From Octopus sinensis (lineage: Eukaryota): 64,000 nucleotides of DNA. Below the pieces are notes generated by a model. The model ran no database searches, was not told the DNA's origin, and was given only the letters and a program-made list of their open reading frames with translations. A program made the position numbers and the translations under genes. How positions within the stretch are numbered: the first letter of the stretch is position 1; the number at the start of each line of letters is the position of its first letter. Location: positions 125,860,001 to 125,924,000 of the forward strand of contig NC_042997.1 in NCBI RefSeq assembly GCF_006345805.1, in the 5' to 3' direction. Below are positions 1 through 64,000 of the stretch, one piece after another.

Positions 1-21
1 TCTGTATATGTATATATATTT

Positions 22-585
22 GCCTCACAGAGGGAATGACAAAAGACCGAGATCTCTGGAGATATGCTGTGACTGTGAAGACCCGACAAATAATGTGAGT
101 CCATGGCTGTTTCCTGCACCAGCTTCACGTAGCAGCCCCAGCCCATCCAAAGTACCTTGGATCGCAGGACAGCCTGCTGTGCTTACCTTGAATCATAGGG
201 CGACCTGCTGTGCTTGAGAAGACCTATTGAGTCAAGTACATCAACATCAAATGGAAATTGTAGTTGTGATACCTGTGCCAGCGGCACATAAAAAGCACCA
301 TCCGAAGGTGGCCGATGCCAGCACAGCCTTGACTGGCTTCCGTACCGGTGGCACATAAAAACCATCAACTGATCATGGCTGCTGCCAGCACCCCCTGGCA
401 CCTGTGCCAGTGGCATGTAAAAAGCATTCACCGAGTGGTTGGTATTAGGAAGGGCATCCAGCTGTAGAAACTCTGCCAGATCAGACTGGAGCCTGTTGCA
501 GCCTCCTGGCTTCCCAGACCCTGGTCAAACCGTCCAACCCATGCTAGCAGGGAAAATAGATGTTAAACGATGATGATGATGATGA
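22..585 (+). mobile_element. 5'-truncated RTE LINE: last ORF codons, 3'UTR and (GAT)n tail
   Basis: LTEGMTKDRDLWRYAVTVKTRQ, then repeated GTGGCACATAAAAAGCACC units, AGGAAGGGCATCCAGCTGTAGAAAC, and CCATGCTAGCA...GTTAAACGATGATGAT. Confidence 0.75.
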
Positions 586-2779
586 TATATGTATATATAT
601 ATATATATATATATAGATATATACACACACACGACTATCTTAAAACTTAGTGACAGAAATGTTTGCTGATGATGATACACTTATCTGCCAGTGTAAGGAA
701 CAAGCAGAACATAGTGGATGCCTTTGGCAGGGCAGCCATAAAGTTCAACTTAAATATTCATTAACATTCAGAAAACATATGCATCAGATCAGTGACTTCA
801 TTGGTGTTCTTCTACTCCAAATGGTTGATCTGAGATGCAGGAAAGATCTACATCGAGACATTTGTTAAATGTTTTAGTTGAAACTTTTGTTTCTGAACCT
901 TTAAATTGCTGCAGTAAAGATTCAGGATGTCACAGCATGAAACACTAAGTTTGAAGATTTGACATTATAGCCTCTTCTTTATTTGTTCTCTCACATGTGC
1001 CAAAGTTTAGTAAAAGAAACAAATTAAAAGTGCCTGTTACATGGACAATCAGCTGGTGCCTTCTACAATATCCACAGATTGACTAATGTAATGTGAATAA
1101 AATTTATTAGAAGGAAAACATAAGCAACCTGCTGTGTATGTGTGTATACAGAGTTTGTCTTGGCATGTGTGCACTGATTGTAAACAGAAAAGACACTAAC
1201 CTACAAATGCTGTCATTTGTTTGCAATCCTTCTGTAACAAGACGAAGGTCTCAGGAACACTTGAGGGGTGTCTGTCTTATCTTGTCACATACAATTGTTG
1301 AAGGGACAACCAAAATCCAACTGTCTTCAATAGCAATAAATAATACTTTATTTTTCCGGGTTTTGCAAGTAAAAATATATAATATATACACATATATTTT
1401 CCTTAAGGGTGAACCGGTAGCCAAGTCCACAAGACTGTTCACAAATGTTCACTTGTATGAGCCAAAATTACCGTCTCCGTTCCTGCTTAGAAGAGAGCTT
1501 CTCTATATGTAGGGTTTTCCCTGAGAGAAGGTTGGTCATGTCCTCTTGGTAGGGTTGCTGATTCAAAAAGACAGATTTAGTGGGAACGCTTTTGGTTTGC
1601 AGTTCTCTGCGCATGAGGGAACTTCCGGAGGCCTGCCAGAAGTAATCCAACTCTGCACATGCGCGCTGAAAACTTCCAAAAATAGTGTCACTACACTTCT
1701 TAAAAGCATGCTCCACCAATGAGGTGTTCGTTGTTTGAAAGACTAAGGGAAATATTACCTTACTTGAAAACAGGTAAGCGTTGGCAACAGGAAGAGCATC
1801 TGGCTGTAGAAATATCTGCCTCAACAAGTCTTGTCTGGCACATGCAAGCATAGAAAAGGATGTTGCAATTAAGATGATAATGATATGATGATGAAAACCT
1901 ATTCAATGTGGTATGACCTTGCTTGTTCATATGCTGCAAAGTGAAGATGAAATTTTCACCCAGCTACAACTTCTACAACTATTACATGTCTCTTTTCAGT
2001 TAAATGCAATACAGAATCATGACATTTGACACTGTGTACAAGACACACCTTTTCAGACCACCAATAGAAAGATAACATTTATTATATGGTTGGCAGACAT
2101 ACCCTTCCTAATACCAACCACTTTAGAGTGTACCGGGTGATTTTTACATGGCACTATTACTGGCAAGGTCACCAACTAATATGCAAAACAAAAATAAAGG
2201 CCCTTCAACCAAAGAAGTAGTATTGAGGGAGATGGCTTTGAGTCAGATGATGAGAAGTTAAACTATGGTAGAGGGGCAGAAATAAGGGGAGATACATGAT
2301 TACCCTAGTTAGAGGAAAGAAAGAGAGAGATGGGGTTGTTGTACCAGAACATACTCTCAAGGTACAGGGAGGTAAATATAAATGGAGTGTTATGGAGGAC
2401 TGGACAGGGTGAGTGAGCAGAGAGTTCATGAGAGTGTGAATGGAGAGTAGAAGACAAGGGTGGGGGAAGTAATTGGTGAACACAGGTATGTAGGGGAGTG
2501 GAAAAATAGTAATGATATACAGATGGCAGGGGGAAGGACAGGAGAAAGAGATGACAAAGTAGCATTGGGCTACAGGAGCAGGTAGGGAGAGAGAGTCAAG
2601 CATAATACATAGGGAAACATTGTTTGGTTCACTGAGGCAGTGGAGCGGTTAATGTAATGTATGGGTGGAGAATACATAATATACAGTGCTTCTATAACTC
2701 ATTTTCGATGAGGTGGGTAGATCTGCTCAAGAACCTCATACTGACTGACATTTTGACCTATTGTCATCTCTTCCATGAC

Positions 2780-3545
2780 ACTCAATATCTTGAGATCAGC
2801 CATCACTACTTCATCCCATAATCTTCCTAGTCTCCTTCTTCTGCAGGTTCCACACACTTTAAGCAATCAGTGCCTCGTTATACAGCTGTCCTCAATTCTA
2901 CATGTCACATGACTAAACCATCGTAGTCTTCTCTCTTGCATGCTACATCTGATTCACCTTATGCCCAACTTTTCCATCAACACATTTACATTTTATTGCA
3001 CATCCATAGGAGCATACTAGCTTCATTCCTCTCTAGTCTTCACATGTCCTCAGCATTCAGGACCCACATCTCACTTCCATGGAGCATGGCTGCTCATACA
3101 CAAGCCTCATACAATCTGCTATTCACTCTGAGAGAGGCATTTCATTACCAACTGAGGTAATAGTTCCCTGAACTTTCTGTATCCTATTTTCATTCTAGCA
3201 ACTCTACTTTAGAAACATCCTCTTCCACTGCTAATTTGGCCACCTTGGTAACAAAAATTAATTACGACCTCTAGGGAGTCTCCTGAGCATTTGAGAAAAT
3301 CTAATTTCTGTGTGTCTTATTCACATTCTTGCTAACTACAGCTTTGGTCTTAACTTGGAGGCACTTTGATTCCTCCATACCTGAAATTTCTTTTCCAGTT
3401 CAGCTACTGATTTTGCTACAATATTAAGTTCATCAATATATGTAGTTGTTACCATGATCAGCCTGTCAGTTATGGCTTGGAGGGCTATGATGAATAAGAG
3501 GGGACTGAGAAACAAGCCCTGGCGAATTTCTACTTGTACACTAAG
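2780..3545 (-). mobile_element. Decayed RTE LINE RT/C-terminal fragment
   Basis: Homologous to the RTE pieces at 30165-30700 and 48480-48750; remnants of QGLFLSPLLFII and YEACV.AAMLHGSEMW. Confidence 0.65.
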
Positions 3546-3793
3546 TTCACCATTGTACTCGTGGCAATAGCATATGTAAATATCTTCAGAACGGTCTTTG
3601 AAAGTAATTTTTAAATATTTGTGAAGTAGAACAGAAAGTTATATTATTTAGGTATGCATTACCATTGATTGAAGAAGGGTCTGAGCATTTTCCACCATTA
3701 ACAAAACATGCTCTCATAACATTATGAAAGGACTTAATAATACTTGTAAATTTATGGGCCGTGACTGTGGAGGACATGAGGATATACACATAC

Positions 3794-3880
<87 letters not shown>

Positions 3881-3889
3881 CATATATAT

Positions 3890-4278
3890 TCTTTTATTTG
3901 TTTTGGTCATTTGACCGCAGCCATGCTGGAACACCACTTTAAAGAGTGTTAGTTGAAGAAATCAACCCCAGGACTTATTCTTTATAAGCCTAGTACTTAT
4001 TCTATTAGTCTCTTTTGCCAAACTGCTAAGCTACAGGGATGTAAACACATCAGTACTGATTGTCAAGTGGTGGAGTGGGGACGAACACTGACACACAGAT
4101 ATATATATATATATATATATGCGACTGGCTTCTTCCAATTTCTGTCTATCAAATCCACTCACAGGCTTTGGTTGGCCCGGGGCTATAGTAAAAGGCAGTT
4201 GCCCAAAGTGCCATGCAGTGGGACAGAATCCAAAACCATGTGTTTGGGAAGCAAGCTTCTTACCACACAGCCACAAGC
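3890..4278 (-). mobile_element. tRNA-derived SINE-A
   Basis: Family consensus: A box TGGCTGTGTGG, B box GGTTCAGTCCC, CCTTGGGCAAGT, internal TA/TG tract, tail GACTGAAACAAGTAAAAGAG; this copy is diverged. Confidence 0.85.
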
Positions 4279-4599
4279 TTATTTTTGCAAAGCTATGTAC
4301 ATAAACAACTCTATCAAAATGAAAAGATTAGAGAGATGCATTGCTGTAGGTGTTGTATAAAGGTAGTAAAGACACATGCATAAAGCCAAAGATTTGGAAG
4401 AAAATAACATGGAAAATATATGATAGGGTCAAGTGTATCTGGGATCTTCAAAAAAGAAAGTATAAAACAGAAAAGATATTTAGGAACTTTACTCTCTTTT
4501 GAATGAAGTTTGTGGTCCTTATTCAATTTCCTTTCTTCATAAGAAATTTGCTCCTCGGGTACATAGCACTCTGGGCAAGAATCTTTCACAATAATCCTA

Positions 4600-5292
4600 C
4601 TTGTGCTGGTGCCACATAAAAAGCACTTGTTACACTTTGTAGAGTGGTTCGTGTTAAGAAGGGCATCCAGGTGTAGAATCTATGCCAAAACAGACAATGG
4701 AGCCTAGTGCAGTTTCTGGCCTTGCCAGCTCCTGTCAAACTCTCCAATCCATGCCAGCATGGAAAACGAATGTTAAATGATAATGATGATGATAACAATG
4801 ACAAGACCATTCTAAGGATCAGCTAAATCATTCATCCGACATTAATTGGTCCATTTTAGAACTCAGTCATCAAATTCCTATATAACACCTTTCTTGAAGA
4901 TCTGCCAACTTCCAATAAAGCAAAACTTATTTTACACGAACTTAGTTACCCGCGTCACTTTACTGGCATGTGAACAAAACATTCAAGCGAGGTCGTTGCC
5001 AGTGCCACTGGACTGACTCCTGTGCAGGTGGCGCGTAAAAAACACCATTGAGATTGTGGTCGTTGCCAGTACCGCCAGACTAGCCCTCGTGCAGGTGGCA
5101 CATAAAAGCACCCACTAAACTCTCGGAGTGGCTGGCATTAGGAAGGGCATCCGGCTGTAGAAACTCTGCCAGATCAGATTGGAGCTTGGTGCAGCCATCT
5201 GGTTTGCCAGTCCTCAGTCAAATTGTCCAACCCATGCTAGCATGGAAAGCGAATGTTAAATGATGATGATGATGATCATCATCATCATCATG
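4600..5292 (+). mobile_element. Two RTE 3'UTR copies (4600-4800, 4955-5292)
   Basis: GAAGGGCATCC motif and (GAT)n tails. Confidence 0.7.
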
Positions 5293-5935
5293 ATTTGTAA
5301 TGGACAAGCTCATGGCATTGACAGTGTTTTGGCAGAGGGGCCCAAATTTGGAGGAAATAGATTGCTGGATTCCATGCACAAAAAAATTAATGAGCGTGTT
5401 CCTCAAGAGATGCATTGCTAAAGGTAGACAAACGAAAAAGTAGTAAAGACACAAGCATGAATGTGGTTTCAATTCCCAGACCAGGTGGTGCATTGTCTTT
5501 TTGAGTAAAACCACTTCATTTTGACACAGCTCCAGTCCACTCAACTGTAAATAAGTTACCCTGTGATGGAGTGGTGTCTTGTTCAGAGAGAATGTTGTGA
5601 TCTTAGTCATTTACATGTCCCCATACGGCCTGCCCACCTAACAAGCAATGTGGCTTCATTTGAAAGCTATAACAATACAAAGAACACATTGTAATCAGTG
5701 AAGTATAACATCCAAGAGTCTGACAGTCAGGTTGAAACACTGGATAGATCGCTAGCCACTACACATTCTTTATTTTCTCTCCTTGTTCCTTTCTGTGGAA
5801 GCTCAAAATGTTAGACTTTTTCACTTCCCAAGCATTATCCTAAAACATCTTATTGTTGTCTACACCACCTGTCTTCGTCTTTTGTTTGTGAATTCTCCCT
5901 TTAGCATGGAAAGCGAACATTAAACGATGATGATG

Positions 5936-5982
<47 letters not shown>

Positions 5983-5991
5983 ATACATATA

Positions 5992-6124
5992 CAGGGTATC
6001 CCAGAAGTCGCGCACCACCCTGGTTTTATAAAAATAATACACCCTTATTGATTTCAAAAACACCTTTTGAAAATAATCATACTAAATGCTCAAATTGAGC
6101 AACCCCTGATAATGGGACACCCTG
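5992..6124. mobile_element. 133-bp Tc1/mariner-type MITE
   Basis: TIR CAGGGTATCCCA / TGGGACACCCTG with TA on both flanks. Confidence 0.7.
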
Positions 6125-6166
6125 TATATAAATATATACATGCATGCATGCATACATACATACATA

Positions 6167-7074
6167 TAGGGTGGGTGGAAAGTAACTAAGTATTATAAAT
6201 TGCTTACAGAATTTTTAGTTTCACTGAAGTCATGACAAAAACATTTTTTAAACAGACAACACTAATGGGGATTTTTTATTTCCTTATTGACTTAATTCTT
6301 ATTCTTATTTTCCAGATGGCTGGTCACTTGACTGTTCAGGAGCGAGCTAAGATAGCAGCACGCTATGAAGTGTGGAATTCCATTGTTTTGGTTCAGACTT
6401 GATGGTGTGCATGGAAAGGTAAGCATACAACCCTATATCTGGAGACAATAAAAAGTTGTCATGCAAAGTGATGACTATGGGCTCCGTGATCGATACAAGA
6501 AGTGGCTGTCCAGCGACATCGCAATTAGTGGAGAATGAGGCAACAGTGCAGGAGATGTTTAATTGCAGCCCACAAAAATCAACACATCAAGCAGCTCATG
6601 AAAATGGACTGATAAGACACACAATACATATGGTGTTGCATAAGGAATTGAATTTTCGTCCGTGGAAACCCCATTATGTGCAGGACCTAAAACCTGAAGA
6701 CTGTGGCCACAGAATGGAATATGGAGAGTTAATGCTAGGTGGGTATGAAGACTGGCCTTAATCGTTTGAAAACATCTTCTGGAGTGACAAGGCTGGGGTG
6801 TTATGATACCGATCACACACTGAAGGACTTGGAGACATGGATTCAGGAGATTCTCAATGATATCCTAGACGACATCTTTCAGAGGGTTGTTCATTCCATC
6901 CCTAGCCGTTTGAGGAAACTGACTGACGCCGCCGGTGCTTATGTTGAAATATGAAGATTTACTTTCAGTTTCCCATGTAATAAAGAACATGTATCATTTG
7001 TTTCAATAAATTTGTAAAAGGAATATGGATTTTATTACCAATTTTTAATGCCTACTTACTTTTCACCCACCCTG
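6167..7074 (+). mobile_element. Internally deleted mariner-like transposon
   Basis: TIRs TAGGGTGGGTGGAAAGTAACTA / TACTTACTTTTCACCCACCCTG with TA flanks; HTH remnant from 6317 (MAGHLTVQERAKIAARYEVW; SPQKSTHQAA; LNFRPWKPHYVQDL) and C-terminus (RLRKLTDAAGAYVEI); catalytic core missing. Confidence 0.8.
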
Positions 7075-7082
7075 TATGTATG

Positions 7083-7114
<32 letters not shown>

Positions 7115-7121
7115 TACACGT

Positions 7122-7880
7122 GCAGGCATGGCTGTGGTAAGAAGTTTGTTTCCCAACCACATGGATCCAGGTTCAGTCCCATTGCATGGCACCTTGTGCA
7201 AATGTCTTCTACTATAACCTCAGGCCAACCAAAGCCTTGTGAGTGGATTTAGAAGACAGAAACTGAAAGACCCCTGTCATATATACGTGTGTGTGTGTTT
7301 GTCCCCCTCTGCCACTTGATAACTGGTGTTTGTGTGTTTATGTCCCCATAATTTAGTGGTTCAATGAAAAAGGCCAAATGAATAAGTACCAGGCTTTAAA
7401 ATAAAGTCCTGGAGTCAATTCTTTTTACTAGAATTCTTCAAGGCAGTGCTCTAGCATGGTCCACAGTCTAACAACTGAAATAAGTAAAAACAATATAAAA
7501 GATATATTCTTAAGAAAAAAACTGGATTTGAAACATTGGTACTCTCTTACTTGTTTCAGTCATGCTGGAGCACTGCTTTTAGTCGAGCAAATCGACCCCA
7601 GGACTTATTCTATCAGTCTCTTTTGCCTAATCACTAAATTACAGGGATGTAAACACATCAGCATCAGTTGTCAAGTGATGTTGGGGGGACAAACAGACAC
7701 ACAAACATATATACGACGGGCTTCTTTCAGTTTCCGTCTACCAAATCCACTCACAAGGCTTTGGTCAGCCCGAGGCTATAGTAGAAGACACTTGCCCAAG
7801 GTACCACGCAGTGGGACTGAACCTGGAACCATGTGGTTGGCAAGCAAGCTACTTGCCACACAGCTACTCCTGCGCCTATA
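7122..7880. mobile_element. Two SINE-A copies tail-to-tail (7122-7490 +, 7540-7880 -)
   Basis: Same consensus in opposite orientations, about 50 bp apart. Confidence 0.85.
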
Positions 7881-8789
7881 AAAAACCATAAAAAGAAATG
7901 AAAAAATAATCACTCTTTATTCCATGTACTGATTGTATTAGTCTGATTAATCTTCAGATTAGGCTAAAATCTCACCTTAATCTCATGTATGCATACATGC
8001 ATGAACCAGCAAAAAAAGCCTGTACATATCTTGATTGACAGACATAGTGCCTAACTGCCCTCATATTAGTTTATATAAGGATGAGTCCATGAAAGAGGCA
8101 TCTAAATTACAGCTACACCTGATGGAAATAGCAGCCAATTCTCACTTAAATTGCAGCCTACCGTCTCATCTAATGGGGAAGAGGAAGCCGCCCAGTGGTA
8201 TCTCAAAATACTAGAAATAGTAACCAAATTTTCCTCAAACATTATTATCATTTGTGTTTACATGCATGCATAATTGAGACAGCTGTGTGTCAGTGAGACA
8301 TGCCACATATATTCCACCTCAAACTACATTCTTTTGTCCCCAGTTACTTAGACACAATATCTGGACAACACCAATACTTCTGTTAGTGTGTATGTGTGAT
8401 CATTTAATGTTCAGTAACTATGCTTGTGTGGTTTGGCAGGAGCGGAGCTGGCAAGGCAGAAAGCTACACCAGACTCCACTATGTGAGTGTGTGTGTGAGA
8501 GAGAGAGAGAGAGACACACATCATTATCATACCTGAAAGTAAAGAGGTAATATTTACAGATGTTCTCAGTAGTTATCGCCACAAGCTTACATAATTTGTC
8601 TTCTGAAAGATTTTAGAAAATTTCTCCAGTTGGTCGGTCAAGGCCGAGGCTAGTGAGGTATAAAAGGCATGAGAGTAGTCTGACCTAAGATAAAAATGCC
8701 AGTTCTAGAAAGTTGACATTACTGCCTGATTATTGACAAAGAAAGTGTTCAGCACCCATGAATGATGTTGTATGGCAGTGGTTTGGGGG

Positions 8790-9235
8790 AATGTGCGTTA
8801 CATCTGGTCCTTTGGATATCTTTTATCTTTACTGGTTTCAGCCAAAGGCTGGGGCCATGCTGGAGCACCATCTTTCAATGTTTTGGGGGTCTCCTTTCAA
8901 CAGTTTTTGGTGAAGAAGCAATCTGGATGAAACTGCTCTTCTTTGTGCCTTCTTCCATGATGTGGGCTCATCTGGGATTTCAGACAGAAATTTGTCCAAG
9001 TAATTTTTTGAAGCTCCCCACATTTGCACCTCACAAATCTTTGAGGTTCTTTGGCAGGATATTTAACAGTTATGGTCCCCTGAAACTCAAGTTCTGACAG
9101 TACTGGGTCCTTGTCCGAGATGAAGAACTTGGGATCTTTGGTATTAAGCAATGCCATCCAGTTTGGTGGTTGACAAAGCTTTTAATTCCAAAGATGGGAG
9201 CTAGATCTGCATAGCTTTCTTGCCTTCTCTCCAAT
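8790..9235 (-). mobile_element. Decayed CR1/L2-group LINE 3' fragment
   Basis: Frameshifted pieces NLSFRGP*LLNILPKNLKDL and LDKFLSEIPDEP, typical of the C-terminus of these LINEs. Confidence 0.55.
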
Positions 9236-9244
9236 ATACTCTTT

Positions 9245-10493
9245 TACAAACAGACACACAAACATACATATATATATATACATACGACGGGCTTCTTTCA
9301 GTTTCTGTCTACCAAATCCACTCACAAGGCTTTGGTTGGCCTGAGGCTATAGCAGAAGACACTTGCCTAGGGTGCCACACAGTGGGACTGAACCCGTAAC
9401 CATGTAGTTCGTAAGCAAGCTACTTACCACACAGCCACTCCAACTACTAGTTTAGAAATTTTGAAAGGTGCATCTGTGACTTGAACACACCACTCTACTT
9501 ACCTTGATCCATACTGATACCTACATTAGCATCTTAATAAACAGGTTTCATTATTGTCTTTCATGCTGATGGGTCGAAATTAAAACAAATCATGTAGCTG
9601 TAACAGGACAGCTACAAATAACTCTACTTACAATTGTGTTTGCATTTGTAAACCCATCAAACCTGTATTAAAATGAAAACCAAAAAACAAAAGGGCGCAA
9701 ACATACAAACAAAAATATAAAACCTATGCCAACAGAAAATAGATGTTCAATGATTGATTGGTTGGTTGATGGATGAATGGATGTACAGGAGTAGGCATGG
9801 CTGGGTTAAGAAGTTTGTTTCAGAAGCATATGGTTCAAGGTTCATACCTACTGCATGGCATTGTCAGCTGGTGTGTCTTATATTATAGCAAGCTGTGAGT
9901 CAATAGGCTGATGACAGACAAACCAATGCCTTGTGATTGAATTGGTAGACAGAAACTGTAAAAAGCCATCATCATTTAACTCCCATTTTCCATGCTCACA
10001 TGGGTTGAATGGCTTGAGAGGCGCTGACAAGACCAGGATCCAGAGTCTGTTTTTGGTATGGTTTCAACAGTTGGATGCCCTTCCTAACAGTAACCACTTT
10101 ACAGAGTGCACTGCTTGTTTTTTTACATGATGCCATCACCAGTGTGTTTTATGCGGTGCCAGCACCAGTAGTTTCTATGTAGCACCTTAATATATGTATA
10201 TATTCATTCTTTGTATCTGTTTTGCATGCTAAAATGAGTTGGGCGAGGTGTCTGAGGGAAGATTTTACATATAGATACTCATACTGTAGCCAACCTTTAC
10301 CTGTTTTCAAACAGCTCTTTTACTTGTTTCAGTCATTTGACTGTGGCCATGCTGGAGCACCGCCTTTAGTCGGGCAAATCAACCCCAGGACTTATTCTAT
10401 CGGTCTCTTTTGCCGAACCGCTAAGTTACAGGGACGTAAACACACCAGCATCAGTTGTCAGGCAATGCTGGGGGGACAAACACAGACACGCAA

Positions 10494-10542
<49 letters not shown>

Positions 10543-11980
10543 TATATACGATGGGCTTCTTTCAGTTTCCGTCTACCTAATCCACTCACAAGGCTTTGGT
10601 CAGCCCGAGACTATAGTAAAAGACACTTGCCCAAGGTGCCACGTAGTAGGACTGAACCCATAACCATGTGGTTAGTAAGCAAGCTACTTACCACACACCC
10701 ACTCCTACGCCTATAAGGGAAATTTTGTTTCAAAAGTCTTGAAGTAAGCAAGAGACTGGTAACAATATCTATCAACAAAGAATGTCAACATCATCATTGG
10801 TCAGCTTGATCAGAGATAAGCAGGAGTGACTGTGTGGTATGTAGCTTGCTTACCAACTACATGGTTCCGGGTTCAGTCCCACTGCGTGGCACTTCGGGCA
10901 AGTGTCTTCTACTACAGCCTCATGTAATCACACATATACAAATGTGTTCCAGCGGTTTCCATCTACTACCACTTTCATTCACAAGGAATCGGTTGACCTG
11001 GGGCTATAGTAAAAAGCACTGAAGGTACTACACAATGGAACCAAACTCAGAAACATAACTGCAAAGTAAGCTTTCTTAACCACATGAAATACTTGTATCT
11101 TCCTATTCTTGATGTTTGAGCACTGATTAAAACCAGTCTTTGTCTATATCAATAGTGTCGTTTTTTATAACCTCCTACAAATACATGTTTGACTAGTGAA
11201 CAGTGTGTTGTTTAATATAACCTTGCTAGGGTAACAGAAAAAAGGTTGACAACAGGAAGACTAACTGGTAATAGAAAAATCTGCTTCAACAAAATTTGCC
11301 TGAATCATGCAAACACAGAAAAGTGGATTTTAAAATGATGTTGATGATGATGATAATGGTATATGCTCACAAATGCACTTGCTAACTTGATGTTTAGAAA
11401 TGCAAATGAGAATAAATAGTACTAAATATGCATAGTAGAGGTTGATTATTGTGCAAAATCAATGTTGTAGACTGTAGCTTCAGGTAGTCACAAATTACAT
11501 ACATTTGTGTGGATGTTTAGATTTCATCAATAAAGCTCAATGATAACACAAATGCATGAATATCCAAGTAACTACCGATTGGATCACCGATTTTACAATT
11601 AAAGACGCAAATATATATATGTGCAGGAGTGGCTGTATGGTAAGTAGTTTGCTTACTAAACACATGACTCCGGGTTCAGTCCCACTGCCATGGGTCGACC
11701 AAAGCCTTGTGAGTGGATTTGGTAGACGGAAACTGAAAGAAGCCCGTCATATATATATATATGTATGTATGTGTGTGTGTGTGTCCGTGTTTGTCTCCCC
11801 CAACATCGATTGACAACTGATGCTGGTGTGTTTACGTCCCCGTAACTTAGCGGTTTGACATAAAAGACCAATAGAATAAGTACTAAGCTTACAAAGAATA
11901 ATCTCTGGGGTCGATTTGCTTGACTAAAGGCGGTGCTCCAGCAATGCTGTAGTCAAAGGACTGAAACAAGTAAAAGAGTA
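9245..11980. mobile_element. SINE-A cluster (9245-9440 -, 9790-9965 +, 10315-10713 -, 10820-10920 +, 11622-11980 +)
   Basis: Matches to the SINE-A consensus. Confidence 0.8.
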
Positions 11981-12547
11981 TACCATCATTGTTTTAATAT
12001 CCATTTTTCAATGCTTGTATAAATCAGATGGAATTGGTTTCTACAACTGGATGTCCTTGTTTCTAAGCAAGTTAACATTTACCTATGACTGGACATCATT
12101 TCATAAGCCCGTTAAGGTCACTGAGGATCATACCATCTTCTTCTGACAGGGCGCTGATGCTATCTTTTCCCAAACATTGTTTTCCTTTTATGCATGTCAA
12201 GCCTCTATTCTCTTTGAGAGCTTTTAGTTAATTGTCTTCGTCATATTCTCTGATGTCTGATGATTTTATAGGTTTCAATGTACTCCGTGTTCTGAATTCT
12301 TGTCTCACTTCCCACTGAGCTGATGCAATGTCAAGATGAAGGGACACAAAAACACATAAATATACGCATATGTATATATGCAGAATTTATGTGAGCTGCT
12401 CAAAAACACACCACCAGTGTAGTAAATGGGGGAGGCTTAGTCTGCAATATCTGCAGACATGTATGTTTATCAAGGGCTGGATTCATTAGTCACCAGCAGA
12501 GTCACAAGAGCAAAGTATAAATTTGTCTGAGTACACAGTGTTCTTAA

Positions 12548-12763
12548 CGCTTTCGTTACTGTATTTATTTTGAGATGCTCTGTGTTTCTTTCAATTAATT
12601 TTAAATATAACAAAGAATTTAGTAAAACAACTTAGTTATCATTAAGCTAGTGTTAGGAACATAAATTGTAACTAAGGTTTGGTGGAAGATTTTAATTTGA
12701 TACTTATGAAAACAAGACATTCGTACTAAAGAGGCAGTTTCGGCCAGGTTGGTATCAAAAGGG
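12548..12763. mobile_element. piggyBac-like MITE; decayed reverse copy at ~43390-43570
   Basis: TTAA-CGCTTTCGTTAC ... GGTATCAAAAGGG-TCAA (degenerate TTAA TSD, CCC/GGG-type ends). Confidence 0.55.
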
Positions 12764-13058
12764 TCAATGATTTACCTTGGTCAAGACACTTGCCCTAGTT
12801 GTCACACAATGTGATTGAACCTGGAACCATGTGCTTGAGAAGCAAATTGCTTAACCACAAACCGATGCCTGCACTTATGTATTTATACACACACACACAC
12901 ATACAGTAGCAGCCATAATATAGGACTCAGTAAGAACAAGTGTATGGAAATAGTTATTATAGAAGATTAGTAACACGTGAAGACTAGATATTTTACACAT
13001 ATATTTAATATCTATCTTTTGTGAAAATTTCAAGTGAATGGAATAAATATTACATAAT

Positions 13059-14674
13059 TTATGAAGGAATAAACAAAAAATTTTCCAAATTGCAGCAGCC
13101 AAATGTTAAGGGTCACTTAGAAAAAAATGAACTACTAACTAAGGTATTTGTTGTTTAGAAGGCTAATAGTTACTTCTTATGATCTTACCATATTGGAACA
13201 TTCAACTGTCAACATGGCAGCTTTTGAGAGATAACCAGTGTCCTGTGATGAAAAACAAAGGATTGTGTGCCTTCACCAAGAAGGCAAGTCAAATTCTGTG
13301 ATCGCAACTACTGTAGGACGGTCTTGAAGTGTTGTGCAATGAACTGTAGCTGGTTTTAAGTCACCAAGATCAACAGATGTTAAAACCAAAACTGGTAGAC
13401 CTCATAAAACATCACCATGACAGGATCGTATTATGGTTAGAATGTCACTGAAGGATAGGTTTAAGAGTGCAGCTGAGATATCCCATGATATATCACGCAG
13501 AACAGTTCCTCGGAGGTTACAAAGTTCTGGGTTGCTTGCTCAGGCACCAACAAAGAAACCTCTGATCTCCAAGAAGAATCAAAGAGCCTGTCTTTGTTTA
13601 GCTCAGGAACATATCATTTGGACAGAAGAACAGTGGTCGCAGGTTCATTTTAATGATTAGTTCCGATGGCGGGATGTACATCCGATGAAGAAGTGGCGAA
13701 AGGTTATCTCGAAGGAGTGGCTGTGTGGTAAGTAGCTTGCTTACGAACCACATGGTTCTGGGTTCAGTCCCACTGTGTGGCAACTTGGGCAAGTGTCTTC
13801 TACAATAGCCTCAGGCCAATCAAAGCCTTGTGAGTGGATTTGGTAGAAGGAACTGAAAGAAGACCGTCATATATATGTATGTGTGTGTATATGTTTGTGT
13901 GTCTGTGTTTGTCCCCCCAACATCACTTGACAACCAATGCTGGTGCGTTTATGTCCACGTATCTTAGTGGTTCAGCAAAAGAGACCGATAAAATAAGTAC
14001 TAGGCTTACAAAGAATAAGTTCTAGGGTCAATTTGCTTGACTAAAAGCGGTGCTCCAGCATGGCCACAGTCAAATGACTGAAACAAGTAAAAGAGTATGT
14101 GTGAAGAAGACAGTGAAATAAGGAGGCAGCGTAATTGTATGGGGAGTGATCTCTGCTGCTGGTCCTATTCCACTTATTCGCCTACAAGGGACTGTCAATG
14201 CTGAAATTTACAGATTCTTAGATAGCATGCCTTTCCACATCTCCAATCCTCATCAGTTCAACCTCCTGTCTTCATGCAGGACAATGCTCCCTTTCACACT
14301 GCAAAGAGGGTCAAAGATTTTTTGAGTAAAGGGGTTGATCTCATGGACTGGCCACCTCAAAGTCCCATCTCAACCCTATAGAAAATGTTTGGAAGATTAT
14401 TGGAGATGGGGTACGAAGGAGAGATGCAAAGAACCAAGATGAACTCTGGGAATTACTGAAAAATGAATGGAACAATATTACTCCATCATTTTGCAAGAAA
14501 TTAATTCAGTCCTGTGGTGGTAACAGATGTCAGGAGGCCATTGATAGTAAAGGGATCTTCATAAAATATTAATAATAAGGGTTTCTTTTCTGTTCTTGTT
14601 CCATTTTTCATTGTTTTTCTAAGTGACCCTTAACTTTTGGCTGTTGCAGTTTGGAAGATTGTTTATTCCTCATA
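13059..14674 (+). mobile_element. Tc1 (DD34E-like) transposon relic interrupted by a SINE
   Basis: ~65-bp imperfect TIRs containing GCCAAA.GTTAAGGGTCACTTAGAAAAA; transposase pieces KKPLISKKNQRA, WSQVHFND, GGSVIVWG, FMQDNAP, WPPQSP/LNPIENVW; SINE-A at 13713-14097. Confidence 0.85.
13713..14097 (+). mobile_element. SINE-A inside Tc1
   Basis: Full-length consensus; splits the transposase between GERLS and CVKKTVK. Confidence 0.9.
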
Positions 14675-15262
14675 ACTGTGTGTCCTTAGCTTGACATCAT
14701 GCTCCAATTATAAACAAACATCACCCCTCTGGGCCAACCAATCCCTTGGTTGAATAAACTGAACAGAAGTCCATCATATTTAGGTGTGTGTCCTTAGCTT
14801 GACATCATTCTCTAATTATAAACAAATATCATCATCATAGAAGCAGTGTACTATATTTCCAATACTCCATAAAAACATTTCTGGACTGGGAAAAGTATTA
14901 GCTTTGTTGGAAACAGGCAAGGGTTTTAGCAACAGGAAGAGCATTCAGCTGTAGAAAACCTGCTTCAAAAACATTTTGCCAGACCCATGCAAGCTAGGTT
15001 GATGGTAAAATGATAATGATGATGGTGATGTATAAACACAGGCAGGTATGGCTGTGTAGTAAGAAATCTGCTTCCCGGCAACATGGTTTCAGGTCCAGTA
15101 CCACTGCATGGTACCTTTGGCAAGTACCTTCTACCAAAACCTTGTGAGTGGATTTAGTAGCGGGGAAACAGCTATAAGCAAATGAAGTTAATCATTTTTT
15201 CCTTTGTCATCTCTTTTCTTATTTCTGTGGAAACATGACTTATCATGGGGAAATTATTACCT

Positions 15263-15630
15263 ATAGACGCAGGAGTGACTGTGTGGTAAGTAGCTTGCTT
15301 ACCAACCACATGGTTCTAGGTTCAGTCCCACTGCGTGGCACCTTGGCTAAGTGTCTTCTACTATAACCTTGGGCCAACCAAAGCCTTGAGTGGATTTGGT
15401 TGACAGAAACTGAAAGAAGCCTGTCGTATATATGTTTGTGTTTGTTCCCCCCAACATCACTTGACAACCAATGCTGGTGTGTTTACGTAACCGTAACTTA
15501 GCGGTTCGGAAAAACAGACCGATAGAATAAGTACTAGGCTTACAAAGAATAAGTCCTGGGGTCGATTTGCTTGAGTAAAGGTGGTGCTCTGGCATGGCTA
15601 GAGTCAAATGACTGAAACAAGTAAAAGAGT
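15263..15630 (+). mobile_element. SINE-A
   Basis: Full-length consensus. Confidence 0.9.
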
Positions 15631-15639
15631 TGTTTGAAA

Positions 15640-16486
15640 ACAAGTAAAGGTTGGCTACAGTATGAGCATCTATATGTAAAAATCCTCCCTCAAACATCTC
15701 GCCCAACTCATTGTAGCATGCGAAACAGATACAAGTTTCATCCAATCCATGCAAGCACTGAGGGGCAGACATAGAAAAGGTGATGATGTACACATCAACA
15801 GAAATAAAAGTTATCAAAAAAATTATATCAACACGTTACTTTTGCTTATGACAACAACAACAACAAAAAAACACATAAGAAACATGAAAATAATGAAATA
15901 TAAAGAAATAAAAACAAAACAATTTTTATAATAATGATAGTAATAATAATAACTAAACAAGACAAAGATTCTAAGATTTTTCAAAACTGGATCATTATAT
16001 TCTAATATTTGCACAACTTACAAAAATAACTTTCACAGGGTTGGCCTCTAGAGAAAACAAAAAACAAAAAAAACAGCACCTGGCATAGAGAATAATAAAT
16101 GGTAAACCAAAAAATGCAAGAACAGAAGAAGGGTAGGAGAAATAATAAGACTTAAAGGGGTGGATGGGATTCAAGGCTTAGATTTCATTTTTCTTTTTTT
16201 TTTTTCGTTTTTCTGCTTTTTGTTTTTTGGGTTAAGCAAAATGTATAGAGAAAATTAGAATGAAATAGCTGTGGAAGTACACACATGTATAAATGTACAG
16301 ATATGGTGCATACATACATAGATATACATATACATATATATACACATATATATATATACATACAAACATATACACACAACTTCATAATAGATGAGAACAT
16401 ACATGAACATGTGATGCAGTCAGTGTGCACACACATATGCTTGTGTTCCTGTGGGCGTATATATGAGTGTATATGTACATACATAG

Positions 16487-16518
<32 letters not shown>

Positions 16519-17036
16519 GCATACATTCACATATATATGTATACATATACACATACCTAAATAGCAGGACACACATTATATATTGATGTGTGTTTGTGTA
16601 TGTGTATCCATATGTGTATGTATGTATATATTTACATGCATACATGTATATATATACACATATATATAAATACATATATATACACACATGCATATATATA
16701 TACATACTTATATATACATAAATATATATACATATATATATACACACATATATATACATTTATATACATAAATACTAGTATACATACACATCTATGTATG
16801 TTTGTTTGTGTGTGCATTTTATATATAAACATAGATGAAAACAATTAAACATTAACTGAAAAAGCACTCAATACATTTAAGTAGAATACAAAAATTTATT
16901 GTTGCAAGTAAAATGTTGACAGTAACTTCAAAGTCTTGTTGGCAGTTAACTTCATCAGAGTTATGAAGCCAATCACTAGTGAAACTTCAAAGTCACTGCC
17001 AACTTTTTCCTTGTAAAAATAATATATGTGTGTGTG

Positions 17037-17067
<31 letters not shown>

Positions 17068-17230
17068 ATGTATATATATGTATGTTTGTGTATATGTGTG
17101 TGTATATATATATATATACATGTACATTATATATATATATTACATATATATATATACACACATTTATATATATAAAATGTTATATAGACATATATAGATA
17201 TATATATATATATACACATGTGATTATATA

Positions 17231-17277
<47 letters not shown>

Positions 17278-18942
17278 TATATTACATGTGAAAAGAACTT
17301 TGTAGTGTTACAAATAATACTGGAAAAAGTGGCATAGACTGAACAACAAAAAAATTTACAGGAAAAATGAAAATGCAGTAGAAATGTCATGCACAAGTGT
17401 GATCCCTTCATTAGCCGTTAATTGTAAGTCATTGCAATTTTGACACATCCAAATGCGCAGTCTTTTCATTTCCCATGTAAATTTGCCACTGTTTCCAATA
17501 TACATACATGTATGTGTGTATATGCATATGTGTGTGTATACATAGAAGCATACTAGGATGAGCATGTGTATGTATATATTTATAGATAAATATATGAAAA
17601 TATGTGCAGCTGTGTTTATGTGTGTGTATATATATATATATTATATATACAGGCATATACACATATGTCTGTTCATATATATACACACACACACACGTAT
17701 GTATGTGCATATATATATATATATGCATGCACACTATATTGGTACATATACACAATGTACGCACGCACACGTCTACAGGTGTATAGGTTAAAAGTGAATG
17801 CAAGAGTGAAATTAGTAAACAAAAATAATCATAAGTAGAAAACTAAAAAAAAATGTACATCCACACACACACACACCATATATACATAAGTGTATACATG
17901 TACATATATATATATATATATATAGGAATACGTGTGTGTGTGTGTTGTTTAACTGAATAAATAGATCATAAAATACAAGAGAGGCCATTGACAAAAGTGA
18001 GGTTCCCCAACTGAGGTGGGGTCCACTCACTTCAAAAAAAAAAAAGAAAAAATTCCAGGCACGTCCAGGGAATCAATGGAAAATGTTGTTTGATGTTGGG
18101 TTTGTGGGTTTTTTTTTACCTTTTTATTTATTTATTTATTTTAATATTGATTTTTTTTTTTTTTTCAATTCTGAGATGGGACTGTGTTTAAGAATATACC
18201 ATTCTCAGAACAGTGGTCTGAAGAAATAGGGTAATGTCCCGTTACTCAAACCCTGCAGAGTATGTGCACATATATATATATATATATCATCATATATATA
18301 TATATATATAATTCAAATTTCAATTTAGGACATGTTTGGGGGTAAGGGACAGTTTAGTGTCTTGCAGGTTTTTTGTTTAAGTTTTCTAGTCAAGATATAT
18401 GGAAAATTATATTTTGTTCATTGAAAGTTTGTGCATATATATGTGTGTGTGTATTTATGTATGAAATACAAATGTTTAAAACAACCCTGCAAATGATAAT
18501 AAAATTTATTTTTAATTATTAGCAAAATGCTTATTACAGTGTTAATGTTTTGTCTTGTCTTTTATTAATATAATAATAATATTATTATTATTTTTATTTA
18601 TTATTATTATTATTATTAGCGATGGAGGTGTTATATGGAGTTAATGAAAACTCCAATGAGTGTTGTGTTTTTGGGTTCAATAACCATGAATTTTGATGAA
18701 AAATAAACCCCAGTCAACATGGCATGAAAAGTCAATTGATAGTTATATTTTATTTGACGCCGTTAAATGTGGATGGCTATTTTTTAGTTTGTTTTGTTTT
18801 TTTTTTGCTTTTTTTTATTGTTATTTCATCTCCAATGATAGGAAATAAATTTCAGTAAAATTTTTATTTTTGTTTTCAAAATTTTAGCACAAAAATAATT
18901 TGTTTTACCATATTTTCAATCAGTTTGTTATCCTTTTATGTG

Positions 18943-18977
<35 letters not shown>

Positions 18978-19198
18978 CCATTTTGTAATTCTGCATATAA
19001 CAGTGATCATTTTACAATGTTTCATGGTGTTTTAGCCTCCAATGAAAGAAAATTAACCAGCCCAGAATGTATACCCCAATCCCCATTTCCCTCCCGACAG
19101 ACAATTCCAACTCTTAACCCTAACCCAAACCACTTTTGCTGCTGCTCTTCATCTCAACTATTTCAGTGATTTGCATTCTAGTAATGAACAACAATGAA
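15640..19198 (-). other. Probable long NIPBL 3'UTR
   Basis: U-rich on the minus strand, no SINEs, microsatellites only; AATAAA candidates at ~18505, ~18125 and ~16895. The true 3' end cannot be determined from sequence. Confidence 0.45.
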
Positions 19199-22100
19199 TC
19201 AAGCAATGAAGTCAGGGTCTTCATCGCTATCGCCGTCATCTTCACTGTCACTCAGACGACGACGTTTCTTGCGCACCTTCTTCTTAACAGGAGGTTTTGG
19301 AGTTAACTTGGGAGACGGTTTGATTTTCTTTTTCTTTTCAAGTAAAGAAGCGTAATGCTGATTACGAGGAGTGTGATGAAATGATGGTTGTTGCTGGCTT
19401 CGAGGTTTGATCCCATCAGAGCCATCTGAAACTTTATCAGAGACTTGCATTTCAGTGGCGTCTTTAGACTCGACATGATTCTCAGCTCCTTCAGGTACCG
19501 AGCTCTTTGTATGTGGACTGGTTTTGACATTGTCGTCAGAGTCATCATCATCTGGAGGGTCAATACTCAACATTAAATGTTTGAAATCAATGAATTCTTC
19601 AACCAATTTTCGTTTCTCTTCATCACTAATAACATCTGATGGCTTTTTCTTTAGTAACTCAATAGTTGAGCTTGGTTGAAAATCTATAGCATATTTCCTT
19701 GCCAAGGGCTTATCATAAACTTTAGCTGCTTCTGCCGGTGAATAACGATGGACTTTCGTGTCGGTGAAACCATATAACTCTTTGAGATGCTGTTTCAGGA
19801 CAAGAAGCAGGACACATCCTTGAGAGATGCGGCAAATCTCCTGCAGCGGCATCACGTTCTCAGGTAATCTTTCCATGATGCTTTCAATTTCTTCATCATC
19901 TTCATCATCAAATGTTTCCCCTTTCTTTCTATCAATATCCTTCCTTGGAAGAAGGCATTCTTTGAAAGACTGTAGCAGGTTAGAGCCAGACACTGAGACA
20001 ATGATGTCTATTTGATGAATGATAAATAATGGTTCGTCTTGAGATTGGTAAGCGAAAAAGGCAAGGTTATCAGCTATATACAAGAGTTCTTCAAGTGATG
20101 CACGTGCCGAATCATCAAACAGATTCAGAAGGGAAGTGAGTAAAGCTCTTCGATAGGTTCGATTAGCTCGAAGAACTGTATAAAGGAATGCATTTAAACT
20201 AAGATGGACAGCATCCTGGGTCCTAAGGCCTCGAACTGGCTCTGAAGGATCTTGAATGATACTTTGGAATTTATATGACATCTTTACACCTTGTAGAGCC
20301 TTCATATGAATGAACCCAGGATACTTCTTATCAATATCTTGAAGTTGTTGATCTGATCTCACCCTCACGCTTGGATCTATTTCTGTTCCCATTGTTATTA
20401 AATAGGGAACACACTGTACAGGGTGAATGAGACCCTGGCGAAGAACAAGCTGAATAATATCAAGAGCAGACTGTCGTACCTGGAAATTGGCACAAATGAA
20501 AGATTCAAGCACTTGTTTCAGGTACACCTGTATGATGGTGCTCGCCATTCCTGACTGTAAATCTCCCATGTCTCGTAGATCTTCTGCTTTACATTGTTTT
20601 CTCCATTCAGCATCAGCTATGATCATCTTGGTTTCTTCTTCGACCAGATAGCTGTGCAGATTTCGCAATGCTTGGATCTTCAGCTTTATAGATGCTTCAC
20701 TGTTTGTAAAGAGATAATAATAGAGTCCTTTCAGTGTTTTTCCAAGCATATATTCATAATGACGGACACACATGAAGCCAAGCCCAGTCAAAGCTTTTAC
20801 ACGCACTTCCTCGTCTTCGTGCTCAATAAAATAGTACAGAACATCAAATACTCGGTCCTTTATCGGAACTTTTGCTTTTGTCTCTCCCATCTCCTTGGAA
20901 TCAAAATCAAAATGACGGCACAAAAGGCCAACAGTGAAAAGTGACCGCAGCAATGTAGGTCTTCTCTTTTGAAGGGTTGGATTGTTAGAATTTTCTTTGT
21001 GGTCAGCCATCAACTTGGAAAGAACTCCAAAGAATTTCTGGAAACAATCTTTAACAAGTCGATAATTATGACTGACATTATTAACAACGGCACCAAGGCA
21101 GCTGACACAGCTCTGTAAAACCATCATTCCATGTTTTAGAATCAACTTCATCATGTCTTCCTCGAGTTGTGCCAAAAACGTTTCACTCGGATGGTCCATA
21201 AGAGGCACCACCATCTCAAGAATACGTGCAACAAAATGCAGCACCATAACGTCACCTTGTGTGTTACATCTGATATTTAAATATGGCTGAAGTGTTATTG
21301 CATGTTGAACCATGAGATCAGGTTTAATCTTGCTGAAGAGATGTAGTGTGGTCAAACATGCTATCAAACGCTGAGGATGAGAAGTATTATCACCATCCAC
21401 TGACTTTTCTTCTAAGCTCATGACATTTTCAACAAGGCAGTTAACAATTTGCTGAGAAGCCAACAAAGCACTCTTATTATAGTGACCGTCATCATCTTTT
21501 TTTAACAAATTTTCCAGTAAATGTTCAAAGAACTCCAAACCACTATCTTTACAGGCAGCAACAACTTCTGTAATATTCACAACACGTCTCAAAAGTCTGG
21601 AAGAGTCTTTCTCTCGTAAAGGACAAAACCACATCATTTGGAAAACCTCGTTGACTAGTTTTTTTATGCCTTCTTCATCGTTTACTCTGCGGATCATTTT
21701 CACACACATCTCAGGTATTTTGTTAAAATCAGGTTGTCCGAGGCAAATGTCTTTGAAAATCTTTATCACTCTTTTTCTTACACTGATACCTGTATCGAGA
21801 ATTCGATCACATAACATGTCGTAATATTTAGGGATCAATTCAGGTTTAATCAGTATGAACTTTCCAACAAGTTCTACTGCCGCTTCTCGGACAGATGTCG
21901 ATTGATCTAGAAATCTCCCATGCACTCCACGCTGCATATCATCACGCGCCAAAATTCCAGGGTCAGCTTCTACAACAGCTGTTAAACATTTCATAGCCTT
22001 TGTTCGTACTGCCACAGCTGTTTCACTGAGCACACGCAAAATTTGAGTTAGGTATATGTCAAAACTCTGAGCAAACGGTCTCTTAGAGCTGAGGTAGCGT

Positions 22101-25100
22101 GCTACAAGGCATGAATCTTCAGCATCTAATCTACACTGTAACTGTCTCATGTTATTTGCTGGCTTGTTGGGGACTTCAATGATTGTCATTAAAAAGGTTT
22201 TCCCTTTCTCTGCAATCTCTAAGGTTTGGTTCACTTCTTCAGCCCTTTCATCTTCATCTTCTTCTTTTAGTTGTGAAACTTTCTTTTGTAATTTTTCTGC
22301 TTCAACAGTGAGATCCCGATACCACTGGGCAATATAAAACTGTCTCGCAAACAATAATGCTGGATCACTTTGTCCATTCTCAGCCAAATAATACAACATG
22401 GCCTTTTGTAAACTTTGAGTTTGCTTTATTTCATCAAGACTTTCCGTATTGCCTTCTTTCTTAAAGTCGTTCTCTTCAGTTACTTCATTGTCTATTTTTG
22501 AAATAATTTCCTCGATCATTTCTGGGTTCGTCTGACTAGTGACGGCGTCACTGCGAAGACGAGCAGCAACTATGCCTAAATATTCTAATGAAGCAACCCT
22601 CAAAGACATATCTGTAGATTTATTGCTGAACTGCTGTACAAGAATTCTCCCAAGAAGACTAAGCAACAATTCTGAAGCTGGCCATTCTGGCTTGTTCACT
22701 GTAGATAGTAAATCCTGAACAAAGTTTTCAAAAAGGGGCCGATAGTCATCTTCACTTTTGGCAGTACATTTCTTAAGAAAGACAGAGAGGAAGTTATAAC
22801 CAGTTCTCATGGCTGTCTCGTATGATGTTACAATAATGACATCATCATCTGCTTCCCTTTTTTTCTTCTCCAATGCTTTTTTATCTGCTACAGGTTTCTC
22901 ATCAATACAAATTTCAGACTCAACAGATTTTGGTGAAGGCAATTTAATGACACACTGGATCAACTGCAAGGCAAGTGCTGTCACCATTTGTATGGACTCG
23001 TCAGCATTTAGGCGATAGTTGCGGAGGTTCCGCTTAGTGGATGGTAGTCGAGCTAAAGAGGCAAAAATATCTTCCAAAATAAGTTGTCTGTGTTTATCAT
23101 ACTTACAAAAAATATTTGTTACCAACTTCATTGAATTTAACTGCATTTCACTAATGTTCTCAACAAAAAAGGGGGACACACTTAATGTAGACACTTGCAA
23201 AATGACTGTGTCTGTCAGTTCTTGAATGTGCAACAACTCACTCAGAGCCTTGATGAGCTCACAAAGTTTATTATATAAAGTTATTGTAGCTTTGTGCTTT
23301 ACTGAGTGGGTACGAGCTCGTTTGGATTTCAGGTTACCTTGGTAACCTCCTTTTGCATGAGGATCTATTTTATATACAGGATCAAACTCTGGGTAAATTG
23401 TATTCTGAAGCTGCCACTTACCAAATAGAATGATTCTTTCAATAACATCATCTAAATATACCTGCTTTGGCATTTCTGGAGCAGTGATTATGTAAAGAGC
23501 TGCTAGAGATGCATCCATACTCCTCATCACTCGCTCCATCATCATTTCTCTCCACATTACAGACTCTTCGTCATCTTCATCTTCGTCTTCTTCAGGTCTT
23601 ATATTTGGTGCCAACTTCACACCATCTCGTACGTTCCACTGAAGTATTGTAAGTAACTTTACAAGTTTATCGGAGGGAATTTGATTCGTTACTTTCTGGG
23701 CTTTCAATTTTGCTGCCTCTCCACAAATTTCGGCAAGAACCTGTCTTGCAATAAGGGATTCTGGTGGACATTCTGTGTCATCATCGTTTGGATCAAGAGA
23801 ACCAAAATCAATCTCCTCCGCACTATCAAATACGTACTCCACTGACTGAGCAAATTTTCTAAATGTTGGACTATCAAATAACTCCTCGGAACTTAATGCC
23901 CTCTGATTCATACGTTTGTGTCGCTTCCGACGTTTTTTCCGAGCTGATTCGTCCATTTCCTCCTCTTCGTCACTTGAGTACAATCTTTTTGTACTTTTTA
24001 TTTTTTTCATAGTGTCACAATCTGTCCTAATTCTTCCTCCAGAGACAACAGACTGAAGTGTTTTGGCATCTAAAAGTTCTAACACCACAATAGGCTTAGA
24101 ATTTTTAGCAACTAAAAGGTCAACTTGCTTACTAAAAGATATCTCTTCGACATCTTCTGGTTTGATTTGCCTTTGTTGTTGTTGCTGCTGCAGCAGATAA
24201 TCCTCCTGTAGAACCATAGGGTAGGGGGGACACTGCTTTGCTTTATCTGTTTTCTCCGAAGACATGTTGCGTGTTCGTCGTTTACACAGCTCCATATCTG
24301 CCTCTACACAGGAAGAACTAGCAGTGGCTGTGAATGATGCAGGTAATCTGCTACTCTGGTGAAAATCTCCACTACAAGAGGCAGAATCTCCCTGTAGACC
24401 AAACTGCAACTGGTGCAGGGACATGTTATCTGATCCACTCTTCCTGCGACCAGACATGTCCGGACAAATGTTCATACACTCAGGGGAAGGCTTGCTCTCG
24501 AAAGAGTCACTGCACTTCGGTCCTAAGGTAGATTTGGCACTACTGGTTCGCCTCTTACAGGAGTAAGCAGACCCTGCAGATTCAGGTGGAGATAATACAT
24601 CTAAATTGATGTGTTCAGCCACTGCAGCCAGAGGGGGTGACACAGTATTCTGATCAAATCTTTGATTTTGAGCAAAATGTTGAAACTGTTGTTGTTGCTG
24701 CTGCTGTTGATACAAATTTGGTGAAAGAAAATTAGCATGAGATGAATATTGAGAGTTTGTTGGGTATCGTGGTGATGAATCTGACTGCATTTGTTGCAGC
24801 CTGGGAGAAACGTTATTCTGATTTAGATGATATGGCATGGTAAAATGACCCGAATGGTATTGTGGAAGAGGTGTTTGCTGGCTTTGAATAAGTTCATGAG
24901 GGGGTTGTGGGTGAAGTAAGTGCTGCTGCTGCTGTTGCTGCCTGGTTTGAATGAAGTTTGCAGACTGCTGCTGCGATAGGTTCTGATGGGCTGTTCGACT
25001 GTCAAAACCTCGAACATCAAATCCACTGCCACTACTACTACTACTGCTACTACTACTACTACTACTACTGGCAGTGGAAGTAGTTGTAGTAATGTTACCA

Positions 25101-25522
25101 CCGACACCAGCAGTAGTGGTGGTAGCATTGTTAGTTTTAGTATGAAAAACACTGGGGTTCTGTCGAAGAACCATTTTTAACAGATCAGGGATATCTCCTT
25201 CTATGGCATCACTCGCTAAACTGTCCTTTAATTCAATGTGATCTGTAGAAGTTTGTTTCAGAGCATGAGCAAGCTGCTGAGCTAGTGTTTCATCGTGAGT
25301 CTCAAGTATTTTTCGAGCGTCATCAGCAATTTTCGGATTAAAGAGGAGACTTTTATTGTGCATAGCTGGGGAGAGAGGTGTTGGCAGGGGAAGCTCAGGC
25401 AGTAAGTCTGTAAGACTAGTTACTCCTGCCAATGTTATAATAGGAACACTTGGAATTTCGCCGTTCATCATGCGATTCAATACATCGCTTCTGCTACATG
25501 CCACTACATCTTGAACAACCAT
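19199..25522 (-). CDS. NIPBL: Nipped-B-like protein (NIPBL/Scc2, cohesin loader), single uninterrupted ORF; conserved start probably at 25471/25468 (MMNGEIP)
   Basis: 2107-aa ORF. N-terminus MNGEIPSVPIITLAGVTSLTDLLPELPLPTPL matches the conserved MAU2-binding start of NIPBL. It also has a PxVxL motif (KPIVVL), a basic NLS (RKKRRKRHKR), a HEAT core (DYRPLFENFVQDLLSTVNKPEWPASELLL; RPFAQSFDIYLTQIL; VRTKAMKCL; DTGISVRKRVIKI) and the Nipped-B C domain (GLIHPVQCVPYLI; EPLFIIHQID). Confidence 0.97.
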   Translation of the reverse strand: MVVQDVVACSRSDVLNRMMNGEIPSVPIITLAGVTSLTDLLPELPLPTPLSPAMHNKSLLFNPKIADDARKILETHDETLAQQLAHALKQTSTDHIELKDSLASDAIEGDIPDLLKMVLRQNPSVFHTKTNNATTTTAGVGGNITTTTSTASSSSSSSSSSSSSGSGFDVRGFDSRTAHQNLSQQQSANFIQTRQQQQQQHLLHPQPPHELIQSQQTPLPQYHSGHFTMPYHLNQNNVSPRLQQMQSDSSPRYPTNSQYSSHANFLSPNLYQQQQQQQQFQHFAQNQRFDQNTVSPPLAAVAEHINLDVLSPPESAGSAYSCKRRTSSAKSTLGPKCSDSFESKPSPECMNICPDMSGRRKSGSDNMSLHQLQFGLQGDSASCSGDFHQSSRLPASFTATASSSCVEADMELCKRRTRNMSSEKTDKAKQCPPYPMVLQEDYLLQQQQQQRQIKPEDVEEISFSKQVDLLVAKNSKPIVVLELLDAKTLQSVVSGGRIRTDCDTMKKIKSTKRLYSSDEEEEMDESARKKRRKRHKRMNQRALSSEELFDSPTFRKFAQSVEYVFDSAEEIDFGSLDPNDDDTECPPESLIARQVLAEICGEAAKLKAQKVTNQIPSDKLVKLLTILQWNVRDGVKLAPNIRPEEDEDEDDEESVMWREMMMERVMRSMDASLAALYIITAPEMPKQVYLDDVIERIILFGKWQLQNTIYPEFDPVYKIDPHAKGGYQGNLKSKRARTHSVKHKATITLYNKLCELIKALSELLHIQELTDTVILQVSTLSVSPFFVENISEMQLNSMKLVTNIFCKYDKHRQLILEDIFASLARLPSTKRNLRNYRLNADESIQMVTALALQLIQCVIKLPSPKSVESEICIDEKPVADKKALEKKKREADDDVIIVTSYETAMRTGYNFLSVFLKKCTAKSEDDYRPLFENFVQDLLSTVNKPEWPASELLLSLLGRILVQQFSNKSTDMSLRVASLEYLGIVAARLRSDAVTSQTNPEMIEEIISKIDNEVTEENDFKKEGNTESLDEIKQTQSLQKAMLYYLAENGQSDPALLFARQFYIAQWYRDLTVEAEKLQKKVSQLKEEDEDERAEEVNQTLEIAEKGKTFLMTIIEVPNKPANNMRQLQCRLDAEDSCLVARYLSSKRPFAQSFDIYLTQILRVLSETAVAVRTKAMKCLTAVVEADPGILARDDMQRGVHGRFLDQSTSVREAAVELVGKFILIKPELIPKYYDMLCDRILDTGISVRKRVIKIFKDICLGQPDFNKIPEMCVKMIRRVNDEEGIKKLVNEVFQMMWFCPLREKDSSRLLRRVVNITEVVAACKDSGLEFFEHLLENLLKKDDDGHYNKSALLASQQIVNCLVENVMSLEEKSVDGDNTSHPQRLIACLTTLHLFSKIKPDLMVQHAITLQPYLNIRCNTQGDVMVLHFVARILEMVVPLMDHPSETFLAQLEEDMMKLILKHGMMVLQSCVSCLGAVVNNVSHNYRLVKDCFQKFFGVLSKLMADHKENSNNPTLQKRRPTLLRSLFTVGLLCRHFDFDSKEMGETKAKVPIKDRVFDVLYYFIEHEDEEVRVKALTGLGFMCVRHYEYMLGKTLKGLYYYLFTNSEASIKLKIQALRNLHSYLVEEETKMIIADAEWRKQCKAEDLRDMGDLQSGMASTIIQVYLKQVLESFICANFQVRQSALDIIQLVLRQGLIHPVQCVPYLITMGTEIDPSVRVRSDQQLQDIDKKYPGFIHMKALQGVKMSYKFQSIIQDPSEPVRGLRTQDAVHLSLNAFLYTVLRANRTYRRALLTSLLNLFDDSARASLEELLYIADNLAFFAYQSQDEPLFIIHQIDIIVSVSGSNLLQSFKECLLPRKDIDRKKGETFDDEDDEEIESIMERLPENVMPLQEICRISQGCVLLLVLKQHLKELYGFTDTKVHRYSPAEAAKVYDKPLARKYAIDFQPSSTIELLKKKPSDVISDEEKRKLVEEFIDFKHLMLSIDPPDDDDSDDNVKTSPHTKSSVPEGAENHVESKDATEMQVSDKVSDGSDGIKPRSQQQPSFHHTPRNQHYASLLEKKKKIKPSPKLTPKPPVKKKVRKKRRRLSDSEDDGDSDEDPDFIA

Positions 25523-26108
25523 CTTTTAGTATTCCTGCTATGGTAATTCCATCAAATTGGTCCCCAAAATTGTCATTTAAAACACAAACGCAACTGCTGA
25601 CACTGCCCAAAAACTGGTTCTTCGTTAATGGCATAAAGACAATTTTCACTCACTGAGCTTTTGAAAAAATTCTGTTGAAAGTATTGTTGTACTTGGCACT
25701 TCACTGATTTTTGACAGTTTAAAACTTGTCATCAATATATACAACTGATTGGCTGGAGTTCAATTTTTGTTTGGAGAGCGGTAGAGAGTTTTAATGTTTC
25801 TGCTTTGTTTTTCGATTAAAATAAATCAGAATCAGAAATGAAAAATAAGGAAGCTTCAGAATAATTCTAGCCAAATTTCTGTTACTTGGAAGTATGAAAG
25901 TTTGATAAAAACATGTGTGATATTTATTCAACGTTTGTTAAGAGTTCAGACAAGAATTTCGTTCAGAGAATCTTCCTTAAAGCAATCTCCTGAGCAACGA
26001 TTTAAAAAGTAAAGGATTTAAAGAGTACAAACTATTTTACTAAACTCTTTATCAATGATATTTTCGTCCTGGTGTGTTTCCATAGTTATCTTTAAAAATA
26101 AGTGTAAG

Positions 26109-27076
26109 CTGGAGGTAGATAAGAGAAAACAGGAAAGTAGGAATTGATTACAACACAAACGGGATTCAAAACAAACCCGATGTCAATGTCGCTGGAGGTT
26201 GCAGGTTCAATCCTGTTATGGTTATATCAAAAATGTAGAAATGCCTAATCCTTTAGTATAACTTTGATCGGCCGGGGACGTTAACAATAGTAAATTTACT
26301 GCTGATATTCCGTGTCCGAGTGAGAAACTATAAAACCATCATCTCCGACTGTGGTCTTACTTCCGGTTTAAGGTCAGCTGAAGCAACTTAATCAGTTCTT
26401 AATTATATTTAGTCAGTTTCTTATTTCGGGACGTTTATTTATTTATTTAATGCTGCTACTACAACTTCTAGTGGTGATGGTGGTGACAGTGATAGGTGAA
26501 TTTTACTTAGTCCGTGATTAAGTGAGATCGATTTCAAGACACGTTATATCCGAATGGAATAAGAACGGAACTGACATATAAACATTAATCTCTCCTCACA
26601 ACTTTAGGAGATATAATAAACTATAAAACACGTTGGTAGAGAATAAAAAACGAGGATGATACAGATAAAATGTCTCCAAAAATGAGAGGAAATTGTTATT
26701 TGAAAAGAGAGATCAGGGTATCCCGGCATAAGTCTTTGATAGGACGTATGTTACATACTTGTAAATATCAATTCAACTGAGAACGATGGGAAGGAGGAGG
26801 GGGGATTGCACTGTTGAGTATTTTAGATGTTTATATATAATATATATACGTGTGCGTGTGTATATGGATTTGGTATGTGGAAACGGAGAAGATAATCAGT
26901 GTTTCGATTCTGGAGGTCGTAGTGGTCGATTGTAATATTCCTAGTGCGATTAAACTACATTGGTCCGTTTGTAGCGTTTTCTTTTAAACAGAAGATCAAA
27001 TAATGTCGGTGGATAGAAGCAAAACAGAGTGTCAGGAGAAAAAGACAACAATTATTGAGAAATGAGAAAACATTAC
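26109..27076 (-). other. Candidate 5'UTR intron of NIPBL
   Basis: Minus-strand donor CAG|GTAATG at 27076 and a strong acceptor CTTTCCTGTTTTCTCTTATCTACCTCCAG| at 26109. Motif evidence only. Confidence 0.5.
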
Positions 27077-27289
27077 CTGAGGTCTGTAGCGACAGTTTTT
27101 GTTTGTTTTGTTTTTTTTCTATTGTGTTTGTTGTTAATGAAGAAGTAATAAGTGGCGATGTGTTTGTTTTCGTTCACATCCTCTTCGTTTCATAAACAAA
27201 CACACACACACATATACGCTCACACACAGTCACATTTATAGACTCACAGCCATGTTCACACACACACACGCATACACCGAAGCACTCAC

Positions 27290-28060
27290 ACACACACACT
27301 CTCACTTCTGGCTTTCACATACACAATATGGCGTCGTGGTGGCGGTGTTGGACAATTAAAGAAGAGTTACTGTTTTTAACTTCTTTGCTCTGTTGTGTTT
27401 GGATGTTCCACTTCTGCAGACTTATAAATAAAGAATCTTTTGATAGATATCAATACAGTTTGCAATGAAAACAATAGATTAGACAAATATTCTCCTTGCT
27501 CAGTCTTTTCACTATATTCAGTGTTGATCTGTATAAGAGTGTGTGACACCCTACCAGGTTTTACGGCCTCCACCAAACTCCAAACAATAACAGCAACAAC
27601 AAACAGACATCAAATAGAATAGTTCAGGTTTTAAATCAATAATCAGTCCACATTGTTCCTGTCTAATTCTTCTCATCATCGTTTCGTTAACGTTTCTTCT
27701 TCCTCGTTTTTTGATGTTTTCTTCAAAACTAATGTTGTTAGAATCGCCTATTTTCTGGACTTTGTCCGGGTTCTTCACTTATTATTTCCATTCCTGTAGA
27801 GAAAGTAAACATCCAGGAGTTGGTTGTGTGGTAGGGCTGCAGAGATGGGACGAGCGTTAATTAAAAGATAATGAGAAGATAAAAAGAGCGAGTCGGGTAG
27901 GAGAGACGGTGAGCAGCCATTGTTGACGGTAAGTGGAGAGGTAGAGACAAGGGAGGTAACTAACTCACAGGTGCGCCGTCGAGCTTTGTAGCATGTGCTC
28001 TATGGAGATAAGGACAGAGTTTCTCTTCACAACAATAACATCTAAGATCCCTCTGTGACA
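27290..28060 (-). promoter_or_regulatory. Probable NIPBL promoter/first-exon region
   Basis: Locally CpG-retaining, repeat-free DNA upstream of the CDS. YY1-like motifs (AATATGGCG ~27325 on +; AACAATGGC ~27916-27924 on -). Possible donor GTGAGT at ~27968 and acceptor TTTCTCTACAG at ~27794. Confidence 0.4.
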
Positions 28061-29077
28061 GTTGTTGAGTCTGCTCAAGAAGGATATTAAAGAACTGTCG
28101 AAACGAAAACCTTCCTAAAAAATTTCACTAGCATTTTAAGCCCATAATTATATATATATGTAGTTGTAATTTCATATTGCTTTATTATTTTTCTTATATA
28201 ATAATTTGCGAACCTTCACAATCGCCAGAGCGCCGAAAAAGAGCCCTGGAACATTTAGTCCGGCTCGATAAGTTCGGAGTTCAAATTCCTCCGAAATCGA
28301 TTAACTAAATACCAGTCAAAATAGTTCCGAAGTCGATGGCATTAATTAATGCTCCTCCGTTCAAAATTTGTTGGACGTGTACTTATATTAGAAACTGTTA
28401 TATCATAATAAGAATTCTCTCATTATGTGTTTACTGTGAATTTTTTGGCTTATTCTATTGTCAACATGTGTTCGAAGCTAAGTTTTAAGAACAGTAAAAA
28501 TTTGGTATACTTTGATAGGAGTAGTAACAACTGGAAACACTAATGTGTTGAAGCCGCTAATATATTTTTAAATTAAGAGCAATTACAAATATAACACTGG
28601 GAGCAATTAGAAATAATAAAGCGTATACTGCCTGCTGCACTTCAACAACAGTGTCAGAAGTCTGGTAGTGATGGTCATAAATAAAGTATAGCCATAAACT
28701 GAACTTGAAAACTATTATAAATATTTTCTTTGGTGCCATACCTTATAAATGCATTTTATTTATTGTTATGTATGTGAATCAAGTGTATTTATTTCTAATT
28801 TGATTTTACGGAGGAAATAATGCTATCAGTTGTCTAGCACCGATCCCTAATTCAATCCAACAGTGTGTCACCTTGGGCAAATGTCTTACTTTAGCTTCAA
28901 TTCAACCTAAACCTTGTGAATAAAATGGGTAGGCAATACTAGTGTCTGTGGAATACTCAACCGGTTACACTTATAGTCAGTGAGTGAATAATTCATCTGA
29001 TCAGACTATTAGATCGCTCTCTATGGGAAGCAATGGAGAAGCCAATTGTATGTATGCATACACACACACACATATAC

Positions 29078-29110
<33 letters not shown>

Positions 29111-29289
29111 TACACATGTTGCTTCAGATGGTGAGGTTCCAGTTCTGGAGTTGCAGGAACTGTTGAGTCACCCCTTAATTACTATTAATTATTCCCAGGT
29201 CTATCACTTTTGATGATAAAGCCATAATAAAACTAGCTGCTGTAGAATGAATCAACAGAAAGGTGTCCAAAGTCTGCAATACAGCTGCT

Positions 29290-29590
29290 TAATCCAGAGA
29301 GGGTGGTGTCTTCCAGTTTGCCAAAAGAAATTTGTCCATATGTTTGCATTTGATGAGAATCGCTGATCTAGAATTCAACAGTGCGGTGGAAATCTTAACT
29401 CTAAAAAGGATATGCGCTCTTTCAGCAATGTATAAGTTGCATTTCTTATATTCATTAACATGTGGCATGAATTTTTCTCTGATTTTCCACGGGATTGTAT
29501 ATTGCATGGAGTTGGTCTTCAGAGACCAAATGTGGTAAGCCAACTTAGTGGCTTTACTTTTGTTGATGTACTGGAAAGAAGATCTTACCT
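29290..29590 (-). pseudogene. Penelope-like GIY-YIG endonuclease C-terminal remnant
   Basis: SSFQYINKSKATKLAYHIWSLK...IPWKI...KKCNLYIAERAHIL...LLNSRSAILIKCKHMDKFLL fits the PLE pattern SSF..ST.LS.YIW.LK..I.W.I..C.LC..EK..I..LN.RSE...C.H. Confidence 0.75.
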
Positions 29591-29630
29591 TAATAGAAAA
29601 GTAAACTATACATACATACATATATATATC

Positions 29631-29681
<51 letters not shown>

Positions 29682-29719
29682 TATATATATATTATATATA
29701 TATACACACATATATATAT

Positions 29720-30013
29720 ATGAGCAAAATGCCCCCACGTCCAATGGACAGTGCTGAGTTGTCAAACATTTAAACCAAATTTTCTCAAAACAACTTGTCT
29801 GGCCGTCCCATTTATTCACACAAATATGCACATTTCCGCAGCTTTATCGATCGCATTCTCACCTGGAATCGATTTTTGTAATTTTTTCAAGACTTATACA
29901 CGCCCTGATACAATTGGTATCTACATATCAAATTTGAGCACAATCAGATGGAGGATGCCCGAGATCCTAGAAGACACACACAGAGACAGACAGAACGGAT
30001 TTTATATAATAGA
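29720..30013 (-). mobile_element. Helitron-like fragment; related 5' end at 48750-48850
   Basis: Minus strand starts TCTATTATATAAAATCCGTTCTGTCTGTC. Confidence 0.5.
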
Positions 30014-30016
30014 TAT

Positions 30017-30700
30017 ATCATCATTATCATCATCGTCATCATCATCATTTAACATCCGCTTTCCATGCTGGCATTGGGTGGACAGTTTGACTGGGGACAG
30101 GTGAGCCAGATGGCTGCACCAGGCTCCAATCTGAACTGGCAGAGTTTCTACAGCTGGATGCCCTCAAGGCACTTACACTCTGTCAAGTATGCACACTGAC
30201 ATTACACATCCAGCGGAGCATACTGGCTTCATTCCTTGCAAGCTTACGCATGTCCTCAGCAGTCACGGCCCATGTTTCATGGCTGTTCATACACATGCAT
30301 CATACAGTATACCTTTTACTCTTAGCACGAGGCCCTTTGTCACCAGCAGAGGTAAGAGCTCTCTGAACTTTGCCCAGGCTATTCTTACTCGAGCAGTTAC
30401 ACTTTCAGTACACCCACCCCCGCTACTGACTTGGTCACCTAGATAATGGAAGCTATCAACTACTTCTAGTTTTTCTCCCTGGAATGTGGCGGAAGTTGTT
30501 CTCTGCACATTTTCAGTGCTTACTGTTCCTGATCATCTGCCACATACAAAAACTATCTTCCTAGTTAGCCTTCCTTTGATATTGCTGCACCTCTTATGTG
30601 TCCATAGCTTACACTGGGTACATCTTATAAAGCTTCTACCTACGCCTTTTCTACAGATCGAGCAGGGCCATCTACCTGAAGGGGTTTGTGGTTTGTCTGT
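30017..30700 (-). mobile_element. RTE fragment with Cys-rich insert, joined to RTE 3' tail
   Basis: WPCSICRKGVGRSFIRCTQCKLWTHKRCS; LEVVDSFHYLGD; ARVRIAWAKFRELLPLL; tail (GAT)n at ~30020-30048. Confidence 0.8.
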
Positions 30701-30742
30701 GTTTGTGATATATATATATATATATATAAACGTATATATATT

Positions 30743-31085
30743 AACGTTGTTTACAAGGTAGAAGTAACACAATAGGACCCAAATAGACAACCAAGCATGT
30801 GGAAATATGTGGAGGCAAAGGAAGGCCCCTTCAGAACCCATTTTAATAAACCACAAGTCCTCCTTCAACATCTCAGAGAGACATAACACCACAACCATAC
30901 CATGGAGTACAGATAAAATGGAAGATCCTGGAAAGATGCAAACCATACGTCAATAGCAACAGGAAGTGCAGATTATACCTGTCTGAGAAGAGAGCAATTT
31001 TAAAAGGTACCCAACACCCAGATGTTTACCTGAATAGCAAGAGTGAGGTGTTTAATCCTAGCCCACATGAAAGGAAGTACAATGT
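30743..31085 (+). pseudogene. Penelope-like GIY-YIG endonuclease remnant (frameshifted)
   Basis: Manual translation: NVVYKVEV...WKYVEAKEGPFRTHFN/HKSSFN...IKWKILERCKPYVNSNRKCRLYLSEKRAIL...YLNSKSEVFNPSPH. Confidence 0.7.
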
Positions 31086-31404
31086 ATTGTAGCTATGCAC
31101 TCCACCATGACTGCAATCATGGGTCCCCTGCCTCGACCTTCCACCAAGCCCTCAGACCCAGAAAAAAGAGATTGACCAAAGCCCATACCAATGCACCCAT
31201 GTACACACACACAAGCCTATAAGATGGACATTCAACAAAATAAACTGTCTCCCACCACCCCAACACATACCCATTCACACAAATTGTACGCCCACATATA
31301 CACAGATTTCCCACACATACATTACACATCACACTTACATACCCCCCTCCACCAACCAACAAACACAGCTATATATACCTACATCACCAATAAAATTATA
31401 CATA

Positions 31405-33340
31405 CTAGCAGAGATAACTGCCGTTGCCCGTGTTACAAGCAATTAAAGAATTAGACTTTTCTGTTATATTTTCTGTAATGAACTGGAATACTTATGATTT
31501 GAATTTCATCAAAATTGCACATGAGGGTTCTTTCTGTCTTCACACACCCTAAAAAAATTCTAATTATGACACATGTATCCCATACTACTCATCTTTATGC
31601 ACAGATTCCAAAATTCCAGTCTTATGGAACCTGTTAAAAGGATTTTTGCTCCTGAAAAATGGAATTTCAGGGAGCTCCAAACTGTGGGAGTTAAGGCCCC
31701 TATTGGGGGTGGGTGTCTTAATGTAAACCAGAGAAGTTGAATTGTTGAGAATACATATATGTATTGTTCGAATTTCTTTGAAATAGGAAATATATGTATG
31801 TTCACTGGGTTTGTAAAAGAGAGTAAAGCTACAGGAAACCAAAAGATGAATAAACAGTCAGCTACCCTAACCTACTCGTTACTACTCCCCAATGTAGGAT
31901 TCCTCACCATATAGGTGACAGGCACAGCCATAAGATGCATTACAGATCTATAGCAATTCGAAGGGCATGACCCAACTCAAACATTAACAACTGTGTGATG
32001 TGAGGGCTAAGGGGAAATGAAAGTGTCACTTCTGGAGTTTGTAAATGAACACTATACTGATAGGTAACTGGACAGAATAAATTTACAATCTATAAATGTC
32101 TTTCAATAACCAGTCACTAATCTGGAAAGGCCTTGAAATCAATGTTACCATCTGGGGACATTGTATGACCCAGTGATAATAAAAAGACTCAAAGGAGATC
32201 TGCAATCAAATAACTTTACTCAACACTTTGCAACTGAATCAGTGGAGGCAAAGATGCCTCTCATTTACTTGACAATTTATGCACCACATTGCAGAAATCA
32301 TAATCTAAGTATATCTCAAAGCAAACTCTCACACTGTTGTACCATTGAATTACAAATAATGCTCATCTTTTATGCTTGGGTGACCCTACAGCTTCCAAGA
32401 GTACCATATTCTGAGCGCCTTGTTTCCCTGGGCATGGATTCACTGAAGCTCCGGCGTCTAGCGACGGACTTGGTAAACACCCACAAGGTTATCAACCACC
32501 TCACCAACAACAACACTGAACACCTTTTTGATCTCCATGTGTCTAACACACGTGGACATGCCTACAAAGTCAGTAAACAGCACAGCTCCCATGACTTTCG
32601 GAAACATTTTTTCACGCTCAGGGTTGCTGAAGCGTGGAATAAACTGCCTGCATCAGTTGTTGACTGCCATGACACTGCATCCTTTAAGGCCCTCATGCTT
32701 CCCGAAATCCGTCGAAACTACACCTGATTATATATACACTTTAGATGAGTTGTAGTGCACCTGAGCACTGTACACATTATTATTATTATTATTATTTAAT
32801 TGTATTCGTCTTTGCTTAGATAAAATGACTAAATTGTGGATGTTAAGTCCCCATTAAGGGGTCTTTCTAACTTCTAAGAGATGAAATTTTAGAAATATTA
32901 GTTCATTTGTGTTTAATATCTATGGTTAAAATTTCATCAACAGCACAAATATATGAATTTTCATGGGGGTTATGGCACTTATGCATAGAATATAATTTCC
33001 AAATTTCATAAAGATCCATTCCATACTTTTGACCTAGTTTTGGATCATAAAAAATGACTAAAATATGGGTGTTAAGATCCCCATTAGGGAGTCTTAGAAT
33101 CCTCAAGAGAAATGGTAACTTTGAGAATACTTCTTGATGTGTGTCAATTACCCATGGTTAAAATTTCATCAACATCGAAAATTTATGAATTTTCATGGGG
33201 GTTCTGCCCCCTTTAAGCCATCTCAAATTCAAACCAAACATACTGCATTATACCTGCCCTTATGCATTGAATCTAAGTTCCAAATATCATAAGGATCCAT
33301 TCAATAATTTTGGTCCATGAAATTGTATGAAACACACAGC
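31405..33340 (-). mobile_element. Larger decayed Helitron-like element with internal repeats and nested CR1
   Basis: ACTAGCAGAGATAACTGCCGTTGCCCGTG at ~31404 (CTAG end plus hairpin); repeated ATGGTTAAAATTTCATCAAC...GAATTTTCATGGGGGTT blocks at ~32920 and ~33155. Right boundary uncertain. Confidence 0.45.
32385..32795 (+). mobile_element. 5'-truncated CR1 3' end, same family as 37109
   Basis: PYSERLVSLGMDSLKLRRL...NTRGHAYKV...FRKHFFTLRVAEAWNKLP, stop at 32727, short 3'UTR, (ATT)n tail. Confidence 0.85.
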
Positions 33341-33419
33341 ATTACCCTTCTCCCATAACAACAGGTAGCTCACTATCTTACCTATGGACATGCCCAGAAT
33401 CATGCAGACAAAATTTCCA

Positions 33420-33771
33420 GTGACAATCGTTGCCAGAGCGACTATCTAGCCTCTGTGCCGGTGGCACGTAAAAGACACCATTCAAGCATGATCGTTACCA
33501 GCATCGCCTTACTGGCATCTGTGCCGGTGGCATATGTAAATGATTTGAGCAAGGTCATTGCCAGTACTGCCTGACTGGCCCCATGTCGGTGGCACGTAAA
33601 AGCACCCACTACACTCTCAGAGTGGTTGGCGTTAGGAAGGGCATCCAGCTGTAGAAACTCTGCCAGATCAAGATTGAAGCCTGGTGCAGCCATCTGGTTC
33701 GCCAGACCTCAGTCATTCGTCCAACCCATGCTAGCATGGAAAGCGGACGTTAAATGATGATGATGATGATG
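33420..33771 (+). mobile_element. RTE 3'UTR copy
   Basis: Tandem GTGCCGGTGGCAC units, GAAGGGCATCC motif, (GAT)n tail. Confidence 0.75.
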
Positions 33772-34350
33772 AATCAAGGTCTACAGTGTTGTCAGCAGTG
33801 AAGGTGACACCATACCACTCCACTTCTTCCCTGAGAGGCCTAGGCTGAACATCATTTGCTACACCTGTGTTCTGGATGAGGTGGTAAGGCCCTGGATCAA
33901 CAGAGTAGCTGCTGGGAGGCCATACATGCAGCAGCATGACTCTGCGCCCTGCAAAAACCAGCCAGAAGACCCAGGCCTGGCTATCAAAGAATTTCTTCAA
34001 TCACACAATACCTGACATTTGATCTCTCAACTTGTCTGATTGCAACCCCATCGACTTCTTTGTGCAGGGGCATGGTGGAATGAGAGACCAACAAATCTAG
34101 CTGCAACATAAAGGACAAGCTGTGGGTTAGGATTACCAGGTCCTCATGAACCTAAAACAGGAGAGAGTGACGAAGGCCCGTGGCGGGTTCCAAGGTTGCC
34201 TGGAGGCTGCCATCAAGGTCAGAGGTGGATTCAGTGAGTGAGATTGATAGAACATGTCATGAAGACAAACTTATCCAAATTTATATCTAAAAAAATAATA
34301 ACACTGTTTGATTTTTCCCTGAGACAGTCATCATGTGAACAACCCCTATA
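33772..34350 (+). mobile_element. maT/DD37D-type transposase remnant
   Basis: VLDEVVRPWINRVAAGRPYMQQHDSAPC...DCNPIDFFV; homologous to 56602-56871. Confidence 0.65.
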
Positions 34351-35036
34351 TATGGCCACACCCTATGTATGAGAAATAAGGATAAACACAAATTTATATT
34401 GTAGTTCCTATGCACATTTCATTGAATCTTTCTCATTAAATTCTACTTAAATTTAACTTTCATACTAATTACTCTTTTACTTGTTTCAGTAATTTGATTG
34501 TGGCCATGCTGGAGCACTGCCTTTAGTCAAGCAAATTGACCCTAGGACTTATTCTCTGTAAGCTTAGTACTTATTCTATCGGTCTCTTTGTCGAACTGCT
34601 AAGTTATGGGGACATAAACACACCAGCATCGGTTGTCAAGCGATGTTGGGGGGAACAAAACACACACACACACACTGCTTAGAGTATCACAATAGCAGTT
34701 CCAAGTACATTTAGATGCTCAACCATAACAGATCATCTAAGAATTCTTTATTGCATTAAGTTACAATAATCCATTGTGGCTGAACATTTAAATGCACTTG
34801 AAATATTTGTTGTAAGTCTCCAAACAACGATAATGGTGAAATTATGCATAGGTATTATAATATAAACTTGTGTTTATCCTTATTTCTCCTACATTTACTC
34901 TGCAGCTCATAACTACTCAGTATAGTAGTTACTTAATAACTATTACAGCAAGCAGATTAGGTTATGATAACATACATGGAGTTCTAAACATAAGAGTAAC
35001 AGTCAAACATCTATTTGTTCACACAATTGAAAAGAC

Positions 35037-35500
35037 CCATCAAACCAAGTGAAATTGTAGTCCTGGCCAATGCTGATGTCACATAATTGGTACCTGTGCT
35101 GGTGGCACATAAAAAGCACCTTTCAAGCATTGGGCCTCATGGAGGCAAAGTGGCCGATGTTGATGGCATGTGAAAAGCTCCTTACAAGTGTTGGGCCTCA
35201 CAGAGGTAATGACAAATGACCAAGACCTTTGGCATTATGTAGTGCTTGAGGAGAAGACCCATCAAGCCAAGTGAAATCATAATGATTGCAGATATTGGTG
35301 TCATGCAAATGGCATCCATACCGGAGGCATGTAAAAGCACCCATTACACTCTCGGAGTGGTTGGCATTAGGAAGAGCATCAAGCCATAGAAACCATGCTA
35401 AATCAGACTGGGGTCACGTACAGCCTTCCAGCTTGCCAGCCCTGGTCAAACCATCCAACTCATGCCAGCATGGACAACAAACATTAAATGATGATGATGA
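35037..35500 (+). mobile_element. RTE 3' end flanked by a 25-bp direct repeat (TSD)
   Basis: TATTTGTTCACACAATTGAAAAGAC at 35012-35036 and 35533-35557; contains the LGLTEVMTNDQDLW remnant. Confidence 0.75.
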
Positions 35501-35574
35501 TATATATATATGTATGTATGTATATATATATATATTTGTTCACACAATTGAAAAGACTGTTTGTATATATATAT

Positions 35575-35966
35575 ATACAAATAAGAAAATGGAGGAACAG
35601 ATTCCTTTCAATCATCGACTTACAGATATTTTTATGGTATTATCTTACTTATTGATGTATATTGTTTTATTCTGTTTTACTCTGTTGGATTTGGATGTTC
35701 CTATTTAAGTAGTTAATAAATAATATGAATTGGTATTATCTGTAAGTCGATGATTGAAAGGAATCTGTTCCTCCATTTTCTTATTTGTATTATGATTTTG
35801 AGGTAAAATATTTTACCTTCGCCCATCTAATACAATAAATGAATTAATTGCATTGCAATTATAAGCATTTATGTATTTGCCTTTTGGGTACTTCACTAGC
35901 AGTATATTGGGTAACTGATATCCCATAGTGGGTTACACTCATAACCCCTATCTCACTTTGTACTTT
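35575..35966 (+). mobile_element. Penelope-like element end with 54-bp inverted copy and tail
   Basis: Perfect inverted arms 35575-35628 / 35737-35790; the tail 35800-35960 is also present at 43670-43840; flanked by (TA)n. Confidence 0.55.
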
Positions 35967-36024
35967 TATATATATATATATATATATAATGGAATGTGGC
36001 TGTTTACTTTTGAGACATCTGTGG

Positions 36025-36242
36025 ATGAAGAAATGCTGAAAAGTTCCTGGCTTTAAGAGTATCTTGAAGAACCTGGTTGGAGGCTCAGCATTACCAGTTC
36101 TTTTACAGGGCTTAGAAAAACTGAAGGACCACTGTTATGAGCATGTGAATCTGAGAGGGGAATATGTTGGATAAAATCATAATTAACTGATCCTCCTGTA
36201 TTTTCTTTTACCCAAAGACAGGAACTTTTCAGCACCCCCTTG
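36025..36242 (+). mobile_element. Mariner-derived MITE
   Basis: TIR TGCTGAAAAGTTCCTG.CTTT / AAAG.CAGGAACTTTTCAGCA; GEYV-like C-terminal remnant. Confidence 0.7.
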
Positions 36243-36391
36243 TATGTATACATATGTAAATGTTATATATACAAACACTGAGGCTATTGCTCTCTCCTTC
36301 AGCACAAACCATCATTTTGTATTACTGTTATTCTTGAATATTTTCATTCTTTAAAGCGCAATTAAAACTTTGCTGGTTTGTACATAGAAAT

Positions 36392-36744
36392 TAGCTTGCT
36401 TATGAACCACATGGTTCCGGGTTCAGTCCCACTGAATGGCACCTTGGGCAAGTGTCTTCTACTATAGCCTCGGGTCAACCAAAGCCTTGTGAGTGGATTT
36501 GGTAGACAGAAACTGAAAGAAACCCGTCATATATATGTATGTGTGTGTGTGTGTTTTGTCCCCCCCAACATCGCTTGACAACCGATGCTGGTGTGTTTAT
36601 GTCCCCATAACTTAGTGGTTCAACAAAGAGACCGATAGAATAAGTACTAAGCTTACAGAGAATAAGTCCTAGGGTCAATTTGCTTGACTAAAGGCAGTGC
36701 TCCAGCATGGCCACAATCGAATTACTGAAACAAGTAAAAGAGTA
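36392..36744 (+). mobile_element. SINE-A; its 3' half is duplicated in inverted form at 34470-34675
   Basis: Consensus match; private variants shared with the 34470 copy. Confidence 0.9.
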
Positions 36745-37108
36745 ATTAGTATGAAAGTTAAATTTAAGTAGAGTTTAATGAGAAAGATTCAATAAAAAAA
36801 TAATGTTTGATGCTGTCAAATTATATCAGGAATTAGATTGAAATGCTAGCAAGAAATTAAACAAAAATAAATTGAATGCAGCATAGAACAAAACACCACC
36901 AGGACAAAATCCCAACTTTTGAAATGTAAAGCAAGACAAAAATTCCCTTGGCTAAAGAAAAAGAAAGCAAAAAGCATGAGTAAAATTTCCAATTAACCAT
37001 CTTACTAACACTAACTCTGAGCACCTTTTCAAACTCCACCTGTCTAACACCCGTGGACATGTTTACAAAGGCAGTAAACAGCACAGCTCCCATGACTTTG
37101 GGAAAATG

Positions 37109-40100
37109 TTTCCGAAAGTCATGTGAGCTGTGCTGTTTTCTGACTTTGTAAACATGTCCGCATGTGTTAGACAGGTGGAGTTTGAAAAGGTGCTCAGAGT
37201 TATTGTTAGTAAGATGGTTAATAATTTTATGGGTGTCTACCAAGTCAGCTGGCAGACGTCGGAGTTTCAATGTATCCAATCCCAGGGACATAAGGCGTTC
37301 AGGATATGGCAAATGCCTGATGGAGGGTATTCTCTTGGTTGCACGTCACTGAAAGGTTTCCAGACGATTAATATCCTGGTCAAGATAGGGGTTCCAGACC
37401 GGTGATGCAAATTCCAGGTGAGGCTGCACCATAGCTATATAAAGCCTCAGATAGATAGCTGGAGAGTGGCTCAAAAAGGACTTGGTAAGTGATGCCAAGA
37501 CACCCTCAGCCATCTTGGCAATTTTAGCAATGTGTTTTGTCCAATGCAAATTGCTGTCGACAATAATGCCCAGGTCACGTTCACAAGAGGACTTTTTGAG
37601 ATTAGTGTTGTGGAGGGAGTAAACAGATGCTGATTTTTCCTCCCAAAAGGCATGGTGATACATTTGTCTACAGCCAGCTTGAGTTGCCAGTCCATGATCC
37701 ACTGCTGCATTGTATCCAGGTCCGATTGCAATAAAGATCTATAGTGTACAGGATCTGTCCAGCTTGATGTCATCTGCATATTTCAGCACTGCGGAATTCT
37801 TTAAGTTGGCATCTATGTCATTAACATATGCAACAAATAAAAGGGGGCCAAGAACAGATCCCTGTGGTACACCAGATGTCATCTCATAGGGGGAAGAGTG
37901 CTGTCCTAGAACTGTGACAACTTCTTTTCGGCCGATAATGAAGGACTTCAACTAGTTATAGAGATCATCTCTTACACCCATTGCAGAGAGTTTCACCATA
38001 AGTCATTTGTGTGGCACAGAATTAAAAGCCTTAGCAAAGTCCAGGTAAACAACATCCACCCAGGAGCCGCCATCAGTGATTCGGGTAATGTCCTCAAGAA
38101 ACTCGATGAGTTGATTACAGCAGCTGGAGTTAGGAATAAATCCAAATTGTGACAGCTGGATGAAGCTGTGAGACTTCCAGAAGTTCCAGAGGGTTTCTCT
38201 GACACAGGATTCCATCAGTTTGGTGATGCAGCTTGTAAGACTAATGGGGCAATAGTTGACAGGCAATGTGCAGTCACCTTTTTTGAACAGAGGGATAACA
38301 CTGGCAGTTTTCCACTGCTCTGGAGTAACACCATTGTCAAGACAGAATTGAAAGAATAGTGAAAGTTAGTTTAGAAGAAAGTACCCACCGTGTTTGAGAA
38401 GTAGGTATGTAACACCATCGAAACCAGGAGAGGCATAGTTATGTTTATTCTTAATGTGGCATTGTAGCATTGCTGGTGTAAATTTCATAGTAGTTATAAA
38501 GTCTGGTGTCAGAGGTGATGGAGAGGGAACATTTTGATCTTCGACAGTAAAAATGCCTGCATAGCATCCAGCAATGATTTCTGCACATTCTTTGGGATTG
38601 TCAGTAATCTGGCCTGTGTGGGGATTGTGAAGGGGACCAATGGGAGAGTGAGGTCTCTGCTTTGAATGTACATACTTCCAGAACACTTTGCTGTCAGGGT
38701 TGGTTGCTATGTGTTGTTCGAATTCAAGCACTGCCTTTTTTGTCACCTGCTTGAGATGGTTGGCTGACCTATTGCACTTTTTCCTGTTGATCTCTGATTT
38801 GTGCAATTTGTATTCCTTTCAGCATTATGGCATTCTTTCCTGGCATGTTGGACTGCTGCAGTCTCCAAAATTGCACTATTGGGTGGTTTTTTTGTGCTTG
38901 CATGGTACTGATGCTGCACATGCCATCCATATTGAATTCAGAATGTTCTGAAGTATAGTGTTCACATCTCCAGAGGAATAAAATTTGAGCCAGTTTGGGT
39001 GTTGTAGCTCGGTACAATAAGAGTTCCAGTCTGCTTTATTCCAGTCGAAGTGGGCAGTTTGAAGATGGTTGTGGTTTTTGTTACAACCAATCAGAGACAA
39101 GTCGGCCATGATCATGGAATGATCAGAGTCACCTAAAGGTTCTTCAGTAGTGACACTAATAATTGTTTCAGGAGAAGCAGTAAATAGCAGATCCAAAGTG
39201 TTGTTACCCCTTGTAGGGGTGGTAACGACTTGAGACCAATTTGAATTCAGCACCAGGTCAAGGAAATCATCTGCACTTTGCGGCCAATGGAAGGCCTCCC
39301 AGTCAATCTCAGGGAAATTGAAGTCCCCCGCAATATAAACATAAGTGGCTGTTTTTATGGCAGCAACTCTGAGGATATCAAAAAGTTGTGTGTCTTGATG
39401 AAAATTTGGGGGGTGGTAAATAACTCCAAGTAGAAGTGTTGACATGGTCATGTGTATATTGCAGAAAAATACTTCCTGATGAGATCAGTTCAATCCTCAC
39501 AAGAAATTGCCGATAGATTTGAACAAATGTAGACCATCACACCCCTACCACGGTGATTAATGCGGTCTTTGCAGAACAGGTTGTAGCCAGTTATGCTGAA
39601 AACCCTATCACGGGGTGCCGAATGTGCCCATGTTTCCGTGACTGTGATAAAATCTGGGTCAATATTTTTGATGTAAGAGTCAAAAAGATGCACCTTGTTG
39701 TATAAACTACAGGCATTCAAGGACAACAGTTTGTATCTGGATTTCAGATGATGATGATATACAGGGGATGGCTGATTGTTCTTGTTTAGTTTCCAATGAT
39801 TTTTGTATTGCCAGTTATTGTGGGTGCAGTTGCTCAGACCAACTGATATCCCTTATCCACAACTCACTAGACTTGATGAATTTCCATATTTTCCCAACCT
39901 CGCATAGGCTAAAGCTTTCCTGTGGCACAGCATTGCAATTTAGGAAAGCTACAGATCTTAGCTTTGGGTATACATCAGGTGGTAGACCAGGACGTGTCTG
40001 AAAGGTAATTCTGTTTTCACGCCAAGCCCTATCAGTGGCTAGATGGTATGCCCGCGCCTCAGTAGAGTTTGAAAACAACAGCCTAATCAATCTGGGTTTG

Positions 40101-40330
40101 GATCCTGGTCGGCCAATGCAGAAAGCACTTTTTGGAGGAACACAGCTTAAGTCTTTGGATGTGTTGCCAGTAAATGCCTGTAGATCTACCACGTCTTCTG
40201 ATACTCCGATGACAATTACCTCATGGGTGGTTGATTCATGCATTAGAAACCCTCGAGTTTCCTCATTATCCCAGTACTATCCTAACTTGCCACAAAATAA
40301 TCCAGGGATGGCAGCAAACCTTTATGCATC
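37109..40330 (-). mobile_element. CR1-clade LINE, near full length, inactivated
   Basis: ORF1-like (IGRPGSKPRLIRL), APE (ITVTETW, GVIYHPP, GDFNFP, PTRGNNTLDL, GDSDH), RT (NYCPISLTS, YLDFAKAF, GVPQGSVLGPLLF, YADD) and C-terminus (ERDLGI, HLEFASPVWNP); many frameshifts and stops. Confidence 0.9.
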
Positions 40331-40929
40331 AGACAAATTTGCTGTTCCACAGTAGATGAAAACATCTGGGATGAAACATATCTGGTGTATTAGATAAAAT
40401 CAAGTGTGCTGGACATCATTATAAGTTAAACTTCAATATTGTTTTATAAAATAGATGTCTATGAAGAGTGTTGACAGTGTGAAATTGAATTATGAAAGTG
40501 TATAAGCAACACGGTGTTAGTAGTTTCATTGGTTCTGTACTTGGAGAAAGCAATAAGATGAGAGGCAGGGCCACTGTGGTAGTGTAGCAGGAATCATTAT
40601 ATTATCAGCAGGTTCAGAAGTTCAAAAACTGGGGCTGGATAAGTAGAAGAATCAGAGAAAGGATACTCAACAATGTACCAATGGCTTAAACCTGTAAATC
40701 TCAACTGGGGTTTATACAAGATTTTGTAGTTAATAATTATGCCCAATAAATTGCTTATACATCTGCAATACATTTTTTAAAATACAATTCCTAATGCTAT
40801 TTAATTATAAAAGTACAACACAATATCTTTTTTATATACATCAAATGGCTATGGAGGTCCAGTAGAATAAGATAGGAATCAAAGGGATCCATAGGCAAAA
40901 AGTAGTTGAAAACCACTGGTTTAAACCAT

Positions 40930-41153
40930 TACTCTTTTACTTGTTTCAGTCATTTGACTGTGGCCATGCTGGAGCACCGCCTTTTAGTCGAGCAAATCAC
41001 CCCCAGGACTTATTCTTTGTAAGCCTAGTACTTATTCTATTGGTCTCTTTTGCCGAACCGCTAAGTTATGGGGACATAAACGCACCTGCATTGGTTGTCA
41101 AGCAATGTTGGGGAGACAAACACAGACACACAAACATATACACACACACATAC

Positions 41154-41188
<35 letters not shown>

Positions 41189-43196
41189 CATACATATACA
41201 AATATACAACGGGCTTCTTTCTGTTTCCGTCTACCAAATCATCTCACAAGGCTTTGGTCGGCCCGAGGCTATAGTAGAAGATACTTGCCCAAGGTGCCAC
41301 TCAGTGGGACTGAACCCAGAACCATGTGGTTCATAAGCAAGCTATTCTTGGCTGTGTGAAGAATATATGGCTTCAGTTATACATTATTGACAAGTAGGTT
41401 TGAGGTGACAATTGATATCTCTGATTTGCATTTTAGACCAGCAGAAAAAAATTATCTAAAAAAAAACAAGGTATAATTATTTTTGGAATGAAAATCAACA
41501 AGAAACCACCAAAGGTTATTATTAGGATTGTAACAGAAACAAATGTAAACCCAGTCTACGGTGGACAATAGGTTAATCTTAATAATTACTTATGAACAAA
41601 CAGGATGTGTTATAAATGTTGTGTGATTGGTTTCTAGATATGTCATAATAATGTATTCTGTTGTTGAATGAAATGTGGCAGACTAAGACCTATTGGTTTC
41701 AAAGTTTGGTACAAGGCCAGCAAGTATGGGGGTGGGGGTAAGTCAATTACATCATCAACCCCAGTGCTCAAAAAAAAACCTCAGTAGAATTTGAACTCGG
41801 AGATTAAGGATGAACGAGATGCTTCTAAGCATTTTATGCAACATGCTAGCAGCCCTGCCAGTTTGTTAACTTAGTAGCATAAGACATATTACATGATAGG
41901 TTTGAAATAACCAAATGTTTAGGTCCCACACAGACAAGATGGGTATGTTTAATCCTTTCTTTGTCATGAATGTCTATGAGCAAATTACCAACACCTTGAT
42001 ACACCTGATTTCATCCAACTAGACACATACTCTTTACTCCTTTATTCTTTTACTTGTTTCAGTCATTTGACCGCGGCCATGCTGGAGCACCGCCTTTAGT
42101 CGAGCAAATCGACCCCAGGACTTATTCTTTGGAAGTCTAGTACTTATTCTATCAGTCTCTTTTGCCGAACCGCTAAGTTACGGGGACGTAAACACACCTG
42201 CATCGGTTGTCAAGCGATGTTCAGGGGACAAACAAAGACACACAAACATATACACGGGCTTCTTTCAGTTTCCATCTACCAAATCCACTCACAAGGCTTT
42301 GGTTGGCCCAAGGCTATAGTAGGAGACACTTGCCCAGGGTGCCACGCAGTGGGACTGAATCCGGAACTATGTCGTTGGTAAGCAGCCACTCCTGCGCCTA
42401 TAACATTAACATTTATTTTGTCATAATCCCGGTTTCTTTTTTTCTTTTTCTTTTTTAATGTTGCGTGGCTGTTCCATCAACCGAACATCAGCTTCACTTG
42501 TGGTCATACAACATTGAATGGGTTATACTTCTGGGAGAGTTACTCCCCTGTGTAATTGCATTTATATAGTGAAAGGAATATATTAAGTTAGGGATGTCAG
42601 GTAAAGGAAATAAGTGAGTCTAACGGTCAACACCTAATTTGGTAGAATGAAGATCAAAAAGAACTCCTTCAACACAATAAATTAATATTATTGAGTGATG
42701 TTTATAGACAGACAGCTCCATCAGAAGCTTCTTATGCTAGGTACAGAATTCTGTCAAGGGCAACAACTTTGTTCTACCAACGTATTCACTTATAAGAAAT
42801 CAACTCTTTACTCTTTTACATGTTTCAATTATGTGATTGTGGCCATGATGGAGCACCGCCTTTAGTCGAGCAAATCGACCCCAGGACTTATTCTTTGTAA
42901 GCCTAGTACTTATTCTATCGGTTCTTTTGCCGAACCGCTAAGTTACGGGGACGTATACACACCAGCATCGGTTGTCAAGCGATGTTCAGGGGACAAACAC
43001 ACAAACATATACAAACATATGTATATATATATATATACGATGGGATTCTTTCGGTTTCCGTCTACCAAATCCACTCACAAGGCTTTGGTCGGCCCGAGGC
43101 TATAGTAGGAGACACAAGGTGCCACGCAGTGGGACTGAACCCGGAACCATGTGGTTCATAAGCAAGCTACTTACCACACAGCCACTCCTACGCCTA
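40930..43196 (-). mobile_element. Three SINE-A copies (40930-41350, 42030-42400, 42803-43196)
   Basis: Consensus matches, all on the minus strand. Confidence 0.9.
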
Positions 43197-43589
43197 TAAC
43201 TTCGAGGCTTTTCCATAATAAATTCTGCAGATGCAGATATGATTGCCTGGTTAAGTAGTATCCTTCATTTCCTGTAGTCATGAGTTTGATCCCACTATGC
43301 CCTATCTTAAACACATTTCTTCTTCAATAGCCTTGAATTGAAAACTGGCATTGTTATATTATGTATTTGTGTACAGCAATATAAATACTTTAAACCTGTT
43401 GATAGAGACCAACACAAGACTGCCAGTGATTCTATGAGACAAACCTTTGTTTTCAAGTGTTTAAAATTCTAACTTCCCATCAAAATTTCATGCTTATTAA
43501 TGTTCTAGGCTCTAACTTTGAAAGAGAAATTCTTTTTAATATATTCTCTATTATTTTGAAAATTAAATGAAGTTATCTGTCTATATATA

Positions 43590-43840
43590 AAACTGATACT
43601 TTCACTATTATATGGTTTCAATTTCAATTACTTTCACTATGTATTTATAGCTTTATTGCTCTTGACCTAGATAGGTAAAAATATTTCTTTACCTTCACCC
43701 GTTTAATACAATAAATGAATTAATTGCAATGCAATTAAAAACATTTATGGATTAGGAATTTGGGTACTTTACCAACAGTATAATGGATAAATGATATCCC
43801 ATAGTGGGTTACACCCATAACCCCTATCTTACTTTATATT
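43590..43840 (+). mobile_element. Second copy of the tail of the 35575 element
   Basis: Shares AATACAATAAATGAATTAATTGCA...GATATCCCATAGTGGGTTACAC.CATAACCCCTATCT with 35800-35960; ends in a TA-rich tract. Confidence 0.6.
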
Positions 43841-43863
43841 TATGTATGTATATGTATGTATAC

Positions 43864-43900
<37 letters not shown>

Positions 43901-43904
43901 ATAT

Positions 43905-44424
43905 ATCATCATTATCATCATCGTTTAACGTCCACTATCCATGCTGGCATGGGTTGATCGATTTGACTGAGGACTGGCGAACCAGATGGCTGTACCAGGC
44001 TCCAATCTGATCTGGCAGAGTTTCTACAGCTGAATGCCCTTCCTGATGCCAACCACTCTGAGAGTGTTGTGGGTTCTTTTACTTGCCACCGGCACGAGGG
44101 CCATTTAGGTGTTACTGGCAACAGCCACGCTCAAATGTTGTTTTTACATGGCACCTGCACAGGAGCTAGTCCAGCAGCACTGGCAACGACCTCACTTGAA
44201 TATTTTCCCACGTGCCAGTAAGGCGACGCTGGTTGCAATCACACTTGAATGGTGCTTTTTATGTGCCACTGGCACAGAAGCCAGTCAGCTACTCTGGCAA
44301 TGATCACACTCGGATGGTGCTCTTAGCACTCCACTAGCACAGATGCCAGTCATCGAATTTGATTTCAATTTCACTTGCCTCAACAGGTCTTCGCAAGCAG
44401 AGTTTAGTGTCCAATGAAGGAAAG

Positions 44425-44428
<4 letters not shown>
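43905..44428 (-). mobile_element. RTE 3'UTR copy
   Basis: Reverse complement of the RTE 3'UTR/tail with tandem units. Confidence 0.75.
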
Positions 44429-44464
<36 letters not shown>

Positions 44465-45461
44465 GTGTGTGTGTGTGTATCTTTATGTATATATGTATAT
44501 ATATATATATATATATATGTGTATAGATGTAGGATCTTGCAGGCATGAAGTGGATTCAATCCACCATAGCCAAATTTAAATTAACATTTCAACAGAACTT
44601 TTCTCATGGTAGAATAATGGTTTTTCTCTGACAGCAGTTTTATATTTGCCAGATTGCCTTAGCTAGGCCGAAATAATGTCTTCACCAGTTGATTCTTTCA
44701 AACCTCTTCTACTTTACCAAAAGCTAAAACAGAGAAATCACAGTACCACCAACGAAGCCCATTGTTCTCAATGATATGTCTATCCTTCTGGATAGTTATA
44801 AAAACAAGAACCTGCAAGCAAAAGACAAGTAGTTACTTGATGACAACAGAGCGAGGCGACTTGTGACGACTCAGTTAGTTAGGGAACAGACTGCTAGAAT
44901 CATGATCACAATGAAGGCAGCTACTAAAGACAATGATCAGCAAGAGAAATGAAATTTACTGTCAGCAACTGTGAGACAACGTCCCACAACCCCACAACTT
45001 TCACTAGCTCTAATTCTGTTCTCTTACAACATCATTCTATCATTATCTGTGGATTACTACTAACAATTCGTGTATGCCAAACTACGCAAAGAAAAATTCT
45101 ACCACATCTAACTTTCTTTCGCATTGCTCTCAGATGTTATAACCTGCCCATCAAGGTAAGGTATCTTTCAATGTGATGGTAAATAGATACTTTCTTAAAA
45201 CTTCATGCATTGTTCACCTTTCACATCCTACAACTTGCCGTTATAACAACAAATTTTTATCGTTACAACTACTGACTCTGACATTTCATATTATTGTGTA
45301 CTTAATCAATCTTAACCATTACATATATTTTTGTATATGATGATGATGATGATATATATGTATATTTATCTATATATGTATATGTATATATATATTAGAA
45401 GAAATGAGGTAATCAGAAGATCGGATGGTTTATATTTACAGATATTTATTTATATATTACA

Positions 45462-45965
45462 CTAGCAGTATCGCCCAGCGTTGCTCGGATTTGTAAGGGA
45501 AATAACTATATAAGCATTTTTAGAGAGTTACTTCCCTTATAGATGCCAATTCGGGCTTTCTTAGCCATTTCTGTTTTGGTGTCTTCAAGCCATGAAGTCG
45601 TTGTTCTAAAAGAACGCTGGTCTCCTTGACAACGCTTTACGACGTTGATTTCCTTACACTCCCTTCCCCACAGCTTCACGACGGAGAGGAGAAGCAAACA
45701 AGTGCAGGTGTGACCATGGACGCCAACTCCGCCGCCATCGACACACGAAAAATTATGCATTAAAATGGAATAAAAAATTATGTTAAATTATTTTTAAAAT
45801 CGTAGACTCATCGTAGACGCGCGCTAATACTCAGATGGGCTCGATATGAATTACAACTATAAGATACCCGAATTTGGTTAAACTGCATCGCAAAATGTGG
45901 GAGTAGTTAGGAATCTAAATCGAAGGGGACAGACACTCACACAACTACAGTTTTATATATATAGA
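45462..45965 (-). mobile_element. Non-autonomous Helitron
   Basis: Minus strand begins TCTATATATATAAAA and ends with a GC hairpin CCGAGCAACGCTGGGCGATACTG-CTAG; sits between A and T. Confidence 0.75.
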
Positions 45966-46644
45966 TTTTTTACATATATATCATATCACTTAGATCATTA
46001 GTGCTTTCTCCCATTCTAGTGGGGTTTTCAAATCAAAATAATTCCTTTGTGGGGAATTTTAATCATTTTATAGAGTTTCGAAGTGGTGGGGAGGAATAAG
46101 ACAGTACAAGAGGGTGAGGTGGATGAGGAGAAAGTGAGAGAACATGTGTGTATGTGTATGTGTATGTGTGTGTGTGTGTGATTGTATCTGAGGTGAGTGC
46201 TAAAGAGAAAGAGGGGAAGGGAGAGGGAAGAAGAAGGAAAGAATATTTTTGGTCTGCTGGACAGAATATTGACTCCAAGGGGGTTCTAAGAATTTCAGCT
46301 TTGACCACTTCACAGTGTCACTGAGTGTGTGGTGGCAGAGAGGTAGGCCATAAATTATATTTCCTTTTATCATTGTGAGGATGGTCAAATGCCGTTTTGG
46401 GTTTAAGAATTCTCTCCAGGTGTATGTTTGTGTATGTGTTTGGAGAAGGGGAGAGAGACAAAAAACGAAAAGGAAAAAGAAAAATAAGGGAGGAAGGGGA
46501 AAAAATTGTGTTGATATTTATACCACTATATATATATACACGCTTATACATGAAATATTTGAAAAAAAATCTTTTATGTATGTATACATATATATATATA
46601 TACGTGTATATATATGTAAATATGTGTAAATATATATGTATATA

Positions 46645-47280
46645 TATATATATTGTATATAAGAAAAAGGGACAGGCAAACAGGTTGCTTGACCGCATAC
46701 CGAAAAAATAGAAATAGCAGTCAAGAATGCTTATTTCTATCAAAGTTGGACTCCGGGCATGACAAACCCTGCAATTCACATATGCAAAACAGAAGGAATA
46801 GATAACGAAAACGAAGTCTGGCGGTTATCTGTGAACATCATGTGAACACGAAGTCTGGCGGTTATCTGTGAGTTATCGAAAACGAAAGGAATCTTCTCTC
46901 TCCCTTCCCCTCTTTCTCTTTAGCACTCACCTCAGATACAATCACACACACACACACATACACATACACATACACACATGTTCTCTCACTTTCTCCTCAT
47001 CCACCTCACCCTCTGTTTTGCATATGTGAATTACAGGGTTTGTCATGCCCGGAGTCCAACTTTGATAGAAATAAGCATTCTTGACTGCTATTTCTATTTT
47101 TTCGGTATGCGGTCAAGCAACCTGTTTGCCTGTCCCTTTTTCTTATATACAATATATATACTGAACTTTACAGAAGTTCCTGCCGGTAATCGGCTATATT
47201 TACATACCGAATTCTACCAGTAGATAATTGGGGTTTTTTTAAAGGCCTTTATAGAAATTATTTACTCTTATTATTATATT
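46645..47280 (+). repeat. ~148-bp inverted repeat with captured inverted flank and tail
   Basis: 46645-46792 is inverted at 47013-47160; 46892-47014 is the reverse complement of 46111-46231; a 24-bp tandem lies at 46811/46848. Confidence 0.8.
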
Positions 47281-47557
47281 ATATATATATATATATATAT
47301 AAATATATGTATATATATGTGTGTGTGTATATATATGTATATGATATATGTATATATATGCATATATATATATATATGTGTATATGTATATGTATATATA
47401 TGCATATATATATGTGCATATATATATGTGCATATGTATATGTATATGTGTGTATTTGTATATATATATATATATGCATATATGTATATATAGATAGATA
47501 TATATATATATATATATGTACATATATATATGTCTCTATATATATGTATATATAATA

Positions 47558-47624
<67 letters not shown>

Positions 47625-47627
<3 letters not shown>

Positions 47628-48220
47628 AATATTAATATTAATTTTATTGACTTTTTGTATGGTTATACATTTTAATGAACTGGACTGTTTTATATATATA
47701 TGTATATATATGTCTGCTTTAAATTTAAATGTGAGTGTACATGTATTTCCTTGATGTTGGTTATAGAACTATGAGTCCAATATAGAAAATAATTGTGTTT
47801 GTTAATGTATACTGATATATTTTTGTTTATATTGTATTAATGTGTATATATATATGTGTAGAATTATGAGTGTCTATGCACACATTTTTATATTTTATAT
47901 TTTTATATTTATATGTAAATTTTTTTCATACTTATATTAAATTCTCTGAAGAGGCCGTGAGACATCCTTGTTAATGTCTCATTTATACCTGCTTTATATG
48001 ACTAATAGGTTAAATGAGACATACCTGTCTTCACGGCCGAAACAGCTGTCAGATATGATGTAATTGTATTTTCTATTTCTATTTCCATGTCTAGTTATAT
48101 TTGCAATATATTATGTATAATGTCATTGCTGTTATGTAATGGTTTAATAAAGTATTGATTGGGTATTATCTGATGGTTGATGATTGATTTAGGTATGTTT
48201 CTCCATTTTCTCATTTTGTA
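47625..48220 (+). mobile_element. Penelope-like element 3' end carrying a hammerhead
   Basis: AT-rich segment between (TA)n tracts containing the 47943 hammerhead; its end (48145-48220) resembles 35715-35790. Confidence 0.55.
47943..48053 (+). ncRNA. Type I hammerhead ribozyme (PLE-type) with extended stem II
   Basis: Stem I TCT/AGA; core CTGAAGA 47946-47952; stem II GGCCGTGA (47953-60)/TCACGGCC (48031-38); GAAA 48039-42; palindromic stem III AC-AGCT-GT; GUC cleavage triplet ending 48050. Confidence 0.75.
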
Positions 48221-48242
48221 TATATATATATATATATACATA

Positions 48243-48750
48243 TCATCATCATCATCATCGTTTAACATCCGCTTTCCATGCTAGCATGGGCTGGACAATT
48301 TGATTGAGGACTGGTGAACCAGATGGCTGCACCAGGCCATCTTGATCTGGCAGAGTTTCTACAGATGGATGCCCTTCCTAACACCAACTACTCTGAGAGT
48401 GTAGTGGGTGCTTTTATGTGCCACCGGTACGAGGGCCATTCAGGTGGTACTGGCAACGGACACAAAAAAAATCGGTTTTTTTTTCGAAGGTTGTGCTTCA
48501 CCACTTCATCCCAGGTCTTTCTGGGTCTACTGCTTCCACAGGTTCCCTCAACTGCTAGGGTATGGCACATTTTCACACAGCTATCCTCATCCATTCTCGC
48601 CACATGACCATACCAGCGCAGTCGTCTCTCTTGCACACGATATCTGATGCTTCTTAGGTCCAACTTTTCTATCAAGGTACTTACACTCTGTCGAGTATGC
48701 ACACTGACATTACACATCCATCTGACCATACTAGCTTCATTCCTCGCAAG
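48243..48750 (-). mobile_element. RTE C-terminal ORF fragment plus 3'UTR
   Basis: MVRWMCNVS...VQERRLRWYGHVARMDEDSCVK...RPRKTWDEVV followed by 3'UTR and (GAT)n. Confidence 0.85.
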
Positions 48751-49250
48751 CTATCAGGTATCCATGTTTAAAACTTCAGTGTGATCGGATGAACAATACT
48801 TGAGTTATAAGCGCACAAAAAACAGACAGAACGGGATTAATATATTAGATATTTATATAGTAGAGGAAAAAATAATTTCCTCTCCTACCATTTCTCCATG
48901 TGCGGTTAACACAACCCCACCATTGACTGACTTATATATATATATATATAAAAACATATATATATATAAACATATATATATAAACATATGTATATATATA
49001 TCCATATATAAACATATGTGTATATATATATATATATCCATATATATATAAACATATGTATATATATATATATCCATATATCATGATGATGATGATGATG
49101 ATGATGATGATATATGGATATATATATACATATGTTTATATATATATGGATATATATATATATATACACATATGTTTATATATATATGGATATATATATA
49201 CATATGTTTATATATATATGGATATATATATATGTGTATATATATATATA

Positions 49251-49296
<46 letters not shown>

Positions 49297-49367
49297 ATAT
49301 AGGTAGATAGATAGGTAGATAGATAGATAGATATATCTGCATGTGTATATGTATATATATATATATA

Positions 49368-49681
49368 ATCACCGTGACCGTCACCATGACCGATCAGGCT
49401 ATCAGATGTTGCTACACATCGCTGGTCACAATGTGCTTCGCATTGTTTTAGCCTTCAAATGACGCCACCCCACTGGCTAAGTGAGCAGGCCAACAGAAGA
49501 AAGAGTGAGAGAAAGTTGTGGCGAAAGAGTACAGCAAGGATCACCACCACCCCATGCTGGAGCCTCGTGGAGCTGTAGGTGTTTTCACTCAATAAACACT
49601 CACAACACCCGGTCTAGGAATCAAAACCGCGATCCTACAACTGCGAGTCTGCTGCCCTAACCACTGGGCCATTGCGCCTCC
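49368..49681 (-). mobile_element. SINE-C
   Basis: Reverse complement of 50955-51257. Confidence 0.85.
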
Positions 49682-49712
49682 ATATATACATATATATATA
49701 TATATATATAAT

Positions 49713-49765
<53 letters not shown>

Positions 49766-49914
49766 AGCCTGGTGCAGCCTTCTGGCTTCCCAGAACCCCG
49801 GTCGAACCGTCCAACCCATGCTAGCATGGAGAACGGACGTTAAACGACGATGATGATGATGATGATGATATACATATATATATATGATGATGATGATATA
49901 TATGTATGTATATT

Positions 49915-50190
49915 ATAGCCTCAGGCTAATCAAAGCCTTGTGAGTAGATTTTGTAAATGGAAACTGCAAGAAGTATATATGTGTATATTTGCGCGTGTGT
50001 GTGTGTGTATCTGTGTTTGTACCCCCACCATTGCTTGACAACCGATGTTGCTGTGTTTACATTCTCATAACTTAGTAGACATTGATAGAATAGTACTAGG
50101 CTTACAAAGAATAAATCCTGTGGTCGATTTGTTCGACCAAAGGCGGTGCTCCAGCATGGCCGCAGTTACATGACTGAAATTAATAAAACA
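49915..50190 (+). mobile_element. 5'-truncated SINE-A
   Basis: Body and tail match the consensus. Confidence 0.8.
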
Positions 50191-50617
50191 ATAAAAAAAA
50201 AAACTATGACATTTTAATCGCCTGGTACCTCTGCTAGTTTCAAAATAAATTTGATGACAATGGAATTAAAGGGAGATAATATTCAATAACACTACCAGAC
50301 TACATACAGGAATTATATTTCACTGAAGTTCCTTGTAAGCAGAGCTGAAGCACAAACGGTATCTAATGATTGGAACCAGTAAAAGAATCTTATAGAATGC
50401 TTCCGATTTAGTAAATAGACTAATTGTAGTGGTAATGAGCACATAATGCATTATCTGATGAACATTATGGTAAATGCTAATTTCAGAGAATCTATGCTAA
50501 TGAGAAAATAGAAATCGAACACCAAGCTTGCTCTGCAAACACAGAGTCCTGGGTTAATGCCTTCTGAGTGAATTCGCTTGATGGAAACCATATAGAAACC
50601 TGTCGTGTGTGTGTGTA

Positions 50618-50924
<307 letters not shown>

Positions 50925-50954
50925 ATATACACATATACATATACACACACATAT

Positions 50955-51257
50955 GGAGGCGCAATGGCCCAGTGGTTTGGGCAGCGGACTCGCGGTCGTA
51001 GGATCGCGGTTTCAATTCCCAGACCGGGCATTGTGAGTGTTTATTGAGCAAAACACCTAAAGCTCCACAAGACTCCAGTAGGGGTGGGGGTGGCGATACC
51101 TGCTGTACTCTTTCGCCACAACTTTCTCTCACTCTTTCTTCTGTCGGCCTGCTTGCTTAGCCAGCGGGGTGGCATCATTTGAAGGCTAAAACAATGCGAA
51201 GCGCATTGTGACCAGCGATGTGTAGCAACATCTGATAGCCTGGTCGGTCACGGTGAT
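50955..51257 (+). mobile_element. tRNA-derived SINE-C
   Basis: GGAGGCGCAATGGCCCAGTGG (A box), GGTTTCAATTCC (B box), tail GGTCGGTCACGGTGAT. Confidence 0.85.
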
Positions 51258-51644
51258 ATGGTGACCTGCTGTGCTTCAGGAGACCTATTGAGTCAAGTAC
51301 ATCAAAATAAAAATCAAATGGAAATTGTAGTTGTGATACCCATGCAGTGGCATGTAAAAAGCACCATCTGAACACGGCCGGTGCCAGCGCTGCTTTGACT
51401 GGCTTTCGTACCGGTGGCACGTAAAAAGCACCAATTGGTCATGGCCACTGCCAGTCTCCCCTGGCACCTATGCCTGTGGCACGTAAAAAGCACCCACTAC
51501 ACTCACAGAGTGGTTGGCATTAGGAAGGGCATCAAGCTGTAGAAACACTGCCAGATCAGACTGGAGCCTGGTGCAACCTCCTGGCTTCCCAGACCACGGT
51601 CGAACTGTCCAACTCATGCTAGCATGGAAAACAGACATTAAACA

Positions 51645-51645
<1 letters not shown>
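51258..51645 (+). mobile_element. RTE 3'UTR fused to the preceding SINE-C
   Basis: Nearly collinear with 200-570; followed by (GATA)n. Confidence 0.75.
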
Positions 51646-51724
<79 letters not shown>

Positions 51725-51972
51725 ACAGATAGATAGGTAGAGAGAAAGAGGGGGAGGTATTTCTTTTCAATTTGGAATGTTTTTTACTATTTATTTATTT
51801 AGTCTTTTACCATTCTATAGCTACTGGTATGAGACATGAGTTCAAGAATGGTAACCCCTTTTAGGATGGGGAAAATAATGAAAAGAGGATGGGGTGCGGT
51901 TATCACTAAAAGCATTTTTCTTTTTTCCTTAAGGTGCCAAGACGGAAGATAAGAAGTTCTATGAAATATTAA

Positions 51973-52031
<59 letters not shown>

Positions 52032-52299
52032 TGTGTGTGTGTATACATGTGTGCATGCATATGTGTGCCTGTGATTTATGTGTTTGGAAATATATCTATG
52101 TCTACACTGTGTAATTTCGAAATTTTGCATTGAAAAATAAAGTCAGGTTTCTTTGAATTTCGTGTTTTTGTATGAACAAGCATTAGTGCAATTTTTACAA
52201 ATTAGAAAATTACATAAAGTTAGAATATTCCAATGTTGTATATATATAGATACCTGAATATTTGTATATGTATATACATATATATATATATAATTTTTT

Positions 52300-52680
52300 T
52301 TTCTTTTACTTATTTCAATCATTTGACTGTAGCCATGATGGAGCACCACCTTTTAGTCAAGCAGATCGACCCCAGGACTTATTCTTTGTAAACATAGTAC
52401 TTATTCTATCAGTCTCTTTTGCCGAACCGCTAAGTTACAGGGACGTAAATTCACCAGCATCACTTGTCAAGCGATGTTGGGGGACAAACACAGACACACA
52501 AACATATACACACACATATATATATAAACATATATACAACAGGCTTCTTTCAGGTTTCGTCTCCTAAATCCACTCACAAGGCTTTGGTCGGCCCGAGGCT
52601 ATAATAGAAGACACTTGCCCAAGGTGCCACACAGTGGGACTGAACCCAGCTATTTACCACACAGCCACTCCTGCACCTAT
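52300..52680 (-). mobile_element. SINE-A
   Basis: Consensus match. Confidence 0.9.
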
Positions 52681-52691
52681 ATATGCATATA

Positions 52692-52967
52692 TATCACCGT
52701 GATCACCGTGACCGACCAGGCTATCAGATGTTGCTACACAGCACTGGTCACAATGCGCTTTGCTAAGCGAGCAGGCCAATAGAAGAAAGAGTGAGAGAAA
52801 GTTGTGGTGAAAGAGTACAGCAGGGATCGCCACCACCCCCTGCCAGAGTCTCACGGAGCTTTAAGTGTTTTTGCTGAATAAACACTCACAACGCCCGGTC
52901 TGTGAATCGAAACTGCGATCCTACAACCGCAAGTCCACTGCCCTAACCACTGAGCCATTGTGCCTCC
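52692..52967 (-). mobile_element. SINE-C with an internal deletion
   Basis: Reverse complement of 50955-51257. Confidence 0.85.
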
Positions 52968-52970
52968 GCA

Positions 52971-53004
<34 letters not shown>

Positions 53005-54149
53005 CATGTATCTATGTATGTATGTATAATGGAATGGAAGGTTTATGATACCTGTGGAGTATCTCCTTCTCCCATTATAATTGTTTTGTAGTTTCAAGGA
53101 ACTGGAACAGTTCACCGATTTGTGACATCTGTGCAAAGCGAGGTGATGAGAATGGCTCCTTAGTACATCACACAGTCGATACAATAAATAGAAATAGAAA
53201 AATGCATATATGTGCCAGAGGGAAATAAGAGACACAACTGGGTAGAACGTTTAAGAGAAGATTTATTGATATGTTTACATGTGATTGTGTGTGCGTCATA
53301 TATACAGAATAATAGACAGGCCATCATAAGAATAAGATTAAGATGTATGTGTGTGTATGTAAGTATAGACGTATGCATGTTTAAGAACATATAAGGATGG
53401 CAATGAAGAAGAGACAGAGAAAGAGTCTGTAGCCATCAAAGTGGGGAGTCAATTGTACACAATAGTTGAAATACTGTATCAAGAAGTTGCAGCGATGATG
53501 CAGTGCTGGTTGTGGTACATGTCATGCATGAAGTTGTGGCTGTGATACTGCTGCCTGGGTCACTTATTATAGGAGTTCTTACTGGTTGTATATTCATTGT
53601 TTATCCAAAGTGAAGTAATTCACGAATGGTGCAATGTTGTAACCTGGGCAAGTACATAGAGAGATGTTGACATTAGGACGAATGATGGCAACAGATATGG
53701 AGGTCGCCAAATGCTGTTGGATGAAATCGGTGAGTCTCCACATGGCTGCTGTTGTGTTGTTGCTGGAACTGGCTGTGTCTTGTGTGGTCAGTGGTTAGAC
53801 CTTAAAAGGTCTGGAACTGAAAGACCTCGAGACGAGGAAAAGTTTGGCTTTTATAAGGAGCTGTAGGCTCAAAGCTGAGTAGAAAACAGGCTGTCACACA
53901 TGACTTTATTTGAAGGCTGCAATTGGTTAGGTTGCATATTGGCGTAAATAGAGCAAGAGACAAATTGTGCTAATACCAGCCAATCAGAGTAGTGAACACA
54001 ACAGGGTCTAAAATGCATCCAAAGGCTAGCTGTTATCTACTACGTTTGTATCTGTATATAACAGAGAGGAGAGGAATTTCACTCAAGTGTACGCTACATA
54101 TGTATATATGGATAATTGTTTGGTTAGATTTAAAAAGTTTTTTTTGCTC

Positions 54150-54345
54150 AACATAAACACTGGTGAAATATGACTTGTCTCAAGAAATGAACAGCAACGA
54201 ACATATTTGTTCCTTTTACAACACTTGCAGTGCCATAATTTTCCATCAGCAACATCACCACATGTAGTAAGGCCACATGGTGAATTACAATTTTCACAGG
54301 TGTACATATTCATAATTAGTCAACACCATGCCAACCACTGAACAA
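54150..54345 (-). pseudogene. Merlin (IS1595-like) transposase N-terminal zinc-ribbon remnant
   Basis: QWLA...YTCENCNSPCGLTTCGDVADGKLWHCKCCKRNKYVRCCSFLETSHIS fits C..C...DG..WRC..C....SIR.GSFF..S.L. Confidence 0.6.
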
Positions 54346-54943
54346 TGTTGGAGTAGAGATTATTTGCCAACATGACATAGCAGTCCTGGTTTAGGACAAA
54401 TGTTGCTGTAATTTAGCCCCGGGAGACATCGTCTCCAGCTGGCTATATGAGATGATCTGTGTCTTTATATTTTCAAACAAGGGAATCTAGCACTCTCACT
54501 CAGTTCACAGTTTCTGGGTTATTTCTCTTCATCAGCACAGAATAATTGTTCGGTTTGAGGTGGCGCTGCCAAATTCCTGTTCGAAATATATAGTTTTCAA
54601 AGTGACAACTAATCACTGGTCTATAAATTAGAAAATTACTATTTGCAAATCTCACAAGAGATATTCAGCAACAGTACTTTGGAGTAAAGATTATTTGCCA
54701 ACATAACATAGCAGTCCTGATTTAGGATGAATGTTGCTGAGTGGGAGTGCTAGATTCCCTTGTTCGAAAATTTAAGGACGCAGATCGTGTCATATAACCA
54801 GCTGGAGATGATATCTCCTGAGGCTTAATTACAGCAACGTTCGTCCTAAACCAGCACTGTCATATTATGTTGGCAAATAATCCTTATTCCAAAGCACTGT
54901 TGCTGAATATCTCTCATGAGATTTACAACTAGTAATTTTCTAA
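54345..54943. repeat. Direct plus inverted repeat complex
   Basis: 54345-54503 is inverted at 54737-54892; 54628-54739 repeats the start directly and is inverted at 54833-54943. Confidence 0.75.
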
Positions 54944-55104
54944 CTGAAGAATGTTGTTTCCAGTTTATCCTAATTCAATGATAGTCCACAATTCCTCTAA
55001 GATTGATTCGTTTACTACTTATCTCCCCCTTAATTTTTATTTACTTTTTAATCTAACCAAATTAAACAATTACCATATATATGTATATGTGTGTATATAC
55101 ATAT

Positions 55105-55147
<43 letters not shown>

Positions 55148-55157
<10 letters not shown>

Positions 55158-55806
55158 TTAGAGACAAAACCACTATTATGCAAATCAAACAAAGAAAGAC
55201 TTAATCCAATACATAAAAAATTTTATATAAATTAAATATACGGCTACATTATAAATTTGTCTATATGTTTATGTGTATGTATAGATATATATATGTGTGT
55301 GTGAGTTTGTGTATGTATTTAGATATGTTTATATACATGCATGGATATATGTGCATGAGCATGTGTGTATATATATTTTTTATTTTTTGTTTTTTGAAAT
55401 TAGCGATTTCATCTTTAAATATGAGAATTTAAATATACTAGGTTTAATTATATACAATCGTTTATAGAGGTTATTTTAGTTCTTGATTATATATATTTTC
55501 ATTGATAATTTTATATTTTATATATATTAGTCATTTCAAATTTATATCTTAAAAATATTGATTATATTTTAGGTCTTGAAACCACCTGATGAATGTCAAT
55601 AGAAGTGACAAGAAACGATCGTAGTGGATATCTTAATTATTTTTAATTTATATAAATTTTTTTATGTATTGGATTAAGTCTTTCTTTGTTTGATTTGCAT
55701 AATAGTGGTTTTGTCTCTAATTAATATTATATTATATTTTACTATAAAATTGGATTCAATCCTAAATCTGATTTTTCCCTGTAAATTTGGATTTATTCCC
55801 TAATAT
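55148..55806 (+). mobile_element. Non-coding Penelope-like element end with inverted partial copy, hammerhead and tail
   Basis: ~89-bp near-perfect inverted arms 55148-55236 / 55642-55730; hammerhead just before the right arm; ~75-bp tail; (TA)n on both sides. Confidence 0.65.
55582..55627 (+). ncRNA. Minimal type I hammerhead ribozyme (PLE-type)
   Basis: Stem I CCAC/GTGG; core CTGATGA 55586-92; stem II TGTCA/TGACA with an A-A opposition at 10.1/11.1; GAAA 55612-15; palindromic stem III AC-GATC-GT; GUA triplet ending 55623. Confidence 0.75.
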
Positions 55807-55848
55807 TTATTATTATATATATATATATTTATATATATATATATATAT

Positions 55849-56035
55849 TGTGCTGGTGGCATGTAAAAAGCACCCACTACACTCAAGGAGTGGTTGGCAT
55901 TAGGAAGGGCATCCAGCAGTAGAAACACTGCCAGATCAGACTGGAGCCTCGTGCAGCCTCCTGGCTTCCTAGACCCCGGTCGAACCATCCAAGCCATGCT
56001 AGCATGGAAAACGGACATTAAACGATGATGATGAG
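55849..56035 (+). mobile_element. Short RTE 3' end
   Basis: GAAGGGCATCC motif and (GAT)n tail. Confidence 0.7.
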
Positions 56036-56071
56036 GATATGTGTGTGTATGTATGTATGTGTGTGTGTGTG

Positions 56072-56103
<32 letters not shown>

Positions 56104-56443
56104 TGTATGTATGTATGTATGTATGTATGAATTAAAGAAAACAAAAAATTAAACAAAAATGATAGTGTTCAGTATGTTGGTCACAGGAATTTCTATGAAA
56201 GGGCCATAGTTAAACAAGGCTGTACATCATCTCCAACTCTCCTTAAATTTCTTTGTCTCTCTCTTTCTCTCCTTCTCTTTTTCTCTCTCTCTCTCTGTCT
56301 TCGCCACCACCCTCACTATCTTTACTATTACTCTCACCCAGCATGAGGAATAGTAGAAGTGTCATTGAATAGTAAGAGATGGGGGTCAAAGTGTTACACA
56401 CTGACACACACAAATAAGTTTTTGCATTTATTATATTAGATAT

Positions 56444-57050
56444 ACAGAGTGTGATGGGTAAATTGTCACCATTTTATATTTTTAATTTCGCACATGTGCA
56501 TTGTTTGTTTTTGATTTTGTCAACTACACAGTATAGTAGGGTCAGTTGTGACAAAAACAGCTCCATGACGCAATTTACTCTGGCAGAAATTTGGCAACAT
56601 TATGCCTCCATTCATCTTCCCACACTGCCTCAGACTCAACATGGAGGCCTACATCAAGTGCTTGGAGGAGGTAGTGCTGCTCTGGGTCAAGTGGGTGGTT
56701 GCTGGAAGAGCCCATGTCTGGCAACAGGACTCTTCACAATGCCACACAGGCAGGAGAACCCAGTCATATCTGTCAGACAATTTCTGCAACCACATCATCC
56801 CTAACATCTGGCCACCTAACTCCCCAGACTGCAACCTCCTTGATTATTACGTGCGTGGTACAGTTGTATGAGAGACCAACAAAACTCTTTGTAACACCAA
56901 AGGTGAACTATAGGCAAGGATTATGGCAGAAGAGTTGCAGGAGATTTCTAAGTCATGTGGAGGCCGTGGCTGAAGCCAATGGTAATTTGATCGAATAAAT
57001 TTACTCAGTATATCAAGATATTTTTATGTAATTTTGGTAAATATATTTAA
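56444..57050 (+). mobile_element. maT/DD37D-type transposon, internally deleted
   Basis: WQQDS...WPPNSPDCNLLDYY with 37 residues between the last two Asp; starts TA-CAGAGTGTG. Confidence 0.8.
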
Positions 57051-57494
57051 GGAGTAAAATATTATGGCAGGAATAACAGTATAGAAACGAAAAGATAAAA
57101 AAACACAACTTCACTGTAGAGAATTATTGTAGAAAATTAGAAATGAAAATTTTCTTTTTAGAGAAAATTATTTTTTCCTATCTCTGTTCTATATTGTGCA
57201 TATCTGTGATCTATACTGTATATATTACTAGTCTACATGATTTATACCTCTTATCTACTCTGTTTATATTTCTGGTTTACAAAGATTATATCTATGATCT
57301 ACAAGGTTATGTCTAGTCTACACTGTTGTTATCTCTGGTCTACAATATTTATATCTCTGGTCTACAGTGTTTATTACTCAAATGTTCAGCCACCAATTAC
57401 GTACATAATTTTCATGATTCATTGACTGTGACTTTGTGGTTTCATGATTCATTGACTGTGACTTTGTGGTTTCGTGAAGATATAACATCAAATT

Positions 57495-57845
57495 TCTATA
57501 TATATAAGGCTGCAGTTGTCTGTTTATGGCAGGTTTGGTAGCCTTCAACTAACACTATCTCCTCCAAGACTCTGTGGTGCAAGTTGACCAAAATTGAGAG
57601 TATGATAGAAGAAGGCTTGCTCTTCCTTCCGTAGAAGAAAAAATTCAAATTGGACCATGTTAACACCAAAAATTATTTACATCAAAAAGGTGCTATTTTT
57701 CTATGAAAATCCCTATTTTTTACGATTTTTTTACTGCTGTGTCACCATTTTTCAGTGTATTTCAACCAGAAAAATGTTCACTTAAAGAAAATTCCAATTC
57801 TAAAGGGTTGAAACAAACCTGAGCAACGCCGGGCGATACTGCTAG
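57495..57845 (+). mobile_element. Non-autonomous Helitron
   Basis: TCTATATATATAAGG ... CCTGAGCAACGCCGGGCGATACTG-CTAG-T. Confidence 0.75.
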
Positions 57846-58329
57846 TTATATATAAAACTGTACTGTAAGAAATCCAGCACCCACTACTTGCAAATATTCT
57901 TGTTAAGACATATCTTAATGTCTCTGCTGTCATTAATTTCAGATACCATAAGGGTATTATGTGTGAATACACTGAGCTGAGGGTATGAGTCAATAATGAT
58001 AGTGAGACATAATACTTTGAGTTTGACATGATCTAATGAATGTGTAATTTTAACCTAGATGAAAGGTGGAGGGCATGTTGTGGCATAGTGAGTAATGCAC
58101 CAGAAGTGAAGGGAAATATAAGGAGATGATGCAGCAGAAGTGAGGGTGGAAATGATGTCAGGTAATGAAGAAAGAGATTTGAGTGTCTCTTTTTCTAGAC
58201 AGGTAAATACCAAGAACTCTGAGGAAGGAAATACGACAGACAGGGTCAAAGACAGGGAATTCCAGGCTGAGATTCATGACAAGTGATGGACAGCGGAGTA
58301 GCTCTGAAAGGAAGAGTCACTAGTGTTGA

Positions 58330-59200
58330 GAAATAAGGTGTAGCTACGAGCATGCCTTGAAAGGAAAGGCCAGGAATGAGCTCAAGAGAGAGGCGAATTA
58401 GATGAATTAAAGAGGGTATCTTACTACTTTGAAAAGAAGAGGCAAAGAATGGTGAGTTGCCGATGATGGCCATGATTCAGCCAAACAAAATATAGTCCAG
58501 TCAGTGCTAGGTTTCTGGGAGCTGAATGAGCATGTATCATATCATATGTGTGGTGAAGCCACAGATATCTGTGGAGAAACCTTGCAGGAGTGACAGGAGT
58601 GTCTACATTTATCAATCTTAAGTCAGCATATTTACAGCTCCATGTGGCTGAGAAATTGTGGAGATATCAGCTGCTGAGATACAAAGGCAGGTGGATGTTG
58701 TTTCCAGGATAAAAAAAAAACCCTGGTTGGAGATGCTGGAGGAATCACTGAGTAGGATGGCTGCAGTATGTTTGCTGGAAAGTCTGGAGCCAAGGAGGCT
58801 ACATAACATGCATCATATGGTGGTGGAGAGGACCCTGTTTTGGGCCAGGAAAGTTGACTCTGATATCACTAGGGAGAGTATCCAGAAGGTAGTTGAGAAC
58901 TGGGAAAGGTGTCAGACCATTGACCTCACACCAAGTGAGCAAGAAATGAAGATTTAGGTGGAAGAAGACTGGAAGTTGGTAATAGAGGTGATGAACAACC
59001 CAGAAAGATTGTACCTTTCAATGATCAACTGTGAGCCAGTGCAGATGGCAATAAGGAGAGAAATCAGGATGAAGATTGTAGCTGAAATTGGAGGGGTGTT
59101 GAATGCAGTATTTCTAGAAAGCAAGCCAGTGAACAAGCTGTTGACGGACAACAGTACAGCACTTACTTTTGGGATTGCTGAAGGGAATACTTGACAGATG
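58330..59200 (+). mobile_element. Gypsy-type LTR retrotransposon pol remnant (integrase)
   Basis: HNMHHMVVERTLFWARKV...WERCQTID (decayed HHCC) and LYLSMINCEP...VFLESKPVNKLLTDNSTA (integrase core). Confidence 0.65.
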
Positions 59201-59399
59201 GAACATCAGACACTTCCTCAGAGTTGCATATAGTCTGAATGGAAATGTGATTGTGGAAATACACTATCACAAAATCAAGGCCATGGCCAAAAATGAATGA
59301 ATCTGCCCTTTTGAGACAGTTTTCTGGTACAACATGTCACCCAAGGCAAGACAATGAGGAGTCTGTCCCATAAAGAGCAATATTCAGGTATGAATGGAA

Positions 59400-60420
59400 A
59401 CATTCAAGCATTGTGCTGTTGCATTTTGAGGAAGAACTTGCATCCTTTCAGAGGGACATGAGGTGTGGGTGAAACTATCCAATGTGCAGTGCATGATTCA
59501 GTGGGGGAAAAGCAAATGTGACAGAAGTGAACTCTTAAATAACATTTTGATCAAAAGAATGCTGTGTCACATTCTGAACATGCATATAGTTGTCAGCTCC
59601 TCAGATGAAGAACAACAAGAGGGTGAGGCCAGCCCCACAATCTTGTAAAGGTCACACTACGTACATGAAGGAGTAATAGATATCCTGCCACAAAAATACC
59701 AGCTGATGATTTAGTCTTACTTACCAATCTATTAAGCCAAGCAGAAACCATTCTCCATGGTCTTGAACATTCAGCTAAAGGTATCAGTCTCCATGTTGAC
59801 TCAGACAAAACATAAGCTTAAATCAAAATGAAACAATTAAAACAGTGCCTGGCACATTTCTCAACTGTGTAGAAGAATTTACTCCTCTAAGTAGTAAAAT
59901 CTCAATCTGCAAAAGCAATGGAAAAGCCTGAGGTGCTGTTAACAAGTTATTTCTCATGTGGAAATCAAGAATTCCAGACATGAAAAAGAACCACTTTCAG
60001 GCAACCATTACTTCTGTTCTATTGTATGGCTGCTTAGCATGGAGCTTTACCTCAAAATTGGGAAGAAGCTTGGATGGAGCCTACATTTGCATGCTAAGAG
60101 TGGCTTTGAATCTCATGTTGAGAGATTGTCTGCCCAATGAGCAATTGTATAGGAATCTTCATCCAGTATCAGACACTATCAAAGAGCATAGAGTCAGACT
60201 CACAGGGCATTGCTGGAGAGAAAAAGATGAAATTGTTTGTGAAGATTTTTTGTTTGTGGGGGCCTACACAAGAAAGAGTTTGCAGGGGATGACAAGCCAA
60301 GACCTATATCAAGCAGATTTGTGACAACATAAACTGCAATCCTTCTAACCTGCCAGATATGATGAACAATAGAATTGGATGGCAAGAGAGCCACAGGAAT
60401 CTGTGCAAGCACTGTGACCA
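59400..60420 (+). mobile_element. Decayed RTE-group LINE, different family
   Basis: ADDLVLL at ~59702; FQATITSVLLYGCLAW; LDGAYICMLRVALN; VRLTGHCWR. Confidence 0.7.
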
Positions 60421-60423
60421 GAT

Positions 60424-61768
60424 ACTCTTTTACTTGTTTCAGTCATTTGACTGTGGCCATGCTGGAACACTGCCTTTTAGTAGAGCAAATCGACCCCAGG
60501 ACTTATTCTTAGTAAGCCTAGTACTTATTCTATCAGTCTCTTTTGCCGAACCACTAAGTTATGGGGACGTAAACACACCAGCATCGGTTGTCAAGTGATG
60601 TTGGGGTGGGGGGACAAACACAGACACACAAACATATACACACACGCATGCATATATATATATATATACGACGGGTTTCTTTCAGTTTCCATCTTCCAAA
60701 TCCACACACAAGGCTTTGATCGGCCCGAGGCTATAGTAGAAGACACTTGCCCAAGGTGCCACGCAGTGGGACTGAACCCGGAACCATGTGGTTGGTAAGC
60801 AAGCTACCTACCACACAACCACTCCTACAAATGAGAAAGACATTAGTGATTATCCCATGTAGCTTAGCTATGGCGAATATATATTTCTGTCTCCAGGCTG
60901 GTATTGTTTTTTATATCATGGAGACAACATAGAGTATTGTCAGCACTGTATCTAATACACACGTCTCAGAATTTAGATTTTATTTGTTTGTTGTTGTCGT
61001 TGTTGTCCAACCCTAGGTCAGCTCTGATCTAGTGGACCTGTAGAATAACTAGGCACAACACTCATATCTGTATACTGCTTTTGACTTACTGGGGACCACA
61101 CTGCACACTCTGACATGCAATGAGGAACTTGATGTTATGCAGTGTAATACTTTGAATATATATTCTCTCTTCTATTTTGAATTTATAAGTCTGTAGATTA
61201 TTGTGGTTGACACAGTGGGCGTGAAAAACGGGGAATGCCTTTGATCATAGGTTTCCTCAACCATAAGGTTGACTCGGGGCTAATAATCAATAACAACACC
61301 CTCACTTTGTAAGAAAGACGGGCATATGTATAAAGGAAATTTAACAGCCAGAGCGGGAATGTTGCAGGGGACATAACTCTTAAATCACCAAACTGTATTC
61401 TATTGTGTCTGGGGAGAGTCATTTTCTTTTTGTGCCTTATAATTGACTGTATTATTACTTCTATTGAGGTTACAAGTGAGTTTTACCAATAACATTTTTC
61501 CAAATATTCAGACTACAGATCTGTCTGACAGAGCCGAAGCTTTGAAGCCACTATTCTTTTATTCTTTTACTTGTTTCAGTCATTTGACTGCGACTATGCT
61601 GGAGCACCGCCTTTAGTAGAGCAAATCGACCCCGGGACTTATTCTTTGGAAGCCTAGTACTTATTCTATCGGTCTCTTTTGCCGAACCGCTAAGTGACGG
61701 GGACGTAAACACACCAGCATCGGTTGTCAAGCAAAGCTAGGGGGACAAACACAGACATACACACACAT

Positions 61769-61809
<41 letters not shown>

Positions 61810-61976
61810 TACAACAGGCTTCTTTCAGTTTCCGTCTACCAAATCCACTCACAAGGCATTGGTCGACCCGGGGCTATAGCAGAAGACACTTGCCCAAGGT
61901 GCCACGCAGTGAGACTGAACCCGAAACCATGTGGTTGGTTAGCAAGCTACTTACCACACAGCCACTCCTGTGCCTA
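60424..61976 (-). mobile_element. Two SINE-A copies (60424-60828, 61553-61976)
   Basis: Consensus matches. Confidence 0.9.
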
Positions 61977-62115
61977 TCAATAAAATATTTTTAAATATCT
62001 GTCTCTAGACTTGTAGTGGGCCCTTTATCCATTTTATAATGCTCATTGTGTTTTTTTTTATGTTTATAATAACTTTTTTTAACATGTGTATACACACACA
62101 CACACACACACACAC

Positions 62116-62613
<498 letters not shown>

Positions 62614-62618
62614 TATAT

Positions 62619-62845
62619 TAAAAAAATGGTTTGCGTAAACGAATGGCCTTGCACAGATCCCAGATAAAAATTCCCCAAAACAGAAAAATAGCTTTTAGCC
62701 AACACATAGATACTTACGCCAACAAAAAAACACCAAACTTCAGAATTTTCCCCCTCTACCAATTTAGGGACGATACAACCTCGAGACAACGAATAAGTAA
62801 AGAAAATCTCTTTATTACAAAATACAAGCCACTTCTTAACGGGTC
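62619..62845 (+). pseudogene. Penelope-like GIY-YIG C-terminal half, different subfamily
   Basis: LRKRMALHRSQI...FSQHID...PNFRIFPLYQF...RISKENLFITKYKPLLN fits the R..H / KE..FI..Y.P.LN end of PLE endonucleases; embedded in (TA)n. Confidence 0.7.
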
Positions 62846-62900
<55 letters not shown>

Positions 62901-62905
62901 ATATA

Positions 62906-62948
<43 letters not shown>

Positions 62949-63057
62949 ATATATATATAATATATATATATTATATATATATAATATAATATATATATTA
63001 TATATTATATATATATATATATATATAGATATATATATATATATATATAATATATAT

Positions 63058-63149
<92 letters not shown>

Positions 63150-63206
63150 ATATATAATATTATATATATATATATTATATATATATATAATATATATATA
63201 TATATT

Positions 63207-63275
<69 letters not shown>

Positions 63276-63279
63276 CATA

Positions 63280-63323
<44 letters not shown>

Positions 63324-63325
63324 AT
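62846..63325. repeat. ~480-bp imperfect (TA)n tract
   Basis: Seen directly. Other long TA/TG/CA tracts at 3785-3890, 16285-17790, 47280-47625 and 48930-49310; (GATA)n at 51646-51740 and 62117-62165. Confidence 0.95.
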
Positions 63326-64000
63326 ATCATCATCATCCTCATTTAACGTCCGCTTTCCATGCTAGCATGGGTTGGACGGTTCAACTGGAGTCTGGGGAGC
63401 CCGAAGGCTGCACCAGCCAGTCAGATCTGGCAGTGTTTCTACAGCTGGATGCCCTTCCTAACGCCAACCACTCCGAGAGTGTAGTGGGTGATTTTATGTG
63501 CCACCGACACAGGTGCCAGACGAGGCTGGCAAACGGCCACGCTCGGATGGTGTTTTTTTTTTATGTGCCACCGACACAGGTGCCAGACGAGGCTGGCAGA
63601 CGGCCACACTCGGATGGTGTTTTTATGTGCCACCGACACAAGTGCCAGATGAGGCTGGCGAACGGCCACAATCGGATGGTGTTTGTTACGTGCCCGGATG
63701 GTGTTTGTTACGTGCCCACAGCATGGAGGCCAGTCGATGCGGTACTGGCTACGGCCACGTTCGGATGGTTTTCTTGTGTGCCACCGGCACTGGTACAACA
63801 AAGATACAAATTCCATTGATGTTCATCTATTTTGATTTGGTTTGATTTTCACTTGCCTCAACAGGTCTTCACAAGTGTCACATACTTGCCTCAACAGGTC
63901 TTCACAAGTGTCATAAGAAGGAAGGTATGCACAGGTAGACTGACTACGTCCCAGGTAGGGGCCACGGGTTATGGCCTGACTAGTCTTGCCGGGTCTTTGG
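63326..64000 (-). mobile_element. RTE 3'UTR with expanded internal minisatellite
   Basis: About five ~60-70-bp units (ATGTGCCACCGACACAGGTGCCAGACGAGGCTGGC...) at 63495-63790; runs off the window edge. Confidence 0.75.

Follow-up and report, generated by a model that had tools for sequence, protein, structure and literature searches.

The closest described systems to the motif analysed here are the hammerhead ribozymes of Penelope-like elements (PLEs), in particular those of the Hydra clade. The function of PLE hammerheads is called "still unclear" in the account of these elements by Craig et al. 2021 (PMC8557442), section 11 of which marks the Hydra clade by DKT rather than DKG, RWK, a CxCX5C linker, the lack of CCHH, and CxxC/CxH around a conserved E and N. 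The Hydra families published there are shorter than 3 kb. One of them, Hydra-1_Obim of Octopus bimaculoides, is 2507 bp long, lies in (TA)n without a pseudo-LTR (pLTR) and carries a compact hammerhead. In the 26 rows given there for the clade, stem II has 3–7 nt per strand and a loop of 3–10 nt, and helix II never exceeds 24 nt; for the whole hammerhead table the maximum is 53 nt, in a plant element marked there as deviating.

Cervera and de la Pena 2014 (PMC4209133) describe the hammerheads of metazoan PLEs as poor cleavers in vitro that are expected to work as dimers, and already term a helix II of 7–8 bp "larger than usual". For the Anolis Poseidon element PAc, whose PLE hammerhead lies near the start site of reverse transcription, the parts of PMC11167929 on the ribozyme report cleavage only with the element's protein, and core mutants without effect on insertion in vitro. 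This published work fits a weak or assisted ribozyme. The passages of PMC3088659 on stem II, insertions, and large or extended loops mention no very long helix II. Nor did a search of open-access text on hammerheads in PLEs of octopus and other cephalopods, which led only to PMC8557442 and an unrelated twister paper, find a long-armed variant in print.

The window (the whole 64-kb stretch of octopus DNA that was analysed) contains such a long-armed variant at 47943–48053 on the plus strand. Direct reading of the sequence shows a type I hammerhead with all canonical core bases present, made up of the following parts.

47943–47945, plus strand: 5' strand of stem I, UCU, with its partner AGA at 48051–48053
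47946–47952, plus strand: catalytic core C3–A9, CUGAAGA, from sequence reading and from column counts in 92 model matches
47953–48038, plus strand: helix II, 86 nt, from folds and covariation
47953–64 / 48026–38, plus strand: outer 12-bp helix of helix II, with bulged U48030
47974–85 / 48011–22, plus strand: inner 12-bp helix, which includes an 11-bp helix named in the first-pass annotation
47987–91 / 48006–10, plus strand: apical 5-bp helix, from the predicted fold
48039–48041, plus strand: core G12 A13 A14, GAA, each base unchanged in 90–91 of the 92 model matches
48042–48049, plus strand: stem III and palindrome ACAGCUGU, with A15.1/C15.2 at 48042–43, then AGCU, then G16.2/U16.1 at 48048–49
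48050, plus strand: C17, with the predicted cut 3' of this base, placed by its position in the motif
48051–48053, plus strand: 3' strand of stem I, AGA, from sequence reading

The predicted cleavage site is thus between 48050 and 48051, the triplet GUC ending at 48050. G10.1 (47953) pairs with C11.1 (48038) and closes helix II, and A15.1 (A48042) pairs with U16.1 (U48049). The intact core, the G10.1–C11.1 pair, the GUC site and the palindromic, dimer-type stem III that the first-pass annotation had described can all be read directly at 47943–48053.

The sequence ACAGCUGU is a perfect 8-nt palindrome, able to form 2 bp and an AGCU loop within a monomer, or 8 bp between two molecules. In published Hydra-clade hammerheads, as tabulated in PMC8557442, stem III has a loop of 1–3 nt; here there is none, and hence the perfect palindrome. 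The stem III word acag/ctgt is found in several of those families, as here, and the CUGAAGAG core is shared between Hydra-1_Obim and the octopus motif. When two copies of the motif were cofolded, ACAGCUGU formed an intermolecular duplex (−87.5 kcal/mol, against 2 × −38.9 kcal/mol), a gain from dimerisation through the palindrome predicted in silico at ~10 kcal/mol. Within the monomer, the pair probabilities of stems I and III in the thermodynamic model were at most 0.06. Stem I had been noted earlier as only 3 bp long in this copy. The length is correct, but the shortness is not peculiar to the copy, 2–3 bp being the state of its whole family (family A, below); a second family, B, reaches 7 bp, while published Hydra-clade stems in PMC8557442 have 3–11 nt per strand, mostly 4–7. 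The minimal dimeric hammerheads set out in PMC4209133 share with the octopus motif a short stem I, a lengthened helix II, palindromic 15.2–16.2 positions and G10.1–C11.1. They differ in lying in both flanking pLTRs, where here there is one hammerhead per element, with a helix II tenfold longer.

That helix is the unusual part of the motif. Its outer helix, GGCCGUGA-GACA / UGUC-U-UCACGGCC, has 12 bp and one bulged U, and the nested helix is UGUCUCAUUUA / UAAAUGAGACA; both had been proposed from the sequence, and both are recovered with pair probabilities of 0.5–1.0, mostly at least 0.9. The motif folds at −38.9 kcal/mol (z = −4.84), and none of 200 shuffles did as well. The proposal that the insertion is branched was not supported: in both the minimum-energy and the centroid fold, helix II is a single long unbranched hairpin with internal loops, 86 nt in all. 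Its excess over published PLE hammerheads, pointed out in the first-pass annotation, is borne out: 86–100 nt in the octopus families as against a maximum of 7 bp plus a loop of up to 10 nt (24 nt in all) in the 26 Hydra-clade rows of PMC8557442.

Rfam hammerhead models gave no match at gathering score, and no hammerhead family was among the Rfam matches to 47800–48200 at E up to 10. The probable reason is that helix II is ~65 nt too long for these models. As this motif shows, hammerheads whose helix II carries a long insertion escape descriptor and Rfam searches, so surveys of PLE hammerheads may under-count them. A script scan found no second copy of the motif in the 64-kb window. Across the genome, the pattern CTGANGAGGCC-N70–100-GGCCGAAACAGCTGTH had 291 exact matches, versus 0 for the reversed control, and a DNA search of the 2.72-Gb genome returned 1785 first-look candidates, of which the 40 that were scored proved 96–100% identical. 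From the pattern matches and three DNA searches of the genome we defined four families.

Family A: the window's family, with several subfamilies; 96–100% identity among scored copies; helix II of 86 nt
Family B: ~1.16 kb, non-autonomous, with a defined 5' end; at least 1421 candidates; 99–100% identity among scored copies; helix II of 100 nt
Family C: B-like, with an intact core; helix II of 100 nt, or 92 nt in one shortened copy
Family D: at least 792 candidates; 86–95% identity among scored copies; helix II of 97 nt

The long helix II, the same near-invariant palindrome ACAGCUGU and a related 3' terminus are common to all four. Family B is the youngest and most uniform, and family D is older. 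The hammerhead core is intact in A and C, has a G.U at 10.1–11.1 in D, and has C at position 4 in B. Family D (L086–L115; for example L087:1512-1647, minus strand) has the core CUGACGA and a perfect 10-bp base of helix II. In family B (L036–L065; for example L038:1516-1654, minus strand) the 5' end carries a ~55-nt inverted copy of the element's own 3' terminal segment. Sm-alpha of Schistosoma is a short, abundant, non-autonomous SINE-like repeat with a compact type I hammerhead that cleaves. Family B, at ~1.16 kb, is comparable to it, differing by C at position 4 and by the 100-nt helix II.

The window copy belongs to a transposable element that could be delimited by comparison of thirty loci with 1.5-kb flanks (the window copy and 29 others).

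47400–47620, no strand assigned: microsatellite rich in (TA)n on the upstream side of the copy, into which the element inserted
~47621–48243, plus strand: 5'-truncated family A copy, the 3'-terminal ~620 bp of the element, by homology to 29 other copies
48132–48225, plus strand: conserved 3'-terminal segment ending ...UUUCUCCAUUUUCUCAUUUUGUA before (TA)n, by identity among families

All 29 compared family A loci (29/29) have a common 3' boundary just before (TA)n and scattered 5' ends, and the same pattern was seen at 27 loci of family B and 26 of family D. We interpret shared 3' ends with scattered 5' ends as the footprint of target-primed reverse transcription. (TA)n flanks the window copy on both sides and is found 3' of most other copies as well; from the motif to the 3' end of the element is about 170–190 nt. 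The full-length family A element measures ~5.1 kb in three compared copies, a fourth being truncated, and includes a 3' UTR of ~2.7 kb. Its ORF is frameshifted in 4/4 copies inspected. Four long copies had no second hammerhead upstream of the ORF, and no upstream repeat.

A sequence search with the ORF yielded 12 homologues of 620–803 aa (E 8e-87 to 7e-43); one weak hit of the search bears an Octopus bimaculoides name. Their alignment shows RWK/RWR, DKT, YRDD, CxCX5C, GIY..YIG..R..H and CxxC..E..N..CxH, with no CCHH, and the ORF pieces of one octopus copy (L033) align along all 12, with YRDD and VVYQ..YIGAT..KQRL..H. Visible in the octopus copy are also DKT, CxxC–E and the X5C part; the CxC reads CNF in this decayed copy, and the RWK region is upstream of its open ORF piece. 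By this alignment, the element encodes an RT followed by a C-terminal GIY-YIG endonuclease. Pfam detected no RT in the ORF pieces of two copies or in the homologues, and GIY-YIG in 1/12 homologues (E 0.0033); a Pfam run on the ORF pieces of two copies and four homologues gave no match, and neither did a profile search of solved structures with the ORF. The Hydra protein sequences in the supplement of PMC8557442 are visibly alike.

The attribution of the hammerhead to a PLE in the first-pass annotation is therefore borne out, since the motifs of the element and its homologues match Hydra-clade PLEs. As described in PMC8557442, these share with the octopus element the C-terminal GIY-YIG, DKT, CxCX5C, the lack of CCHH and insertion in (TA)n, and their hammerheads are likewise sense-strand, type I, and ~100–200 nt from the 3' end. 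Two traits of the clade, (TA)n insertion and a hammerhead near the 3' end, are present in family A, and two others, short size (<3 kb) and pLTRs, are absent. The lack of pLTRs is shared with the published octopus family Hydra-1_Obim, than which the present element is twice as long (2507 bp there), with one hammerhead per copy. Against the other published Hydra families below 3 kb, too, it differs by its 5.1 kb and its ~2.7-kb 3' UTR. The listed motifs, rather than an RT phylogeny, thus point to a PLE of the Hydra clade as the host. The copy in the window is itself a dead 5'-truncated fragment with no evident effect on its host.

Minor features of the family were noted along the way. The long 3' UTR of family A contains internal ~105-bp repeats (L031:7444-7872). 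In the ORF at L033:5755-7170, a low-complexity stretch rich in Asn, absent from most homologues, lies between RT and endonuclease. The copies at L019:2699-2831 and L042:1103-1231 are 5'-truncated within the hammerhead itself and carry just the 3' half of the motif.

Covariation across genomic copies was assessed with a covariance model built from 36 representatives, which found 92 copies in 84 sources, a subset of 115 loci. Among 77 distinct rows, 79.8% of cells were paired, compared with 31–46% when partners were slid by 1–3 columns, in a fitted alignment that leans towards the model structure; an unfitted MAFFT alignment gave 77.5% paired and a score of 0.150. The covariation score of the 77 rows was 0.160, against 0.028–0.079 for slid partners; 0/500 shuffles reached 0.160, a test that kinship of the copies inflates, so that the slid-partner controls are the fairer comparison. 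Double-sided changes were seen in 7/12 outer-helix pairs and 5/15 inner pairs of these distinct copies. Helix II does covary between families. Stem I had 86% of cells paired and 0 doubly changed pairs in the same 77 copies, and stem III, with 2 bp in the monomer, hardly varies among them and is uninformative.

The pairs of family D were counted directly, because both the MAFFT and the model alignment place its gap in helix II one column off. The base of its helix II has 10 pairs in 19/30 copies, 9 in seven and 8 in four. Pairs 5–8 are U-A, A-U, U-A and G-C in family D versus G-C, U-A, G-C and A-U in family A, four doubly changed pairs in a row. The 86–100-nt helix II is maintained by compensatory changes in families A–D. 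Core bases are conserved across copies, each being unchanged in 87–91 of the 92 model matches with the exception of U4 (73 U, 18 C); 91 matches have a base other than G at H17 (58 A, 32 C, 1 U).

Conservation is also uneven along the element. Between families A and B, identity is 65% over the upstream 103 nt, 82% in the hammerhead block, 59% in the spacer (48054–48131) and 84% over the last 94 nt (48132–48225), leaving the hammerhead block and the last ~95 nt as conserved islands. Against family D, all four segments are 54–62% identical, meaning that only core, palindrome and pairing survive there; over the last ~40 nt the identity to that family is 90%. That the non-autonomous family B retains the two blocks, hammerhead and 3' tail, suggests that they are needs of the copying machinery. 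Sequence, position in the element and covariation all mark the motif as a genuine PLE-type hammerhead. What is new here is a helix II extension of ~65–75 nt retained in four families, together with a natural series of core variants.

Position U4 is near-invariant in hammerheads, and the older mutational literature shows that its change lowers activity. In family B this position is C in 211 exact 22-mers genome-wide, versus 8 with U, which may be products of CpG-to-TpG decay. In family D, 28/30 copies have the G.U at 10.1–11.1. Since the youngest family has C at core position 4, cleavage is likely dispensable for spread; taken together with the G.U of family D, this makes catalysis probably dispensable for spread. 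The RNA part recognised by the element's protein for copying would be the hammerhead block with its long helix II plus the 3' tail. The long helix II would stack away from the core and remove the usual contact between loop II and stem I, a loss that would make the ribozyme a slow, "minimal" type. The findings on PAc reported in PMC11167929 are in keeping with a family B that has spread with an altered core, although PAc belongs to another clade (Penelope/Poseidon) and its hammerhead overlaps the ORF start in tandem.

Several points speak for activity: the full core in A and C, and in D bar the G.U, and the predicted gain on dimerisation. Against it stand the 2–3-bp stem I of family A, the impossibility of a loop II–stem I contact, the G.U of family D, the C4 of family B, and the lack of tandem partners that could share a transcript (no same-strand neighbour within 5 kb for the first 100 matches listed). 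Catalysis by family A is thus a prediction. We consider it likely that the motif is the hammerhead of a dead 5'-truncated Hydra-clade PLE copy, predicted to cleave after C48050 only as a palindrome-paired dimer or with the assistance of protein.

A more speculative reading, which we regard as possible rather than probable, is that in this PLE lineage the hammerhead has turned into a protein-recognition module, the RT selecting the fold (core junction plus ~90-nt helix II) and catalysis being optional. If true, the hundreds of near-identical C4 copies of family B would amount to a catalytic-mutant experiment done by nature, and would show PLE hammerheads kept for binding, not cutting. The four families of differing age form an allelic series for asking whether cleavage, dimerisation or the fold alone is needed for retrotransposition.

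It is unlikely, in our judgement, that cleavage has ceased in every family and that the block is a hammerhead-derived relic, retained as a structured 3'-UTR element bound by the RT/endonuclease. This would account for the 211-to-8 excess of C4 in the 99–100% identical family B, the G.U in family D, the short stem I and missing loop II–stem I contact of family A, the lack of an Rfam hammerhead match, and covariation that sits in helix II and not in the core; it would also accord with the continued insertion in vitro of Anolis PLE core mutants described in PMC11167929. Yet families A, C and D retain C3–A9, G12–A14, A15.1–U16.1 and H at 17 while their flanks fall to 54–65% identity. A hairpin-binding site alone would need neither 15 single-stranded bases nor a palindrome, and published relatives of the same clade tabulated in PMC8557442 have canonical hammerheads at the same place. 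We accordingly prefer the reading of a hammerhead that would cleave as a dimer or with protein.

A retrozyme-like cycle, in which transcripts of tandem hammerhead units are cleaved at every hammerhead and the pieces are then ligated to give circular RNAs, is very improbable. The motif shares type I and a palindromic stem III with animal retrozymes, family B (~1.16 kb) is short and non-autonomous, and a preprint (bioRxiv 10.64898/2026.07.22.740005) proposes that vertebrate retrozymes derive from PLE terminal regions. The genomic arrangement is different. None of the first 100 listed matches of the family A pattern has a same-strand neighbour within 5 kb. For family B, the first 100 listed include a single same-strand pair, whose spacing of 2.2 kb does not fit head-to-tail units of 1.16 kb. 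Copies are dispersed and 5'-truncated and end in a fixed 3' tail, and the assembled contigs of four sequencing runs, weak evidence as contigs only, contain no back-joints. We rejected the retrozyme reading on this arrangement.

Among the same first 100 matches listed for family A there are 8 head-to-head inverted pairs, 0.4–3.9 kb apart. Head-to-head inverted pairs are a hallmark of PLEs. One of those seen here is C4:31049251(−)/31049826(+).

The first-pass annotation also suggested that GAGACA could pair with alternative partners, so that a conformational switch would be possible. Helix II would then be a riboswitch-like element in which GAGACA and UGUCU(C) words re-pair and turn the ribozyme on or off. 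We give this scarcely any credence. Two GAGACA words (47959–64 and 48016–21) and two complementary words (47975–80 and 48026–31) are indeed present, each alternative hairpin having 6 pairs, and the one on the 5' side might fold before the other as the RNA is transcribed. However, with the alternative hairpins enforced the fold has −29.9 rather than −38.9 kcal/mol, 9 kcal/mol less stable, and the pairs of these hairpins have a probability of 0.0. Family B, which keeps 4/6 pairs of the 5' alternative hairpin, has the words in weakened form, and family D lacks them despite its long helix. Moreover, both folds share the outer 7–8 bp beside the core, which would leave the core unswitched. As a conserved mechanism the switch was rejected on energy and lack of conservation; a transient co-transcriptional hairpin may form in family A.

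Chance resemblance to a loose hammerhead descriptor within AT-rich repeats can be practically dismissed as an explanation of the motif. Its core words are short and it has no Rfam match, yet the pattern matched 291 times against 0 for its reverse, the fold has z = −4.84, compensatory changes run across four families, and the place in the element is that of the published relatives in PMC8557442.

Among 24 sequencing runs, all stored as assembled contigs and none recorded as RNA, the contigs of four were compared with the site; they bridge 48050/48051 and show no starts or ends. Position 48001 of the window is A. All contigs of these four runs read G there, as do the remaining family A copies, which makes the A a private change of the window copy in the apical loop of helix II.

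A weak hammerhead-like relic (13.9 bits, E 0.22) that shares the 3' half GGCCGAAACAGCUGUC was noted at L034:6174-6260 on the minus strand. It is located upstream of a full-length copy of family A, at a distance of ~1.1 kb, and may belong to another family. In the window, a SINE-like repeat at 48244–48400 begins directly behind the (TA)n/(ATC)n tract that lies downstream of the PLE copy. The same repeat occurs in at least 12 other places in the window, for example at 43881–44065, 33613–33772 and 5119–5279, in copies 72–90% identical and on both strands.
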